Notes under the pieces: model-generated | Told to the model about the DNA's origin: nothing | Databases searched by the model: none | What the model saw: the letters and a program-made list of their open reading frames with translations, nothing else | Position numbers and translations under genes: made by a program | NCBI GenBank assembly: GCA_963815195.1 | Contig: CAWFGE010000017.1 | Coordinates: forward strand, 96,001 to 160,000 | Source: an uncultured Planctomycetaceae bacterium | Lineage (GTDB): Bacteria; Planctomycetota; Planctomycetia; Planctomycetales; Planctomycetaceae | DNA: 64,000 nucleotides | Direction: 5' to 3' | In this document: positions 1 to 64,000 of the stretch, one piece after another | How the letters are laid out: every line of letters starts with the position of its first letter | Numbering within the stretch: the first letter of the stretch is position 1

Positions 1-1407
1 GAAGACGTTGGAGGCCGCGGTCGGCGTGGTCTGACCGAAGCCCGGTTGGGCGCGGCGATCCTGCTCTTTGTTCAGAAGTTCCATGACCTGCTCCACGGTC
101 AAGGGCTCGCGCTTGGGCTTGGTGGTGGGAGCGATCAGAACCGAGTTGGGATCGAGCAAATCCAGCTTGGTGAAGTCTTCGCCAAACGTCGCGGAATCCG
201 ACTGCGTCAACAGATCGGAATTCTTCGGCAGCGGAGCCGAGAGTTCCACGTCCCGCAGCATTTCGCGGGAATCCAAGGGCGGCAGATTGATCAAATCCGC
301 CCGTGGCGATTCGCCAGCCTTGGCATCGGTATCGTCCAAGGCCGCGACCGCGTTTTCCAACTCCGGTGAAACGGGGTGGCCGTGTCGATACACATACGCC
401 AAGTGCGCTTCCAGGAACTCATTCTGTGTTCGGGACTCGTCTTTGGGGTCGGCGGGTTTTGTGGGGGCTTCGGCCGCGGCGGTTTCCGTGGAATTCCGAC
501 TCGCTTCGACGTTGGAAGTTTGCGAACCGGTTTCGGGCGTTTGCGGATTCTGGACCAGCCACCATCCGCCCAGAGCCCCTGCCATCAAGCCAGCCGCGAC
601 CAGGGACTTGACCATCGCATTGGCAACCAGGAGTTTCCCGGTGAGAGACAACGACCCCGCGGCACCGGCGGCCGTCGGAACCGACCCGCCGCTTATGACC
701 GTTTGGGCGACAGCGTGCGCGGTCTGAGCGGAAACGGCACTCGGCGAACCGAGTTCAGCCAAGACCGGCAGCAACACGAACCCGCTTTGGACAAAACCTC
801 GCTTCGACAACCGCTGGCGGAGCATGCCCCGCGCTTCTTTCAACCGCCGGCGGAGCGTCGCATAGGTGATGCCCAATTCCTTCGCGGCATCGTGCTGGGT
901 CTTGCCTTCCAGATGGCATTTCACCACGGCCAGGCGGTATTGCCCCGGCAGTGCGGAAATTTCTTCATCGAGGGCCGGCAGCACATCGTTCCAGGGCTCC
1001 GCGGGGGCCTCGGCGGACGGGCGATGCTCCGCAAACGTCGTTTCCCGCCGGCGGCGCGAACGGGCTTTCCGCTTCAATTGGAGCGAAGCATTCACCGCGA
1101 CCCGGTACAGCCAGCTTCCCAAGGATGCCGTGGGCGCGACTGTTCGCATTAACACCGTGGCATGCTGCGCCAGGGACAGGAACGTTTGTTGGAAGGCATC
1201 ATCCGCGGCCGCGGGATCGAGCAGAATCCGCCGGCACACCCCGCGGACCAAACCCCCGTGCCGCTTGACCAAAGCCGCGAACGCCGCCTCGTCCTGCTCG
1301 GCCACAAACTTTCCCAGCAGGTGGGAATCGGGCGTTTCGCTATCGACCTGCGGATCATCGAGTAAAGCTGGGGAAGATAGAGGGCTTAACGTGTTTTCCA
1401 TCGTCAT
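1..1407 (-). CDS. ECF-type RNA polymerase sigma-70 factor with transmembrane segment and long C-terminal extension (runs off window start)
   Basis: Absent from the ORF track. Manual translation from ATG 1407 gives MTMENT...DEAAFAALVKRHGGLVRGVCRRILLDPAAADDAFQQTFL...GSWLYRVAVN (region 2) and LPGQYRLAVVKCHLEGKTQHDAAKELG...LRRRLKEAR (region 4), then hydrophobic LVAAGLMAGALGGWWLV. Confidence 0.9.
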   Translation of the reverse strand, partial: MTMENTLSPLSSPALLDDPQVDSETPDSHLLGKFVAEQDEAAFAALVKRHGGLVRGVCRRILLDPAAADDAFQQTFLSLAQHATVLMRTVAPTASLGSWLYRVAVNASLQLKRKARSRRRRETTFAEHRPSAEAPAEPWNDVLPALDEEISALPGQYRLAVVKCHLEGKTQHDAAKELGITYATLRRRLKEARGMLRQRLSKRGFVQSGFVLLPVLAELGSPSAVSAQTAHAVAQTVISGGSVPTAAGAAGSLSLTGKLLVANAMVKSLVAAGLMAGALGGWWLVQNPQTPETGSQTSNVEASRNSTETAAAEAPTKPADPKDESRTQNEFLEAHLAYVYRHGHPVSPELENAVAALDDTDAKAGESPRADLINLPPLDSREMLRDVELSAPLPKNSDLLTQSDSATFGEDFTKLDLLDPNSVLIAPTTKPKREPLTVEQVMELLNKEQDRRAQPGFGQTTPTAASNVF

Positions 1408-1722
1408 CGCTCGCGGGAAAGGATTTCGTTAGAACCGGCCGAAAGGGTGCAAGCTCTCCCAATAATTGGATGCGCCGGAAGTGCTTTTCTGCGCATGGAT
1501 TCTTCAAAATCGTCGAAATCAGCCCGCTGACGCCAGTATATCAAACACTTTTCAAGGCCACAAAGCCTATAAAGTGATAAAGGGAAAAATCGGCCCGGGT
1601 GTCGCAGCGAGGACCTTTCAAAACAAACCGTCACGAGCGACAATTCAGGTAGGAATCGTTTTGCACGGGAATATAGGAATTGTTTGTCAACCGGTTCGAG
1701 ATCTCTCGGCGAGAGGATGCTC

Positions 1723-2199
1723 ATGTGCTGCTCAAATAGTTGGTCGATGATTGGCGCGGTCCTGGCTGCGTTTGGAGTGATTTTGGGGGCGTATGCCGCG
1801 CATGGATTGGATAAGTATCTCGTCGAGAAATACGCAGGCCAGACCCGCGAGGTGGCAGGGCGGGAAATTCCCGCGGCCCAGAAGTATCTGACGGACTTCA
1901 AAACGGGCACGACCTATCAGATGTACCACGCCTTGGGACTGATTGCCGTGGGAATTTTGGCCCAGACCCGCCGCAAGTGGTCGCTCGAGATCGCGGCGTG
2001 GTGTTTCCTGGCGGGGATCGTGCTGTTTTGCGGGGCGCTTTATGTGATCGCGCTCGCCGGCCCTTCTTGGCAGGGAATCACCTGGGGGCTGGTGGCGCCG
2101 TTCGGCGGGGTGGCGTTTATCGTCGGCTGGCTGGCGCTTGCCGTGGGAGCGTGTCCGTGCGGAATGAAATCCGGCACCGAGCACGTTCCACTCAATTAG
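1723..2199 (+). CDS. DUF423 (YgdD/TMEM256) membrane protein
   Basis: GAYAAHGL, YQMYHAL and APFGGVAFIVGW motifs; GAGAGG upstream of the ATG. Confidence 0.9.
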   Translation: MCCSNSWSMIGAVLAAFGVILGAYAAHGLDKYLVEKYAGQTREVAGREIPAAQKYLTDFKTGTTYQMYHALGLIAVGILAQTRRKWSLEIAAWCFLAGIVLFCGALYVIALAGPSWQGITWGLVAPFGGVAFIVGWLALAVGACPCGMKSGTEHVPLN

Positions 2200-2608
2200 A
2201 TCGCCACGAAACATCCCGATCGGGAGGCAATGCCAACGCCGCCGACACCGTGAGCACGAGCTCGTTTTTTTTGATCGGCTTGGCGAGCACGGAATAGGCG
2301 TCCGCCTTGGTCGCCTGCCGGCGCAGATCGTCCGAGGCGTCGGCCGTGATCAAAATGCAAGGCAACAGGATGTGCGTGGATTTTAAGACCTGCAAGGTTT
2401 CCAGGCCCGTCATCACCTGCATGTGCATGTCCAACAGGGCGATGTCCAGGGACTCGGCCTCGGCGATTTCGATGGCCTCTTCGCCGCTCTCGGCTTCCAA
2501 CGTTTGAAAGTGAGGCTCAAAAATCGTGCGCAACGCCTCCCGGAAGCGGGAGTCGTCGTCGGCAATCAACATGCGAAATGGACGCTCGGAACCCACCACG
2601 AGCAGCAC
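2192..2608 (-). CDS. Single-domain response regulator (REC)
   Basis: LIADDD, LLDMHM phospho-acceptor, LITA and AKP motifs. Confidence 0.9.
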   Translation of the reverse strand: MLLVVGSERPFRMLIADDDSRFREALRTIFEPHFQTLEAESGEEAIEIAEAESLDIALLDMHMQVMTGLETLQVLKSTHILLPCILITADASDDLRRQATKADAYSVLAKPIKKNELVLTVSAALALPPDRDVSWRSN

Positions 2609-2745
2609 CTCGTCGAACCAATTTCGGAAGACAAATCAAACCCGGGCGGTTATGCACAGGCTTCTCATACGAGTTTACCCCGAAACCCCGCCCCTCGCCA
2701 AGAGAAATCTCCCTGCCGATGTGACCCGATGAGAAGGGCCGCGGG

Positions 2746-3771
2746 TCAAAACTCGCCGAGGACTTCGCCGCCGGCCCGACTGCCGAGGCCTTGCCAGATT
2801 TGGCGGTTGATGCTGTCGCCGATGAACTGCACGTGGCCGTCGCAGAACAGGGAGTGCACGCCGCCCGCGTGCCGGCTGCGGGCGGCGATGTTATGCGACA
2901 GGCGGATCCACCCTTGATCGGTCCGCGTGCTGTGGGGCAGCCCGCCCCGGCAATCGATGTCGGGGTCGTTGGGCGGGCGGATGTGGTTGTACATCGAATG
3001 CCCGGGGGCCCCGTAGAACCATTTGCTGCCGCGGGTCTGTTGAATCTTAAGCCCCGAAGCGTGGCATTGGCTGGCGTAGTTGGTGAGTTCCGGGCCGTTG
3101 GTGGCGTTGTCGTTGCCGTTGGTGAGGACAAACCCTGTCACCGGACTCGCGCCGTCCCAGAGGGTGGGGCCGGTGGGATCGGATTTGACGGTCTCGCTGA
3201 TGCACACCGTCTGGCTCGATCCGTCCGTGATGTCCGCGAACCGCACGGACGAGTTCTCAAAAAAGATCCCGGTGACCGGCTGGCCGCCCAGGTTTCGAGG
3301 CGAGACGGGATAAGTCGTCCCGGTGTTCAACGGATAATTGTGCACCGCGGCCCCGGCTTGCATAATGACGTACATGTCGCTGGGGCACAGTAACAGCGGG
3401 ATCGGCTGTGACAGGACCACGGCATTGTCGTTGGTATAGCTGTCCGGGTTTTCGTTCCAATGAATCTCGTCGTAAACGTTCTTGCGGTCGAGGTAAGGCA
3501 AGAGATGGGCATACGCCGAAAAACAACGCCCCTGTCCCGCGACGGGATTCAGCAATCGACCCGGCGGAAACGTGCGGTGGCTGTCATGGTAGTTGTTGAG
3601 GGCAATCCCGATCTGCTTGAGATGGTTTTTGCACTCGGCCCGGCGGGCGGCTTCGCGGGCCTGCTGCACCGCCGGGAGAAGCAATGCCACCAGAATCGAG
3701 ATGACCGCAATCACCACCAGCAATTCAATCAGCGTAAAGCCTTTTGGTTTTCGACCGGCGAACCGCGGCAT
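2746..3771 (-). CDS. DUF1559 prepilin-type N-terminal cleavage protein with H-X9-DG motif
   Basis: [14 protein letters not shown]...[15 protein letters not shown]-terminal SRHAGGVHSLFCDGHV. Confidence 0.95.
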   Translation of the reverse strand: MPRFAGRKPKGFTLIELLVVIAVISILVALLLPAVQQAREAARRAECKNHLKQIGIALNNYHDSHRTFPPGRLLNPVAGQGRCFSAYAHLLPYLDRKNVYDEIHWNENPDSYTNDNAVVLSQPIPLLLCPSDMYVIMQAGAAVHNYPLNTGTTYPVSPRNLGGQPVTGIFFENSSVRFADITDGSSQTVCISETVKSDPTGPTLWDGASPVTGFVLTNGNDNATNGPELTNYASQCHASGLKIQQTRGSKWFYGAPGHSMYNHIRPPNDPDIDCRGGLPHSTRTDQGWIRLSHNIAARSRHAGGVHSLFCDGHVQFIGDSINRQIWQGLGSRAGGEVLGEF

Positions 3772-3796
3772 TTTTGAACCTTTCCATTTCCATCGC

Positions 3797-3827
3797 CATG
3801 ATTCTGACATAGAATGACAGGATTATG
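3797..3827. promoter_or_regulatory. Imperfect palindrome, candidate operator between divergent genes
   Basis: CATGATTCTGACAT-AGA-ATGACAGGATTATG, 11 of 14 positions complementary, overlapping the regulator start codon. Confidence 0.45.
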
Positions 3828-4877
3828 ACACGCCCCTCTTCCCCGATCAACCGTGTGCGGGAATTCCGCAATCTCGCCGGCCTGACGCAAGCCGAACTCG
3901 CCGAGCGCGCGGGCATCTCGCGGACCGCGGTGACGGCCATCGAAGGCGAACGGCTCGTGCCGTCGGTCTCGGCCGCGCTCGCGCTCGCCCAGGCCTTGGG
4001 GACCAGCGTGGAGGCGCTCTTCGGCGGCTCGGAGCGGTCGGAGCCAATCGCCCAATGGGCCTGGGAGCCGCCTTCAAATCATCCCCCATTCTGGCAGGCG
4101 GAAGTCGGGGGCCGGCATTGGCTGTACCCGGCGGAATCGTCACCCATGCTCACGCTCCTCCCGGATGAGAATCGATCCAGTGCGCCCCGATCAACGTCCG
4201 CGGCCCGGCAAACGCTGGTGGTCGCCTGCTGCGATCCGGCGGCGGGACTTTTGGCAAGCGAGTACAGCCACGCCACCGCCCAGCGAATGTTGATTTTGCA
4301 CCGCTCCAGCCGGCAGGCGCTCGAACTTTTGTCCGAGGGAAAGGTGCATCTCGCGGGGCTGCATTTCTCGACCGAAGATGAGCCGGACCGAAACGCCCAA
4401 ATCGTGCGGGAGACGTTGGGGACCGAATACTCTCTCCTGCGGATTGCCCGCTGGCGGGAAGGCATCGCGGCCGCTCCGAGTGCGCGGGTTCGCTCGGTGC
4501 GAGGGGCACTCAAGTCAAAGCTCCGCTGGGTCGGCCGCGAACCGGGTTCCGGGGCCCGGCAATGTCTGGACCGATTGCTCGGGAACCGCCGCCCGCCGCG
4601 GAGAACGGCCCGCAATCATCGCGGCGTCGCCGAAGCCGTGCATTCCGGCTGGGCCGACGCCGGCGTCTGCGTGGAACTTACGAGTTCGGAAGCCGGCCTC
4701 GTGTTCCTGCCAGTCCAGGAAGAAGCCTACGACCTTTGCGTGCCGAATGCGCTCCTCGATGATCCGCGAGTCGGGGCTTTGCTCCAAGTCGTCCGCTCCC
4801 CTCGTTATCGCGGTCTCCTCAGTCCGCTCCCGGGCTACACGACCACGGAAACCGGCGATTTGCTGTGGCTGAGTTGA
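3825..4877 (+). CDS. XRE helix-turn-helix regulator fused to PBP-superfamily (molybdate-binding-like) domain
   Basis: N-terminal LTQAELAERAGISRTAVTAIE HTH; C-terminal SSRQALELL...VHLAGLH, REPGSGAR, GWADAG and EEAYDL motifs. Confidence 0.85.
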   Translation: MTRPSSPINRVREFRNLAGLTQAELAERAGISRTAVTAIEGERLVPSVSAALALAQALGTSVEALFGGSERSEPIAQWAWEPPSNHPPFWQAEVGGRHWLYPAESSPMLTLLPDENRSSAPRSTSAARQTLVVACCDPAAGLLASEYSHATAQRMLILHRSSRQALELLSEGKVHLAGLHFSTEDEPDRNAQIVRETLGTEYSLLRIARWREGIAAAPSARVRSVRGALKSKLRWVGREPGSGARQCLDRLLGNRRPPRRTARNHRGVAEAVHSGWADAGVCVELTSSEAGLVFLPVQEEAYDLCVPNALLDDPRVGALLQVVRSPRYRGLLSPLPGYTTTETGDLLWLS

Positions 4878-5029
4878 CCAGCGAAACGACGGCTCCGCCC
4901 AAAGGCGTTCGAGGACGCGTGCGGCCGGCGACGTCGCCCCGCATTGGTTGATTCCGCACCGGACCAGACCTAGAATCCCAATGCACCTTCTGTGGACCCG
5001 CCCCGTGTCTCTGTCAACCAAAAAAAACC

Positions 5030-5686
5030 ATGACCGACAAGACTTCTCGCTTGAAAAACCCGCTCTCGGGCGACACCTGTGCAGACGAGGTGCCCAGTGC
5101 TCCGGCCGAAACGCCGGCCGGCGGGGTGGATTTGCCTCGAATCGAACGGGCGGTGCGCGAGATTCTGTTTGCCATCGGCGAGGATCCGGACCGATCGAGC
5201 CTGGCGGAGACGCCCGCCCGCGTGGCGCGGATGTATGCGGAGCTCTTTTCGGGACTGCACACCAACCCGGGCCGGCATTTGCAAAAGGTTTTCGAGGAGA
5301 ACTACGACGAGCTGGTGCTCGTGCGGGATATTTCCTTCAACAGCACCTGCGAGCATCATTTGCTGCCCTTTACGGGTGTGGCCCACGTCGGGTATTTGCC
5401 GCGGGGCCGGGTGACGGGTCTCAGCAAGCTCGCCCGCGTCGTGGAGGAAATTTCCCGCCGGCCGCAAGTCCAGGAACGCATGACGCACCAAATCGCCGAT
5501 TTGGTCCACGAGGAACTGGACCCCAAAGGCGTGATCGTGGTCCTGGAAGCCACGCACACCTGCATGACGATCCGCGGGATTCGCAAGCCCGGCAGCCTGA
5601 CCGTCACCAGCGCGGTGCGGGGGCTGTTTAAGACGAACCAATCCAGCCGGGCGGAGGCGATGGCGTTGATTTATGGAAAATCGTAG
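5030..5686 (+). CDS. folE: GTP cyclohydrolase I
   Basis: [41 protein letters not shown]. Confidence 0.97.
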
Positions 5687-5701
5687 GGAAGCGGGGCTCT
5701 T

Positions 5702-6469
5702 ATGATCGCCCAGTTTGCTCTGCGGTTGATGTTCGGAATGAGTCTGATGTGGAGCCTGATGCCCCGCCGGGAGGTGTCGGCGGGCTTCTTTCGCATTCAG
5801 ATGCTGATCGTGATGGGCCTCGGTGTTCTCGCCGCTTTGACCTTCGGCGAGTTGAGTCCGGTCCTTGAAACTTCCCCGCGGCTCGATCCCTCCTGGGGAA
5901 CACCGCTGTGCATCGGCCTGGCGGCGTCGGCGTTTTTGGGATCGGCCTTCTGGACGCTGGGATGGCGGGGCATCGGGACCGTTTTCGTGTTTCTGATCCT
6001 CGTGGTTTCGGGCGTGTTGCTGATCGGCTCGACCGCGAGCGACTGGAACGGCGGCCGGGGCTGGCTGTTCCCGGCCGCGGAAATCGCCACCGCGGCCACG
6101 CTGGGAGGAGCGATGACGGGCATGCTCTTGGGGCATTGGTATCTCACGGCCCCGACGATGTCCATAGAGCCGCTGTCTTCGCTCAACCGCTTGTTCGGGA
6201 TCGGCCTGGGACTGCGGCTGGCCGTTTCCATCATCGCCCTCGCAGGCGGTTATGCGGTGCTTCACGGCGGGACGCACATCCTCTGGCTGAGCCTCCGCTG
6301 GCTCGCCGGGATCTTGGGGCCCCTGGTTTTGGTCGGGATGGTCTCGCGGATCCTCCACTATAAAAACACGCAATCTGCCACGGGGGTGCTGTTTGTGGGG
6401 GTGATCCTCACGTTCATCGGCGAACTCTCCGCCACCCTGTTGGCCCGCGAACTTCACTGGCCATTCTGA
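5702..6469 (+). CDS. Conserved multi-pass membrane protein, likely co-transcribed with folE
   Basis: About 8 hydrophobic segments; GMLLGHWYL and TQSATG motifs; 15-nt gap after folE. Confidence 0.75.
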   Translation: MIAQFALRLMFGMSLMWSLMPRREVSAGFFRIQMLIVMGLGVLAALTFGELSPVLETSPRLDPSWGTPLCIGLAASAFLGSAFWTLGWRGIGTVFVFLILVVSGVLLIGSTASDWNGGRGWLFPAAEIATAATLGGAMTGMLLGHWYLTAPTMSIEPLSSLNRLFGIGLGLRLAVSIIALAGGYAVLHGGTHILWLSLRWLAGILGPLVLVGMVSRILHYKNTQSATGVLFVGVILTFIGELSATLLARELHWPF

Positions 6470-6545
6470 GTTCGAAGGCATTCCTTTCCAAAACTCAGGG
6501 GCACGACGCTCGATGTCGATTTCGTAGTGTCTCGGCAATTATATT

Positions 6546-6597
6546 AGCCCGAAGCGCAAGCGAAAGTATTCATAAGCTTAACCCTCGCTTGCACTTT
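6546..6597. repeat. Degenerate REP-like hairpin
   Basis: AAGCGCAAGCGA ... TCGCTTGCACTT inverted repeat between convergent genes. Confidence 0.45.
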
Positions 6598-6670
6598 TTG
6601 AAGTTGCTTCTCCGTAGCCGAGAAGTGGGGTTATGTGTAGATAGAATCCTTCTCACCACTAAATTCGCGG

Positions 6671-7696
6671 CTATTCGATCGTCGCGGCGACTTCTTCTTT
6701 TTGTGCTTTTTCAGAGGGCGGATTGCTGTTCGTAAACACTTCCGCGATGACTTCTTCCAGCGGGCGTTCCTGCACGCCTACGTCTTCGATCGTGTAACGG
6801 GCTAACAGGTCGGCGAGGATTTCGGGAATCTTCTTTCGCGGGACTTCCAGTTTGACCCGCGGCGGCAAACTGGCGATCACGGTGCCGTAGCGCTCCAAAT
6901 TCGGCACTTTCGAAGTGCCGGCAAATTGGATTTCCATGATTTTATGATGGCTAAAACGGTCGATAATCTCCGCCAGCGGGCCGTCGTGCTTGATTTCGCC
7001 CTGGTTGATGATGATCGCCCGCTGGCAAAGGGCTTCGACATCCTTCATATAATGGCTCGTTAACACGACGGTGATCCGCTGCTCGGCCTGGTAAAACTTC
7101 AAAAATTCCTGCACCCGCCGCTGCGACACGACATCCAAACCGATCGTGGGCTCGTCCAAAAGCAATATGTCCGGGCTGTGGAGGAGCGCGGCGATGAGTT
7201 CCATCCGCATCCGCTCGCCGAGCGACAATTCCCGCACCGGCTGGGCGACGAGATCCCGCACTTCCAACAGGCTCACCAACTCGTCCAAACGCCTGAGGAA
7301 CCGGGCCGGTTCGATGCGGTAAATTTCCTGGTGCAGCCGGAACGACTCCTGGGCCGGCAGGTCCCACCAGAGCTGGTTTTTTTGGCCCATCACCAGCGAA
7401 AACCGCCTGCGGTAAGCGTTTTCTCGCTTCCAGGGGATATGCCCCAAGACCGTCGCTTCCCCGCCGGTGGGATAAATCAAACCCGAGAGCAGTTTGAGCG
7501 TCGTCGTCTTGCCGGCACCGTTCGGCCCCAAGAAGGCGACCATTTCGCCTTCTTCGATCTGAAAACTCACATCATCCACCGCCGCGACTTCTTTGTAGTC
7601 GCGATGAAACAGCCCGCGCAGCGAGGCGAACAATCCCTCCCGCTTGCGGTACACCCGGTAGATTTTGCGAAGGTGGCGAACATCGATGGCTGGCAT
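6671..7696 (-). CDS. ABC-2 type transporter ATP-binding protein
   Basis: [30 protein letters not shown]. Confidence 0.95.
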
Positions 7697-7899
7697 CCTG
7701 TTATCTTAGACGCCGGGCGAACTCCGGTCGAGAGTTTCGGTCGCTTGGAACGGAGATAAGGAAAACTGGCCAATTATCAGCCGGAACACGCTAATGTCCG
7801 GTTCTCGCCGTGAACCGGGGCTAGCGCCCTGCGGCTAATAGATGCGACCATTGTGTATCGGGCGATCCTAAGCCGGGATTTCGGCTGCCGAGAATGTCA

Positions 7900-8784
7900 T
7901 CAGAATTCGCCGACGACTTCGCCGCCGCGTTTGGTTCCCAAGGCGGCATAGATCGGGCCGTTGATGTTCTCGGAAATGAACCGCACCGAACCGTCCGCGA
8001 GCGCGAACATCGCCCCGCCGATGTGCTGGCTCGCCAACGCGAAACCATCAGTTCCGTTGATCCGCAAAGCGGGCGTGTTCTGGACGACGGCGGTCGTGGT
8101 GGCGTTGTTAAACGGCTCGCGGGGACCGATCCACACCGAACCCAAAAAGGGGTCGTTCGTGCTCCGCTCGGCGAGCATGATCGTATGCGTGGCGCCATCG
8201 GTCACATCTTTGATGCGGGTGCTCGTGTTCGCGTAGAACATGCCCGGCGGCTTGGTGGCCTGGCAGTAGTTCGGATAATTGTCCCCGGCGATCGCCACGT
8301 AGTTGCTCGTCGCCATCAACACCGGCGGTCCGCCGCCAATCGCCGTGGTCGAATAGCGCTTGGAATTGATCGGCCCCATTGTATCCGTGGGACACAGAAA
8401 CACCTCGAGCGGCGTTTGGCCGACCTGCTCGGCGGCGGAAATGCCGTACCAGCCCGTTTGAAAACCGTTCGTCAAACTGTTGAGTTGGTCGAACACCGGC
8501 TTTTGATCCAGTTGGGGCAGAATCAGCGTGGACCAGGCGGACGGGACTTTGTAACTCGCGGTGCAGTTGACGACGTCGTTCACCCAGCCGGGCGGAAACA
8601 CACCGTGCGCCGAATGATAGTTGTGGAGCCCCAAGGCGAGCTGCTTGAGATTGTTCCGGCACGCCGAACGCCGGGCGGATTCGCGGGCTTGCTGCACGGC
8701 GGGGAGAAGCAGCGCGATCAAAATCGCAATGATCGCGATCACCACGAGCAATTCGATCAAAGTAAAACCCCGCGGGCGGCGCAT
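7900..8784 (-). CDS. DUF1559 prepilin-type protein
   Basis: [33 protein letters not shown]. Confidence 0.95.
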
Positions 8785-8919
8785 GAAGTGACTCTATCAT
8801 CAAGAAAGGTGAGAAAAGACCCCGCAACCAAAATGCCCGCAATAGCCAGAATACACCCGGTCCCGCAGAAAGGAAAGGAGATTTCCCGAAAAACGGCCCG
8901 GTGCGTTCCCGGCTGGTTC

Positions 8920-11818
8920 TCAATCGTTCCGCCGTTTCTCCGGGCGCTTCTTGAGGAACTGCGGACTGCTGACGATCACTTCCACCAGACGGCTGAAGCG
9001 GTCTTCTTTCGCGAGGGCTTGTTGCATTTCATCAATGAGCAACTCATCCGACAACAACAAGCTCCGCCCTAGACCGTAGGCCAAAAGCTTCCGGCACAGG
9101 TTCTCTTGAAACGGCTCTCCGCGATGTTTCAAGAGATAGTTTTCCAGACCGGCGAGCCCTTGGCCTTCGGCGCCGTTGGGGAAGGTCGTGCCCGCATCGA
9201 TCGGCTTTCCGCCCAAGTCTTTCTCGCGCCGATCTCCAATGGGGCCGTAGCCCTCGAATACCAATCCCGCGAAATCGAACTTCGCGTGGCAGACGGCGCA
9301 GCTGGGATTTTCCCGATGTTTCGCCAAGACTTCCCGCAGCGTCAAATCGCCCAGGTCGGCTTCATCTTCGGGAAGGTCCGGCACATTCGCGGGCGGGGCG
9401 GGAATCCGTTCGCCGAGCAATTGTTTCACCACCCAATACCCCCGCTTGACCGGGCTGGTTCTAAGTCCCGGCGAGGTCTTTGTCAGAAACACCGCCATCG
9501 GCAGCAAACCGCCGCGGCCATACTCGCGGGCATTGCCCACGCGCAGCCAACCCTCGGCATCGGCGGCGTCCTTCGAATACGGAATCCCATAATGTTCCGC
9601 GAGGTGCTCATCCACAAACGTATGCCGGGCTTCCAACAGATCGCGGACCCCGCCGTCCCGCCGGATCCAATCGAAGAGAAAATGCACCGGCTCCTGAAAC
9701 ATCGACTCGCGAAGCGCATCGGTGAACTGCGGAAACTTCGTGCGGTCCACGCCGACGTGATGTTGAAACTGCCGAAAGTCCAGCCAGTTCCCGGCAAACT
9801 CCACCGCGAGCGCGCGGGCGCGGTCATCCTTGAGCATCCTCCGAACTTGCTTTTTGAGGACCTCGGGCTTTCGCAACTCATCCGTGCGCGCGAGGTTCAA
9901 CAACTCTGCGTCCGGCATGCTGGACCAGAGGAAATAACTCAGCCGGCTCGCAAGCGCATCACTCGTCAGGCGGTTGTCGCCGTCCGCCGGTTCCGCAAAA
10001 TCCACCCGGTAACAAAAAAACGGCGACATCAAAACGCTGACCACGACATCGCGAACCGCTTCCTCGTGATCCAGATCGCTGTCTTCGCGGAGCGTGCGGT
10101 AAAACTTCAAAAGGTCCCGGCCTTCTTCCGCGGTCAGCGGTCGCCGCCAGGCTTTGCCCGCAAATTCCAGAATCGCTTCGAGATGCACTGGCTCGGCTTT
10201 GATGCGCGCCTGCTCGTGGGCTTGGATTTTTTTGGAAAGCGCCGCGAAATACTTTTCGATTTCCGCAAGGGCTTCCTTTTCGATGCCTCGCTTTTTGACG
10301 GCGGCCAGATACAGCCGGGCGAATTTCTTCATGGTGTCCGGCGAAGTGACCGTGCGGTCCTCGCCGCGGGCAAAATCGAACTCGGCCTCGGTGATGATCT
10401 CCCGGCCCTCGGCTCGCTCGAAATAAATGTAATCCCGAAACTGCCGGACCGGAGCCGCGGTGACGAAATCCAACTCCCGCCAAAGCTGATCCAACTTCGC
10501 CTTCTCGGCTTCGGACAAGAGCAAATCGCAAAGCGGGGCATCATCGCGGTAATAGCCCACCTGCAAGTGAAAGCCCGCACTCAAATACCGGCCCTTGTTC
10601 TGCTCTTCGAACGGCAGGTTCATCCGGCCGCGTTCGCTCAGCAAGAACCGATCGGGAAAAACATCGCAGAACCGTTCGATCGCCGCCTTGAGGTCTTGAT
10701 CCTGTTCTTCCTCGGCGGACAGCTTGCCCTGGCGGCGATGTTCCGCGATGAGCCGATTCTTCCAGAGGATGCCCGGTTGCGTGGACGGGTTGAGTTGCGG
10801 GATCATCACCAGCGGAAACGTGAATTGCCGTTCCGCCCGTTCCTGTTCGATCCAATTCTTGATGGCGCTAACTTCCTGCACCGGGAGTGCCGCCGACTCA
10901 TCCGCGGGCACGGGCAAAGCCTGCCATTTTTTGCGGAGTTCGGCGATGGGGCCAAAAGGGTTTTTGCCGTCGTGCAGCAGGTCCCAAAACGTCTGGAGAT
11001 ACTTGGGACTGATTCCGCGCGCCGCCGCCATTTGGGACAGGGTCTGTTCTTTCCGATGGAGCGGTTGGCGATGCTTGTACAACCACGCCGCGAGCAAGAA
11101 CTCATGGTCGTCGGTCTTTTGTTTGTTGTAGAAATCGATGATCCGCCGGACGGCGAACTTGTCCCGGTCGGAATAGATCATCGCGGGATGCGGGGCGAAC
11201 GCGAAGCCGTCGGGCATCAGGACCAAATGATCCGCCACCTGCTTCGCGGCCGCGAGATATTTGTTGAAGAGGGCCGGCGACATCGACAGGGATTCGCCGG
11301 AGTTTGTAAAGCCCGCCGGGTTCGCCGGGTCCACGGGGAACTCGCGGGTCGGGCGGATGTCCACGCCGGTCAAGTCGCGGATCGTGTAATCGAACTCGGC
11401 ATTGCTCAACCGCCGGGGCAGCACCACGCCCGGGTCGCCGGCATTTCGTTTCGCCTCGAAGGTTCGCAGATTTTCGATCCACTTGACCACCTTCGCCCGC
11501 TGTTTTGGCGTCGGAAACTCGGCGGCATCTTTGGGCGGCATCTCCCCGGCTTTCAATCGGCCCAAGACCAATTCCCAATGCCCCAGATCCGCCCGGACCG
11601 ATTCCAAGCTCGTTGAACCGGCTCAAATCGAACTTGGCCTCCTTTAAGGCTTCGCCGTGACAGTCGAGGCAAAAGCTTTTCAAAAACGGCCGGACGGAGG
11701 TTTCAAAATCCTGTTTGAGGGATTCCAATGCCGCTTCCTCCGCCGAAGCGCGGGAGAGGAAGCTCAGCACGATCCCCAAGGCGATTGTGGTCGATTTCAG
11801 CGCGCATACCCGTACCAT
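8920..11818 (-). CDS. Planctomycete cytochrome c / DUF1587-DUF1595-DUF1592-DUF1588-DUF1585 protein (frameshift near 11608)
   Basis: Signal peptide and CLDCH in one frame, continuing in another with RRLSNAEFDYTIRDL, LASRLSYFLWSSMPD, TSPVKRGYWV and CAVCH. Confidence 0.88.
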
Positions 11819-11838
11819 TTGGCTTTTACACAGATCAG

Positions 11839-11993
11839 TTGACAAATTCAGTACTTCCAAAAATGCCTGAGCCGCGCACGAAGTAAGTGGTCTTGCGCAG
11901 TCTGAGTCCCTGAAAACCGCTTACTTCGTGCGCGGCTCTTGAAAACCAAACCAATTTCCTGAGCTTTTTTGGAAGTACTGAAATTTTATTGTC
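11839..11993. repeat. REP-doublet (REPIN/MITE-like) element, family A copy 1
   Basis: Core GAGCCGCGCACGAAGTAAG...CTTACTTCGTGCGCGGCTC (11869-11938) inside outer IR TTCAGTACTTCCAAAAA/TTTTTGGAAGTACTGAA. Confidence 0.85.
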
Positions 11994-11994
11994 G

Positions 11995-12648
11995 TCAAAG
12001 AGCCGGGGACTCGCCAGTCCCAGCCGTCTGCTGCCCAAGCCAGCGGCCGGATAACCACAGGGCGAAGACGGCGATCGCCAAACCGCCGAACCAATCCCAG
12101 GTGTAATGCTGCTTGGTGGTCAGAATGGTGAGAGACAGCACGAGCACCGCCGCCGCGTAGCCTTTGGCCCAGGCTTTTTTCTCGGCCCAGGCGGCCCAGC
12201 ATACAATCGCGGGAAGCATGATATGCATCGAGGGAAAACTGCACGCGGGCGTATCGACCGCGGCGAGCCAGCGGTAAGCCGCGAGATCCCAAGAGCCGTC
12301 CGTCCCGGAGAGTTCCGGACGCGGGCAAGCGGTCGGCCAGAACACAAAGATCGGCACGGTGATCGCGAGGCAGATGAAATACGCCGCCACCGCTTGCCGA
12401 AGCACGCGATCGGTGCGGATCGCGAGCGCAACGGGCAGACTGATGAGGAAAAATGCGAGGTAAGGCAGGACGGTCCACGGCCAGAACGGCAGCCATTCAT
12501 CGAGGGCGGTCAACGGCAGCGGCCGGGGCGTTCGCCAATGCACCTGGTTTAACGTGACGTAAACCGCCGTCTGCAGCGCCACGATCGGCAAAATCACCTT
12601 CAGGTTCGAGATGAAAACGGAGGTGTTGTGATCCGCGCCTGTCCGCAT
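11995..12648 (-). CDS. PAP2-family membrane phosphatase/phosphotransferase
   Basis: CPRP, SFPSMH, TKQHYTWD motifs; hydrophobic. Confidence 0.85.
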   Translation of the reverse strand: MRTGADHNTSVFISNLKVILPIVALQTAVYVTLNQVHWRTPRPLPLTALDEWLPFWPWTVLPYLAFFLISLPVALAIRTDRVLRQAVAAYFICLAITVPIFVFWPTACPRPELSGTDGSWDLAAYRWLAAVDTPACSFPSMHIMLPAIVCWAAWAEKKAWAKGYAAAVLVLSLTILTTKQHYTWDWFGGLAIAVFALWLSGRWLGQQTAGTGESPAL

Positions 12649-12661
12649 CAAAAGTATCGCC

Positions 12662-13997
12662 TTACGATTTCATCGCAGTGAGCACCTCGTCCACAATCCG
12701 CACCGCGGTTTGGGCCTGGTCGCGGGAGATGACCAACGGCGGACAGAAGCGGATCGTGTTTTCGCCGCAGGTAAGCAGCAACAATCCCTTGTGGAACGCG
12801 CGCTGGATCAGTTCGTGGCTTTCTTCTTTGGCGAGCGTCTTTTTGCCGCGGTGCCGGACGAGTTCCATGCCGATCATCAAACCCCGTCCGCGCACGTCGC
12901 CGATGAGCGGATGCCGATCCGCGAGTTGCCGGAGTTCGCCCATCAAAAACTCGCCCACGTCGGCGGCGTTTTTCATCAGCGAACCTTCGAGCAGATCGAT
13001 CGTCGCCAGTGCCGCGGCGCAGCACACCGGGTTCCCGCCGAACGTGCTGGCGTGGCGCCGGGCGTCCAATCCATGACCTCGCTGCGGGCGACGATCGCCC
13101 CCAAAGGCATCCCGGACGCGATGCCTTTCGCAAGGCAGATAATATCCGGCTCCACGCCCCAATGTTCGGCGGCGAACATTTTCCCGGTGCGGCCCATGCC
13201 GGATTGCACTTCGTCCGCGACCAACAAAATCCCATGCTGATGCGTCAACTCGTAGAGCCGCGGCAGAAAGTCCGAGTGGGGAACGATATAGCCGCCTTCG
13301 CCTTGAATCGGCTCGACCACGATCGCCGCGATTTCATCGGGACCCGCGATCCGCGCGAAGAGGTTTTTCTTGATCTGCCGGAAACATTCCTCGACCGTCG
13401 GCCCGCGGTAGGGATTGGGATATTCGACGTGCAAAACATCCGCCAAAAGCGGGCCGAACTTCCGCTGCTGGGCGACCTTGCTCGCCGTCAGTGACAAGGC
13501 CCCGCAGGTCCGGCCGTGGAAGGCTCCGTAGAACGCGATGATCTTCTTCCGCCCCGTATGCCAGCGGGCCAGTTTGATTGCGGCTTCGACGGCCTCGGCT
13601 CCGGAGTTTCCGAAAAACACCCGCTTAGGCGAGCGGCCCGGTGCCAACTTCGCGAGCCGTTTGGCGAGTTCGCCCTGCGGACCGTAATAAAAATCGGTGC
13701 CCGACATATGCAAGAGGCGATCGCTTTGGGTTTTGATCGCCTCGACGATTTTGGGATGACAATGCCCGGTTGCGGACACGGCGATCCCCGCGGTGAAATC
13801 GAGAAACGCGTTCCCGTCCATATCTTCGATTACCGCCCCCGCACCGCGCGCGACCGCCAGCGGATACACGCGAGTGTAGGAAGGGGACGTGATATTGCTT
13901 CGTCGGTTTCGATGAGCCGCTTGGCGTTCGGGCCGGGCAATTCGGTAAGGATTTTCGGCGCGGCGAGCGCCGCAAGATCGGAATAGGATGTGCTCAT
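12662..13997 (-). CDS. Class III PLP aminotransferase (4-aminobutyrate/acetylornithine family), frameshifts near 13895 and 13054
   Basis: ELPGPNAK, LDFTAGIAV, NSGAEAVEAA, EPIQGEGG, DEVQSGMGRTG, LAKGIASG, HASTFGGNP, VRGRGLMIG across three frames. Confidence 0.9.
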
Positions 13998-14124
13998 AAG
14001 AATCTCCCAGAAGAACCCGTCTCCCCGCCTTCTGGAACTGATATAATGATAGGGAGGAAACGAAAGCGGGAACAGGGGTTGTTTCCCGACGTTCGATTTG
14101 TTTCTCAGTCCAGGAAGGCGAACT

Positions 14125-15102
14125 ATGTCACAAAACCTGCAAAACCCGCAAGATCAGTCTCCCGGCCCGCACGGCCGCATCGCCGCCGGCGACGCCCGCG
14201 AACGCTTCGCGGCCGCCCTTTTCGACCGGCTCTGGGACCGCTATCGCGAGCGGGTGTCCTACGTGCGGGATTATGAAAAAGTCATCGCCGAGCACAGGGC
14301 GACGTTCGTCAACGATCACATCGCATTCCGCACGTTCGCCACGCAGGAACCCTTGGCGGGAATCGCCTCGCTTTCACGGATCTTTGAAGCCCTGGGCTAC
14401 CAGGCGGCGGGGTGTTATCAGTTCCCCGACAAGCATCTCTCCGCGATCCATTTCCAACATCAAAACGCCGACTTCCCCAAGCTGTTTATCTCGGAACTCA
14501 GGCTCTGGGAACTCTCGGCGGAGACGCAAATTCGCATCACCTCTCACGTCAAATCCCATCGCTATCCGATTGATTTGGATGTGCTCGCGAAACTCTCGAA
14601 GTTGGGCGGCAAAGATGCCCATGAACCGCCGGATGAGACATTACTCAAGCGGACGCTTCAGGAGTTTGAAGTCCTGCCCTGGGCCGTTCCGAACAAGGCG
14701 GATGTGGAAGCCGTCAACAAAGAAAGCCAATACGCGGCGTGGGTGCTGGTGCACGGTTACAACGTGAACCATTTTACGTCGCTGATCAACTCGCACGGCG
14801 TGGACGACTTAAACAACATCGACAAAACCATCGCGGCCCTGAAAGCAGCCGGCGTGCCCATGAAAGCCGAGGTGGAAGGCGAACCGGGATCCAAACTCCG
14901 CCAGTCCGCGACCGCGGCCGTGGAGATCGACGTGCCCGTGATCGACAGCGGCCATCAAACCGCCATGCCCTGGAGCTACGCCTACTTCGAACTCGCCGAA
15001 CGCGGAGAGGTCGCCGATTCCGAAACCGGCGGGTCGCATCGCTTTGAAGGTTTCTTGGGGCCGCAAGCGACGCAACTGTTTGAGATGACGCGGCGGGGGT
15101 AA
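14125..15102 (+). CDS. DUF1338 protein (2-oxoadipate dioxygenase/decarboxylase, HglS-like)
   Basis: NDHIAFRT, PKLFISEL, ESQYAAW, HGYNVNHFT, LRQSAT, YFELAER. Confidence 0.85.
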   Translation: MSQNLQNPQDQSPGPHGRIAAGDARERFAAALFDRLWDRYRERVSYVRDYEKVIAEHRATFVNDHIAFRTFATQEPLAGIASLSRIFEALGYQAAGCYQFPDKHLSAIHFQHQNADFPKLFISELRLWELSAETQIRITSHVKSHRYPIDLDVLAKLSKLGGKDAHEPPDETLLKRTLQEFEVLPWAVPNKADVEAVNKESQYAAWVLVHGYNVNHFTSLINSHGVDDLNNIDKTIAALKAAGVPMKAEVEGEPGSKLRQSATAAVEIDVPVIDSGHQTAMPWSYAYFELAERGEVADSETGGSHRFEGFLGPQATQLFEMTRRG

Positions 15103-15147
15103 ATGCCTGATGAATGACCAATTCCAGTCCGCGATTTGAACGGGTTC

Positions 15148-15265
15148 CAAATTCAGTCGTTCCAAGAGCCGCGCACGAAGTAAGCGGTTTTTCTAGATTT
15201 ACACATCGCAATACCGCTTACTTCGTGCGCGGCTCCGGCATTTTTGCAATTACGGAAATTCTCAA
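15148..15265. repeat. REP-doublet element family A copy 2 (inverted relative to copy 1)
   Basis: Perfect 22-bp IR core 15166-15235; right flank GGCATTTTTGCAATTACGGAAATTCTCAA matches the reverse complement of the copy 1 left flank. Confidence 0.85.
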
Positions 15266-16671
15266 ATCAACTCGCGGATGGGTTCGCCGGCGTCGAGCAG
15301 ATATTGCGGGCGGCCCCTGGGATCTTGGATGGTCGTGCGGTGCGGATCGATTCCCAAGCTGCGATAAAGCGTCGCGAACACATCTTTGTAGGTCATCGGC
15401 CGGGAGATGACGTGGGAGGCGGTGCGGTCCGTCGCTCCTAAAACCTGGCCTGTTCGCAAACCGCCGCCGGCTAACAGGGCCGGTCCCACGCGGGGCCAGT
15501 GGTCGCGGCCGCCGCTGGAATTGATTCGCGGCGTGCGGCCGAATTCCCCCCAGGCGACAATCGCGACATCATCGAGCATCCCGCGTTCTTCCAAATCGAG
15601 CACCAACGCGGAAAGTCCCTGATCGACCAAAGGCAGCATCTGCTTCATGCGCGGGAAGTTTTTGGAGTGCGTGTCGAAATCACTGAACGACAAGCTCACC
15701 ACGCGAACGCCGGCTTCGATCAGCCGCCGGGCCAGCAAAAACTTCTTGACCGACTCCGGCCCTTCCGCCGTGTAAAAGCGTTCGGCGTTGTCCTGAGCCG
15801 GTGCGGTATAGCGGGCCAGGATGCGGGGATCTTCCCGCTCCAAATCCAAGGCCTCGGCGAGTCGGCCCGAGGTCAAAATGCTGACGGCCTGCTGGGTGAA
15901 CTCGTCCATCGCCTCCATCATTCCGGTCGAATCCGCTTCCCGCCGCAAGCGGTCCAAACCGTCCAACAGCTGCGTGCGGCCGTGCAAGCGGTCCAAGGGA
16001 AGGTCGGCGTTCAAAGTCAGCGGCGTGCTGTGGTTCTCACCCAAGCGGGCGAGCTCGTTTTTCATCCCGGCTTCCAATTCCCGCGCGAACATCTGGGACA
16101 GATCGGGACGGAACGGCTGAAACGCCGGGCCCAAAAATCCGGGGCGGGCACTGTTTCGCACCAGCGGCCGGCCTTGCATCAAATCCACAAACGGCGGGGC
16201 GATGTCCTCGGGCGAGCCTTCTAACCGGGCGATGACTGAACCCAGCGCCGGCCGGCCGCCCAGCGATTCCAAATCCTTCGTGTGAAACCCCGATTGGCAT
16301 TGAAACGCATCATGCCGGCCCGCCGACTCGACCAGCGAACGGATGAACGCAAACCGATCCGCGATCGCGGCCAAACGGGGCAGCAACTCGCAAATCTGAA
16401 ATCCGGGCAGATTCGTGTCGATCGGCAGAAACTCGCCGCGAACTTCTTTGGGGGCGGCGGGCTTGAGATCGATCGTGTCCATCTGCGGCGGACCGCCGTC
16501 GAGATGGATGTTGATAATCGCCTTCCGCGAAGCCTTCCCGCCGGCCGCCGCTTCCGCCCGCAAGAGGCTTGGCAGCGTCAAGCCGAAAGCCCCCATCGCC
16601 CCGATCCGCAAGAATCGCCGCCGTTCGATTTTCCGCGCAGCCGTGGTGCGAAGTTCAGAAAGCGTCAGCAT
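15262..16671 (-). CDS. DUF1501 domain protein
   Basis: RRRFLRIG Tat-like N-terminus, LDGGPPQMDTIDLKP, ARRLIEAGV, GEFGRTP, GRDHW. Confidence 0.93.
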   Translation of the reverse strand: MLTLSELRTTAARKIERRRFLRIGAMGAFGLTLPSLLRAEAAAGGKASRKAIINIHLDGGPPQMDTIDLKPAAPKEVRGEFLPIDTNLPGFQICELLPRLAAIADRFAFIRSLVESAGRHDAFQCQSGFHTKDLESLGGRPALGSVIARLEGSPEDIAPPFVDLMQGRPLVRNSARPGFLGPAFQPFRPDLSQMFARELEAGMKNELARLGENHSTPLTLNADLPLDRLHGRTQLLDGLDRLRREADSTGMMEAMDEFTQQAVSILTSGRLAEALDLEREDPRILARYTAPAQDNAERFYTAEGPESVKKFLLARRLIEAGVRVVSLSFSDFDTHSKNFPRMKQMLPLVDQGLSALVLDLEERGMLDDVAIVAWGEFGRTPRINSSGGRDHWPRVGPALLAGGGLRTGQVLGATDRTASHVISRPMTYKDVFATLYRSLGIDPHRTTIQDPRGRPQYLLDAGEPIRELI

Positions 16672-16725
16672 CGGTCGGCCCATTGAAAAAGGTTGCCTTG
16701 AAGCCGGGGAACACTCCATTCTATA

Positions 16726-17083
16726 TCAAGAAAGTTTGATTTGTTGCAACCCTTTGGGAATTTCGAGGATTTGTGATGCTGTCGCAAAGAAGGCCGAGAC
16801 CGGTTCGTGGAACTCGTCCAGCGGGGCGGGCAAGGTGAGTTCTTCCTCGCCTTCCAGAATCACCCCGGGCCGGTGGGGATAGAACACGTGGGCCGCTTGG
16901 GATTCGAGCACGCACACCAGTTCCACGCCGGCGTTTAGATACTCGGCGACCTTCTCGAGAATCTCGCTCCAACGGTCATGGGGCGATCGCACCTCGAATA
17001 CGTTGTTGGGGGACACTCCGGGGTAACCCTCGAGATGAGCGTCCCGCGGCAGTCGGTCGTAACTATAGAAGCAAACATCCGCC
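16726..17083 (-). pseudogene. 5'-truncated Uma2-family endonuclease remnant
   Basis: ADVCFYSYDRLP...PNNVFEVRSPHDRWSEILEKVAEYLNAGV; in-frame stop shortly upstream, N-terminal half missing. Confidence 0.75.
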
Positions 17084-17255
17084 CTTCGGCGGGCCTGATG
17101 AAAGACTCCGGAGCGTTTTATTCATGTTAAACCTGGGAACCGATTTGTTCCAGAGGAATCCGCATGCGCGAAGTTCGCGCTCGCCGTTGGACAAATTCGC
17201 TAGAATGTCGTGATTGCGGATCAATCAATTTGACCGGGCAATTCAGGAGACATCT

Positions 17256-18085
17256 ATGACAACATTCACTCGGCAGGCGATTTTGGCGGAGCTTCGCGAG
17301 AAGGTCGCGGCGGGGCGGCCGATTATCGGCGGCGGGGCGGGGACGGGGATCAGCGCGAAGCTCGAAGCCGCGGGCGGGATTGATTTGATCGTCATCTACA
17401 ACTCCGGACGGTTTCGCATGGCGGGGCGGGGCTCCTTGGCGGGGATGATGCCCTACGGCGATGCCAACGCGATTGTGATGGACATGGCCCGCGAGGTGAT
17501 TCCCGTGGTGCCGAAGACGCCGGTGTTGGCGGGCGTGTGCGGCACCGATCCCTTTCGCGTGATGAGCCGGTTTTTAGAGGACATCCGCGCCGCCGGGTTT
17601 GCGGGGGTGCAGAATTTCCCCACGGTGGGTTTGATCGATGGCACCTTTCGCCGGGTCTTGAAGAAACAGGGATGGGCTTCGGCCTCGAGGTCGATCTGAT
17701 CCGCGAAGCCCACCGGCAGGATCTGCTGACAACGCCTTATGCTTTCAACCCGGACGAAGCCACCGCGATGGCCGAGGCGGGGGCGGATATTTTGATCCCG
17801 CACATGGGTCTGACGACGAAAGGCACAATCGGAGCCGGCACCGCGATCACATTGGAAGAAGCCGCGAATCGCGTGCAAGCGATGCACGATGCCGCCAAGA
17901 AGATCAACCCGGAGATTCTCGTCCTCTGCCACGGCGGCCCCATCGCGGAACCCGCCGACGCCCAATACATCCTCGATCACACCGAAGGCATCGTGGGATT
18001 CTACGGAGCGAGCAGCATGGAACGTTTGCCCGTGGAACCCGCCATCACGGGGCGGATTCGGGAATTCGCGGAGCTGAAATTGTGA
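17256..18085 (+). CDS. Phosphoenolpyruvate-hydrolase-like TIM-barrel protein (frameshift near 17652)
   Basis: [40 protein letters not shown], then [22 protein letters not shown]. Confidence 0.9.
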
Positions 18086-18302
18086 TTCGAAACAGGCGAG
18101 CGGAGAGCGTTAACCCTCCGGCGGTGAAAAGGAATCCGTGAATCGCGGTTCGGCGAGCCGGCTTGTTGACCGACCGGCGTTCCGGGCTGCACGAAAGAGC
18201 TCCGAGGACGCGAACCCGTTCCGCTTGAATTGGAGGCGGACATTGGTTGGAATGGGCGAAAACGAACAGGTACGAAAACGCTTCAACCGAGGAAAGTCCA
18301 AG

Positions 18303-19789
18303 ATGAACATGCGGCTGAATGGATCGGAATGGAAGTCGGCGGACGTGGATTGGCTCGTGGCGGCGGTTCCCGAAGCCGAAACCTGGCCCGAAAACCTGAA
18401 GGCTTTGGACGACACGCTGGAAGGGCTTTTGACCCGGCTGCGGGAACGGGGCGATCTGTCGGGCAAGCTGGGCGAAGTCTCGAAGATCCTCGATGTGCCG
18501 CAAATCGCCGCCCGCCGACTGTTGTGCATCGGCCTGGGACCGGCGGACAAGCTCGGCCCGGCCGCTTTGAACAAAATCTTCAGCACCGCCGCCCGCGCGA
18601 TCTCGGAAAAGCCCCGCCAGACAGTCGGGGTCGCGATCCCGAGCCTGCCCGGTTCCGATTGGGACGAGCCGCGCCTCCTGGAAATCGCCGCGACCGCGTT
18701 TGCCGTGGGATGCGTGGGGCAGGGGATCTATCAAAAGGAGCCGGGACGGCATCCGTTGGAACGCGTCGAGTTTCTCTGCTCGGAATCCGCGTCCCATCAA
18801 ACCGCCGTCGACCGCGGCGGCGTTGTGGGCGAGGGCATCAACCTCGCCCGCGAACTCGTCAACCTGTCCCCCGAGGACATGTATCCCGAACGCTTCGCCC
18901 TTAGAGCCGGCGAACTGGCGAAAGAACTCGGGCTCGAATGTGAAGTCTTTGACGAAAGCCGGCTGGAGTCCGAACGCATGGCGGCGCTGCTCGCTGTCGC
19001 GCGGGGCAGCGCCGGGCGCCGCGGATGGTGGTCTTGAAGTATCAAGGCGGCGGGGCCGATGCGCCCACGCTGGCGCTCGCGGGAAAAGGCGTGACGTTCG
19101 ACAGCGGCGGCTTGTCGCTCAAGCCGACCGAAAGCATGCTCACGATGAAATGCGACATGGCCGGAGCCGCGACGGTGCTCGGCGCGGTCGTCAGCCTGGC
19201 CCGGTTGAAAATTCCCGTTAACGTCGTGGGCTACATGGGCCTCGTGGAAAACATGCTCAGCGGTTTGTCCTACAAGCTGGGCGATGTGCTCACCGCGCGA
19301 AACGGCGTGACGATTGAAGTCCAGAACACCGACGCCGAGGGCCGATTGGTTCTGGCCGATGTGCTCAGCTACGCCGCCGACCAGAAGCCGGCCCGCCTGA
19401 TCGATCTGGCGACGCTGACCGGTGCCTGCGTCGTGGCCTTGGGCGAACAGGTGACCGGCGCCTTCACGAACGACCAGGCCTGGTGCGACGACGTGCTCGC
19501 CTCAGCGAAACGGACCGGCGAAGACATCTGGCAACTCCCCATGTTCGATCATTACGCCGACCTGCTCGCGAGCGACGTGGCCGACTGCAAAAACGTAGGC
19601 GGCCGCTGGGGCGGCGCGATCACCGCCGGGAAGTTCCTGGAAAAATTCGTAGGGGACGTGCCCTGGGTCCACTTGGACATCGCGGGCCCGTCGTTTGCTT
19701 CGAGCAGCAAGCCCCACCAGGAAGGCGGCGCCACCGGCTGCATGGTCCGCACGCTGATCGAAGCCGCGACGCACCGGCGGGACGCATAG
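18303..19789 (+). CDS. pepA: Leucyl aminopeptidase, M17 (frameshift near 19015)
   Basis: [46 protein letters not shown]. Confidence 0.93.
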
Positions 19790-19936
19790 GAAATCCTGCC
19801 GATCGCCATCGTCCCTCCCGATCCCCGCCCATCACGGACCGCGACGTTGCGGACCTCCGCGGATCGACGCCACTTGCAACTCCCCGCGGACCTTTGCCGC
19901 TTTCCTGCTTCAAAAAAAACGGCGGGAAGCCGGCGG

Positions 19937-20152
19937 GGTGGCACTGGCAGCTTGCCTGCCAGTGCGAAGCGGATGAAACGCGCCCCGAATCCACGCCCAT
20001 GAAAAGCACTGGCAACAAGTTGCCAGTGGCACCCGCCGCCCCGAATCCACGCCCATGAAAAGCACTGGCAACAAGTTGCCAGTGGCACCCGCCGCGCCCC
20101 GAATCCACGCCCATGAAAAGCACTGGCAACAAGTTGCCAGTGGCACCCGCCG
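19937..20152. repeat. REP cluster: one inverted unit plus three tandem 56-58-bp units
   Basis: CGCCCCGAATCCACGCCCATGAAAAGCACTGGCAACAAGTTGCCAGTGGCACCCGC at 19981, 20037 and 20095; opposed GGGTGGCACTGGCAGCTTGCCTGCCAGTGC at 19937. Confidence 0.92.
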
Positions 20153-20169
20153 CCCACGGCACAGTTAAG

Positions 20170-20721
20170 TTAGACGAACACTTCTCGAATCGGGAGTTGC
20201 CAGCCCGGGATTACGTCGCCTCCCTCAAGCGTGTCCGCTTCGGTCAGCCTGATAATGTCCGTGGGGAAGCGATAGACTGTCACAGACCGCTGACGCGGAT
20301 TGACCACAATGACCAGCCGGCTTCCTGCGTCAAGCCACCCCGCCACCTTTTCCTCCACATCGGCATAGCGGTCGGAGGGTGAGATGACTTCGACTGCGAG
20401 ATCGGGCGCACCTGGCCAGTAGCCTTCGGTCTCTCCCACCGCTTCGCACCGCTCTTGACAGACAAAGGCCACATCTGGGGCACGCACCGTGTCCGGGTCC
20501 TGCGTGAGTTGGAAGCCCGTCTCCGCGGCATAGACCGCCCCGAGGTTGTGGGTTTCCACGTGCTGAAAGAGGTGGGCCGCGATCCGCATCGCGAGACGTC
20601 CATGCCTGGGGCCGGCTGGAGCCATCTGCCGCAGTTCTCCTCGGATGAGTTCGTAACGGTGCCCCTCGCCGGAGAGACGCAACAGATCGGCGGCGGTCAT
20701 GCTGTGGAGCTTTGTGCTCAT
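20170..20721 (-). CDS. Uma2-family (PD-(D/E)xK) endonuclease
   Basis: RYELIRGEL, DPDTVRAPDVAFV, APDLAVEVISPSD. Confidence 0.93.
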   Translation of the reverse strand: MSTKLHSMTAADLLRLSGEGHRYELIRGELRQMAPAGPRHGRLAMRIAAHLFQHVETHNLGAVYAAETGFQLTQDPDTVRAPDVAFVCQERCEAVGETEGYWPGAPDLAVEVISPSDRYADVEEKVAGWLDAGSRLVIVVNPRQRSVTVYRFPTDIIRLTEADTLEGGDVIPGWQLPIREVFV

Positions 20722-20986
20722 GCGATCCTCATACCCTTGCTGAAGGCAGCACGATGTGCGTCGAGAAAGAGATATTGTAGTCAGTCGGGCGGGCACTGCC
20801 CATCTTACTTAAACTTCCCTTCAAGGATTTCTCGGGAGGCTGGGCTTTGTGGATGGGGTCGATACGAGGCAAAGCCGCCCTGACTGCCCGGCCAAATTGG
20901 CTTTCCGATCTCAGTCGTTCCAAGTGACGGAAAAAGGGCCGAAGGTCCGGCTCGCGCCAAAGGCAAGATGACACCGGACCAGTTTC

Positions 20987-22375
20987 TCATTCGCCGAGCG
21001 TGGATTTGCGGCGGAGCAGATGATGGTAGTGCTGGGCGAAGCGGTGGGCTTCGTCGCGGACATATTGTAAAAGCCTGAGCCCGAACGAATGCCGGCTGAG
21101 GCGGATCGGCTCTTCCTCGCCCGGCACGTAAACCTCTTCCTCACGCTTGGCGAGGGAAATCGTAAACGGCGGGTTTTCGATGCCGAGGATCCGCATGGCT
21201 TCGAGAGCCGCGCTCAATTGGCCTTTGCCGCCGTCGATCAAAAGCACGTCGGGGAAAGGCTGGCCGTCGTGCTCCAATCTGCGCAGCCGCCTGCTGACGA
21301 CTTCCCGCATCGAAGCAAAATCGTCCACGCCTTCGACGGTGCGGATTTGATACCGGCGATAGCCATGCTTGAACGGCAGCCCATCGATGAATTGCACCAG
21401 GCTCGCCACGGTTTCGCCGCCCTGCAGATGGGCGATGTCCATGCCTTCGATCACGCGGGGGACCTCGGGCAGCTTGAAAACTTTCTTGAGGCCCGCCAAA
21501 CCTTTTTTGGGATCGACGTAAAACGCCTCCGGCTGGGCGTGGTCTTCCAAGTTGCCGCGGAGGTTCAGACTTTCCAAAAGGGCGATCTCGTCGCGGATGC
21601 GGGCGGCTTTTTCGAATTTCCGTTCCGCCGACGCCTCCTGCATCTCGGCCCGCATCTCGCGGAGGAGCTTGTCCTTCTTCCCGTCCAAAAACATCCGCAG
21701 GCGTTTGATGTCCTTCTTGTAGTCTTCCTTGCTGATCCGCAGATTGCACGGGGCGGTGCACTGGTTGATGCTCGCGAGCAGACACGGACGAAACCACCGC
21801 CAGCGCTCGTCGCCTTCGTCGATGTCCAGCGAGCAATTGCGGAACCGGAAAATCTTTTGGAGGATCGCGATCGTGCCGCGGAGTTTTTTCGCGCTCGTGA
21901 ACGGCCCGTAAAGTTTGACGCCTTTCTGAAGTGGCGTGCGGGTGAACTCCACGCGCGGAAAGTCCTCCCCCGTGCGGATTTGCAAGTAGGGGAAGGTCTT
22001 GTCGTCTTTGAGTTCCTGATTGAACCGCGGCTGGATGTCTTTGACGAGCCGGGCTTCCAACAGGAGAGCATCGACTTCGCTGTCGGTGTCGATGTGGTCG
22101 ATGTGATGGATTTCCCGAACCAGATCCGCCGTCCGCCGGTCTTCCGCCGCCTGTTGCGAAAAGTAACTCGACACCCGGCTGCGGAGGTTCACCGCCTTGC
22201 CGATATAAATCACCCGGTCGAGCGCGTCTTTCATCAGATACACGCCAGGCGTCGTGGGAAGCTGCTTCGCTTGCTCCGCCGGCGTCAGCGGTCCGGCGGC
22301 GCGGGCTGCACCTTCGGCCGCGCTGTGAGCCTGTTCTCCTCCATCCGTGATCGTTTCGGAGGAATCATCCGCCAT
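20987..22375 (-). CDS. uvrC: Excinuclease ABC subunit C, short form
   Basis: GIY-YIG (PGVYLM...IYIGKA), UVR coil (FEKAARIRD), RNase H-like (IEGMDIAH, DDFASM, LIDGGKGQ, VRDEAHRFA). Confidence 0.92.
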   Translation of the reverse strand: MADDSSETITDGGEQAHSAAEGAARAAGPLTPAEQAKQLPTTPGVYLMKDALDRVIYIGKAVNLRSRVSSYFSQQAAEDRRTADLVREIHHIDHIDTDSEVDALLLEARLVKDIQPRFNQELKDDKTFPYLQIRTGEDFPRVEFTRTPLQKGVKLYGPFTSAKKLRGTIAILQKIFRFRNCSLDIDEGDERWRWFRPCLLASINQCTAPCNLRISKEDYKKDIKRLRMFLDGKKDKLLREMRAEMQEASAERKFEKAARIRDEIALLESLNLRGNLEDHAQPEAFYVDPKKGLAGLKKVFKLPEVPRVIEGMDIAHLQGGETVASLVQFIDGLPFKHGYRRYQIRTVEGVDDFASMREVVSRRLRRLEHDGQPFPDVLLIDGGKGQLSAALEAMRILGIENPPFTISLAKREEEVYVPGEEEPIRLSRHSFGLRLLQYVRDEAHRFAQHYHHLLRRKSTLGE

Positions 22376-22544
22376 GATGCGACCTCAAGCCGTTCACCTG
22401 TTGCATGCAAAAACTCTTCATCAGTTCATTCTAGGCGGCAGGCTTGGGGAAATCATCCCCCCTTGGAGTTTCGCGGACCGCATCGCAGCCGAATCGCGGG
22501 AGCCATGCCGCTGGTTTCAAACCAACCAGCCCGGCCATTTGGAA

Positions 22545-22847
22545 ATGGACGGGCACCGCGTCTCGGTGGCCTTCGATGGGAAGTCGGGGCTGGAATGCGT
22601 TCTCAGGGAACAGCCGGATCTTGCCATCATGGACATCGGGATTCCCGAACTCAACGGCGACGAAGTCGCCAAGCAAGTGCGAAAGCACGACGCCGGCAAA
22701 GACATTTTCCTGGTGGCTCTCACCGGATACGGCCAACCGGCCGACGTGACGCGAGCCAAGGAATCCGGGTTCAACGCCCATCTGGTCAAACCCTTGGACC
22801 TCACGCGGCTCCGCGAACTGCTTTCAAAGCCGCAAGCGAATCTTTGA
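22545..22847 (+). pseudogene. Partial receiver (REC) domain resembling a hybrid-kinase C-terminus
   Basis: PDLAIMDIGIPELNG, LVALTGYG, GFNAHLVKP; first strand with the acidic pair is missing. Confidence 0.65.
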
Positions 22848-22884
22848 GAAAGCCGGCGTGCCCGCGAATCCCGGCAACCGACTT

Positions 22885-23313
22885 TCACGAACCCGCGGGC
22901 TTCCCAGAACCGCGTTGGAATTGCGGGAGCACTTCCGCGAGGCGTTGGACCTGGCCTTCGTTGTTGACGCAGGCGAGGACGGTGCGGCCTTGGGCCAACA
23001 CTTCGCCGTCGCGGAGGACGGTGTGCTCGAATTCGATCTTGGCCGGCGACTGTTTGCCGACGGCCGTGCGGATGGTCAACAGGTCGTCGAAGCGGGCGGG
23101 GGTTTTGTAATCGCATTCCACGCGGATCACGACGAGGTAGAGGCCGTTTTCCTCCATCTCGCGGTAGCTGCCGCCTTGGGCGCGGAGCAGTTCCGTGCGG
23201 CCCAGCTCGAACAGGTCGATGTGGTTTCCATGATGCAAATAGCCCATCGCATCGGTTTCGCTGTACCGGACCCGGACCGTGATGTCGTGGCTTTGGGGAA
23301 GCTCGGCGGACAT
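22885..23313 (-). CDS. Acyl-CoA thioesterase, YbgC/4HBT family
   Basis: VRVRYSETDAMG, FELGRTE, YKTPARFDD. Confidence 0.93.
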   Translation of the reverse strand: MSAELPQSHDITVRVRYSETDAMGYLHHGNHIDLFELGRTELLRAQGGSYREMEENGLYLVVIRVECDYKTPARFDDLLTIRTAVGKQSPAKIEFEHTVLRDGEVLAQGRTVLACVNNEGQVQRLAEVLPQFQRGSGKPAGS

Positions 23314-23353
23314 GTTTCTGTGATCTCCTTAAACGGGAAGCTCCTATGGTTTG

Positions 23354-23484
23354 AACCGCGGACCACGCGGATTTTCGCGGATGTCCAAGGGAACCGCCAT
23401 TCAAATTGGCTTCACAATTATTTTGCTGGAAAACGAGGCGGAAACCGCTTCGTTTTATTCGCGGCCTCCGCGAAATCCGCGGTT
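23354..23484. repeat. Intergenic CGCGGA-motif inverted repeat
   Basis: AACCGCGGACCACGCGGATTTTCGCGGAT ... ATTCGCGGCCTCCGCGAAATCCGCGGTT. Confidence 0.6.
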
Positions 23485-23797
23485 TGGTTCAGTCTTCGCC
23501 GGACTGCCCACAACGGGGGTGGACCTGGATTTTGGACGAGGACCGGTTCGGCATGATTGAAACCCGACCCCACAGCGCCTACTCTGTAGGGAATGTGGAT
23601 TGGTTACCTTATGAAATTCAAACACCAATGCGGGAACCCAAACTCGACCCAAGCCCCCGGCTTGCCGGGCGGTCCGACGCCAGAGGCGTCGGCTTGGGCT
23701 GAGAAACCCGTTCAATATTTGTGAAATGGACCACATAGACGGTCGCGATTTCGCGCGAAAATGTCAATTTCCACGGCCCCATTCGGGAGAGAGTGAC

Positions 23798-25045
23798 GTG
23801 CGATTGTTTTCGATTTCCCGCTCGGCGAAGCTGCTCGTTCCGCTCCTGGTGCTTTTGCTGGCTGCGTCGGAGGGGCGGGCCTGCTCTGTGCCGGTGTTCC
23901 GGTATGCTTTGGAGCAATGGCGGTCGGATCCCTATCAGGTGCTGTTCTTCCACCGGGGGGCTTTGTCGCCCGAAGATCAAGCCCTCTTGGATCGCTTGAG
24001 CCCCGCCGGCAAAGCGGGCGAGATCTCGGCGAACGTCACCGTGATCCCCATTGACTTGGACGCCCTCAGCCCGACCGATCCGCAGGGCAAGGAAGACCTG
24101 GCGTTGTGGAAGTCGCAGAATACCGAGACGCTGCCTTGGCTGGTGATGCGGTATCCGTTGTCGATCCGCATCGCCAAGACCATCTGGGCCGGCGAAGCGA
24201 CGGAGGAAGCGATCGACCGTTTGCTCGATTCCCCCAAGCGGCGGGAAATCGCCCGGCGGATTTTGAAAGGCGACACGGCGGTGTGGATGCTCTTGGAAAG
24301 CGGAAACGAAGAAGCCGATGCCGCGGCTTATCTTACGCTCGAAAACGAACTGAAGTTCGCCGAGAAGAGTTTGCAGCTTCCGGCGGCCGACCCCAAGGAC
24401 GTGGCGGATGGATTGATCAGCGTCGATCAGGCCGCCCTCAAAATCCGGTTTTCGATTTTGAAAGTCTCGAAAAAAGACCCGCAGGAAGCCCGGTTCGTGG
24501 AGATGCTTCTGGACAGCGAACCGGAACTTCCCGACCTGCCGAGTTTGCGGAGCGAAATCGACAAGGGGAAGCCGATCGCGTTTCCCATCTTCGGCCGCGG
24601 GCGGGCGCTCTATGCTTTGGTGGGCGAGGGCATCGCCAAGGGTGAGATTTCGGCGGCGTGCGAAAGCCTGACCGGGCCCTGCACCTGCCAGATCAAGCAG
24701 CGAAACCCCGGCACGGATTTGCTCTTGGCGGCGGATTGGGAGCATCTGGTGACGTCGAAAACTCCCGTCGATGAATCTCTGCCGCCGCTCCCGGTGTTCG
24801 CCCCGGTGTCGGCAAGCGTGACGAAAGACCTGCCCTCCAAAACGAAACCCGATTCCGAAAAAACTCAAACGGAAACCAACGAAGGCAAACCGACGCCCGC
24901 AGAAAAACCTATCTCGGCCACGAGCAAGGCGGCCGAGGAAACACCGCAAGAAGTCGGGTCGCGAGTGGTGATCACCACGGTGCTTTCGTTGTTGGTGGCG
25001 GCGATGGGCATCGGCGTCGCGAGCTTTTTCTTTATGAAATCCTGA
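23798..25045 (+). CDS. Exported hypothetical protein with C-terminal membrane anchor
   Basis: Signal peptide then CSVPVFRYALEQW; FPIFGRGRAL; GPCTCQIK; low-complexity linker; terminal hydrophobic helix. Confidence 0.8.
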   Translation: MRLFSISRSAKLLVPLLVLLLAASEGRACSVPVFRYALEQWRSDPYQVLFFHRGALSPEDQALLDRLSPAGKAGEISANVTVIPIDLDALSPTDPQGKEDLALWKSQNTETLPWLVMRYPLSIRIAKTIWAGEATEEAIDRLLDSPKRREIARRILKGDTAVWMLLESGNEEADAAAYLTLENELKFAEKSLQLPAADPKDVADGLISVDQAALKIRFSILKVSKKDPQEARFVEMLLDSEPELPDLPSLRSEIDKGKPIAFPIFGRGRALYALVGEGIAKGEISAACESLTGPCTCQIKQRNPGTDLLLAADWEHLVTSKTPVDESLPPLPVFAPVSASVTKDLPSKTKPDSEKTQTETNEGKPTPAEKPISATSKAAEETPQEVGSRVVITTVLSLLVAAMGIGVASFFFMKS

Positions 25046-25087
25046 CTTCTCCCCTACAGAATCCTCATAGATAACGAGGCGACTTCC

Positions 25088-26421
25088 ATGAGCATTTGGC
25101 GAATGATTTGGCAAGAAATTGCCCACCGCAAGCTGAATTTCGTGTTGGGGTTGTTCTCCGTGGTCGTGGCGATTGCCACCTTGGCGGGCGTGCTGACCCT
25201 GCTCGACGCCGACAAACTGAAGGCGGACGAAGCCCGCGCGCAGCTCGCCGCCACCGGCAAGGATCTCGACAAGACCAGCGCGGAACTGAAGGAAGCCGGC
25301 GCGAAGCTGGAGGACGAGATGCGGAAGATCATGCTCGGCCTGGGCTTCAATATCTTGATCCTCAGCCAGGATGAAGACCTGCACGCGATGAACCTCACCG
25401 GCGTGCCGCAGAAAACCTTCCACGAGGAAAACGTCGATCGGCTCGTGAACTCGGACCTGCTCATCATCAACCACGTTCTGCCGGTGGTGACGAAGCGGAT
25501 TCCCTGGAAAGAGCAAAACGGTCTCGAAATCCTGCTCACCGGCACGCGCGGCGAAGTGCCGCAGTTGCATCGCAAGATGAAAAAGCCGATGCAGGAGCAA
25601 GTCCCCGCCGGCACGATGATCGTCGGCCATCAGATCGCGGACCATTTGAAGCTGACGAAAGGGCAAAGCGTGAAGCTCATGGGGCGGGATTTCAAAGTCA
25701 CGAAGATTCAAGAGCCCCAAGGCGATGTGCCCGACAGCACGGTGTGGATCAACCTCGAAGAAGCCCAGGACATGCTGGGCATGCAGAACGAAGTCTCCGC
25801 GATCATGGCGCTCGAATGCAATTGCGCCTCGGCGGACCGCGCGGGGAAATCCGCGATGCGGTCGCCAAGGTGTTGCCAGGGACGCAGGTCGTCGAACGCG
25901 GCAGCCAGGCCCTCGCGCGGGCCGCCGCCCGCAATCAGGCCAAAGCCACCGCCGAGAAAAACAAGGAAGCCGCAAAGAAGAACAAAGAAGCCGCCGAGGA
26001 AAACGAGCAAGCGGCGATCGGGAAACTGCAGCAGCACGAAGACCTCGCCGCGGTGTTGACGCCTTTGGTGTTCGTGGCGTGCGGCGTGTGGATCGGGGTC
26101 TTGTCGCTCGCCAACGTTCGGCAGCGGGCCGAGGAAATCGGCATCTTAAGGGCCATCGGCTGGCGGTCCGGCCAGATCATGGGTCTGTTCTTAGGGAAAG
26201 CCATGATCCTGGGTTTGATCGGAGCCGTGTTGGGCTACGGTGCGGGACTGGCGATCACGGCCGCCTTCAGTGGGGGAGCGTGGGATCCCTCCCAACTGTT
26301 TAACTCCGGGCTGCTCGTGAGTGCGCTCTTGCTGGCCCCCGTGCTGTCGGCCATCGCCAGTTGGCTTCCCGCCCTCACCGCCGCCCGCAACGATCCCGCG
26401 GTGATCCTGCAAGGCAATTAG
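25088..26421 (+). CDS. FtsX/MacB-like ABC permease (frameshift near 25845)
   Basis: N-terminal TM helix, large periplasmic part, RQRAEEIGILRAIGW, LPALTAARNDPAVIL. Confidence 0.88.
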
Positions 26422-26447
26422 GGATTATTATAGGAGCGGTTTGATTC

Positions 26448-27156
26448 ATGCTGTTGGAAATTGAGAATCTTGTAAAAACGTATCGAACTGGTTCGCAGAC
26501 GGTGCGGGCGGTGGATGGGGTTTCGCTGAATGTGGACGGGGGCGAATTTGTCGCGGTGCAGGGGCCGAGCGGGTGCGGAAAGACCACGCTGCTCCTGGTG
26601 GCCGGAGGCGCTGTTGGCTCCCGATTCGGGGACGGTCCGCATTGGAGGCGAGAATCCCTACGAACTCCCCGCCGACCGCCGGGCCCGGTTCCGCGCGAAG
26701 CACGTGGGGTTCGTGTTTCAGCAGTTTCACCTCGTGCCCTATTTGAACGTCTTGGACAATGTGCTGGCCCCGTCGCTGGCGGCGGACGCGTCAACGCCCC
26801 AAGACTCCGCGCTTCGCGAACGAGCGGAGGAACTGATCGCGGAGTTTGGCTTGGAATCTCGCAAGCATCACGTCCCCGGCCAATTGAGCACCGGCGAACG
26901 CCAGCGCACGGCCCTCGCACGGGCGCTGCTCAACGGGCCGGCATTGTTGCTCGCGGATGAGCCGACCGGCAATCTCGACCAGGAGAACGCGGCCCTCGTG
27001 CTCGGGCATTTCTCGCGGTTCGCCGAGAACGGCGGAGCCGTGCTGATGGTCACCCACGATCCCGAAGCCGCCAAGACCGCCCACCGCGTGGAAACTATCC
27101 GCGACGGCAAATTGGTCTCGGCTCGGGCGGAAGAACTCGCGAGCCCCGCGGGTTAG
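26448..27156 (+). CDS. LolD-like ABC ATP-binding protein (frameshift near 26609)
   Basis: GPSGCGKTT, GFVFQQFHL, LSTGERQR, LLADEPTGNLD, VTHD. Confidence 0.92.
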
Positions 27157-28508
27157 GCCGCGTTCCGCCGGGTTGGCTTCGGGAAATCTCGCACGGGCAG
27201 GATCATGGCTTCCGGTTCGGCTTGTCGCTCCTGCCGATGGCTCCGGAGCACGAGCCACAGCACCGCTGCCACGCACCAGGTGGTCATGTAATAGCTGTCG
27301 AGAAGATACGTCGCCTGCTTGCCGATCAATCCGCGATTGAAAAGCAGAATGAACAGCGAAAACATCCCGAGCACTGCCAGGCTCGACCGCGAACAACGCC
27401 GGTGATAAAACGCCTCGCGAATCAAAAAATACACCGCCGGGATCACACCCACGCAGTGCTGTCCCCAAGTCAATGGCGAAAGCAACAAGATCAGCACCGA
27501 AACTGCGGCGGCTTCCCAAAGGAAAACCGTCTCCGTTCGCGACCGGACCGGCCGGCGAAATTGCCAGGCGATCGAAAACACCAGGACCGCAAGCACCACC
27601 CGCACCACCCACCCCGCCGTGTGCGGGGAAAGGTTTAAGAACTCGAAGGCCCAGGGATGCTCGAAGCGGGCGTTGTGGCCCTCGGGCAGATGCACGAGGA
27701 ATCGCCCCAGTGCGGGGCGGAGCGAGACGTTCTGGATGGATTCCTGTCCGAGCACGCCCACGACCGGGTTCTCCGCGAGCAATCCCCGCGACGCATGATG
27801 CCACCACACGCGGTGCACATCAATAAAATCCGCGCGGTCGATGAATAGCAGCGGCGATAAAAACAGAACAGCCGCGGTCAGCAGGGTGGCAGAGGCGATC
27901 TTCCATTGCCGCTTCCACACGAACCACGCCAGAAACAGGGCGGGCGTGAGTTTGAGCGCAATCGCCAGCCCCAACAGGCCGCCGCCCGTCACATCCCGCC
28001 GCTGCCGCCAGCACCAGACGGCTCCCCACGCCAAAGCGACGAGTGCCAGATTCACGCCGCATTCGAGAATGTCGCGGACCAAAAATCGGCTCGCCAAAAA
28101 GATGGTCAGGACCGCGCCCCAGAATACAAAGCGGTCCGGGACGGGCCAGGCTCGTTCGCAGACCCGCCCGAGCACGCGAAACAACCCAAACGCGGCCAAA
28201 ACAAATACCGGCAGAATGCAGATCTGGGCGGTGTGCATCGGCAAGTAGGACAAGGGCGCATGGGCCACCGCCCAGAACGGCAAGTAAGGCAGATCGAGGC
28301 CGTTTTTGTCATACGGGTACATGCCCGCGGCGACGCGCCGGCCGAACCGCCAATGCAGATGGAAATCGCCCCGGGGCTCCGCGACGACTCGGCTCATTTG
28401 GAGCAAAGCCACGAGGCCGATGAGACCCACCGCGACGCGACGCCATTCGCGTTCCGAATATCGGCCGAGGACGTTCCGCAATCGAGTCCACATCATCATC
28501 CTGGCCAC
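27153..28508 (-). CDS. Glycosyltransferase family 87 (GT-C) membrane protein
   Basis: GDF, PYLPF, GLAIALKLTP, LLSPLTWGQH; many TM helices. Confidence 0.82.
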   Translation of the reverse strand: MARMMMWTRLRNVLGRYSEREWRRVAVGLIGLVALLQMSRVVAEPRGDFHLHWRFGRRVAAGMYPYDKNGLDLPYLPFWAVAHAPLSYLPMHTAQICILPVFVLAAFGLFRVLGRVCERAWPVPDRFVFWGAVLTIFLASRFLVRDILECGVNLALVALAWGAVWCWRQRRDVTGGGLLGLAIALKLTPALFLAWFVWKRQWKIASATLLTAAVLFLSPLLFIDRADFIDVHRVWWHHASRGLLAENPVVGVLGQESIQNVSLRPALGRFLVHLPEGHNARFEHPWAFEFLNLSPHTAGWVVRVVLAVLVFSIAWQFRRPVRSRTETVFLWEAAAVSVLILLLSPLTWGQHCVGVIPAVYFLIREAFYHRRCSRSSLAVLGMFSLFILLFNRGLIGKQATYLLDSYYMTTWCVAAVLWLVLRSHRQERQAEPEAMILPVRDFPKPTRRNAA

Positions 28509-28612
28509 GCGATCTGTAGAGGGTCTCCCGCAAAAAGCCGCGGAACCATACTGGGCGGGGCGAATTCTGTCAAGAAGAGGCGGGCGACGAAATTCCTAGA
28601 AAACTGCCGCTG

Positions 28613-30472
28613 CTACGGCGATGGCTTGTCTCGGCGCACGGTCAGCACGAGACAGGACGGATGCCCGGCGTCGTGGTAAATCGTGTTGAGCGTTTTCTGC
28701 AAATGCGTGTGCCGGCCCAAGTCTTCGCCCGTGTTGGGGTTCACGTCGTACATCGGAAAGTTGCTGCTGGAAAGATCGAGGCGGATGCGGTGCCCTTTGC
28801 GGAAGACGTTCGCCGTCGCCCACAGGTCGATTGTGACCGGATAAACTTCGCCGGGTTCCAGGAGATCCTGATGGTCCCGGCCGTTTCGAAACCGCATCCG
28901 CAGAATGCCGTCTTCGAGATTCATCGCGTAACCCGAGGGAAAATCCGCCGACGGCGGGACCACATCGATCAGCTTCGCCGTGAAGTCGGTGTCCTTGGCT
29001 TCCGAAGACACCCACAGCAAAACGTGGATCGGCCCCGCGACTTCCTGATCGTTTTTTAACGCCGGCGTCTCGAACGTCAGCACATCCTGCCGGGACGAGA
29101 GGGGCAGGATGCTGTCGGCGAAGGGATGCTCCGCGGCCGGGGTCTGGTTTTGTGCGCCGCGGGGAATCAACTTCTTCCCGGAATCGATATTCCCGCCCAA
29201 CGTGGGAACGGGATGCCTCGGATCGAACTCGAAGCGGCTGGGCCCCTCAGATTCCGGCGGTGCCGCGGACAGCGATGCGTCCGCGTGCAGATAAAACTTC
29301 TGTTCGGAGAAGCCGGCGGGCGGCCAGGTCTCGGCGGTCAGCCAGCGGCCGCCTCGTTGCAGCCGGCCGTCTTTGTTTTTTCCGCTGCCGCCGCCCATCA
29401 GAAAATACTTCACCGGCGGCTCCTTCAAGATGCCCCGGTCCTCGCCTTTGAGGAACTGATCGAACCAGCGGAGCGCTTCGTCCTGCACAGAAACCTCGGC
29501 GGCCGGGCCGAAGTCCACGTCCCCGGCATAGGTCAAACCGGACGTGTGCGTCCACGGCCCCATGATGAGTTTTGTGTAGGCCTTCCGTTGAGACAGCCCC
29601 GCAAAGTTCCGCAGCGTGCCCCGCTTGAAGATGTCGTACCAGCCGCCCAAGAAGCAGATCGGAATCTCCGGATAGTCCGCGTGGCACTCCTCGAAGTTGT
29701 AGCCGTTCTGCTTCCAGTATTCATCAGAGTCGGGATGGGCCCGCCAATCGGCGTACCACTCTTGATAGGTGGGCGTAAAGCGGAGCGGCGACGTGCGCTT
29801 CAGCGGTGCCGCCTTCAGCCACGCGGCGAGTTGATTGTCCGCCGTTTCGAGCGAGGTCTTTGTGACGGGGTTCTGTTCCGACTCGTGCCCCGTGGATGCG
29901 AGCCAAAAACAGTAGGCCATATTATGTAAGAGCGCAAATGCCCCGCCGCGGCCGGCCCCGTCTTCGATGTAATTCGACGTGCCGTTGATGACGAACATCG
30001 TCGTGAGGTGCGGCGGGTGCAACACGGCGATCGCGTTCTGCGTCGCGGCTTGGTACGAGCTGCCCCACGTGCCGACCTTCCCGTTGCACCAGGGCTGCTT
30101 CGCGATCCACTCCACGGCGTCGTAGCCGTCGGGTCCTTCGTTGGTGTAGATGTAAAAATCGTCCTCGGACTTGAACCGCCCCCGCACATCCTGAGCGACG
30201 AACACATAACCATGCGAGGAGAAGAAGTTCCCGTCGGCCTCTTTGCCATCTTTGTCGTAAGGCGTGCGGATCAAAATCACCGGCCGCGGCTCCGAAACCG
30301 CTTCGCCGTTTTGAACCGGGCGATAAATGTCCGTCGCCAACTTCACCCCGTCCCGCATGGGCACCATCTGATTCTTGGCGACCACCACCTGCGGCGGCTC
30401 CGCGGCTTCGGCAACGTCGATGAACAATCCCAGCAGAAGCCCCAACACGCTCACGGCCCGAGAATTCTTCAT
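28613..30472 (-). CDS. CocE/NonD family serine hydrolase
   Basis: MRDGVKLATDIY, RTPY, QDVRGRFKSE, GSSY nucleophile, GGWYD, GPWTH, SSSNFP. Confidence 0.95.
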   Translation of the reverse strand: MKNSRAVSVLGLLLGLFIDVAEAAEPPQVVVAKNQMVPMRDGVKLATDIYRPVQNGEAVSEPRPVILIRTPYDKDGKEADGNFFSSHGYVFVAQDVRGRFKSEDDFYIYTNEGPDGYDAVEWIAKQPWCNGKVGTWGSSYQAATQNAIAVLHPPHLTTMFVINGTSNYIEDGAGRGGAFALLHNMAYCFWLASTGHESEQNPVTKTSLETADNQLAAWLKAAPLKRTSPLRFTPTYQEWYADWRAHPDSDEYWKQNGYNFEECHADYPEIPICFLGGWYDIFKRGTLRNFAGLSQRKAYTKLIMGPWTHTSGLTYAGDVDFGPAAEVSVQDEALRWFDQFLKGEDRGILKEPPVKYFLMGGGSGKNKDGRLQRGGRWLTAETWPPAGFSEQKFYLHADASLSAAPPESEGPSRFEFDPRHPVPTLGGNIDSGKKLIPRGAQNQTPAAEHPFADSILPLSSRQDVLTFETPALKNDQEVAGPIHVLLWVSSEAKDTDFTAKLIDVVPPSADFPSGYAMNLEDGILRMRFRNGRDHQDLLEPGEVYPVTIDLWATANVFRKGHRIRLDLSSSNFPMYDVNPNTGEDLGRHTHLQKTLNTIYHDAGHPSCLVLTVRRDKPSP

Positions 30473-30526
30473 GAGGAGAGCCTTTCCAAGCAATTTCGTT
30501 CGCCGGTGGGGGACGGGGACGCAGAG

Positions 30527-30597
30527 ATGTGAGCGGCACGGCGCTAGCCGCCGGTGGATCGAGCAAAAACCGGCGGCTAACGCCGTGCCGCTCACAT
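30527..30597. repeat. REP-like hairpin, family C
   Basis: ATGTGAGCGGCACGGCGCTAGCCGCCGGT/ACCGGCGGCTAACGCCGTGCCGCTCACAT; degenerate relatives near 7813 and 54152-54247. Confidence 0.8.
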
Positions 30598-30640
30598 TGA
30601 CGGTCAGTTTCGTTCACAAACAACGGCCGTGGTCGGTCGC

Positions 30641-31369
30641 TTACTCCATCTCTTTCAACCGCAGATTTTTGAACTCGACCCACATCGGGTTGCCAGCGTG
30701 GAGTTGGACGGCGAGGATGCCTTCGGCGTTGCCGCGGGGGTCGTTGTCCATGCAGTCCATAATCAGCTTGCCGTTCATGTAATGCTGAATGTGATGCCCC
30801 TTGGCGATAATGACCACATCGTTCCATTCGTCGAGCTTGAACAGCTTTTTGAAACCCTCGGCGTCGATGAGCTTCTCGTCCGCGATCGTCTTTTTGCCGT
30901 CGGCGGACCAGGTGGTTTTGTCGCCCACGAGAGCCATCCGGCCGCGCGAGCCTTTCTCATCATAGATGAAGCCGGACACGCTCGGCAGCTTGACTTCGTT
31001 GCGGATCTCGTGCTGATAGCCTTTGACGACCCATTTGTTCTTGGGGTTGTTCTGGTTGACTTGCTGAGAGCGGTATTGGATGCCGGAGTTGTTGGTGTTG
31101 GTCGAGCGGAAAGACAGGCGGAGTTCGAAATCCTTGAGCTTGCCGTCCTGCCAGATGAGGAACGTGTTGCCGTTGGCTTTGTTGTCCTTGGTGGTTTCGC
31201 CGTGGATCGCGCCGTCTTTGACGGACCACAACCGCGGATCGCCGTCCCAACCGGTGAGGTCTTTGCCATTGAAAATGCTCTTAAATCCCGGCTCGACCTT
31301 GGGCTCCTCGGCGGCGAGGGTGTTCAAAGCCAGAAGTGAAACAGCGAGAAAAGTCAAACAACGAATCAT
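30641..31369 (-). CDS. DUF1080 (3-keto-disaccharide hydrolase-like) exported protein
   Basis: FNGKDLTGW, NSGIQYRS, GYQ, EWN, LAVQLH, FKNL. Confidence 0.93.
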   Translation of the reverse strand: MIRCLTFLAVSLLALNTLAAEEPKVEPGFKSIFNGKDLTGWDGDPRLWSVKDGAIHGETTKDNKANGNTFLIWQDGKLKDFELRLSFRSTNTNNSGIQYRSQQVNQNNPKNKWVVKGYQHEIRNEVKLPSVSGFIYDEKGSRGRMALVGDKTTWSADGKKTIADEKLIDAEGFKKLFKLDEWNDVVIIAKGHHIQHYMNGKLIMDCMDNDPRGNAEGILAVQLHAGNPMWVEFKNLRLKEME

Positions 31370-31421
31370 GAAGAGTCTCCAAATATGTCAGAGGTTAACG
31401 GTACGTTTGTGGTTTTCCAGT

Positions 31422-32015
31422 TCAATTGTGTCCCACTTCCGGAAGCAGTTCCCAGCTTACTGCTTCGGCCATTTTTGCCCTGTAATGTTTTTTCACGTTC
31501 TTAGGAATCAATTTCTTGAGTTTCTTGCGGTCTGCAGTCGTTTGACGAACACCATCTTTGTATACGCGAATTTCACAGTGCTGGTAGTTTTCTGGTAAAG
31601 GATCATGTTCAAGGACAAATGTGTAAATGGCTTTGTCATTTTTTACCGGAGTCGGCATAGGATTGGCCAAAAGTTTCAGAATCCCCATGCAGAGTTTTCG
31701 ATTTCTCAGCTCAACAGGCTCCTTGGGTTCCGGCATAAGCACAAACCAGCATTTTCCACCGAGTCCACTCCGATTAACGGACTGGTCGGGAGTTGGAATC
31801 TGATTAGGTGTTATGCCTGTTGGATTGTCCTCGCCTCTGAATTCCTCCTTCATGTCGGTCCGATACCAACGAAAGAAAACTTGTTCACTATTTTCAAAAA
31901 CGGGCACAACGTCACGACTATGACGATGCATCTTGCGAGGTCTTGGACCTAACCAGACAAAACGACCAACGCAATAAAACAGTCGGCGGATTCTGCATGG
32001 AACGCGTTTTTCCAC
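31422..32015 (-). CDS. Hypothetical protein, putative ADP-ribosyltransferase-fold toxin (start uncertain)
   Basis: EQVFFR ... DQSVNR ... EHDPLPENYQHCEI motif spacing; last gene of the AT-richer module. Confidence 0.55.
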   Translation of the reverse strand: MEKRVPCRIRRLFYCVGRFVWLGPRPRKMHRHSRDVVPVFENSEQVFFRWYRTDMKEEFRGEDNPTGITPNQIPTPDQSVNRSGLGGKCWFVLMPEPKEPVELRNRKLCMGILKLLANPMPTPVKNDKAIYTFVLEHDPLPENYQHCEIRVYKDGVRQTTADRKKLKKLIPKNVKKHYRAKMAEAVSWELLPEVGHN

Positions 32016-32024
32016 GATAGCGGT

Positions 32025-32567
32025 CTATTTTTCAAGAAATCTTCTGATCTTATTAATCGTGTGCGGCAATTCCATTGCTTGCATTTCCCAGATTTCCGGT
32101 TCAGAATACCCCCGGTCATGAGTCATCGCGAGTATCTCGCCATCGTTAAAACATTCGACGTCGGCATATCGACTTCCTGACCAAAATCCAATGCAAACTG
32201 CATCATCAGTGGAGGGTTCGATTAGGCTCGGTTTAAGGTTATCCTTGTCTAATTGTGTTAATACCAAACCGGAATTCTGAATAGCAACCTGATTTGGTGC
32301 TTCGGCACCATTGGAATCCCAGTTATCTGGCAGCTTTTCGATCGCCGCTAGCGTACGCAGCGCGTCCTGTAACCAGTCGCTTGATGAATCGAGGCGATGA
32401 ACGTCGATCGTTGAAGAAATGTCGATAGGAAGCGCGGCCCCCTTTAATCTTTTACGATTAAAGCCGAAATCGGGCGGTGCATCATCTTGCCCTGTTGTAT
32501 CGAGGGGTCGAATCTCGTCCTTGATATATTCAACTTCCTGGGTGCAAACGGCCGCATAATCTATCAT
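32025..32567 (-). CDS. Hypothetical protein with L-x2-L-x2-NWDS-x-GA-x2-P motif, putative antitoxin
   Basis: ATG overlaps the upstream stop (ATGA 32567-32564); IEKLPDNWDSNGAEAP. Confidence 0.6.
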   Translation of the reverse strand: MIDYAAVCTQEVEYIKDEIRPLDTTGQDDAPPDFGFNRKRLKGAALPIDISSTIDVHRLDSSSDWLQDALRTLAAIEKLPDNWDSNGAEAPNQVAIQNSGLVLTQLDKDNLKPSLIEPSTDDAVCIGFWSGSRYADVECFNDGEILAMTHDRGYSEPEIWEMQAMELPHTINKIRRFLEK

Positions 32568-33378
32568 GGTATATTTCCCCAAATTTTGTGCATTTTTTTC
32601 GTGGTAAGATCCGCGAAGCCGCGTACAATCCATTCTCTTCCAAGGTCAAACCAATTGAGTATATCTGCCGTTTCTGTTGATCGTGGTTTTCCGCGGGCCA
32701 CGAGGGAAAAGGCTATTGCTTGAGACCCATCCGATTTGCGAATCACAGGGTTTGCCTCGACTCGCAACCTGCCGGATCTATCGGGCATCAAATAGGAGTA
32801 ATTGAAACGCGCCACTTCCGGTGCGGGAAGAAAGTCAGCTGGTTGATTTTTTCTAATAACGTTGAAAACTTGCTCCCATTCATCAACTGAAGCCCATCCT
32901 TCATTCCGTTTTATGTGGTTAACGTATGTGATCTCACATTGATTAACCGAAGGAGTAGCGAGTCCTTCCTTAGTTAAGAAGCTCAAAAAGCTTTGCCAAT
33001 ATTCTTCAAAACCCGGGCGAACGAAATCCTCGTATCGCGGGTATTCGAGATCCGAGTCGAGTTTTCGCCAGTTGAAAACAAGCCTGTCATTTTGCAACTG
33101 AATCAGGCTATGTTTGTCTTCGCTGGCAAACCAACAGCGAACTTCGGGAACATTAACCTGCTCGATTCGCAACTCAGTCCGAACAAAGGGCGGTTTCTCC
33201 ACATCTTCGGATTGCGGTTGGATGGGAGTCAGAACGCTCACCTCGGGAGAGATTGGCGAACAGACTGCCAAAACAAGCCGAAGTGTGGAATCGTCCAGCC
33301 TTCCACCGGTTGAAATTGGACACTCAAGGCTGTCTCAACAACCGGTGGATTCTTAAACTGTGGGAGGGGTTCAGTCAT
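32564..33378 (-). CDS. TIGR04255-family protein (one-base frameshift near 33246)
   Basis: Manual translation MTEPLPQFKNPPVVETALSVQF...HFGLFW joins the ORF containing RCWF, LIQLQNDRLVFNWR, YPRY, EITYVNHI and MHKIW. Confidence 0.8.
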
Positions 33379-33414
33379 AGAATTAGCAGGCATCGATGAT
33401 ATTCGAGGTTGGTG

Positions 33415-34485
33415 CTAGCTGACTTTGTTGAGTTTCGTCACGCGGCCGGTGACGACCCACTCGGCGACGAAGATGTTGCCGGCCTTGTCGAAGCAGGCAT
33501 CGTGGGGGTGCACGAATTTGCCGGGCTTCCATTGGGGGCGCTGGCTGCGCATTTTGAAGCCGTTGGCGAGGACCTGTTTTCGCCACTCGGGATCTTCGCC
33601 GAGGTGCGTGATGACGTTGTTGTCTTTATCCAACAGCGTGACCCGGGCGTGCAGGTCGGGGACGAGCATGATGTCCCCCTGAATGTCGATGTCGGCCGGG
33701 AACAAGAACCCGTCGAGCTTTTTGAGGAAGTTGCCCTCGAGGTCGAACCATTGCAGGCGTTTGTTGGCCCGGTCGCAGACGGCGATTTTGGGCGTGCCGT
33801 CGCGGTCGTCGAGCCATTGGCCGTGCGGGGTTTTGAATTGGCCGTCGGCGGTGCCGGTGCCGCCGAAGCTGCTCACGTATTTGTCGTTTTTGTCGTAATG
33901 ATGAATCCACCCGCTGCCGTAGCCGTCGCCCAGGTAATACCCGCCGTCGGGGGCGAAGTTGACATTCGTGGCGCGGAAGGGGGCTTTGCCTTCGTACTTC
34001 CCGGAGTCCTTGGTGATGGTGTCTTTATCCTTCTGCCAGACGATCTCGCCGGCGAGGGTCATCTTGGAGAAGCCGAAGGTGGCGTTATTGGGGGAGAGGT
34101 ACAGAAACTCTTCGCCGGCTTCTTTGCGGATGTCGATGCCGTGCCCGACGCCGCGACCGTTTTCCTGGTGCTGTTTGCCCATCGCGCGGATGAATTTGCC
34201 CTCGGGATCGAAGACGAAGATCGACCCCGGGCCGCCGTGATGGGTAATGTAAATCAGCCCCTGGCTGTCGATGGCCACGCCGTGCGAGGCTCCGCCGTAT
34301 TCGTGGCCGCCGGGCAGGTTGCCCCAGTCGTGCTGGCATTCGTACTGATGTTCGCCTTCGCCGACGAGGACCTGCTTGGGGTCCGTTTTGCGGGCGGTTA
34401 GAATCATGGGGGCCGCAAACGTGGCGGCGGCACCGGCGACGGCGGTTTTGGTGAACTCGCGCCGGGACAGGGAACGGTCGGTCAT
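33415..34485 (-). CDS. Tat-exported NHL-repeat beta-propeller protein
   Basis: SRREF Tat motif; HGVAIDSQG, DGYG, FKTPHG, DRANKRLQWF, HPHDACFD. Confidence 0.88.
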   Translation of the reverse strand: MTDRSLSRREFTKTAVAGAAATFAAPMILTARKTDPKQVLVGEGEHQYECQHDWGNLPGGHEYGGASHGVAIDSQGLIYITHHGGPGSIFVFDPEGKFIRAMGKQHQENGRGVGHGIDIRKEAGEEFLYLSPNNATFGFSKMTLAGEIVWQKDKDTITKDSGKYEGKAPFRATNVNFAPDGGYYLGDGYGSGWIHHYDKNDKYVSSFGGTGTADGQFKTPHGQWLDDRDGTPKIAVCDRANKRLQWFDLEGNFLKKLDGFLFPADIDIQGDIMLVPDLHARVTLLDKDNNVITHLGEDPEWRKQVLANGFKMRSQRPQWKPGKFVHPHDACFDKAGNIFVAEWVVTGRVTKLNKVS

Positions 34486-34586
34486 GATGGCTCTCTCCGA
34501 AAGAGGTCGGCAAAAATTGCCCAATGCGAAAAGTATTCCAGAATGCATGGTAACCAGCCGAGCGACCCATCGCCATCAAAACGGCA

Positions 34587-35538
34587 TTACTCCGGCAGGT
34601 CCAGCAGTTTGGCGGCGTTTTTGTGGCTGAGTTTGTCGATTTCGGGCCCCGTAAAATTCTCTTCGCGCAGTTCCAGGAGGAAGGCTTTCATGCCGTCGGT
34701 GTGGATGGGATTCAGATATTGCCCCAGATCGGACGACAGCACGAAATGATCCGCCCCCACCGCGGATGGCTTTGGCGTATTCCTTCGTCGAGACGTGCTT
34801 CCACTGCCTTTGAGACGGCAAATGCGACTGCGGGCCTTGCAGGTTCGACAGCCACACGCATTCCAGTTTCGCCCCCAGTCGGGCGGCTTCTTTCATCTGG
34901 TCGATCGACATGCGAACCGGATCGGCCATGGCATGCGTGACGAGCAGGCGTTTCACGCCGGCTTTCTTCGCCGCGCGGATCAGGATCAAACATTCCTCCG
35001 CCGAGGAATGCCCGGTCTCCAAGACGAGGTCGTGTTTGGCGGCGAGGTCGAAGATCGGCTTAAGCTCCGGCACGGGTTTTCCGTCGCGGACCACGGACAC
35101 GAACGGCCGCTTCTCCTGGAACCGGGCCACGTGATTCTCGGCATCGAAGGTCGGCAGCCAGACGACTTTTCCCCGCCCGCCGGTGAATGCCACCATCTGC
35201 TCGACGGCGGCGGCGTTCAAACCGCCCACCGCGCGGTTGAGCACAATCCCGCCGTAACACCGCATGCCCGTCGCGCGCTCGGCCAGCCACGCGCGGTCGG
35301 CGGTCATCGTGAAATGGTTCTTGAGCACGATCGCCTGCATGCCGTTGGCTTTGGCGATTTTGGCGATCTCCAGATCGGTCACGCTGCGGGTGAAGCTGTC
35401 CGGGCCGGAATGCACATGAAAATCAATCGCCCCCTGGAGCGGATTGCCGGTGAGCGTGACCGGAGCCTGAGCTATGGCCGCTCGTCCGGAAAGACACAGC
35501 ATCCCGATTCCCCAAACCAACATCTTTGCCGCACGCAT
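34587..35538 (-). CDS. DUF6282-like amidohydrolase-fold protein (frameshift near 34765)
   Basis: IDFHVHSGPD, LKNH, WLPTFD, ETGH, VTH, then SSDLGQ and KNAAKLL in the shifted frame. Confidence 0.8.
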
Positions 35539-35653
35539 CGCGCCCGTCCCTTGTCTCGATCCCCCGATTCACCGGCCGACACGACCGGTTTCTCGGACAT
35601 TACAACCGATCGGCCGGGAAATGAAAAGTCGCCGCGGGATGCGTTGCGGGCCG

Positions 35654-36256
35654 TCAAGCGAGGATCAGGGGTTTTCGTTTTTGCGCGGTCTCGGCGTCGC
35701 GGGTGAGTTGCAAGGGGCCCAGGGTTCCGTCTTCGCCGGCATCGAACGCCCGGCCCCAATCGGGGAAGCGGCCGAGGTTCAACCGGCAGAGAATCTGATA
35801 GTCGCGGATCATCTTGTGGCGGATATCGGGATCGACGACGAGCGCGGCATCGGCGGCGGTCACGACCGCGGCGATGACTTTACTGCCTTCGGTCGCCCGG
35901 CTCGGGGCTTTGACGGATTGCAGCGCCAACGCCGCCGCGTTGACGGCGGCATAGGCCGCGTTGCAGCTTAAGGCGGCCCGCGTGTCCGGCGATTCGCCTT
36001 CGCTGACGGCCATCAACGCATGCACCACCCGCTCCTCCGCCGAGACCACCACCTGCTCCTCTTGCAGACGGCCGGCCACGAAGTCGAGCGAAGTCTGGAC
36101 GGCCTCCCGCACCGCTTCCTCCGCCAAATATCCCGCGGGATGTCCCGCCGGCAGAGAAAAGTACGGGGCCACCCGCTGGGCACACCGGGCGGCATAGGCC
36201 ACCAAAGCCCGCAGCGGCAATTTCTTCAACAAATTCCCATTGGGGATTCCAGCCAT
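35654..36256 (-). CDS. Ala-rich helical hypothetical protein (Imm5-like N-terminus)
   Basis: LPLRALVAYAARCAQRV; GTLGPL near the C-terminus; GGAG upstream. Confidence 0.6.
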   Translation of the reverse strand: MAGIPNGNLLKKLPLRALVAYAARCAQRVAPYFSLPAGHPAGYLAEEAVREAVQTSLDFVAGRLQEEQVVVSAEERVVHALMAVSEGESPDTRAALSCNAAYAAVNAAALALQSVKAPSRATEGSKVIAAVVTAADAALVVDPDIRHKMIRDYQILCRLNLGRFPDWGRAFDAGEDGTLGPLQLTRDAETAQKRKPLILA

Positions 36257-36700
36257 CGAACGCTCGTGCTCCTTGAAAAAATGCGGCCCGCACTTTGGCA
36301 TCGATGAATGACAACCGGCAGGGCGACGCGATTTTGCCGCGACGCGTTTTTTTTCGTCAGAAGCCGGCCTTAAGAAAACCTACATCACAGTCCGAAGCGT
36401 GCAGGCGAATGCCGCTCGCGGCCTGCGACATCCTCCCAAACGGCGGGGCAGATTCCCGAGAATCCGCAAATCCGGCACGACTGGTCCGGGAATCCCCTTG
36501 TTCGGCATCCTGCGATCCATTTTTTTCGGGCAAGGGAGAAAATGGAATCAACATTTACTAACGCAGCGTGCGCAAATCCGCACGTTTTTCCGATTCAAAA
36601 TCCCAAATCCGAATTTCGAGGTTTGCATTTCGGATTTTCCCGTCCCCGGCTTTTCCCCTCTTCCGCTTTTCGATCCTTCGACTTGGAACGGACGACGATC

Positions 36701-37624
36701 ATGATGCCGACCCTCACCGAATCCGTGGATGCCGTCGATCGGCTGATCGACCGCATCGGACAATTGCACGCCTCCCCGACCGTGTCGCAAAGACTGTTGC
36801 AGTTGACGCGTCATCCGGAGTTTTCCATTTCGGAAGTGGCCGACTGTCTGGAGCACGACCCGGCGCTTGCCGCCCGGATCTTGCGCGTGGTCAATTCGTC
36901 CCGGTACGGGTTGTCGCGGAAGGTCAGCAGCATCCGGCACGCCGCGGCCTATTTGGGGCAGCGGTCGCTGCGGATGTTTGCGATCACGTTTGCCCTCGTG
37001 GAAACGCTGACCTCGAAATCGCCCGTCTCCACCGGATACTGGCCGCGGGCGATTACGATGGCCTCGTCGGTGTCGCTGCTCTGTGAGAATCGCGCCCCCA
37101 AATGCCGAGACGACGCCTACACGAGCGGGCTGTTGGCGGACGTGGGGATTCTCGTCTTGGCCCAACTCGAAGCCCCGCGGTACGAGCCGCTGTTCGCCAC
37201 GCACGAGCACGGATCCGACCTGCTAACGGTCGAGCAAGAGGCATTTCAGTTTACGCATCCCCTGCTGGGAGCGCGGTTGTTGCAAATGTGGGAAGTGCCC
37301 GATCCCGTCGTGAATGCGGTCGCGATGCACCACGGCCCGGCTTCGACGGGCGATATGCTGGAACGGGTCGTGCAAGCGGGGGACATTCTCGCCTCGGCGG
37401 TGGTCGATCCCGAGCCCGAGAAAATCGCCCGGGTCCGATTGCGATTCTCCGACGAGTTCGACTTCGACCGCGCGAGTTTCCTGGCGTTTGCGGAAACGCT
37501 TCAGCAACGGATCATCCAAGGCGAAGACCTCGCCGATTGCGGAACCCGCCTCGCCGGGCGGTTTGCCGAGTTCTTGCAGTTCCTCCGCACCGAGCCCGAT
37601 CAAACCGAAACGGTGGTGATGTGA
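36701..37624 (+). CDS. HDOD domain signal-transduction protein
   Basis: DPALAARILRVVNS, AAAYLG, GLLADVG, HPLLGARLLQMW, AMHH. Confidence 0.9.
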   Translation: MMPTLTESVDAVDRLIDRIGQLHASPTVSQRLLQLTRHPEFSISEVADCLEHDPALAARILRVVNSSRYGLSRKVSSIRHAAAYLGQRSLRMFAITFALVETLTSKSPVSTGYWPRAITMASSVSLLCENRAPKCRDDAYTSGLLADVGILVLAQLEAPRYEPLFATHEHGSDLLTVEQEAFQFTHPLLGARLLQMWEVPDPVVNAVAMHHGPASTGDMLERVVQAGDILASAVVDPEPEKIARVRLRFSDEFDFDRASFLAFAETLQQRIIQGEDLADCGTRLAGRFAEFLQFLRTEPDQTETVVM

Positions 37625-37627
37625 AGA

Positions 37628-37722
37628 GAGCCGCGCACGCCGTAAGCGGATTTTTTTGGAGTCCCGCTTACTGCGTGCGCGGCTCTTTCTGTGCGCGGCG
37701 TTTTCTGTGCGCGGCGTTTTCT
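37628..37722. repeat. REP family A copy 3 followed by short tandem TTTCTGTGCGCGGCG repeats
   Basis: GAGCCGCGCACGCCGTAAGCGG ... CCGCTTACTGCGTGCGCGGCTC. Confidence 0.8.
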
Positions 37723-38072
37723 AATGCGAAATTCAATCGTTTTGGCCGCGGGCTGGAAATCTTGACAACCCGCACAATCGGCAGGGGTTGTCGCGCGTTT
37801 TCGGGCGGAAGTTCAAATTCCCCAAGTAAAGCGCTATTTGGGGGATTCCCTTGACGATGAATGTTCCGTGCGTGTCGGTGATGCTGCGGAGCACTCCACA
37901 CCCAGTCCTTGGGCGGCTCCTTCACGTTGAAAACGCCGTCGCCGGAAGCCGCCCGGAGGATTGCCTTTGTTTCGGGAGAAGTTTATGCCTCACGGGACCG
38001 TCGAGGAATGGCCGTCCCGGTCATTTTTCTCGTTTTCCGTTACGCCGGTCCGCTGGAGAAGGAGTTCAAGTG

Positions 38073-38297
38073 ATGCTAGTGCTGTCAAGACAGCGGGACG
38101 AGAGCATCATCATCGGGGACGACATCGTAATTACGATTGTCAATATCCGAGGTGATAAAGTTCGCCTGGGGATTCAGGCCCCCAAAGAGATCCCCGTTCA
38201 CCGCCAGGAAGTTTACGACGCGATCAAGAGACAGAGCGCTTCGCCGAACGCGCCGGACTCGGTTGCGGATCCCACGGATTCGGAAAATGCTTCCTGA
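38073..38297 (+). CDS. csrA: Carbon storage regulator
   Basis: [18 protein letters not shown]...[28 protein letters not shown]. Confidence 0.97.
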
Positions 38298-38594
38298 CAG
38301 CCCGCCTGCGGATTGGCCCCTGAGACCCGTCCCGCCCGCTTCCCCTTTTGGCACTGGCGCGATTCATCCGCGCGGGGTTTCCCTAAGGGCCAAGCCCATG
38401 CGGTTGTTCTGGGCGCGAATTGAAGGATGCCCCCTCGGCGACGGTTGCATCGGCCGCAACGATCTTGACGCCGTGATTCCCATTTCCATCGCATTCCGGG
38501 AATTCCCTTTAAGTTCCTCAGCGTTTCCCATTTTTTCTGACCGATAGTTTGCTGAAGAGAAGTTTCACGGGCGTTTCCGCTTTCCAACCGCGCG

Positions 38595-38859
38595 ATGCGG
38601 GATGACAACGAAGACAGCGGGGGCGTCGTTTGGATGAAACCGATCCCCCAATCCGCTTCCGAAGGACTCGGCCGACTCCCCAGAACCCCGGCCCCTTCCC
38701 AAAGCGACCACGAAACACAACAAATGCGGTGACACGTTTTTCCGGTGGAAACCCGATCGGCGGGTCATCCAGGACGAAAACAACCCCTTTGCCAGCCGCA
38801 GGAACAATCGGTCCGGCAGTTTCCAACGGAACCAGCACACAGAGAAAGGGTCTTCCTTC
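38595..38859 (+). promoter_or_regulatory. Flagellin leader with multiple GGA motifs (candidate CsrA sites)
   Basis: GGA at 38600, 38632, 38664, 38747, 38772, 38801 and 38828; CCGA-AGGAC-TCGG and GTTT-GGATG-AAAC place GGA in loops. Confidence 0.55.
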
Positions 38860-40989
38860 ATGTCTCGAATCAACACAAACATCGCCGCCCTCACGGGCCT
38901 CAGGAACTTGAATAAAGCCAACGACCTGTTGAACACGTCGTTGACGCGGCTCTCGACGGGCCTTCAAATCAACTCCGGCAGAGACAACCCGGCCGGTTTG
39001 ATCGCCAGCGAATCGCTGCGGTTGCAGGTCACCAGCATCGAGCAGTCCATCAAAAACAGCAACCGGGCCAACGACGTGATTTCCACGGCGGACGGGGCAC
39101 TTGGGGAAATCAACGGGCTCTTAAGCCAGGTTCGCGGCCTGGTGCAGGAAGGCCTGAACGACGGGGCGTTATCCCAGTCGGAAATCGAGGCGAACCAGCT
39201 CCAAATCGACGCCGCCCTCTCCGCCATCAACCGGATTTCCTCGAACACCACCTTCGCCGGCGACAAGCTCATCGATGGCAGCAAGGCGTTTACGACCACC
39301 GTCTCCACGGCCGACTCGGCCAAGCTCGACGACTTCCGCATCAACGAAGCCTTGCTCGGCACGAGCGGTCAAATCGATTTGAACACCGAGGTCACCTCCG
39401 CCGCCGAGAAAGCCCAACTGCGATACGCCGGCGGCGACTTGACGGGCGCGTCCACAATTGAAATCTCCGGCTCCAACGGCCAGGAAGTGTTGTTCCTGGG
39501 CGGGTCCAGCACGGTGCAAAACATCCGCGACGCCGTGAACAACGTCTCGGATTCCACCGGCGTGACAGCCCGCGTTTTGGACGGGGCATCGCAGACGATC
39601 GCCGCCACCCAATCCGCCGCGACCTTGGATTCCGCCGCCGCCAATGCCGACGTGACCTTCACGCGGGTCGACGCCGGCACCGATGCGACCTTGGGCGGAA
39701 AAGTCTCTGTGTCCTTTGTCGATCCCGGGGCCGCCAGCCAGAGTCTGGGCGTCAACACCACCGTCAATTCCAACGGCGACGTGGACATTGTGGTCAGCCT
39801 GGCCACGGACGGGGCCTCGGCCATCACCTCCACGGCCGACGACATTCAAAACCTGATCAACAACGACGCCACCGCCAGCCAATACGTCACGGCGGCCGAA
39901 GAAGGCACGGGAGCGGGTGTGGTCGATGCCATCGCCGCGACCGACCTGACCGGTGCCCTGGACGCGGGCACGCTGAACTTCATCGACGCCCGCCCCACCG
40001 GCTCGGCCGGGACCGTGAACGTCGTTCTGGCCGATCCGGGTGCCAACAACTCGCCCTTGGGCGTGTCGGTGTCCACGAGCGGCAACGATTCCACGGTGAC
40101 CGTCAATCTCGCCACCGACGGCACCGGCACGATCACCTCGACCCTCGATGAGATCGCCGCCGCGATTCAGAACGACAGCACCGCCAGCGGGTTGATCGAC
40201 GCCAGCGTGACCGGCGAGGGCAACTCGGTCTCCACCGCCCTCGGCTCCACGGCGCTCGACCAAACGAACGGCTCGGTCCTCGCCTTCGAAAGCGCGAACT
40301 ACGGATCCCGCGAGTTCGTGGGCCTCAACGTCCTCGACGGCACCTTCGACACCACCGGCTCCGACAACACCACCGAATCCCGCCGGGACACCGGAGAGGA
40401 CATCGGCGTCACCGTCAACGGCCAGGCCGCCGAAGGCGACGGGCTGAAAGCCACCGTGCGGAACTCCACGCTCGACGCCTCCTTCAGCTTCGACAAAGAC
40501 AGCAACGCCGTCGGCACCACCGCGACCGTTCAGATCACCGGGGGCGGGGCGCTGTTCCAGATCGGCCAGGAAGTCTCCGCCGCCGGCCAGGTCGGGATCG
40601 GCATCGACGCCGTCAACACCGCCCGTCTCGGCGGCATCACCGGGAAGCTCTACGAACTCGGCACGGGCAACGGCAAAAGCCTGCTGGACGTGAGTGCCGG
40701 AAAAGCCAACGGGGCCGACCTGGTCAGCATCATCGAAGAAGCCCTCGACCGCGTCTCCACGCTCCGGGGCCGATTGGGATCGGTGCAGAAAAACGTGATC
40801 GAGACCAACGTCTCCACGCTGGGCGTGGCCTTGGAAAACATCTCCGCGGCCCGCAGCGAAATCACCGACACCGACTTCGCCTCCGAAACCGCCGCCCTCA
40901 CCAAAGCCCAGATTCTGCAACAATCGGGCATCTCCGTGTTGTCCATCGCCAACCAGGCCCCGCAGCAAGTCTTGAAGCTGCTCGGATAA
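38860..40989 (+). CDS. fliC: Flagellin (709 aa)
   Basis: RINTNIAAL...RLSTGLQINSGRDNPAGL; C-terminal SEITDTDFASETAALTKAQILQQ...QVLKLL. Confidence 0.97.
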   Translation: MSRINTNIAALTGLRNLNKANDLLNTSLTRLSTGLQINSGRDNPAGLIASESLRLQVTSIEQSIKNSNRANDVISTADGALGEINGLLSQVRGLVQEGLNDGALSQSEIEANQLQIDAALSAINRISSNTTFAGDKLIDGSKAFTTTVSTADSAKLDDFRINEALLGTSGQIDLNTEVTSAAEKAQLRYAGGDLTGASTIEISGSNGQEVLFLGGSSTVQNIRDAVNNVSDSTGVTARVLDGASQTIAATQSAATLDSAAANADVTFTRVDAGTDATLGGKVSVSFVDPGAASQSLGVNTTVNSNGDVDIVVSLATDGASAITSTADDIQNLINNDATASQYVTAAEEGTGAGVVDAIAATDLTGALDAGTLNFIDARPTGSAGTVNVVLADPGANNSPLGVSVSTSGNDSTVTVNLATDGTGTITSTLDEIAAAIQNDSTASGLIDASVTGEGNSVSTALGSTALDQTNGSVLAFESANYGSREFVGLNVLDGTFDTTGSDNTTESRRDTGEDIGVTVNGQAAEGDGLKATVRNSTLDASFSFDKDSNAVGTTATVQITGGGALFQIGQEVSAAGQVGIGIDAVNTARLGGITGKLYELGTGNGKSLLDVSAGKANGADLVSIIEEALDRVSTLRGRLGSVQKNVIETNVSTLGVALENISAARSEITDTDFASETAALTKAQILQQSGISVLSIANQAPQQVLKLLG

Positions 40990-41025
40990 TCTCCACGCCG
41001 GATTTGATGACCCGCAACAACGCCC

Positions 41026-41070
41026 CAACCGGCGGCTTCGCCCTCCAGCGAAGCCGCCGGTTGTCGTTTT
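41026..41070 (+). terminator. Intrinsic terminator after flagellin
   Basis: 15-bp stem CAACCGGCGGCTTCG/CGAAGCCGCCGGTTG followed by TCGTTTT. Confidence 0.75.
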
Positions 41071-41147
41071 CGCGTTTAGAACATGTATTGAAATTGCATT
41101 GATATAAAGAACCGCTACAACTCGACGGCACCGATTCCCGATTCCGC

Positions 41148-42554
41148 TTAACTCAAGAACCACTTCGCTTTGGAAATCTGCTCTTCCGCGTAGCGCTCTT
41201 GGAAGGATTCGCGATCGAGGGCGTACAGCGGGCTGATTTCGACCTCGCCGAAGGGCTTGTCGGCGACGGACTCGAGCCATTCGCGGTGGATTCGCAACAG
41301 GGCTTGCCTGGCTTCGGCGGGGGAGTCGTGGCCTTCCGCGTTTTTCACCGCGTTAAACTCCGCCGCGCGGTCGGCTTCCACCACCAGCGCAGTGCCCGCT
41401 TGCGGCAGGGCATCGAATATGAACCGCTCGAACTTCCACGCGTTCGGCGCCTCCGGCTCGACCAGGTCGCCGGCTTCGTTTAAGTGCGGCACCTTTTTGT
41501 GGGCGCGGTGGAAGGGCAGACTCAGTTCATCTTCGAGCAGTCGCTCCAGAAATGATCGGCTGAAGACGTGCATCGCCGTGTTCCCGGCCCAAAACCGCAG
41601 TTGTCCGTTTTCGGTTTGCTGCTTCACCTCGTCGGGCATGTCGCTGTATTCGATGATCTGGGTCCGGCCGTCCACATCGACCAGAACGCCCATTTTTTCT
41701 TCCGCCGAGCGCTTGGCGACGACCTTGGTGGACAGGTCGGAATCTTTCAGCACATGAAAGCCGAGAAACGCCGGGTCGCACACCTGGGCCGTGGGATTGT
41801 CCACCTGGTGATAGTGGAGATACTCGACGCCCCGGCGGTTCATGTCGTCGATCAGCCCGGCGTCCTTGAGGGCGAAGAGCAACCCCCCGTGCCCGTTGGG
41901 GCTGAGGCACAGCCGATGTTTGTCCGCCAAAAGCAGCCGGCCGGTCTCGGCTTCGACCGCGGGCATGTTGCCTTGCTTGAAAAAGTGCACCTCGCCTTCC
42001 GAGAGACCGAAGTTCCGATGCTGCTCGAAGTACTCCACCGTCTCCCGATGGGTGGCATCGCTGGTCATGATGTAATAGGGAATCGGATAGCCGGCAATCT
42101 TCGCGCGGGCCTGGACCTGCTCCGCGAGGATTTGAAACAGCGAATGCCCGCTCACGGGGCCGATGGGAAACATGCCCTTGGGATGCGGAAAGCCCAGCCG
42201 GGTTCCCTGGCCGCCCGCGACCAGAATCGTCCCCACTTTCCCGGCGGCGAGGAGTTCGTGGCCCTTTTTCGCGGCGGCCCGCCATTGGTTTTGCTCGGCC
42301 TCCGACTTTGGCAGGCGGACGATCTGATGCGGCGGCTCGGCCCGGCGGGCTTTCTCGGCGGGCGATTCGCTCGGCGTTTCCGCTTTGCCCCCGGCACAAA
42401 GTTCCCGCAGCTGCGCAAAATCCACCGCCGCCATTTGGCCCGCCAAGGTGTTTTGCTGGTCGGCAGTCAATTCCCCCCACCAGCGGAGCACATGCGATTG
42501 GTCGAACTGTTCGAGCGTTTTTACCAATGAAGCCGGCGGCGTTTGCTGAGTCAT
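41148..42554 (-). CDS. UDPGP type 1 family nucleotidyltransferase (UDP-GlcNAc pyrophosphorylase, UAP1-like)
   Basis: AGGQGTRLG..PKG, SPNGHG, QVDN, IEYS, KFERFIFD, EFNAVKN. Confidence 0.92.
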   Translation of the reverse strand: MTQQTPPASLVKTLEQFDQSHVLRWWGELTADQQNTLAGQMAAVDFAQLRELCAGGKAETPSESPAEKARRAEPPHQIVRLPKSEAEQNQWRAAAKKGHELLAAGKVGTILVAGGQGTRLGFPHPKGMFPIGPVSGHSLFQILAEQVQARAKIAGYPIPYYIMTSDATHRETVEYFEQHRNFGLSEGEVHFFKQGNMPAVEAETGRLLLADKHRLCLSPNGHGGLLFALKDAGLIDDMNRRGVEYLHYHQVDNPTAQVCDPAFLGFHVLKDSDLSTKVVAKRSAEEKMGVLVDVDGRTQIIEYSDMPDEVKQQTENGQLRFWAGNTAMHVFSRSFLERLLEDELSLPFHRAHKKVPHLNEAGDLVEPEAPNAWKFERFIFDALPQAGTALVVEADRAAEFNAVKNAEGHDSPAEARQALLRIHREWLESVADKPFGEVEISPLYALDRESFQERYAEEQISKAKWFLS

Positions 42555-42599
42555 TTTTGTCCGTCGAGATTTGAGATTCGCTTGAAACCGAAAACTGAA

Positions 42600-42968
42600 C
42601 TAAGAGTGCCGGAGGTACAGGACCAGACTGTAAACCACGACTCCACCCACGACAACCGTGGCAAATTGGAGAAGGCGGGCGGCGATGTCTTCGCGTTTGC
42701 GGGCGATGATTTGTGAGATCACGGTGACGAAGGCGACCATGAAAAACTTGTAAAACACCATGCCCTTGATGTTCCAACGGTGAAAGAAGTACGCCGCCAC
42801 CGGGTTGCCTTCGGTGAAACCGGGCTGCCGGAGGAGGAAATACGTCATAAACACGTCCAAAGCGCTCACGAGCAGAAACGCGACGGTTTCGGCCTCCAGC
42901 GGCAATTGTCCGCCGAGGAGCGACTGGCTTTTCTTTCGTTTCGTCCGTTTTCGCGTTGGCTTGGACAT
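42600..42968 (-). CDS. Small membrane protein, DUF5658-like
   Basis: LDVFMT, EGNP, YK motifs; three hydrophobic helices. Confidence 0.75.
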   Translation of the reverse strand: MSKPTRKRTKRKKSQSLLGGQLPLEAETVAFLLVSALDVFMTYFLLRQPGFTEGNPVAAYFFHRWNIKGMVFYKFFMVAFVTVISQIIARKREDIAARLLQFATVVVGGVVVYSLVLYLRHS

Positions 42969-42999
42969 CGGGCGGCATTCGTGGGTGATGGCTCGTTTC

Positions 43000-43327
43000 G
43001 GTTTCCTGAAAACGTGCAGGAACTGACGTGACAAGTCGCCGTTTTTCGCTTGTAACGACCCACCACAACGTTCACTTTCGGGAGTGTTTCGAGTGCGTTC
43101 AGATACACTTGTTGGCGATCTCCGCGAGTTCCCATCCTAAGAGCGGTAAAATAATAGATCGAGATCACATCGTCGTCTTGTCGCAGTAACTCGAAGTATT
43201 TCTGAAGGTTAAGCCATTTGTGGGCCGTCCCCTTTATTGATCCATTGTACATGTTGAAGCCATCAACATACACAAAGCTGCGGGGTTTTGGATTTTTCGT
43301 GAACGAATTCCCTTGATTTTGCGTCAT
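43000..43327 (-). pseudogene. 3'-truncated NYN (LabA/DUF88-type) ribonuclease remnant
   Basis: VYVDGFNMY, KWLNL, YYFTA, QQVYLNAL; the EEK..DV and SGDSD motifs are missing; AT-rich. Confidence 0.75.
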
Positions 43328-43671
43328 CACAATATAAACTTCCTGCTGGATTTGACGATAAATGAAAACGACTCCCCGGCGTTTTTGCCGGTTAGGCGAC
43401 CTATATGGTCGCTTTTTTATTTGGCGACATCCAAATAGCCTCGCCACGACCACGCCTCCCCGCGATCATTCCGGGTTTTTCCCCAACTCCGTGAATGTCA
43501 TTTTTGCAAAAACGGATCCGAAATGCTTTGTAAACTTTGCATTTTCGGAAGAATCCGCAGTCCCAGCCCTCGGAATTCCCCTAGAGGTCGTTTTTCACAA
43601 GTCGTTTTATAATAACATGTTGCGGAATATGCCTGCCTCAATTCCCCATTTTCGCGGTCCGAAAATCCCCA

Positions 43672-43688
43672 CTGGCACACGGCGTGCT
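43672..43688 (+). promoter_or_regulatory. Sigma54 (-24/-12) promoter
   Basis: CTGGCACACGGCGTGCT: GG-N10-GC, close to YTGGCACG-N4-TTGCW; IHF-like AT-rich tract at 43598-43622. Confidence 0.75.
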
Positions 43689-43698
43689 TTGGTTTGGG

Positions 43699-43902
43699 AG
43701 CAGAGTGAGAGAGGCTCAAGAGATGCAAAAACAAGGGTGAGAGCTTGTTTCCCGCGACACTCTTGAGCAGAGAAAGAGAGAGAAATTGACCCGCCGGCCC
43801 GTGGAGACGGGCCTCCCCCACCTCAACATTGGCACCCCCCGTGCCACACTCCCCGACAGAGCCAAGAGGATTCCCGCATCCTCTTGGCTCCTTTCCTTTT
43901 TT
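43699..43902 (+). ncRNA. Candidate sigma54-dependent structured small RNA (~200 nt)
   Basis: Four hairpin domains, a purine-rich linker, C-rich tracts and a terminator; no plausible ORF. Confidence 0.65.
43859..43902 (+). terminator. Intrinsic terminator
   Basis: Perfect 13-bp stem GAGCCAAGAGGAT/ATCCTCTTGGCTC then CTTTCCTTTTTT. Confidence 0.85.
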
Positions 43903-44375
43903 GGATCCCATTGAACCTTCCCGCAAACCGCGTGTCCATTTCTGTGCCGTGACAATGAGTCGGAACCGGGGCTAGTTTTCAAACGGTTTTCGCGTCGGAA
44001 AGAACGTGATTGATATGAGCCTGACTCCGGCGTAAAATCAAAGTGAAATACACGGGGGCTTCCCATCAACGAAGCCCTTGATCGAATGCCATCCATTCAG
44101 GGTCGTTGCCGATTGTTGGATCGCCCAGCCGTTATTCAAACATTTCTCGCGGAACTTCGAGCCGAAGATTGGCCCCGAACATGCGCCATCTCAAGTGATC
44201 CCCACCTCAGTTCTTGCCCGGTCCGCCGCCTCGGCGTGATGCGGACGGGACCGCTGCTTCCAGTGATCCCCAATCTCTTTTCCCGGTGCCTTGGCCTAAT
44301 GCGCTTTCGCGATCTTTTTGCGCACGCCGTTTGGCACCGCCCTTGTTCCTTTTCTGCACTGCATGAGGAAATTCC

Positions 44376-45707
44376 TTGACGCAATCTCAACGCGAACAAC
44401 TGAAAGTTCAACACCAGAAAGCGATTCTGGTGTCCGTCTTGTCCAAAGATGACCCGACGCCCAAGGAGCACGCCGTCGATGAATTGGCGGGCCTCGTGAA
44501 AACCGCCGGGGCCGAGGTTGTGGGGACGTTGGTGCAAATCCGCGAGCATCCCCATCCCGCGACCTGCCTGGGGCCGGGGAAACTGTTGGAGCTCAAGCAG
44601 CTCATCGGCATGCACGATGCGGAGTTGGTCGTGTTCGACAACCATCTCACGCCCGCCCAGGGCCGGAAGCTGGAAGAGGAAACCAAAACGATCATCGTCG
44701 ATCGCAGCGAGGTGATTCTGGACATCTTCGCCACCGCCGCCCGCACGCACGAAGCGAAACTGCAGGTGGAACTGGCCCAGCTTCTCTACTTCCGGCCGCG
44801 CTTAAAGCGGATGTGGACGCACTTGGAGCGGATTACCGGGGGCATCGGAGCCGGGCGCGGGCCGGGGGAGAAGCAGTTGGAAACCGACCGCCGGCTGCTC
44901 GACCGCCGGGTCTCCGAACTCAAGCGGAAGCTGGCCGAGATCGAAAGCCGACGCGAACGCACCGTGGCGAATCGGCACGATGACATGACGGTCTCGCTCG
45001 TGGGCTACACGAACGCCGGCAAGAGTACGCTGATGAACGCCCTCACCGGGGCCGGGGTTTACGTGGCCAACAAACTGTTCGCCACGCTCGATACCCGCAC
45101 GCGGAAGTGGAATATCCCGCACTGCGGGGATGTGCTGTTGAGCGACACCGTCGGGTTCGTGCGGAACCTGCCGCACCATCTGGTGGCGTCGTTCCGTTCG
45201 ACTTTGGAAGAAGCCCGCCGGGCCGACTTGCTTTTGCACGTCGTGGACGCGAGCCATCCCGATGCGACGCAACAGATTGAAACGGTTTACAAGGTCCTCG
45301 AAGAAATTGGCGTGGACTTTAGCAACGTCGTCCTGGTCCTCAATAAGGCCGATGCGATCAGCGACCGCTCGCTGTTGGATGTGCTCCGCCGGAAGTATGA
45401 AAACAGCATTTCGGTCAGCGCCAAAACGGGCGACGGCTTGGACCGCTTGACCGAATCCGTCATAAGCCGGCTGTCGGGCGGCTATGTCGAGGCCGAGATC
45501 CAAACCGGCGTGGGCAACGGAAAGTTGTTCGCGTATCTCGCCGAGCATGGGGAGATTCTGCGGCGGGAGTACGAGGATTCCCGCGTGACGCTCACGTGCC
45601 GATTGCCCAAGCGGCTCGCGGAAAAAATCGCGGATGCGGAGACGACGATCACCCTCCCCCACGGAGAACTCGCCGCCGCGGAAAAAAACGGCCGCGACAC
45701 GTGGTAG
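44376..45707 (+). CDS. hflX: Ribosome-splitting GTPase HflX
   Basis: ILDIFA..ARTHEAKLQVELAQ, RGPGEKQLETDRR, GYTNAGKS, LFATLD, DTVGF, NKAD. Confidence 0.97.
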   Translation: MTQSQREQLKVQHQKAILVSVLSKDDPTPKEHAVDELAGLVKTAGAEVVGTLVQIREHPHPATCLGPGKLLELKQLIGMHDAELVVFDNHLTPAQGRKLEEETKTIIVDRSEVILDIFATAARTHEAKLQVELAQLLYFRPRLKRMWTHLERITGGIGAGRGPGEKQLETDRRLLDRRVSELKRKLAEIESRRERTVANRHDDMTVSLVGYTNAGKSTLMNALTGAGVYVANKLFATLDTRTRKWNIPHCGDVLLSDTVGFVRNLPHHLVASFRSTLEEARRADLLLHVVDASHPDATQQIETVYKVLEEIGVDFSNVVLVLNKADAISDRSLLDVLRRKYENSISVSAKTGDGLDRLTESVISRLSGGYVEAEIQTGVGNGKLFAYLAEHGEILRREYEDSRVTLTCRLPKRLAEKIADAETTITLPHGELAAAEKNGRDTW

Positions 45708-45813
45708 TTTGGACGGATTGGTAAAACCGGCGAAGTTGGTGTTGTGCAATTTTCGGGTTTTGTACAATACGGGGAAACGAGTCTGCCGTTTCCCCTTTTA
45801 GGAGGCAAATCCG

Positions 45814-46323
45814 ATGCTTCGACGTTTGACGAGAAACACGCTGCCGGCCCTGCTCTTGTTTTCGATCGCGACCGTGTCCTTGGCCCAGGATCAGGCTCCG
45901 AAGTCCAAGAACGGCGGCCAAGAGCCCAGCCGGGAAGATTTGGAAAAGCAATTCAGCGAGAAGATGGCGAACTCGGTCCTGGTCGGCCAGTTTACCGTGG
46001 ACGGCCAGAACACGACTCCAAAGCCCGAGCGGTACGAAATTGAAAGCGTCACCAAGACCAAGGACGATTATTGGACGTTCCTGGCCCGCGTCAAATACGG
46101 GAAAGTGGACGCCAAGGTTCCGATCACGGTCAAAATCCTCTGGGCGGGCGACACGCCGGTGGTCTCGCTCACCGACTTGACCATTCCGGGCATGGGCACG
46201 TTCACCGCGCGGGTCCTGTTTTACGAAGACCGCTACGCCGGCACCTGGCAGCACGGCAAAGTCGGCGGCAATCTGTTCGGCCGCATCGAAAAAGCCAACG
46301 CCGAAGGCGCCAAGCAGGAATAA
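45814..46323 (+). CDS. Exported conserved hypothetical protein
   Basis: Signal peptide; WAGDTPV, GMGTFTARV, YAGTWQHG. Confidence 0.8.
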   Translation: MLRRLTRNTLPALLLFSIATVSLAQDQAPKSKNGGQEPSREDLEKQFSEKMANSVLVGQFTVDGQNTTPKPERYEIESVTKTKDDYWTFLARVKYGKVDAKVPITVKILWAGDTPVVSLTDLTIPGMGTFTARVLFYEDRYAGTWQHGKVGGNLFGRIEKANAEGAKQE

Positions 46324-46358
46324 ACGATTCCGCGAGGTTCCTCTCAGACGCTTTCGAG

Positions 46359-46512
46359 TTTGACGCAAAGGCGCAAAGAGAAACTTCTGCTTAATCATTC
46401 GTGCCGATTAGAGCAGACCAATGTTCTCTTGATTTCGCCGAATGGAAAAATGGAATGACACGCACCACTCCTTTGCGTTCGCTGCGTCTTCCCTTTGCGC
46501 CTTTGCGTTAAA
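46359..46512. repeat. CGCAAAG-motif inverted repeat element
   Basis: TTTGACGCAAAGGCGCAAAG/CTTTGCGCCTTTGCGTTAAA; relative at 54278-54343. Confidence 0.75.
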
Positions 46513-46681
46513 AACCGGGCGGCGGGAAATGTTTTGACTCCGTGGGATTTGCATTCGATCCTGCCGGTTGGTATGACCTGACGATTCCGTCCTGAATTGA
46601 GTTTCCTTCCTCGAACGACAGCACTTGAAGATCGGCCGCCTCGACAGATTGCGCCGTCTTCCCTTTTGAAGCCTACTCCTG

Positions 46682-47131
46682 ATGAGCAACAGATTGGGTG
46701 TCCGCGTGGGGCGGGTTCCGTATGGGCGGGGCGTGTTCGCGACGCGGACATTTTCCCGGGGCGAACTGGTGGCCGTGATCGCGGGCGAAGTCATCGACGA
46801 TGCCGACTACTCCTCCGACTACTGCATGGATTTGGGCGGCACGCTTTCGCTCGAGCCGGGTGCCCCGTTCCGCTACATCAACCACAGTTGCGAGCCGAAC
46901 GCCCAGTTGTTTCTGGTCCCGCCCGAGCGTCCCGACGACGACCCGGTGCCGGTGATGATTTTGGAGGCCGTCCGCACGATTCGGCCCGGCGATCAGGTGA
47001 CCATCGATTACGCCTGGCCCGCCGAGCATGCGATTGCCTGCCATTGCCGAAGTTCCAAATGCCGGGGCTGGATCGTGGACCGCGATCAATTGCAGGAGCT
47101 TCTCGACCGGGAGCCGGATCCGGCACGTTAA
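46682..47131 (+). CDS. SET-domain protein-lysine methyltransferase-like protein with post-SET cysteines
   Basis: GRGVFA, RYINHSCEPN, GDQVTIDY, CHCRSSKCRG. Confidence 0.92.
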   Translation: MSNRLGVRVGRVPYGRGVFATRTFSRGELVAVIAGEVIDDADYSSDYCMDLGGTLSLEPGAPFRYINHSCEPNAQLFLVPPERPDDDPVPVMILEAVRTIRPGDQVTIDYAWPAEHAIACHCRSSKCRGWIVDRDQLQELLDREPDPAR

Positions 47132-47159
47132 CCTTGGGCGCACGAAACCGGGAGGACGC

Positions 47160-48086
47160 ATGACCGACAACGCGAAGCTCAATCATCCCTGGCTGGTCGC
47201 GGTTTGGCCCGGCATGGGGCACGTGGCGGTGAGTGCGGGCTATTATCTGATGGCGAAGCTCGGCATGGAGCTTCTCGCGGAGTTCTCGCCCGCCGAGGTA
47301 TTCGACGTCGAGCACGTGGATGTCAAAGATGGAATCATCCAGCCGGTCCAGCGGCCGCGGAGCCGGTTGTTCGTCCGCCACGACCCGGACGGCGAGCGGG
47401 ACATCGTGGTGTTCATCGGCGAAGCCCAGCCGCAGGCCGGGAAGTACGCCTTCTGCCACAAGCTGATCGAGACCGCGAAAGACCTCGGCGTCGAGCGGGT
47501 CTTCACGTTTGCGGCCATGGCCACGCAGATGCACCCCGAGCACGAATCGCGGCTGTTCGCCGCCGCCACGGATGAAGCCAGCCTCGGGGAGTTGCGGCAG
47601 TTGGAACTCACGCTTTTGGAGGATGGGCACATCGGCGGTCTCAACGGCGTGCTCTTGGGGGCAGCGGCGGAAGCCGGTTTGCCGGGCGTTTGCCTGTTGG
47701 GCGAAATGCCCCACATCTTTCTGCAATTCCCCTTTCCCAAGGCGTCGCTCGCGGTGCTGGAGACATTCACCACCATCGCCGGGCTCACGCTCGACATGAC
47801 GAACCTGTCCGCAGAGGCCGAAGCGATGGACCAGAAGCTGGGCGAAATGCTGGCCCGCGTGCAAGAGGCGATGGCCCAAGGCGAATCCATCGAAGAGGAC
47901 TACAGCCCCGAACCGCCGGAGGAACCCGCCCTCTCCGCCCAAGACGAGCGGCGAATCGAAGACCTTTTCGATCGGGCGGAAAAAGACCGCTCCAAAGCCT
48001 ACGAACTCAAGCAGGAACTGGATCGGCTGGACGTTTTCAAAGATTACGAGGATCGCTTCCTCGATCTGTTCAAGCCGCCGGAGTAA
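47160..48086 (+). CDS. PAC2 (proteasome assembly chaperone) family protein
   Basis: WPGMGHVA, FIGEAQP, IGGLNGVLLG, CLLGEMP, PFPKAS; GGAGG RBS. Confidence 0.85.
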   Translation: MTDNAKLNHPWLVAVWPGMGHVAVSAGYYLMAKLGMELLAEFSPAEVFDVEHVDVKDGIIQPVQRPRSRLFVRHDPDGERDIVVFIGEAQPQAGKYAFCHKLIETAKDLGVERVFTFAAMATQMHPEHESRLFAAATDEASLGELRQLELTLLEDGHIGGLNGVLLGAAAEAGLPGVCLLGEMPHIFLQFPFPKASLAVLETFTTIAGLTLDMTNLSAEAEAMDQKLGEMLARVQEAMAQGESIEEDYSPEPPEEPALSAQDERRIEDLFDRAEKDRSKAYELKQELDRLDVFKDYEDRFLDLFKPPE

Positions 48087-48105
48087 CGCTCGGCATCGCG
48101 CGCGG

Positions 48106-48309
48106 TCACTTCTTCGCCGATTCCTGATGGCTTTTCCGGACGACGGTTTCCGTTGGGCCCACGCTCTGTTCATCGTCTTGGTAGCTAATATGGGCCACGG
48201 CTTGGGCCATTTTTTCCCCGCAGCATTCGGGGACTTCACTTTCGTGCTCAGCACTCAAAACGCGGCCGCATTTCTGGCAGTGGTAAATATCGACATCATG
48301 GATCGTCAT
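48106..48309 (-). CDS. Small desulforedoxin-like metal-binding protein
   Basis: YHCQKCG-x13-CCGEKM; AAGGAG upstream. Confidence 0.7.
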   Translation of the reverse strand: MTIHDVDIYHCQKCGRVLSAEHESEVPECCGEKMAQAVAHISYQDDEQSVGPTETVVRKSHQESAKK

Positions 48310-48342
48310 CGTCGTGTCTCCTTGACTTGAGGGACGGGCATG

Positions 48343-48373
48343 AAAAAACCTCTCAGGGATTCTTCCCGAGAGG
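48343..48373 (-). terminator. Probable intrinsic terminator downstream of the deacylase gene
   Basis: Minus strand CCTCTCGGGAAGAATCCCTGAGAGG then TTTTTT. Confidence 0.6.
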
Positions 48374-48464
48374 CTGCCATCGCCGGGCGGAGGCGCTTTT
48401 GCGCGGATCTTCGCGCCGAAACGTGGAGCCTCCTCAATGAATCATAGATCCGGACCACAAATTG

Positions 48465-50072
48465 TCAATGGCCTTTGTGAATGAGCGCTTTGCCGGCGCG
48501 GGCCCCAGTGGGAGTGCCGCGAAAGACCGCGGGCTGACCGTTGACATACACGTAACGAATGCCCAAGGAATACTGGTGCGGGTTGTCGAAGGTGGCCGCG
48601 TCGCGGATGGTCTTGGGATCGAACACAACGATGTCCGCGGCTTTTCCGGTTTCGATCGAACCGCGATCGGCGAGGCCCAAAATCTTCGCGGGAAGCGAAG
48701 TCGCGCTTCGCACCGCGGCTTCCAGGGGCAGGACTTTTTCCTCGACGGCGTAGTAGCCGATCTTCCGGGAAAAGGTGCCGTAGTTGCGGGGATGCGGCCG
48801 ATCGGCACCGGGCAGATACGACCGACCGTCCGATGCCGTCGCCACCCAGGGGACCTGCATGACATGCCGGACGTCGGCTTCGTCCATGCTGAAGTTGACG
48901 ACCGACGCCCCGCCGCTTTTGGCGATGATGACGCCGATGTCGGTGGGCGATTGCTTTTCGGTCTCGGCGATCTCGGCCAGGCTTTTGCCGACCCAATCCT
49001 GCCGCTTCCCATAGCGGGCAATGCGAATCGCCGCCCCGCCGTCGCGCTTTTCCAGGTTGCCCGTCATCTCCTGGCGAATCCGCGTGGACAACTGCGGATC
49101 GTCCAATCGCTTGATCAATTCCTTGCGTCCGCCCTCGAGCGCCCAACTCGGAATGATCGTCGCATCCAACGAGGTGCTCGAGGCGATGTAAGGATACTGA
49201 TCCGCCGTCACAATCTGCCCGCGCGACCGGGCGGCTTCAACCTGATCGACCGCCCGGCGAACGAGACCCCACGCGTCCCGCCCCGTCGATTTGAAATGCG
49301 AGATGTGCACCGGCAGCTTGGCGTCTTTGCCGATGCGAAGCGCCTCGTCCACCGCCGCCAAGAGGTTCGTGCTCTCGTTGCGGATGTGGCTTGCATAGAT
49401 GCCTTTGTGCTTCGCGATGACTCTGGCGATTTCGATGAGTTCCCCGGTCTCGGCGTAGGTTCCAGGGACGTAGATCAACCCCGTGGACATGCCCCAGGCT
49501 CCATCCTGCATGGCTTGGTCGGCCAGTTGCCGCATGCGTTCGAGTTCTTCGTCCGTCGGAGCCCGCAAGGCGGAGCCCATCACCTCGCTCCGCAAAGAAC
49601 CGTGCGCCAGCAAATGCGCGATGTTCGTGCCCACGCCGACGGCTTTGAGTTTTTTGTGATAGTCGGCCACATCCACCGGACCGAACCCGCAGTTCCCGGT
49701 GACGACCGTGGTGCAACCCTGGGTGAGATAATTCACCAGCCCCGAAAGCTGCGGATCGATCGCCTGGTAGTCGCTGTGGTTGTGCAGATCGATAAAGCCC
49801 GGCGAAATCACCAGGCCTTGGCAGTCCAGTGTCAGGGCCACATCGCCCAACTTAAACTTTCCCACGCCCACAATCTTGTCGCCCTGGATCGCCACATCCC
49901 CAACGGCGCCCGGCTTCCCGGAGCCGTCCACAATTGTCCCGCCCTTGAGAAGAATTTCCGCATTCACCGGCTTCTCCTGGGCAGAAAGAACGCCAACGCC
50001 CAGCGGACTGAAGAGAAGAACAATCGCAAGAACGAACGGCGTGAGTTGTCGATTGGAACGGGCGAGTCTCAT
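48465..50072 (-). CDS. N-acyl-D-amino-acid deacylase (D-aminoacylase), exported
   Basis: PGFIDLHNHSD, VTGNCG, STGLIY.PG, SHIRNE, HISHFK, HPRNYGTF, ADIVVFDP. Confidence 0.93.
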   Translation of the reverse strand: MRLARSNRQLTPFVLAIVLLFSPLGVGVLSAQEKPVNAEILLKGGTIVDGSGKPGAVGDVAIQGDKIVGVGKFKLGDVALTLDCQGLVISPGFIDLHNHSDYQAIDPQLSGLVNYLTQGCTTVVTGNCGFGPVDVADYHKKLKAVGVGTNIAHLLAHGSLRSEVMGSALRAPTDEELERMRQLADQAMQDGAWGMSTGLIYVPGTYAETGELIEIARVIAKHKGIYASHIRNESTNLLAAVDEALRIGKDAKLPVHISHFKSTGRDAWGLVRRAVDQVEAARSRGQIVTADQYPYIASSTSLDATIIPSWALEGGRKELIKRLDDPQLSTRIRQEMTGNLEKRDGGAAIRIARYGKRQDWVGKSLAEIAETEKQSPTDIGVIIAKSGGASVVNFSMDEADVRHVMQVPWVATASDGRSYLPGADRPHPRNYGTFSRKIGYYAVEEKVLPLEAAVRSATSLPAKILGLADRGSIETGKAADIVVFDPKTIRDAATFDNPHQYSLGIRYVYVNGQPAVFRGTPTGARAGKALIHKGH

Positions 50073-50212
50073 CCATCTTCCTCCGATGTGGTGATGCTGA
50101 TGGCCAGCGGGCGAGATAATGAATGATCCTGCCAACAAACGATTCCGCCGTCAACTGTTTCGTTCCCTGGCGTGTGCCACTGGCTCCGCCGGTGCGGTTT
50201 AGCAAACGGGTC

Positions 50213-50290
50213 GGGTGGCACGTCCCTGAGCGCAGCGAAGGGCGTGGCGACCTCCAGACCACGCCCTTCGTTCCTCAGGGCGTGCCACCC
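50213..50290. repeat. REP-like hairpin with GGGTGGCAC termini
   Basis: GGGTGGCACGTCCCTGAG...GAAGGGCGTGG / CCACGCCCTTCG...CTCAGGGCGTGCCACCC. Confidence 0.8.
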
Positions 50291-50431
50291 AAGTTCGTAC
50301 CTGCTTCTGTAAGACACATGCGGCCGGATCGTTACAGACACGTTACACCGTCCTTACGGAGAAGCGACTACAATGCGAGGCGTGGGGGAAGTGGTTTCCC
50401 ATCCCGTACCCAAATCTCTTGGAGGTGACTC

Positions 50432-51589
50432 ATGGTTCGACGTTTCATGACTCTGGCAATGGCGGCCGCGTTGATTTCCGGCGGCATACTTCAGGCCGAG
50501 ACCAAGACCAAGCCGGCGGCTGATAAAGCGGCCGCTTCGAAAGCCGATCAAGGCGCTCCGCTCGTGCAGATGGCGATTCTGCTCGACAACAGCGGCAGCA
50601 TGAGCGGGCTGATCAACCAGGCCCGCCAGCATTTGTGGAAGATCGTCAACGAGTTCGCCACCGTCCGGCGGAACGGCCAAGTGCCCCGGCTCGAGGTCGC
50701 CCTCTACAAATACGCCAACGGCAAGCCCGAGCGTCTCGTGGAGTTCACCGAGGATCTCGACAAGGTCTCGGAGATGCTGTTCGCGACCAAGATCGAAGGC
50801 GGCTCCGAATTCTGCGGCCAGGTGATCCAGGCGGCGGTGGATGAACTCCAGTGGTCCAAGGCCGACGCCGACCTCAAGTGCATTTTCATCGCCGGGAACG
50901 AACCCTTCACGCAAGGCCCGGTGGATTACAAAGGCGCCTGCAAAAACGCGGTCGCCAAAGGCATCACCGTGAGCACGATTTTCTGCGGCAACGAAACCGA
51001 AGGTGAAAACGGCAAATGGCACGATGGCGCGGTGCTCGCGGACGGGACGTTCGTCAATATCGATCAAAACCAGGCCGTCGTCGTGATCGAAACGCCCCAG
51101 GACAAGAAAATCGCGAAGTTGAGCGAGAAACTCAACACGACTTATATCGCGTTCGGTTCGACGGAGAAGCGCAAAGAGTTCACGGCCAATCAAGCCGCCC
51201 AGGATTTCAACGCTGTCAAACTCAATTCCTACGCGGTCGCGGGACGGGCGGCGGCGAAGGCCTCGATGCTCTATAACTGCGAATGGGATCTGCTGGATGC
51301 CTGCCGGCTGGGTCAGGTGAAACTGGAAGAAGTCAAAAAGGAAGACCTGCCCAAGGAACTGCAAAAACTCTCCCAAGAGGAACTCAAAACCTATGTGGAG
51401 AAAAAGCAGGCCGAGCGGAACAAGATCCGCGATGAGATCAAGGAGTTGTCGAAGATACGCACGGCCTACATCGAAGCCGAGCAAAAGAAACTCGCCAAGA
51501 CCGATCCCGCCGCGCAGGCGTTGGACGCGGCGATCATCCAATCCGTCCGCACCCAAGCCGTGCGGAAGAACTACACGATCCAGAAGTAG
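50432..51589 (+). CDS. Exported VWA domain protein
   Basis: MIDAS LLDNSGSM; FIAGNEPF; WDLLD. Confidence 0.88.
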   Translation: MVRRFMTLAMAAALISGGILQAETKTKPAADKAAASKADQGAPLVQMAILLDNSGSMSGLINQARQHLWKIVNEFATVRRNGQVPRLEVALYKYANGKPERLVEFTEDLDKVSEMLFATKIEGGSEFCGQVIQAAVDELQWSKADADLKCIFIAGNEPFTQGPVDYKGACKNAVAKGITVSTIFCGNETEGENGKWHDGAVLADGTFVNIDQNQAVVVIETPQDKKIAKLSEKLNTTYIAFGSTEKRKEFTANQAAQDFNAVKLNSYAVAGRAAAKASMLYNCEWDLLDACRLGQVKLEEVKKEDLPKELQKLSQEELKTYVEKKQAERNKIRDEIKELSKIRTAYIEAEQKKLAKTDPAAQALDAAIIQSVRTQAVRKNYTIQK

Positions 51590-51596
51590 TCTTCCC

Positions 51597-51688
51597 GGCG
51601 AGCGCGGGGCGTCAGCCCCAGGATCATTTTCAACAACGACACGTGCTATTTTGCGGCGCAATCCTGGGGCTGACGCCCCACGCTCGCC
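51597..51688. repeat. REP doublet, family B copy 1
   Basis: GGCGAGCGCGGGGCGTCAGCCCCAGGAT/ATCCTGGGGCTGACGCCCCACGCTCGCC. Confidence 0.85.
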
Positions 51689-51723
51689 TTTTCGATTCGG
51701 ATGTTTTAATCGAGGAACTTCTC

Positions 51724-53925
51724 ATGCGTTTTCAACTGTTCATAGCCGTCGCGGGGAGTCTGATGATGCTCTCCTCGGCGTCGGCGTGTTTTATGCGGTC
51801 CCCGCAGCCCGTGCAGGTCTGGCTCGATCACATTCACGTGGACATCACCGACCAGGTCGCGGTGAAGACTTATCATTGCACGTTCAAGAATCCCAACGGC
51901 AATGCGATCGTGGGCGGCACGTGCTACATGGAACTCGAACCCGGCGCCCGCGTGGACAACATGGCCGTCGTCGTCAACGGCGTCAGCGCCCAGGCCGAGA
52001 TCCTGGACGTCGAAAAAGCCAACAAGGTATTTGCCGAGATCATTAAAGAAGGCGGCTCGCCGGCTTTGCTCGAATACTACGGCAACCAGTTGATTCAAAC
52101 CAAAGTCCCCAAAGTCGCCGCGGGCGAAACGATCACGGTCAAGCTCAAATACACGACCGTCCTCAAAAAGCGGGGCGGCCTCGTGCGCTTGCAGATGCTC
52201 AACACCAACCCCAAAGCCCTCATGCAGCCGTTGAAAAGCGCGAGCGTCACCGTCAACATCCGCAGCAAGACGCCGATCAAAAACCTGTATTCGCCGACGC
52301 ACGAAATCAAGATCGTGGAAACGCCCGATTGGGACGTGTCCGCGAAGTGGGAACAGGCGGACTATCTCCCCGAAAATCCCTTCGTGCTCTACTACCAAAC
52401 CACGGAAGAAGCCGTGGGCGCCAGCCTGCTCGCGCACCGCGAACTGGGCGAAGACGGGGCGTTCATGCTGATGCTTTCCCCCACCGTCGGCAAAGGGGCG
52501 GGCCAAATCGCCGAGTCGCAAATCCTCCCCAAGGACATTGTGTTCTGCGTCGATACGTCGGGATCGATGATCGAAAACAAAAAAATGGAGCAGGCCCAGG
52601 ACGCCCTCAAATACTGCATCGAGCATCTCCGCGCGGGCGACCGGTTTAACATCGTCGACTTCGGCACGACGAGCCGAAACTTGAGTTCCGACGGACTGAT
52701 TCCGTTGAACGACACCAACCGCGCGCGGCGCTTCGCTATGTCGAGAAACTCAGCGCCCGCGGGGGCACGGCGATTCAAGAAGCCCTCGAGCAATCGCTCG
52801 CCCAACTGAAACGAGGTCCAAAAGACGGCCGGCTGAAGATGATCGTGTTCGCCACCGACGGCCTGCCCACCATCGGCGAGCGCGAGCCGAACAAGATTCT
52901 CGACCGCATCGACGAACTCAACACCGACAACGTGCGGGTGTTCGTGTTCGGCGAGGGATTTAACGTCAACACCAAACTCTTGGATTTTCTCGCCCTCAAT
53001 CATCGCGGCGAAAGCGAATACATCCTGCCCAAGGAAGACATCACTGAAAAAATCAGCCGGTTCTTCGACCGCGTCGGCTCGCCGTTGATGACCGATTTGA
53101 AGCTGGAATTCGACGGTTTGGAAGTCACCGATGTGTTCCCGCGAAACATCAAAGACGTGTTCCGCGGCGAGCAGGTCGTGATCTACGGCCGGTATACCGG
53201 GCACGGCGAAAAGACGCTCCGCCTGACCGGAATGGCGGCAGGCGAAAAACGCACTTTCGAGTACAAGCTGGAATTCCCCGAAGTCTCCGAAGACGACCGC
53301 AACAGCTTCGTGCCCCGCTTATGGGCCGGGCAGAAGGTGGATTTTCTGTTGAACGAAATCCGCAAAAGCGAAACCGAAGACAAGGAGTTGATCGATGAAG
53401 TCACGTTCCTCGCCAAGCGGTACGGAATTGTGACGCCGTTCACGAGTTTTCTCGTCGTCGATGACAACTGCAACGCCCCGCAGCCGCAGCAAGTGGCGAA
53501 CTTTACATTTCGCATGCGGAACGAAAAAGGCGGACTGCGGAACGAAGCGGTGGGCGGATATGCGGTGACGAATGCCTATCAGCAAGCGATGAACCGGGCC
53601 GACCTGGGCCGCCAGGGCGCCGCCCGCAACCAGCTCAAACAAGTGGAATTCGCCTTGGAGAAAGAAGGCGTTCAGAAACAGCAAGCCATCGCCGCGGTGC
53701 AGGTACGTCGGCAGCCGCTGTTTCTATAACGCCAACAACCGCTGGTACGACAGCCAGTTTGACAACACGAAGCAGTCGATGCTGCAAAACGTGGACATCG
53801 GCTCGCCGGAATTCGTGAAGCTCATCAGCGAGAACCCCAAGCTGGTCAAATACATGGCCCAGGGGGAATCCGTGGTGGAGATCAAAGGCCAATGGTACCA
53901 GTTCAATGCCCGCATGCGGAGTTAG
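51724..53925 (+). CDS. Exported VIT + VWA domain protein (frameshifts near 52728 and 53700)
   Basis: VIT-like N-terminus (PALLEY), PKDIVFCVDTSGSM, GGT, TDGLPT, PRLWA, IVTPFTS. Confidence 0.87.
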
Positions 53926-53950
53926 CAGGATGCGATGGTTCTTAGGAACT

Positions 53951-54129
53951 CAAACTGTAAGTCGAAAGTGAAGGGTGGCTGGGCGCAAAGGAATGTTCCA
54001 AGGAAAAAGCAGATTTGAGGCCTGGGGCCGTGAAAGATTTTTCTCGCCCGGCCGTAGCCCCAGCATTCACAGTTCGAGCCTTACTCCAAGGGGAATTTGC
54101 GCCCCAGCCACCCAAACGCTTACAGTTTG
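53951..54129. repeat. ~175-bp structured dispersed element, copy 1
   Basis: Nested IRs CAAACTGTAAG/CTTACAGTTTG, GGGTGGCTGGGCGCAAA/TTTGCGCCCCAGCCACCC, CTGGGGC/GCCCCAG. Confidence 0.85.
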
Positions 54130-54534
54130 CGTTGGGAACTGTTTGAAACTCTGAGCGGTCGGCGCTAGCCTCCGGCTTTAATAAAAGGTTACTCACAAAA
54201 TTAAGATCCGCGGCAGCCGCTCACGGTTGCTGAGACCGGCGGCTAACCACTCAGAGGGTACCCCGGCCGCTCAAGCTGACGCAAAGAACGAAACCGGGAA
54301 GACGCAAAGATCCGCTCAAAGATCTTTGCGTCTTCTCTTTGCGCTACCGGCCACCGAATCCGTCAGATCCACGGTTGCCCGGTCCCTGCGGTGGTGGTAC
54401 GCTGGTGAGTTAACTCGTTCCTTGCGAATCTAAAACTTTCGGCCGCAAGGCGGCGGCCGTTTCGCTTTTTACTTTTCGCGGCGTCGGCGGCAGGCAGCCG
54501 AACCGGGGCCGCGGTTTCAGTGGAGACTGGGAAA

Positions 54535-55119
54535 ATGAAACGTTTGGCCGGACTGTTCGCGGTGCTTTCGTTGGCGATGCTGCTGGCCTCGCCCGCGTCC
54601 GCTCAAGAAAAACCGAAACAAGCCGGGGCGAAAAAAGCCCAGGCCGGCAAAGGCGCTCCCAAGAAAGCCGGCAAGAAAAAGGCCGACCGGCAAGGCAAGG
54701 GGGCGTCCTTGGCCGATTCCACCTTGAAGAAACTCGCGGAACTCAAGCTCAGCGAAGACCAACAGGCCCAGATCAAAAAGATCGCGGCCGAGTTTGAACC
54801 CAAACTGCACGCGGCCCAGCAGAAGCTAAGTTCGCTGACCACGCCCGAACAGCGCAAAACCCGCCGGGACGCCATCGCCAAAGCCAAGGCGGAAGGCAAA
54901 AAGCCCCGCGAAGTCGTGGAGGCCTACAAACCCACCGAAGCGCAAGCCGCCGCCCAGAAAGAAGTCCGCGAAGTGCAAATGGCCTTCAACAAAAAAGTCA
55001 ACGAAGTGCTGACCAAAGAGCAGCGGCAATCGCGGCGAAAAAGTCGCCAAACCACAAAAAAACCCGCCGGCGAAAAGAAACCCGCCGCGAAAAAACCAGC
55101 CAAGAAGAAGCCCGCATAA
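54535..55119 (+). CDS. Exported Lys/Ala-rich helical protein (Spy/CpxP-like repeats)
   Basis: Signal peptide; LKLSEDQQAQI, LTTPEQ, VLTKEQ; KKPA-repeat tail. Confidence 0.75.
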   Translation: MKRLAGLFAVLSLAMLLASPASAQEKPKQAGAKKAQAGKGAPKKAGKKKADRQGKGASLADSTLKKLAELKLSEDQQAQIKKIAAEFEPKLHAAQQKLSSLTTPEQRKTRRDAIAKAKAEGKKPREVVEAYKPTEAQAAAQKEVREVQMAFNKKVNEVLTKEQRQSRRKSRQTTKKPAGEKKPAAKKPAKKKPA

Positions 55120-55124
55120 CTCCA

Positions 55125-55299
55125 CAAACTGTAAGTCGAAAGTGGAGGGGGTGGCTGGGGCGCAAAGGAATGTTCCCAGGAAAAACGCGATTTGAGGCCT
55201 GGGGCCGCGTCAGATTTTTGTCGCCGGTTACTGCCCCAGCATTCGCAATTCAAGCCGCGTTCCAAGGGGAATTTGCGCCCCAGCCACCCAAACGCATAC
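55125..55299. repeat. ~175-bp structured dispersed element, copy 2
   Basis: Same orientation and collinear with 53951-54129. Confidence 0.85.
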
Positions 55300-55482
55300 C
55301 TTATCACCCGCGCCGGCGGTTGCAAATTGCCGGTGCGGGTTTTTCGATGGGGTGGTGCGGTGCGCCGGAAGCGTCGCCTGCGTTGTGGTTCGGCGGGGTT
55401 CGCCGTATCGTATTATCAAGGCCGGTTCGTCCGGTTTGACGACATGGTCAACATTGCTCAACCTTCCCAAGGATCGCTCCCG

Positions 55483-56559
55483 ATGAAAAAACTGACGCCC
55501 GCGTGCCTGGCCTTGCTGTTTGCCTCTCTTGCTTTCGCGAGCGCGGCGTTTGCGGAAGAAAACACGGTCAAGGTGTTTATTCTCGCCGGGCAGTCCAACA
55601 TGGAAGGCAAGGCCAAGAACGAGCTCATGAACCATCAGGCCCAGGATCCGAAAACCAAAGAGTTCTTCGCCCATCTGCGGAAAGACGGCGAGTGGGTCGT
55701 CCGCGAGGATGCGTTCATCAAGTATCTGAACCGCAAAGGCGGTTTGACCGTCGGCTACGGTTCGCCCGGCCGCACGGGCGTGGAACTTGAGTTCGGCACC
55801 GTGATGGCCGACCGTCTGGACGAGCCGGTGCTGCTCATCAAGACCTGCTGGGGCGGGCATTCGCTGTTCAAGCTGTTCCGTTCGCCCTCCGCGGGACTGC
55901 CCAGCGAAGAGGCTCTCCAAGCCGAGTTGGAGCAGGCCCAAAAACGCGTCCAAAACAACAACGAAAAACGCAAGCGCAACGACCCGTTGCCCACGATGGC
56001 GGACATCAAAGAAAAGTACGGCGAGTCCTACCGCAACATGCTCAAGGAAGTGAAGCACACCTTCGCCAATTACGAAACCCTGTTCCCGGAACTCAAAGGC
56101 AAGAAACTGGAGATCGCGGGGTTCGTGTGGTTTCAGGGTTGGAACGACCAGTACGGAGCACAAGACGAATACGCCTCCAACATGGCTCACTTCATCAAGG
56201 ATGTCCGCAAGGACTTGGATGCTCCCAAGATGCCGTTCGTCATCGGCGTGATGGGCCAGAACGGTTCCACGCCGGCCAAAGGGGCAATGGCAGTGATTCA
56301 AAAAGCCCAGCTCGGCATGGAAAAAATGCCCGAGTTCGCGGGCAACGTCAAAGCCGTCCGCACCGATGTGCTCGTCGACAAAGCCGCCGAGGAACTCTAT
56401 CCCCACTGGCGGGAGAATGTGGAGAAGTGGGAGCAGACCGGATCGGACTTCGGCTACCATTACATGGGCAGCGCGATCTGGTTCACCCGCATCGGCCACG
56501 CGATGGCGGATGCGATGCTCGACCTGATGAAAAACAAAAAAGGCGAGCGTGGGGCGTAA
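55483..56559 (+). CDS. Sialate O-acetylesterase-like SGNH esterase (SASA domain)
   Basis: FILAGQSNM, IKTCWGG, WFQGWND, YHY. Confidence 0.9.
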   Translation: MKKLTPACLALLFASLAFASAAFAEENTVKVFILAGQSNMEGKAKNELMNHQAQDPKTKEFFAHLRKDGEWVVREDAFIKYLNRKGGLTVGYGSPGRTGVELEFGTVMADRLDEPVLLIKTCWGGHSLFKLFRSPSAGLPSEEALQAELEQAQKRVQNNNEKRKRNDPLPTMADIKEKYGESYRNMLKEVKHTFANYETLFPELKGKKLEIAGFVWFQGWNDQYGAQDEYASNMAHFIKDVRKDLDAPKMPFVIGVMGQNGSTPAKGAMAVIQKAQLGMEKMPEFAGNVKAVRTDVLVDKAAEELYPHWRENVEKWEQTGSDFGYHYMGSAIWFTRIGHAMADAMLDLMKNKKGERGA

Positions 56560-56570
56560 GCCCCATGATT
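56542..56570. repeat. REP family B half-site overlapping the esterase stop codon
   Basis: GGCGAGCGTGGGGCGTAAGCCCCATGATT. Confidence 0.75.
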
Positions 56571-56611
56571 TCGTCGAATCGTTGTCCCGTCCCCATTCGA
56601 GATCAGAACTC

Positions 56612-58843
56612 ATGCAGCACAAAGCCCTCTGGTTGACGGTTTGGATTACGACCTCTTCCATCGCAAACATTTCGATGGCGGAGGAAAAATTCGATCCGAA
56701 GGCCTGGTCGCCGGTGAAATCGTCCCGCGTGAAAGGCTCGCCGGAACCGCCGCTGCCTTACACGACGAAGAGGATGTATCCGAAGCTGCGGCTCGATTTT
56801 CCGGTGTTCATGCTCTCGGAACCCGGCACCGGGCGGCTGTATTTCCTCGACCAAAAAAACCCCTACGTCAAAACCCGGTTGTGCCGAACGAAAGGCGATC
56901 CCGCGACCGGCGAGTACGAAGTGCTCTTGGAGTTCGATCCCGCGGTCGCGTATTCGTTGTGCTTTCATCCGCGCTACGAAGAGAACGGCTATCTCTACGT
57001 GGGCGCGAACTCCGTCTGGGAAAAAGGCCAGCCGAAGAAGTCGCGGATCGTGCGCTACGCCGTGGACCGCAAACCGCCCCATAAAATCGATCCCGCGTCG
57101 GCGATGACGATCATCGAATGGGAATCGGACGGCCACAACGGAGCCGCGATCACCTTCGGCTTGGACGGCATGCTGTATGTCACGTCGGGCGATGGCACCT
57201 CCGACTCGGATGAAAACATCAAAGGCCAGGGCCTCGACCATCTCTTGGCCAAGGTGCTCAGGATCGATGTGGATCATCCCGCCGCCGGCAAAGCCTATTC
57301 GGTGCCGAAGGACAATCCCTTCGCCGGCCAGAAGAACGTCGTCCCCGAGACTTGGGCCTATGGACTCAGGAACCCCTGGCGAATGACGACCGACCCCAAC
57401 ACCGGCCACATCTGGGTCGGCAACAACGGGCAGGACCTTTGGGAGCAGGCCTTCCTGATCCAAAAGGGAGCCAACTACGGTTGGAGCGTTTACGAAGGCA
57501 GCCATCCGTTTTATTTGGGCCGCCAGCTCGGCCCGCATCCCGTCGTCAAACCCACCGTCGAGCATCCCCATTCCGAGGCCCGCTCGCTCACGGGAGGCGT
57601 GGTGTATTACGGCTCCCAACGGCCGGGGCTTCGCGGAGCCTACATCTACGGCGACCATTCCACCGGGAAGATTTGGGGCGTCAAACACGATGGGCGAAAG
57701 GTGACCTGGCATCAGGAACTCGCCGACACGCCGTTTAACATCACGGCCTTTGCCTTGGATGCCGAGGGCGAACTCTTGATCGCCGACCATCGCGGCCAGC
57801 AGGAAGGCGGGTTTTACACGCTCGTTCCCAATGACAAACCCGGTTACGACCCCGCCGATTTTCCCAAAAGGCTCAGTCAAAGCGGCTTGTTCGATTCTGT
57901 CGCCAAGCATGAGATGGCGGCGGGGTTGATTCCGTATTCCGTCAACTCGCCGCTGTGGTCGGACGGGGCGTTCAAAGGCCGATGGATCGCGCTGCCGGCC
58001 GTGAAAGATGAAGCCGGCAAAGACCAGCCGCCGAACATCGAGTACCGCGACAAGTGGGGCTGGAACTTCCCGGACAATACGGTGCTCGTCAAATCGTTCG
58101 GGCTGGAAACCAAAGCCGGCGATCCGAAATCCCGGCGGTGGATTGAAACGCGGTTCCTCACCAGGCAGCAAGGCGAGTGGGTGGGCTATTCCTACGCCTG
58201 GAACACGGACCAGACCGACGGCGTGCTGGTCGAAAAAACCGGCCGGGACCAGACGTTTTCCATCACCGGCAAGAACGGCAAACGGCACACGCAAACCTGG
58301 CATTATCCCAGCCGGACCGAGTGCATGGTCTGCCACAGTCGGGCCGCGAACTTCGTCTTGGGCCTTTCCACCGCGCAGATGAACAAGACCCACGACTACG
58401 GAAACATGACGGCCAACCAGCTTGAAGTATTGGAACTGTTGGGCGTCTTGAAAGTCAAAACCAAAAAAGGCGAACCACTGCCGGCCCTCGCCGATCCGTA
58501 TGATGCGACCGCCGATCTCGATGCGCGGGCCCGGTCTTACCTGCACGTCAATTGCGCGGCGTGCCACATCAAAGCGGGCGGTGGGAACGCCCAGATGGAT
58601 CTGGAACTCACCACCACGCCAAAAGCAATGAACGTGATCGATGTCAAACCGCTGCATCATCAATTCAACATCGAAGACGCGCGCCTGATTGCTCCCGGCG
58701 ACCCGGACCGCTCGGTGCTGCTCCACCGCATGAGCATCCGCGACCGCGGCCAAATGCCCCAACTTGGCACCAACCGCGTGGACGAGAAATCCGTCGAACT
58801 CCTCAAAACCTGGATCCGCTCGCTGGGGAAACCAGCGTCGTAG
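56612..58843 (+). CDS. PQQ-dependent sugar dehydrogenase (GSDH) fused to a dihaem cytochrome c domain
   Basis: HNG, SGDG, LRIDVD, AYGLRNPWR, GANYGW, LTGGVVY; PLWSDGA; CMVCH and CAACH. Confidence 0.9.
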   Translation: MQHKALWLTVWITTSSIANISMAEEKFDPKAWSPVKSSRVKGSPEPPLPYTTKRMYPKLRLDFPVFMLSEPGTGRLYFLDQKNPYVKTRLCRTKGDPATGEYEVLLEFDPAVAYSLCFHPRYEENGYLYVGANSVWEKGQPKKSRIVRYAVDRKPPHKIDPASAMTIIEWESDGHNGAAITFGLDGMLYVTSGDGTSDSDENIKGQGLDHLLAKVLRIDVDHPAAGKAYSVPKDNPFAGQKNVVPETWAYGLRNPWRMTTDPNTGHIWVGNNGQDLWEQAFLIQKGANYGWSVYEGSHPFYLGRQLGPHPVVKPTVEHPHSEARSLTGGVVYYGSQRPGLRGAYIYGDHSTGKIWGVKHDGRKVTWHQELADTPFNITAFALDAEGELLIADHRGQQEGGFYTLVPNDKPGYDPADFPKRLSQSGLFDSVAKHEMAAGLIPYSVNSPLWSDGAFKGRWIALPAVKDEAGKDQPPNIEYRDKWGWNFPDNTVLVKSFGLETKAGDPKSRRWIETRFLTRQQGEWVGYSYAWNTDQTDGVLVEKTGRDQTFSITGKNGKRHTQTWHYPSRTECMVCHSRAANFVLGLSTAQMNKTHDYGNMTANQLEVLELLGVLKVKTKKGEPLPALADPYDATADLDARARSYLHVNCAACHIKAGGGNAQMDLELTTTPKAMNVIDVKPLHHQFNIEDARLIAPGDPDRSVLLHRMSIRDRGQMPQLGTNRVDEKSVELLKTWIRSLGKPAS

Positions 58844-58888
58844 CACATTGGCCAAGCCCACGGATGAAACGCGGATCTTGCCCCTCGT

Positions 58889-61282
58889 TCATTCAAACTC
58901 GTTCCAATCGACGAGTTCGATGGGCGGGCGGAGGATTTCTTCGAAGCCGCTTCTTTGGCTGGTTTTGACGCCTTTGCCGGCGCGGGAGGTGACATTGTAT
59001 TTCATCTGCCCGAAGCTCAACTGCTTGCCGTTGGTATTTGTGACCCGCAGGCAATCGCTGGGGCGGGACAGAAGCTGCGCTCCCAACACGCGGTCTCCCG
59101 CTTCGAGCTTGATGCCCATCACGCCTTTGCCGGGATTGACCAACAGCGGAACTTCCTCCAAGGCGAAGTGGATGATGCGGGCGTTTTCGCTGGCGAGGAA
59201 CAACGTCTGTGCGTCGTGAATCAGTTCCACATGCACCACGCGGTCGTTCGGGCGGAGCCGGCAGAACTTGCGGCCGGCTTTCGTCGAGGCGGTGCGGTAA
59301 GGGCTCAGCGAAATCCGCATCACCTGTCCCGAAGCCGTCGCGATGAACAAAAACGGAGCCGGCGTCGGCTCTTTTTTGACCTTGGTATCTTCCGGCGTGA
59401 AGCGGGGATCGGTGGTGAGCGCCCCGATGATGCTCACCCCGTCGCCCAGCCGGGCGTGCTTGGACAGCGGCTCGCCGTAACCGGAGGAGACCGGGATTTG
59501 ATCGATGGGCAGCGTATAGGCGATGCCGTCGGAGGAGAAGAAGATCATGTGCTCCAAGGTGCTGCCGGGCAGGACGTCCAGGACGCTGTCGCCTTCGCGG
59601 ACGCGGGTGGTTTCGACTTTTTGCAGCCGATTGACCCGCTTGATCCAGCCCTCCCGCGTGACGACGACGTTCGTGTTCTCCCGCACGATGTAGGCTTGCG
59701 GATCGTACTCGGCGATGTCTTCGGTCGAGCCGATGATGGTCCGGCGTTTGTCGCCGAACTTCTCCGCGATCTCTTCCAGTTCCGTCTCGACGACATTCCA
59801 CAAGCGTTTGTCCGAAGCCAAGAGCTTGCGGATGTCGTCGGCTTCTTTTTGCTTCTGGCGGAGTTCTTCGAGGATGTTGTCGATTTCCAGTTGAGAAATC
59901 TTATAGAGCATCAATTCCAGAATGGCGTTCGTTTGCTCGGCATCCAAGGGGAACGCGGCCATGAGTTTTTCGGCGGCATCCTGTTTGCCGGCGCTGTTGC
60001 GGATGATCTTGAGGGCCTTGTCCAGCCCGTCAAAAATGATCGCCAGGCCTTCCAGAATGTGGATCCTTTTTTCCAACTGCTCCAACTGGAATTGGAAGCG
60101 GCGTTTGACGGTTTCAAAGCGGAAGTCCAAGAAATGCCGGAGCATCTCCGCCAGGCCCACGCGGGCGGGGACCATCACGCCGGCTTCGTCGGGAATGAGA
60201 CACGTTAAATTATAGGCGAAGTTTTGTTCGAGGGCGGTGTGCTTGTAGAGGTACTCCATCACCGCGTCGGGATCGGAGCCGGGCTTGAGCTCCAGAATGA
60301 TCCGCAGCCCGTTGGCATCGTTGGTTTCGTCGCCGACGTACAAAAGTTGCGGCAGTTTGCGGCCTTCGCAAATCTGGCCCAAGTCCTCGAGCAACGGCCC
60401 GGTGCTGACCATATAAGGCACCGAATAAATCACCAGCCGGTTCGGAACTTCCTTTTTCTTTTCGGCGTCGAACTGCCACTCGGCCCGGACTTTGACCGAA
60501 CCCCGGCCTTCTTCGTAAGTCGTCCGCAGGGTTTTCCGGTCGGTGACGAGCTTCCCGCCCAAGGGAAAATCCGGGCCTTTGACGTATTTCATCAGTTGGG
60601 CGACGGTGGCGTCGGGATGGCCGATGAGATGCACGCAGGCTTTGATGACCTCGCCCAAGTTGTGCGGCGGGATGCTGGTCGCCATGCCCACGGCGATGCC
60701 TTGCGTCCCGTTGACAAGCAGGTTCGGAAACCTCGCGGGCAAAACGACCGGCTCCTGCTGTTCGCCGTCGTAGTTGGGCCGCATCTCAACCACGCGATAC
60801 CGCAGTTCCGACATCAACTCTTCGGCGACCCGAGCGAGTTTGACTTCGGTGTAACGCGCGGCGGCGTGGGGCAGGCCCATCACCGAACCAAAATTCCCCT
60901 GCCCACTGACGAGCGGGTAGCGCAACGTGAAATCCTGAGCCAACCGCACGAGGGCTTCATAAACCGCGGCTTCGCCGTGCGGGTGAAAGTTCCCGGTCGT
61001 GTCGCCGCAGACTTTCATGGACTTGCGGCGTTTGGCATCGGCGGTGAGCCTGAGGCCCTGGTACATCACGAACATGATCCGCCGCTGCACGGGCTTCAAA
61101 CCGTCCCGCACGTCCGGGAGCGCGCGGGAGGTGATGACCGACATGGCATAGTTCAAATATCGCCGGCGGGTCTCGTTGCTGATGGAGACGTATTGAATCC
61201 GGTCCGATTCATCCACCGCGTCCGCGCCGTTGGTGTTCGATTTTCCGTTCTTCGATCGAGGCTTCTTCGCCAAGGGGGTCAA
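58889..61282 (-). CDS. parC: Type IIA topoisomerase subunit A, probably topoisomerase IV (no GyrA box)
   Basis: RALPDVRDGLKPVQRR, HPHG, AAARYTE, GIAVGMAT.IPPHN; no QRRGGKG at the start of the CTD. Confidence 0.8.
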   Translation of the reverse strand: MTPLAKKPRSKNGKSNTNGADAVDESDRIQYVSISNETRRRYLNYAMSVITSRALPDVRDGLKPVQRRIMFVMYQGLRLTADAKRRKSMKVCGDTTGNFHPHGEAAVYEALVRLAQDFTLRYPLVSGQGNFGSVMGLPHAAARYTEVKLARVAEELMSELRYRVVEMRPNYDGEQQEPVVLPARFPNLLVNGTQGIAVGMATSIPPHNLGEVIKACVHLIGHPDATVAQLMKYVKGPDFPLGGKLVTDRKTLRTTYEEGRGSVKVRAEWQFDAEKKKEVPNRLVIYSVPYMVSTGPLLEDLGQICEGRKLPQLLYVGDETNDANGLRIILELKPGSDPDAVMEYLYKHTALEQNFAYNLTCLIPDEAGVMVPARVGLAEMLRHFLDFRFETVKRRFQFQLEQLEKRIHILEGLAIIFDGLDKALKIIRNSAGKQDAAEKLMAAFPLDAEQTNAILELMLYKISQLEIDNILEELRQKQKEADDIRKLLASDKRLWNVVETELEEIAEKFGDKRRTIIGSTEDIAEYDPQAYIVRENTNVVVTREGWIKRVNRLQKVETTRVREGDSVLDVLPGSTLEHMIFFSSDGIAYTLPIDQIPVSSGYGEPLSKHARLGDGVSIIGALTTDPRFTPEDTKVKKEPTPAPFLFIATASGQVMRISLSPYRTASTKAGRKFCRLRPNDRVVHVELIHDAQTLFLASENARIIHFALEEVPLLVNPGKGVMGIKLEAGDRVLGAQLLSRPSDCLRVTNTNGKQLSFGQMKYNVTSRAGKGVKTSQRSGFEEILRPPIELVDWNEFE

Positions 61283-61313
61283 CTCCGAAATTGATTAGAC
61301 TTCTAAGCAACGG

Positions 61314-61403
61314 GCGAGCGTGGGGCGTCAGCCCCATGATCTTCCGACACTCGATGTTTCTCGCTTTTTCAATTCAATCATGGGGCGTACGCCCCACGCT
61401 CGC
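61314..61403. repeat. REP doublet, family B copy 2
   Basis: GCGAGCGTGGGGCGTCAGCCCCATGAT/ATCATGGGGCGTACGCCCCACGCTCGC. Confidence 0.85.
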
Positions 61404-61787
61404 TACGCAACATTTGTTCAGTTATTTTATATGGCCGGGGCCGATTTGGCAATGGGTGTTTCGGTCATTGGGGTTAGTGGGCATGATTGGAAACTTCTTG
61501 TTGTGCGGGCGGCCGATTTTGCGGATTCTAACACGATTGCGGCTTGGAGTCATGGGAAGGATTCTCACGCCGGGAGCCTTGGGTTATTCCGGTTGTAAGG
61601 TATTGATGGCCAATGGGTTCCGAATCGGAGTTTCATACCGGTTCGCCTGGCGAACGGGCTCATTCCTGGCTGGCCTGCCGGTCGAAACCGATAAAGCTCT
61701 CCGAGCAAACTCTCGCTTGAGGATTGGACGCAGGCGGGGGATTTTTTTCCGCTCGGCCGACGAAACCTACCCATGGAGGGAATCTCG

Positions 61788-62351
61788 ATGCCACGAATGC
61801 TCCTGCGAGCCGCGGTCGTGACTGTGTTGGCTTCGGCCGCGGCGGCCTCATCGGTGTTTGCCCAGGCTCCGCTGCCGAACCCCGGCGCGCCCGGAACCAT
61901 CCCCGATGCCGCGTCCGCCCGCCCGGTGACGCCTCCCCAGCCTTATGGAATGAACCAGGGAGCTTACGGCGTTTCCCAGCCGCCCGTGCCCATCCAGGGC
62001 GGGCAGGGGCAGCTGCCTCCGACGTATTTGCAGCAGCCTGGATACGTCTATCTCAACGCCCCCCTGTATCCGTCGCCTCAGCCGTATGTCCCGCCGGAAG
62101 TCGGAAGCACGGTGATTACGAACCAGGCCCTGGCTCCGCACGAGATGCTTTACAAACACCAATACCACGCGATGTATCCCCCGTTCTATTACAAGGTGAA
62201 CGGCCGGTGGTTCATCACGCGGAACGGCATGTTGAACCGCGAAACCTGGAAGCTGCAAGGCACGGAAGTGAAGGTGAAATACCACTCGCACATCAGCCCG
62301 TTCGCCCTGTTCTGTCCGCCGGCGACATCGTTCCACCATTTTCATCAGTAA
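61788..62351 (+). CDS. Exported Pro/Tyr/Gln-rich hypothetical protein
   Basis: GGAGGG RBS; signal peptide; LNAPLYPSP, TNQALAPHEMLY, AMYPPFYYKV. Confidence 0.8.
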   Translation: MPRMLLRAAVVTVLASAAAASSVFAQAPLPNPGAPGTIPDAASARPVTPPQPYGMNQGAYGVSQPPVPIQGGQGQLPPTYLQQPGYVYLNAPLYPSPQPYVPPEVGSTVITNQALAPHEMLYKHQYHAMYPPFYYKVNGRWFITRNGMLNRETWKLQGTEVKVKYHSHISPFALFCPPATSFHHFHQ

Positions 62352-62410
62352 ACCCCACACGCACATTTCAGGAAGTCATTTTCACGCAGACAGATTCAGG
62401 GAACGAATTT

Positions 62411-63860
62411 ATGCCCACAAACCATTTTCGCATGATGCGGCTGTTGGCGATGACGGGGCTGTTGATGCTGGTGACGTTTACGTCGGCCAAAGCGCAAGAG
62501 CCGCCGGTGAATCCCAACGTGACGGACATTGAACTTCCGCCGAAACAGCCGGCCGAGCTCGAGCCGCCCAGTCAGTTGGCCGTGCCGGAAATCGATTATC
62601 CCGACTGCGGTCCCGCGCCGGGGGCGTGGTATCCGCCGGTGTATTATCCCAATCCGACTTTGGGCTGCCCCACGGGCGTTGTGCACCGGGACTGGTGGCG
62701 GGAGACGACCTTGTGCCATCACATCCGTCACCGCCAGCGGATGCTGGAAAAAGACGATCTCTGGCGGGCCCAAAACGCCGGCCAGCCCACCTGCTGTCCG
62801 CCGCCGTCTTGCTGGGGCCATTATGACGACTGCTGCCCCGGCATCGGCTCGCGTTCGCGGTGTTTCGGTTTGAACTGGTTCGGCCTCGGTCGGAAGTGCG
62901 GCTTTTGCGGAAGCTCGTGCGGCGAAATGCCCTGCTCCCAACCTCCGGCCACGGGATGCCAGGCCGGTCCCGCGCCCGTTGGCGAGGAAACCTCGGCCCT
63001 GGAGCCGATCACTCCCGCCGCGTTCGCTCCCGAACCATTGACGGACGGGCAAACCTCGGGGGCCGTCGCAATCCTGGCGGTCGAGCAAATCGTGGAGACC
63101 GGCCCAGCGGAAGGCATCCAACTCGTGGGGCACGAACAGTCCCCATACGCGGGCGTTGAATCGGCGGGGTATTGCACCGTCAGCGACAGATGCACCCAAG
63201 GCAGCCTGCACCCAAGGCGGCTGCCGAGGATACGGCTCCGGCGGCTGGGCGAACTCCGCTCGTTGCCCGCTGATTTCCCGCTCGCATTTGTGCCCGCCCT
63301 GGTGCAAGACCCGCGGATCGGAATACTGCTACGACGACGGCTTCTGCGAATGGGACGACTGCCAAGAAGACCATTGCGACTGCATCTTCTGCCGGATGTG
63401 CTACTGCTGCAAGCTCCCCTACTGCCATCTGTGCAACTGCCTGTATGCGGACTGCCATTTGTGCAAATGCCTGTATGCCGAAGGCCCTTACCGCCGCGGC
63501 GAGCGGGGCGGCTGGCATCGCGAGGTTCCGGCCATCGGCTGCTACTACATGGCCTATCCCGTGAACCCCTATCATTTCGATCAACGGGACGGGCGGATTT
63601 ACGCGGCCCAGGGCTACGGACACCCGGTCGCCGTGCCGCTCGCGCCGAACGTCGAGCACACCTACAACTACGGATGGGGCATTCCTTCGAGCCGATTGTC
63701 GCCCGTGTCGCGGATGCCCGGCGCTCCCGGCGTCGCGAATCCCGCCGCGCCCAATGCCGCCGGTCCGGGCGTGTTTCCGCCGGGGTATCTCGCACCGCGG
63801 ATCGTTCCCGGCAGCATCAGAATTGTCCCGGAAGAAAATGCCTCCACGGAAGCCAAATAG
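62411..63860 (+). CDS. Exported Cys/Pro-rich hypothetical protein (extra C near 63205)
   Basis: Signal peptide AKA-QEPP; removing one C restores CTQGS-CTQGG-C and joins the frame ending YPVNPYHFDQRDGRIYAAQGYG...YNYGWGIPSSRL. Confidence 0.72.
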
Positions 63861-64000
63861 TCACCATCTATTGTTGATTCAACATCTCCGTTCCAGGCCT
63901 CCCACGCGGAGGGAAGATTTTTAGAATCCGCCCCCCGTCGTGCGGAGTGCCTTGGAGCGGATATTGGATTTGTCTTGAAGGCCGCAAAGGCCACAGAGGA

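Follow-up and report, generated by a model that had tools for sequence, protein, structure and literature searches.

The window analysed here is a stretch of 64,000 nucleotides from an uncultured Planctomycetaceae bacterium, and the question it raises is what is encoded between positions 43,672 and 43,902, in an unannotated region upstream of hflX that begins with a sigma54-like promoter box. A preliminary description, made from the sequence alone, proposed a structured small RNA for this region, and the box, stems, purine tract, hairpins and terminator that it listed are each found where it had placed them (Table 1). Taken together with the comparative evidence below, the region almost certainly holds a real sigma54-type RNA gene and belongs to a Planctomycetaceae family of small RNAs under sigma54 and enhancer control. 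Upstream of the RNA gene are DUF5658 and UDPGP genes in divergent orientation, hflX begins 474 nt downstream, and csrA and a flagellin gene are located about 5 kb away; the sequence around the RNA is the same at locus L010 and in the same-genus genome G003. The gene is single-copy, as no paralogue was found in its own genome by blastn or nhmmer. One further model match in that genome (L104) was rejected because it has no promoter and resembles an ordinary terminator.

The preliminary description had proposed a comparison with Rfam, and no family was matched either by the window region, for which nothing came near a gathering score, or by 16 homologous loci; for six related loci the best scores were far below the gathering cut-offs. 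The family is, on this comparison, previously uncatalogued. The open-access literature searched, PMC10632474 included, names no such RNA.

Table 1. Predicted features of the RNA gene and its upstream region, in window coordinates
Feature	Position	Strand	Remarks
Distal upstream activator (enhancer-like) site, TGYA-N5-TRCA type	43496..43508	.	Predicted site, putative function
Proximal upstream activator site, about -170	43529..43541	.	Predicted, motif match
sigma54 -24/-12 promoter box	43672..43688	+	Predicted +1 near 43699
Predicted non-coding transcript	43699..43902	+	About 204 nt; promoter spacing, terminator and folding z-score of -4.74 (0 of 200 shuffles as stable)
5' purine motif, GUGAGAGA type	43702..43714	+	Near the 5' end in many homologues, missing from some
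P1, variable 5' domain	43714..43768	+	Outer stem 43714-43722/43760-43768, inner stem 43729-43735/43744-43750; apical loop 43736-43743 with UGAG
Purine-rich linker (GAGA repeats)	43769..43785	+	GAGAGA 121 vs 16 in dinucleotide shuffles (65 transcripts)
C-rich element CC-NN-CC directly 5' of P2	43788..43795	+	Kept in 63 of 69 homologues
P2, central conserved hairpin	43796..43813	+	Loop GGAG 43803-43806
C-rich spacer with CCCACC-type repeats	43813..43858	+	C-rich tract 43813-43824; CCCACC enriched
P3, optional small hairpin	43830-43846	+	Subset of homologues only
Intrinsic terminator hairpin	43859-43890	+	13-bp; conserved CCCGC loop 43872-43877; U-rich tail to 43902

Transcription of the gene is predicted to depend on sigma54. 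Scored against the -24/-12 consensus, the promoter box reaches at least 9 in 65 of the 67 homologues with enough upstream DNA and is weaker in the other two, compared with a box in 83 of 1248 control windows. Upstream of the box, within 260 nt, a palindromic TGYA-N5-TRCA site that is often doubled occurs in 51 of 66 homologues (shuffled control: mean 3.1, maximum 9), mostly at positions -142 to -206. The pair of such enhancer-like sites at the window locus was missed in the preliminary description. A stricter form of the motif accompanies only 4 of the 134 intergenic sigma54-like sites of the window's own genome, which suggests that the activator of the RNA gene would be fairly dedicated to it. 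The sequence-level marks of a sigma54-controlled sRNA gene are found: a conserved -24/-12 box, a putative upstream activator site, rpoN in the host genome and a terminator.

Predicted transcripts of the homologues measure 107-372 nt (median 183). Their core consists of the CC-NN-CC element, P2, the C-rich spacer and the terminator, preceded by a 5' part that is free in length and hairpin number; within P1 the size and number of hairpins differ between lineages, and two minimal forms, L051 and L100, have no P1. In the homologue search with covariation that had been proposed for the locus, both modelled helices, P2 and the terminator, covary. On an alignment fitted to the structure, 17 of 19 pairs are changed on both sides, comprising 7/7 in P2, where 96.7% of cells are paired, and 10/12 in the terminator; 185 cells are changed on both sides compared with 43 after shuffling, and slid controls are far lower. 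A MAFFT alignment points in the same direction, with 9 of 19 pairs changed on both sides. The P2 loop contains GGA in 54 of 69 homologues and UGAGA in 12, the remaining 3 being misaligned. The terminator loop contains CCCG in 56 of 69 homologues compared with 25 of 376 ordinary terminators of the same genome, and by this comparison it is more than a stop signal. A pseudoknot between the P1 loop and the C-rich tract was considered and rejected, as no covariation was apparent by eye and the tracts persist without P1. Long forms of the RNA (300-370 nt) occur in genus g67 (L039, L118 and L127) and genus g57 (L096, L098, L102 and L106), where the 5' domains carry many extra conserved hairpins unrelated to GAGA loops.

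The reach of the family depends on the search used. The RNA was detected by blastn in 7 of 61 genomes. Applied as an exact pattern, P2 matched in 21 of 301 family genomes, all of them true homologues on inspection, and in 33 metagenome contigs, of which 23 are homologues and 10 chance matches. A covariance model built from 23 sequences (R1) gave matches in 77 of 150 family genomes, and its successor built from 69 sequences (R2) in 76 of 150, with one copy each at E<=1.5e-7. Five weaker matches with a promoter box were counted as real (G005, G195, G202, G100 and G034), and four weak matches in which the box is absent were not (G004, G006, G010 and G020). The RNA is therefore placed in about 81 of the 150 family genomes searched, a figure obtained by scoring 22 candidates per genome, for which the remaining genomes are to be read as not found rather than absent. 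Outside the family, R2 gave weak matches in 9 of 91 class genomes; six of them have a -24/-12 box and terminator, and five have the CCCGC loop. These six differ in body and neighbours and are thus distant relatives at most. A search of the phylum returned 9 matches in 8 genomes outside the family, none with a -24/-12 box, and these were set aside as terminators or chance. Searches of plasmids and of viral contigs gave no match to the RNA. Other families of the class also contain sigma54-promoted, terminator-ended RNAs (L195, L200 and L206 in family f3, L198 in family f78, L205 and L197); L195, L200 and L206 have in common GGA-containing elements, a conserved hairpin, a CCCGC terminator loop and an adjoining ABC transporter gene.

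The preferred reading of the RNA's role, held tentatively and at slightly less than an even chance, is that it acts as a decoy for CsrA-family proteins. The preliminary description had remarked in passing that the loop GGA might bind CsrA; judged by motif and gene content only, this is the best-supported mechanism. An enhancer-binding protein on the sites at -150 to -205 would activate sigma54 RNA polymerase, which would make an RNA of 110-370 nt ending at its own terminator. The RNA would present ribosome-binding-site-like [G/U]GAG loops on one to six hairpins and would titrate one or several CsrA-family proteins, of which the host has 4-18, so that their target mRNAs could be translated. A second module, composed of the C-rich elements together with the CCCGC loop of the terminator, would serve as a pairing seed or as a second protein site, an arrangement known from McaS and other dual-function RNAs. 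The gene, promoter, enhancer-like site, structure, motif enrichment and host gene content are computed; transcription, binding partner and effect are what we infer from them.

Several lines of evidence argue for a CsrA decoy. Hairpin loops with [G/U]GAG number 96 compared with 14.0+-3.8 after shuffling and occur in 59 of 65 transcripts, and loops with GGA number 64 compared with 24.0+-4.3, both counts being inflated by the relatedness of the homologues and by a seed pattern that contained GGAG. In some lineages the [G/U]GAG loops are multiplied to five or six: L121 and L141 have five GGAG loops each, and L201 has UGAGA three times in addition to GGAG and UGAGA hairpins. Multiplication of loops is how protein decoys grow. 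CsrA was found in all 150 family genomes with 4-18 matches each (10 in the window's own genome), and FliW was found in a single one, which is 6%-contaminated. Of the regulators tested, CsrA alone occurs in every genome, since Hfq occurs in 1 of 150 genomes and, in five genomes all carrying the RNA, ProQ was found in 0, KhpA/B over the cut-off in 0 and RRM in 2. GGAGA is enriched before the start codons of the own genome (464 vs 85), a count based on gene calls made here, for which Shine-Dalgarno strength partly guided the choice of start. In a divergent csrA subfamily, all 10 copies examined, drawn from 8 genomes, are preceded by a -24/-12 box at a distance of about 105-135 nt, in agreement with the enrichment of csrA under sigma54 in Planctomycetia that is reported in PMC12316311. 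The member of this subfamily in the own genome lies at G000:C12:163591-163970 (L209), and the other copies are L217-L225.

Other observations fit a CsrA decoy less well. GGA as a whole is not enriched in the 65 transcripts (251 vs 302 shuffled), loops with A-N-GGA are no commoner than expected (2 vs 2.9 shuffled), and two or more GGA loops are present in only 8 of 65 transcripts and three or more in 2 of 65, with one in the window copy. The stem of P2 is strong, with 7 bp, and closes a loop of only 4 nt; SELEX ligands of Escherichia coli CsrA mostly had short stems and 6-nt loops (PMC7652899). Binding of UGA by CsrA is not reported in the portions of the literature examined, 12 of 69 P2 loops have UGAG without GGA, and in the own genome UGAGA is not enriched before start codons (77 vs 59). 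CsrA specificity does vary, and PMC13443453 has two CsrA homologues tolerating a change from GGA to GAA, UGA not being shown there. Because CsrA is present in every family genome and the RNA was found in about half, co-occurrence cannot serve as a test of their link. The decoy model also leaves the C-rich module unexplained.

The chief competitor of the CsrA decoy is a base-pairing reading. In it the RNA would be an Hfq-independent sRNA whose open C-rich elements, CCCACC and CCCGC, pair with G-rich mRNA sites, the GGAG loop only recruiting CsrA as a chaperone or stabiliser. CCCACC occurs 77 times compared with 15 in shuffles, with a mean unpaired probability of 0.78, and CCCGC is likewise enriched and open; the minimal forms have lost P1 but not P2, the C-rich tract or the terminator, and the prevalence of the CCCG terminator loop points the same way, as does a second sigma54 RNA family that comprises hardly anything besides a hairpin with a CCCGCA loop. 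Against this stands a weak test, confined to one genome and to gene calls made here, in which the pairing of three C-rich segments with 5811 start regions did not exceed that of shuffles or of coding controls, the top targets formed no coherent set, and the motif complements were not clearly concentrated at starts. The same test lends no support to the earlier suggestion that the C-rich tracts pair with Shine-Dalgarno sequences. In addition, the two middle bases of the element 5' of P2 vary, and L201 is without a C-rich tract. On balance a base-pairing sRNA is judged unlikely. The 5' C-rich element was also considered as a partner for the leader of a sigma54-type csrA; this was rejected, as the 9-bp match, seen in the genus of the window's genome, falls inside a leader hairpin and is not kept in 8 other copies.

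More doubtful still is that the RNA is a decoy for some other nucleic-acid-binding factor with a preference for purine- or C-rich RNA, or else a mimic of Shine-Dalgarno and anti-Shine-Dalgarno signals. Such a factor might be Rho, ribosomal protein S1, a cold-shock protein or a planctomycete sRNA chaperone that recognises CCCGC loops. The most enriched 4-mer is GAGA rather than GGA (326 vs 130). Judged by eye, the purine motifs are similar to the complement of the 3' tail of the genome's own 16S rRNA, and certain C-rich motifs are similar to that tail itself. A cold-shock-like gene has a -24/-12 box too, and the CCCGC loop recurs in an unrelated RNA family. No candidate protein was found, however, the counts for RRM, KhpA/B and ProQ being those given above.

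The family with the recurring loop is also sigma54-promoted. Its RNAs are 80-95 nt long and have, besides a long terminator, a single hairpin whose apex is always GUUGGCCCGCAC. It is present in 69 of 150 family genomes, compared with 1 for a control pattern, and has no Rfam match, the best being Pxr at 26.6 bits against a cut-off of 80. Its four copies in the own genome lie at G000:C7:310376+, C10:123708+, C18:236864- and C18:236558-, and the loci recorded for the family are L226-L228 and L230-L241. Its CCCGCA hairpin loop matches the terminator loop of the window RNA, which points to a common target or a common protein as a possible explanation, and the shared loop is what keeps both the base-pairing and the other-protein alternatives alive. 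Direct pairing of the two RNAs was rejected, being no better than shuffles for 9 of 9 pairs. In a broader and somewhat unlikely version of the preferred reading, the RNA would be an antagonist of an expanded planctomycete CsrA family whose paralogues read both UGAG and GGAG, and the CCCGC loop common to the two families would mark an Hfq-free sRNA network with its own chaperone or common targets.

A further alternative is that the RNA acts in cis. At 23 of 69 loci hflX follows on the same strand, 86-869 nt away, and at 19 of 69 a transglutaminase-like gene precedes, with both at 9 loci; all of these counts are lower bounds, the flanks being short. The ancestral site of the RNA gene likely lay between these two genes. 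A cis-acting leader or attenuator of hflX would account for the downstream position of hflX, and by eye the 5' arms of P2 and of the terminator are complementary to each other. Such a leader is nonetheless highly improbable, since hflX was seen to follow at only those 23 loci. A Pfam-confirmed downstream gene is convergent in at least 10 loci (L005, L007, L086, L103, L117, L121, L124 and L128 among them), many other loci have unrelated genes downstream, and the gap at the window locus is 474 nt. In the complete genomes G085, G149 and G031, hflX and the RNA are far apart, with no such RNA upstream of hflX. The DNA upstream of hflX in other families shows no such RNA among the loci listed, and an HflX search of genome contigs returned one locus. 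The unrelated and convergent downstream genes, together with the separation from hflX in complete genomes, give the RNA gene the pattern expected of a trans-acting one. The proposal of a novel sigma54-driven, trans-acting structured RNA is thus borne out as far as sequence comparison reaches: promoter, enhancer-like site, structure and terminator are kept in about 80 genomes amid changing neighbours.

Just as improbable as an hflX leader is a small-protein mRNA, or a set of DNA-level signals without a functional RNA. The claim that only a 5-codon ORF is present holds for ATG, the sole ATG ORF of the transcript having 5 codons; left unmentioned were GTG/TTG frames, which comprise three of 8-14 codons and a GTG frame of 9 codons, some frames running off the 3' end. 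No ORF is conserved across the homologues, in which ORFs measure anything between 0 and 54 codons and indels occur freely, and the helices covary, as the 185 cells noted above show, and have G-U pairs on the RNA strand, which speaks against signals at the DNA level. The earlier suggestion of Hfq binding, taken as an Hfq-dependent, Qrr-like sRNA whose purine tract binds Hfq, is the least probable of all and appears largely refuted: one hfq gene is present in the own genome and sigma54 with enhancer control is a likeness to the control of qrr, but Hfq (Pfam PF17209) was found in 0 of the 149 other family genomes, both searched same-genus genomes included, and the lone hfq is probably acquired or contaminating foreign DNA, as the second hflX that adjoins it is only 42-44% identical to the window hflX. 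This hfq lies at G000:C23:581030-582625 (L146), with the second hflX following it.

Comparison with known systems places the family beside the Csr and Rsm RNAs without joining it to them. In common with CsrB/CsrC and RsmX/Y/Z, its members are free-standing non-coding RNAs with their own terminator, repeat a purine motif in hairpin loops at a lineage-dependent copy number, and live in hosts that have CsrA and in which, 1 of 150 genomes apart, FliW was not found; with CsrB and RsmZ they also share GGA in a conserved hairpin loop, that of P2. They differ in usually having one GGA loop, compared with 22 GGAs in CsrB (PMC7652899), in the motif [G/U]GAG instead of CAGGA, in an extra C-rich module, and in control by sigma54 and an enhancer where CsrB is under BarA-UvrY (PMC4682653). 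The Rfam models of CsrB, CsrC and Rsm match neither the window RNA nor 16 homologous loci. The RNA may function as Csr decoys do, yet it does not qualify as a member of the CsrB/RsmZ family.

McaS and GadY are Hfq-dependent enterobacterial RNAs. They are alike in combining two modules, a few CsrA-type loops and a likely pairing region, with a dual role according to PMC7652899, and are unlike in that there is no sequence likeness and the window family gets by without Hfq. Pxr (RF01812), from Myxococcus, has, according to PMC5568312, a sigma54 promoter with an enhancer, several stem-loops and a GC-rich host without Hfq, all as in the window family. Its covariance model matches neither the window RNA nor 16 homologous loci, and Pxr adjoins the activator gene nla19, whereas the window RNA adjoins a transglutaminase-like gene and hflX. 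CrcZ/CrcY, GlmY and Qrr are likewise controlled by sigma54 and an enhancer-binding protein. CrcZ and GlmY act as protein decoys, and the partners of CrcZ/CrcY, GlmY and Qrr are Hfq/Crc, RapZ and Hfq, respectively; the window family differs from these RNAs in partners and motifs, comes from genomes in which, the window's own apart, Hfq was not found, and has no Rfam match. Cuckoo/CcsR and RsaE are C-rich anti-Shine-Dalgarno sRNAs with repeated open C-rich motifs, a feature shared by the window family. Its motif is CCC[A/G]C, located mostly in linkers and the terminator loop, it has no Rfam match, and in the one genome analysed no excess of pairing at start regions was seen for the window RNA.

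PMC4682653 proposes that Planctomycetes perhaps use FliW. In Planctomycetaceae genomes this route is apparently not usable, as FliW was found in 1 of 150 of them. The family has many CsrA paralogues with neither known control route found, there being no CsrB/Rsm match at the RNA loci either. For the CsrA antagonist that is missing, the RNA is a tangible candidate, being conserved, present in one copy and equipped with defined loops and a defined enhancer. If that reading is true, it would be a sigma54- and enhancer-controlled CsrA decoy outside Gammaproteobacteria; if the RNA instead pairs with mRNAs, it would represent a new Hfq-independent sRNA family, of which the consulted portions of the open-access literature showed none in the phylum.

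Three other regions have features of their own. An AT-richer insert at window positions 42866-43453 (-), upstream of the enhancer, is absent from same-genus loci; it contains an ORF piece that runs into the DUF5658 gene and has no Pfam match, and that presumably resembles an NYN/PIN-type nuclease. At window positions 37851-40989 the flagellin gene lies directly 3' of csrA, which is the classic CsrA-FliW arrangement; no fliW was found in the genome, and ACGGA occurs in the flagellin leader a short distance 5' of the ribosome-binding site. In the region at G000:C3:1565+, a sigma54-like site precedes a CRISPR-array-like stretch in which a unit of 35 nt recurs, separated by variable spacers.
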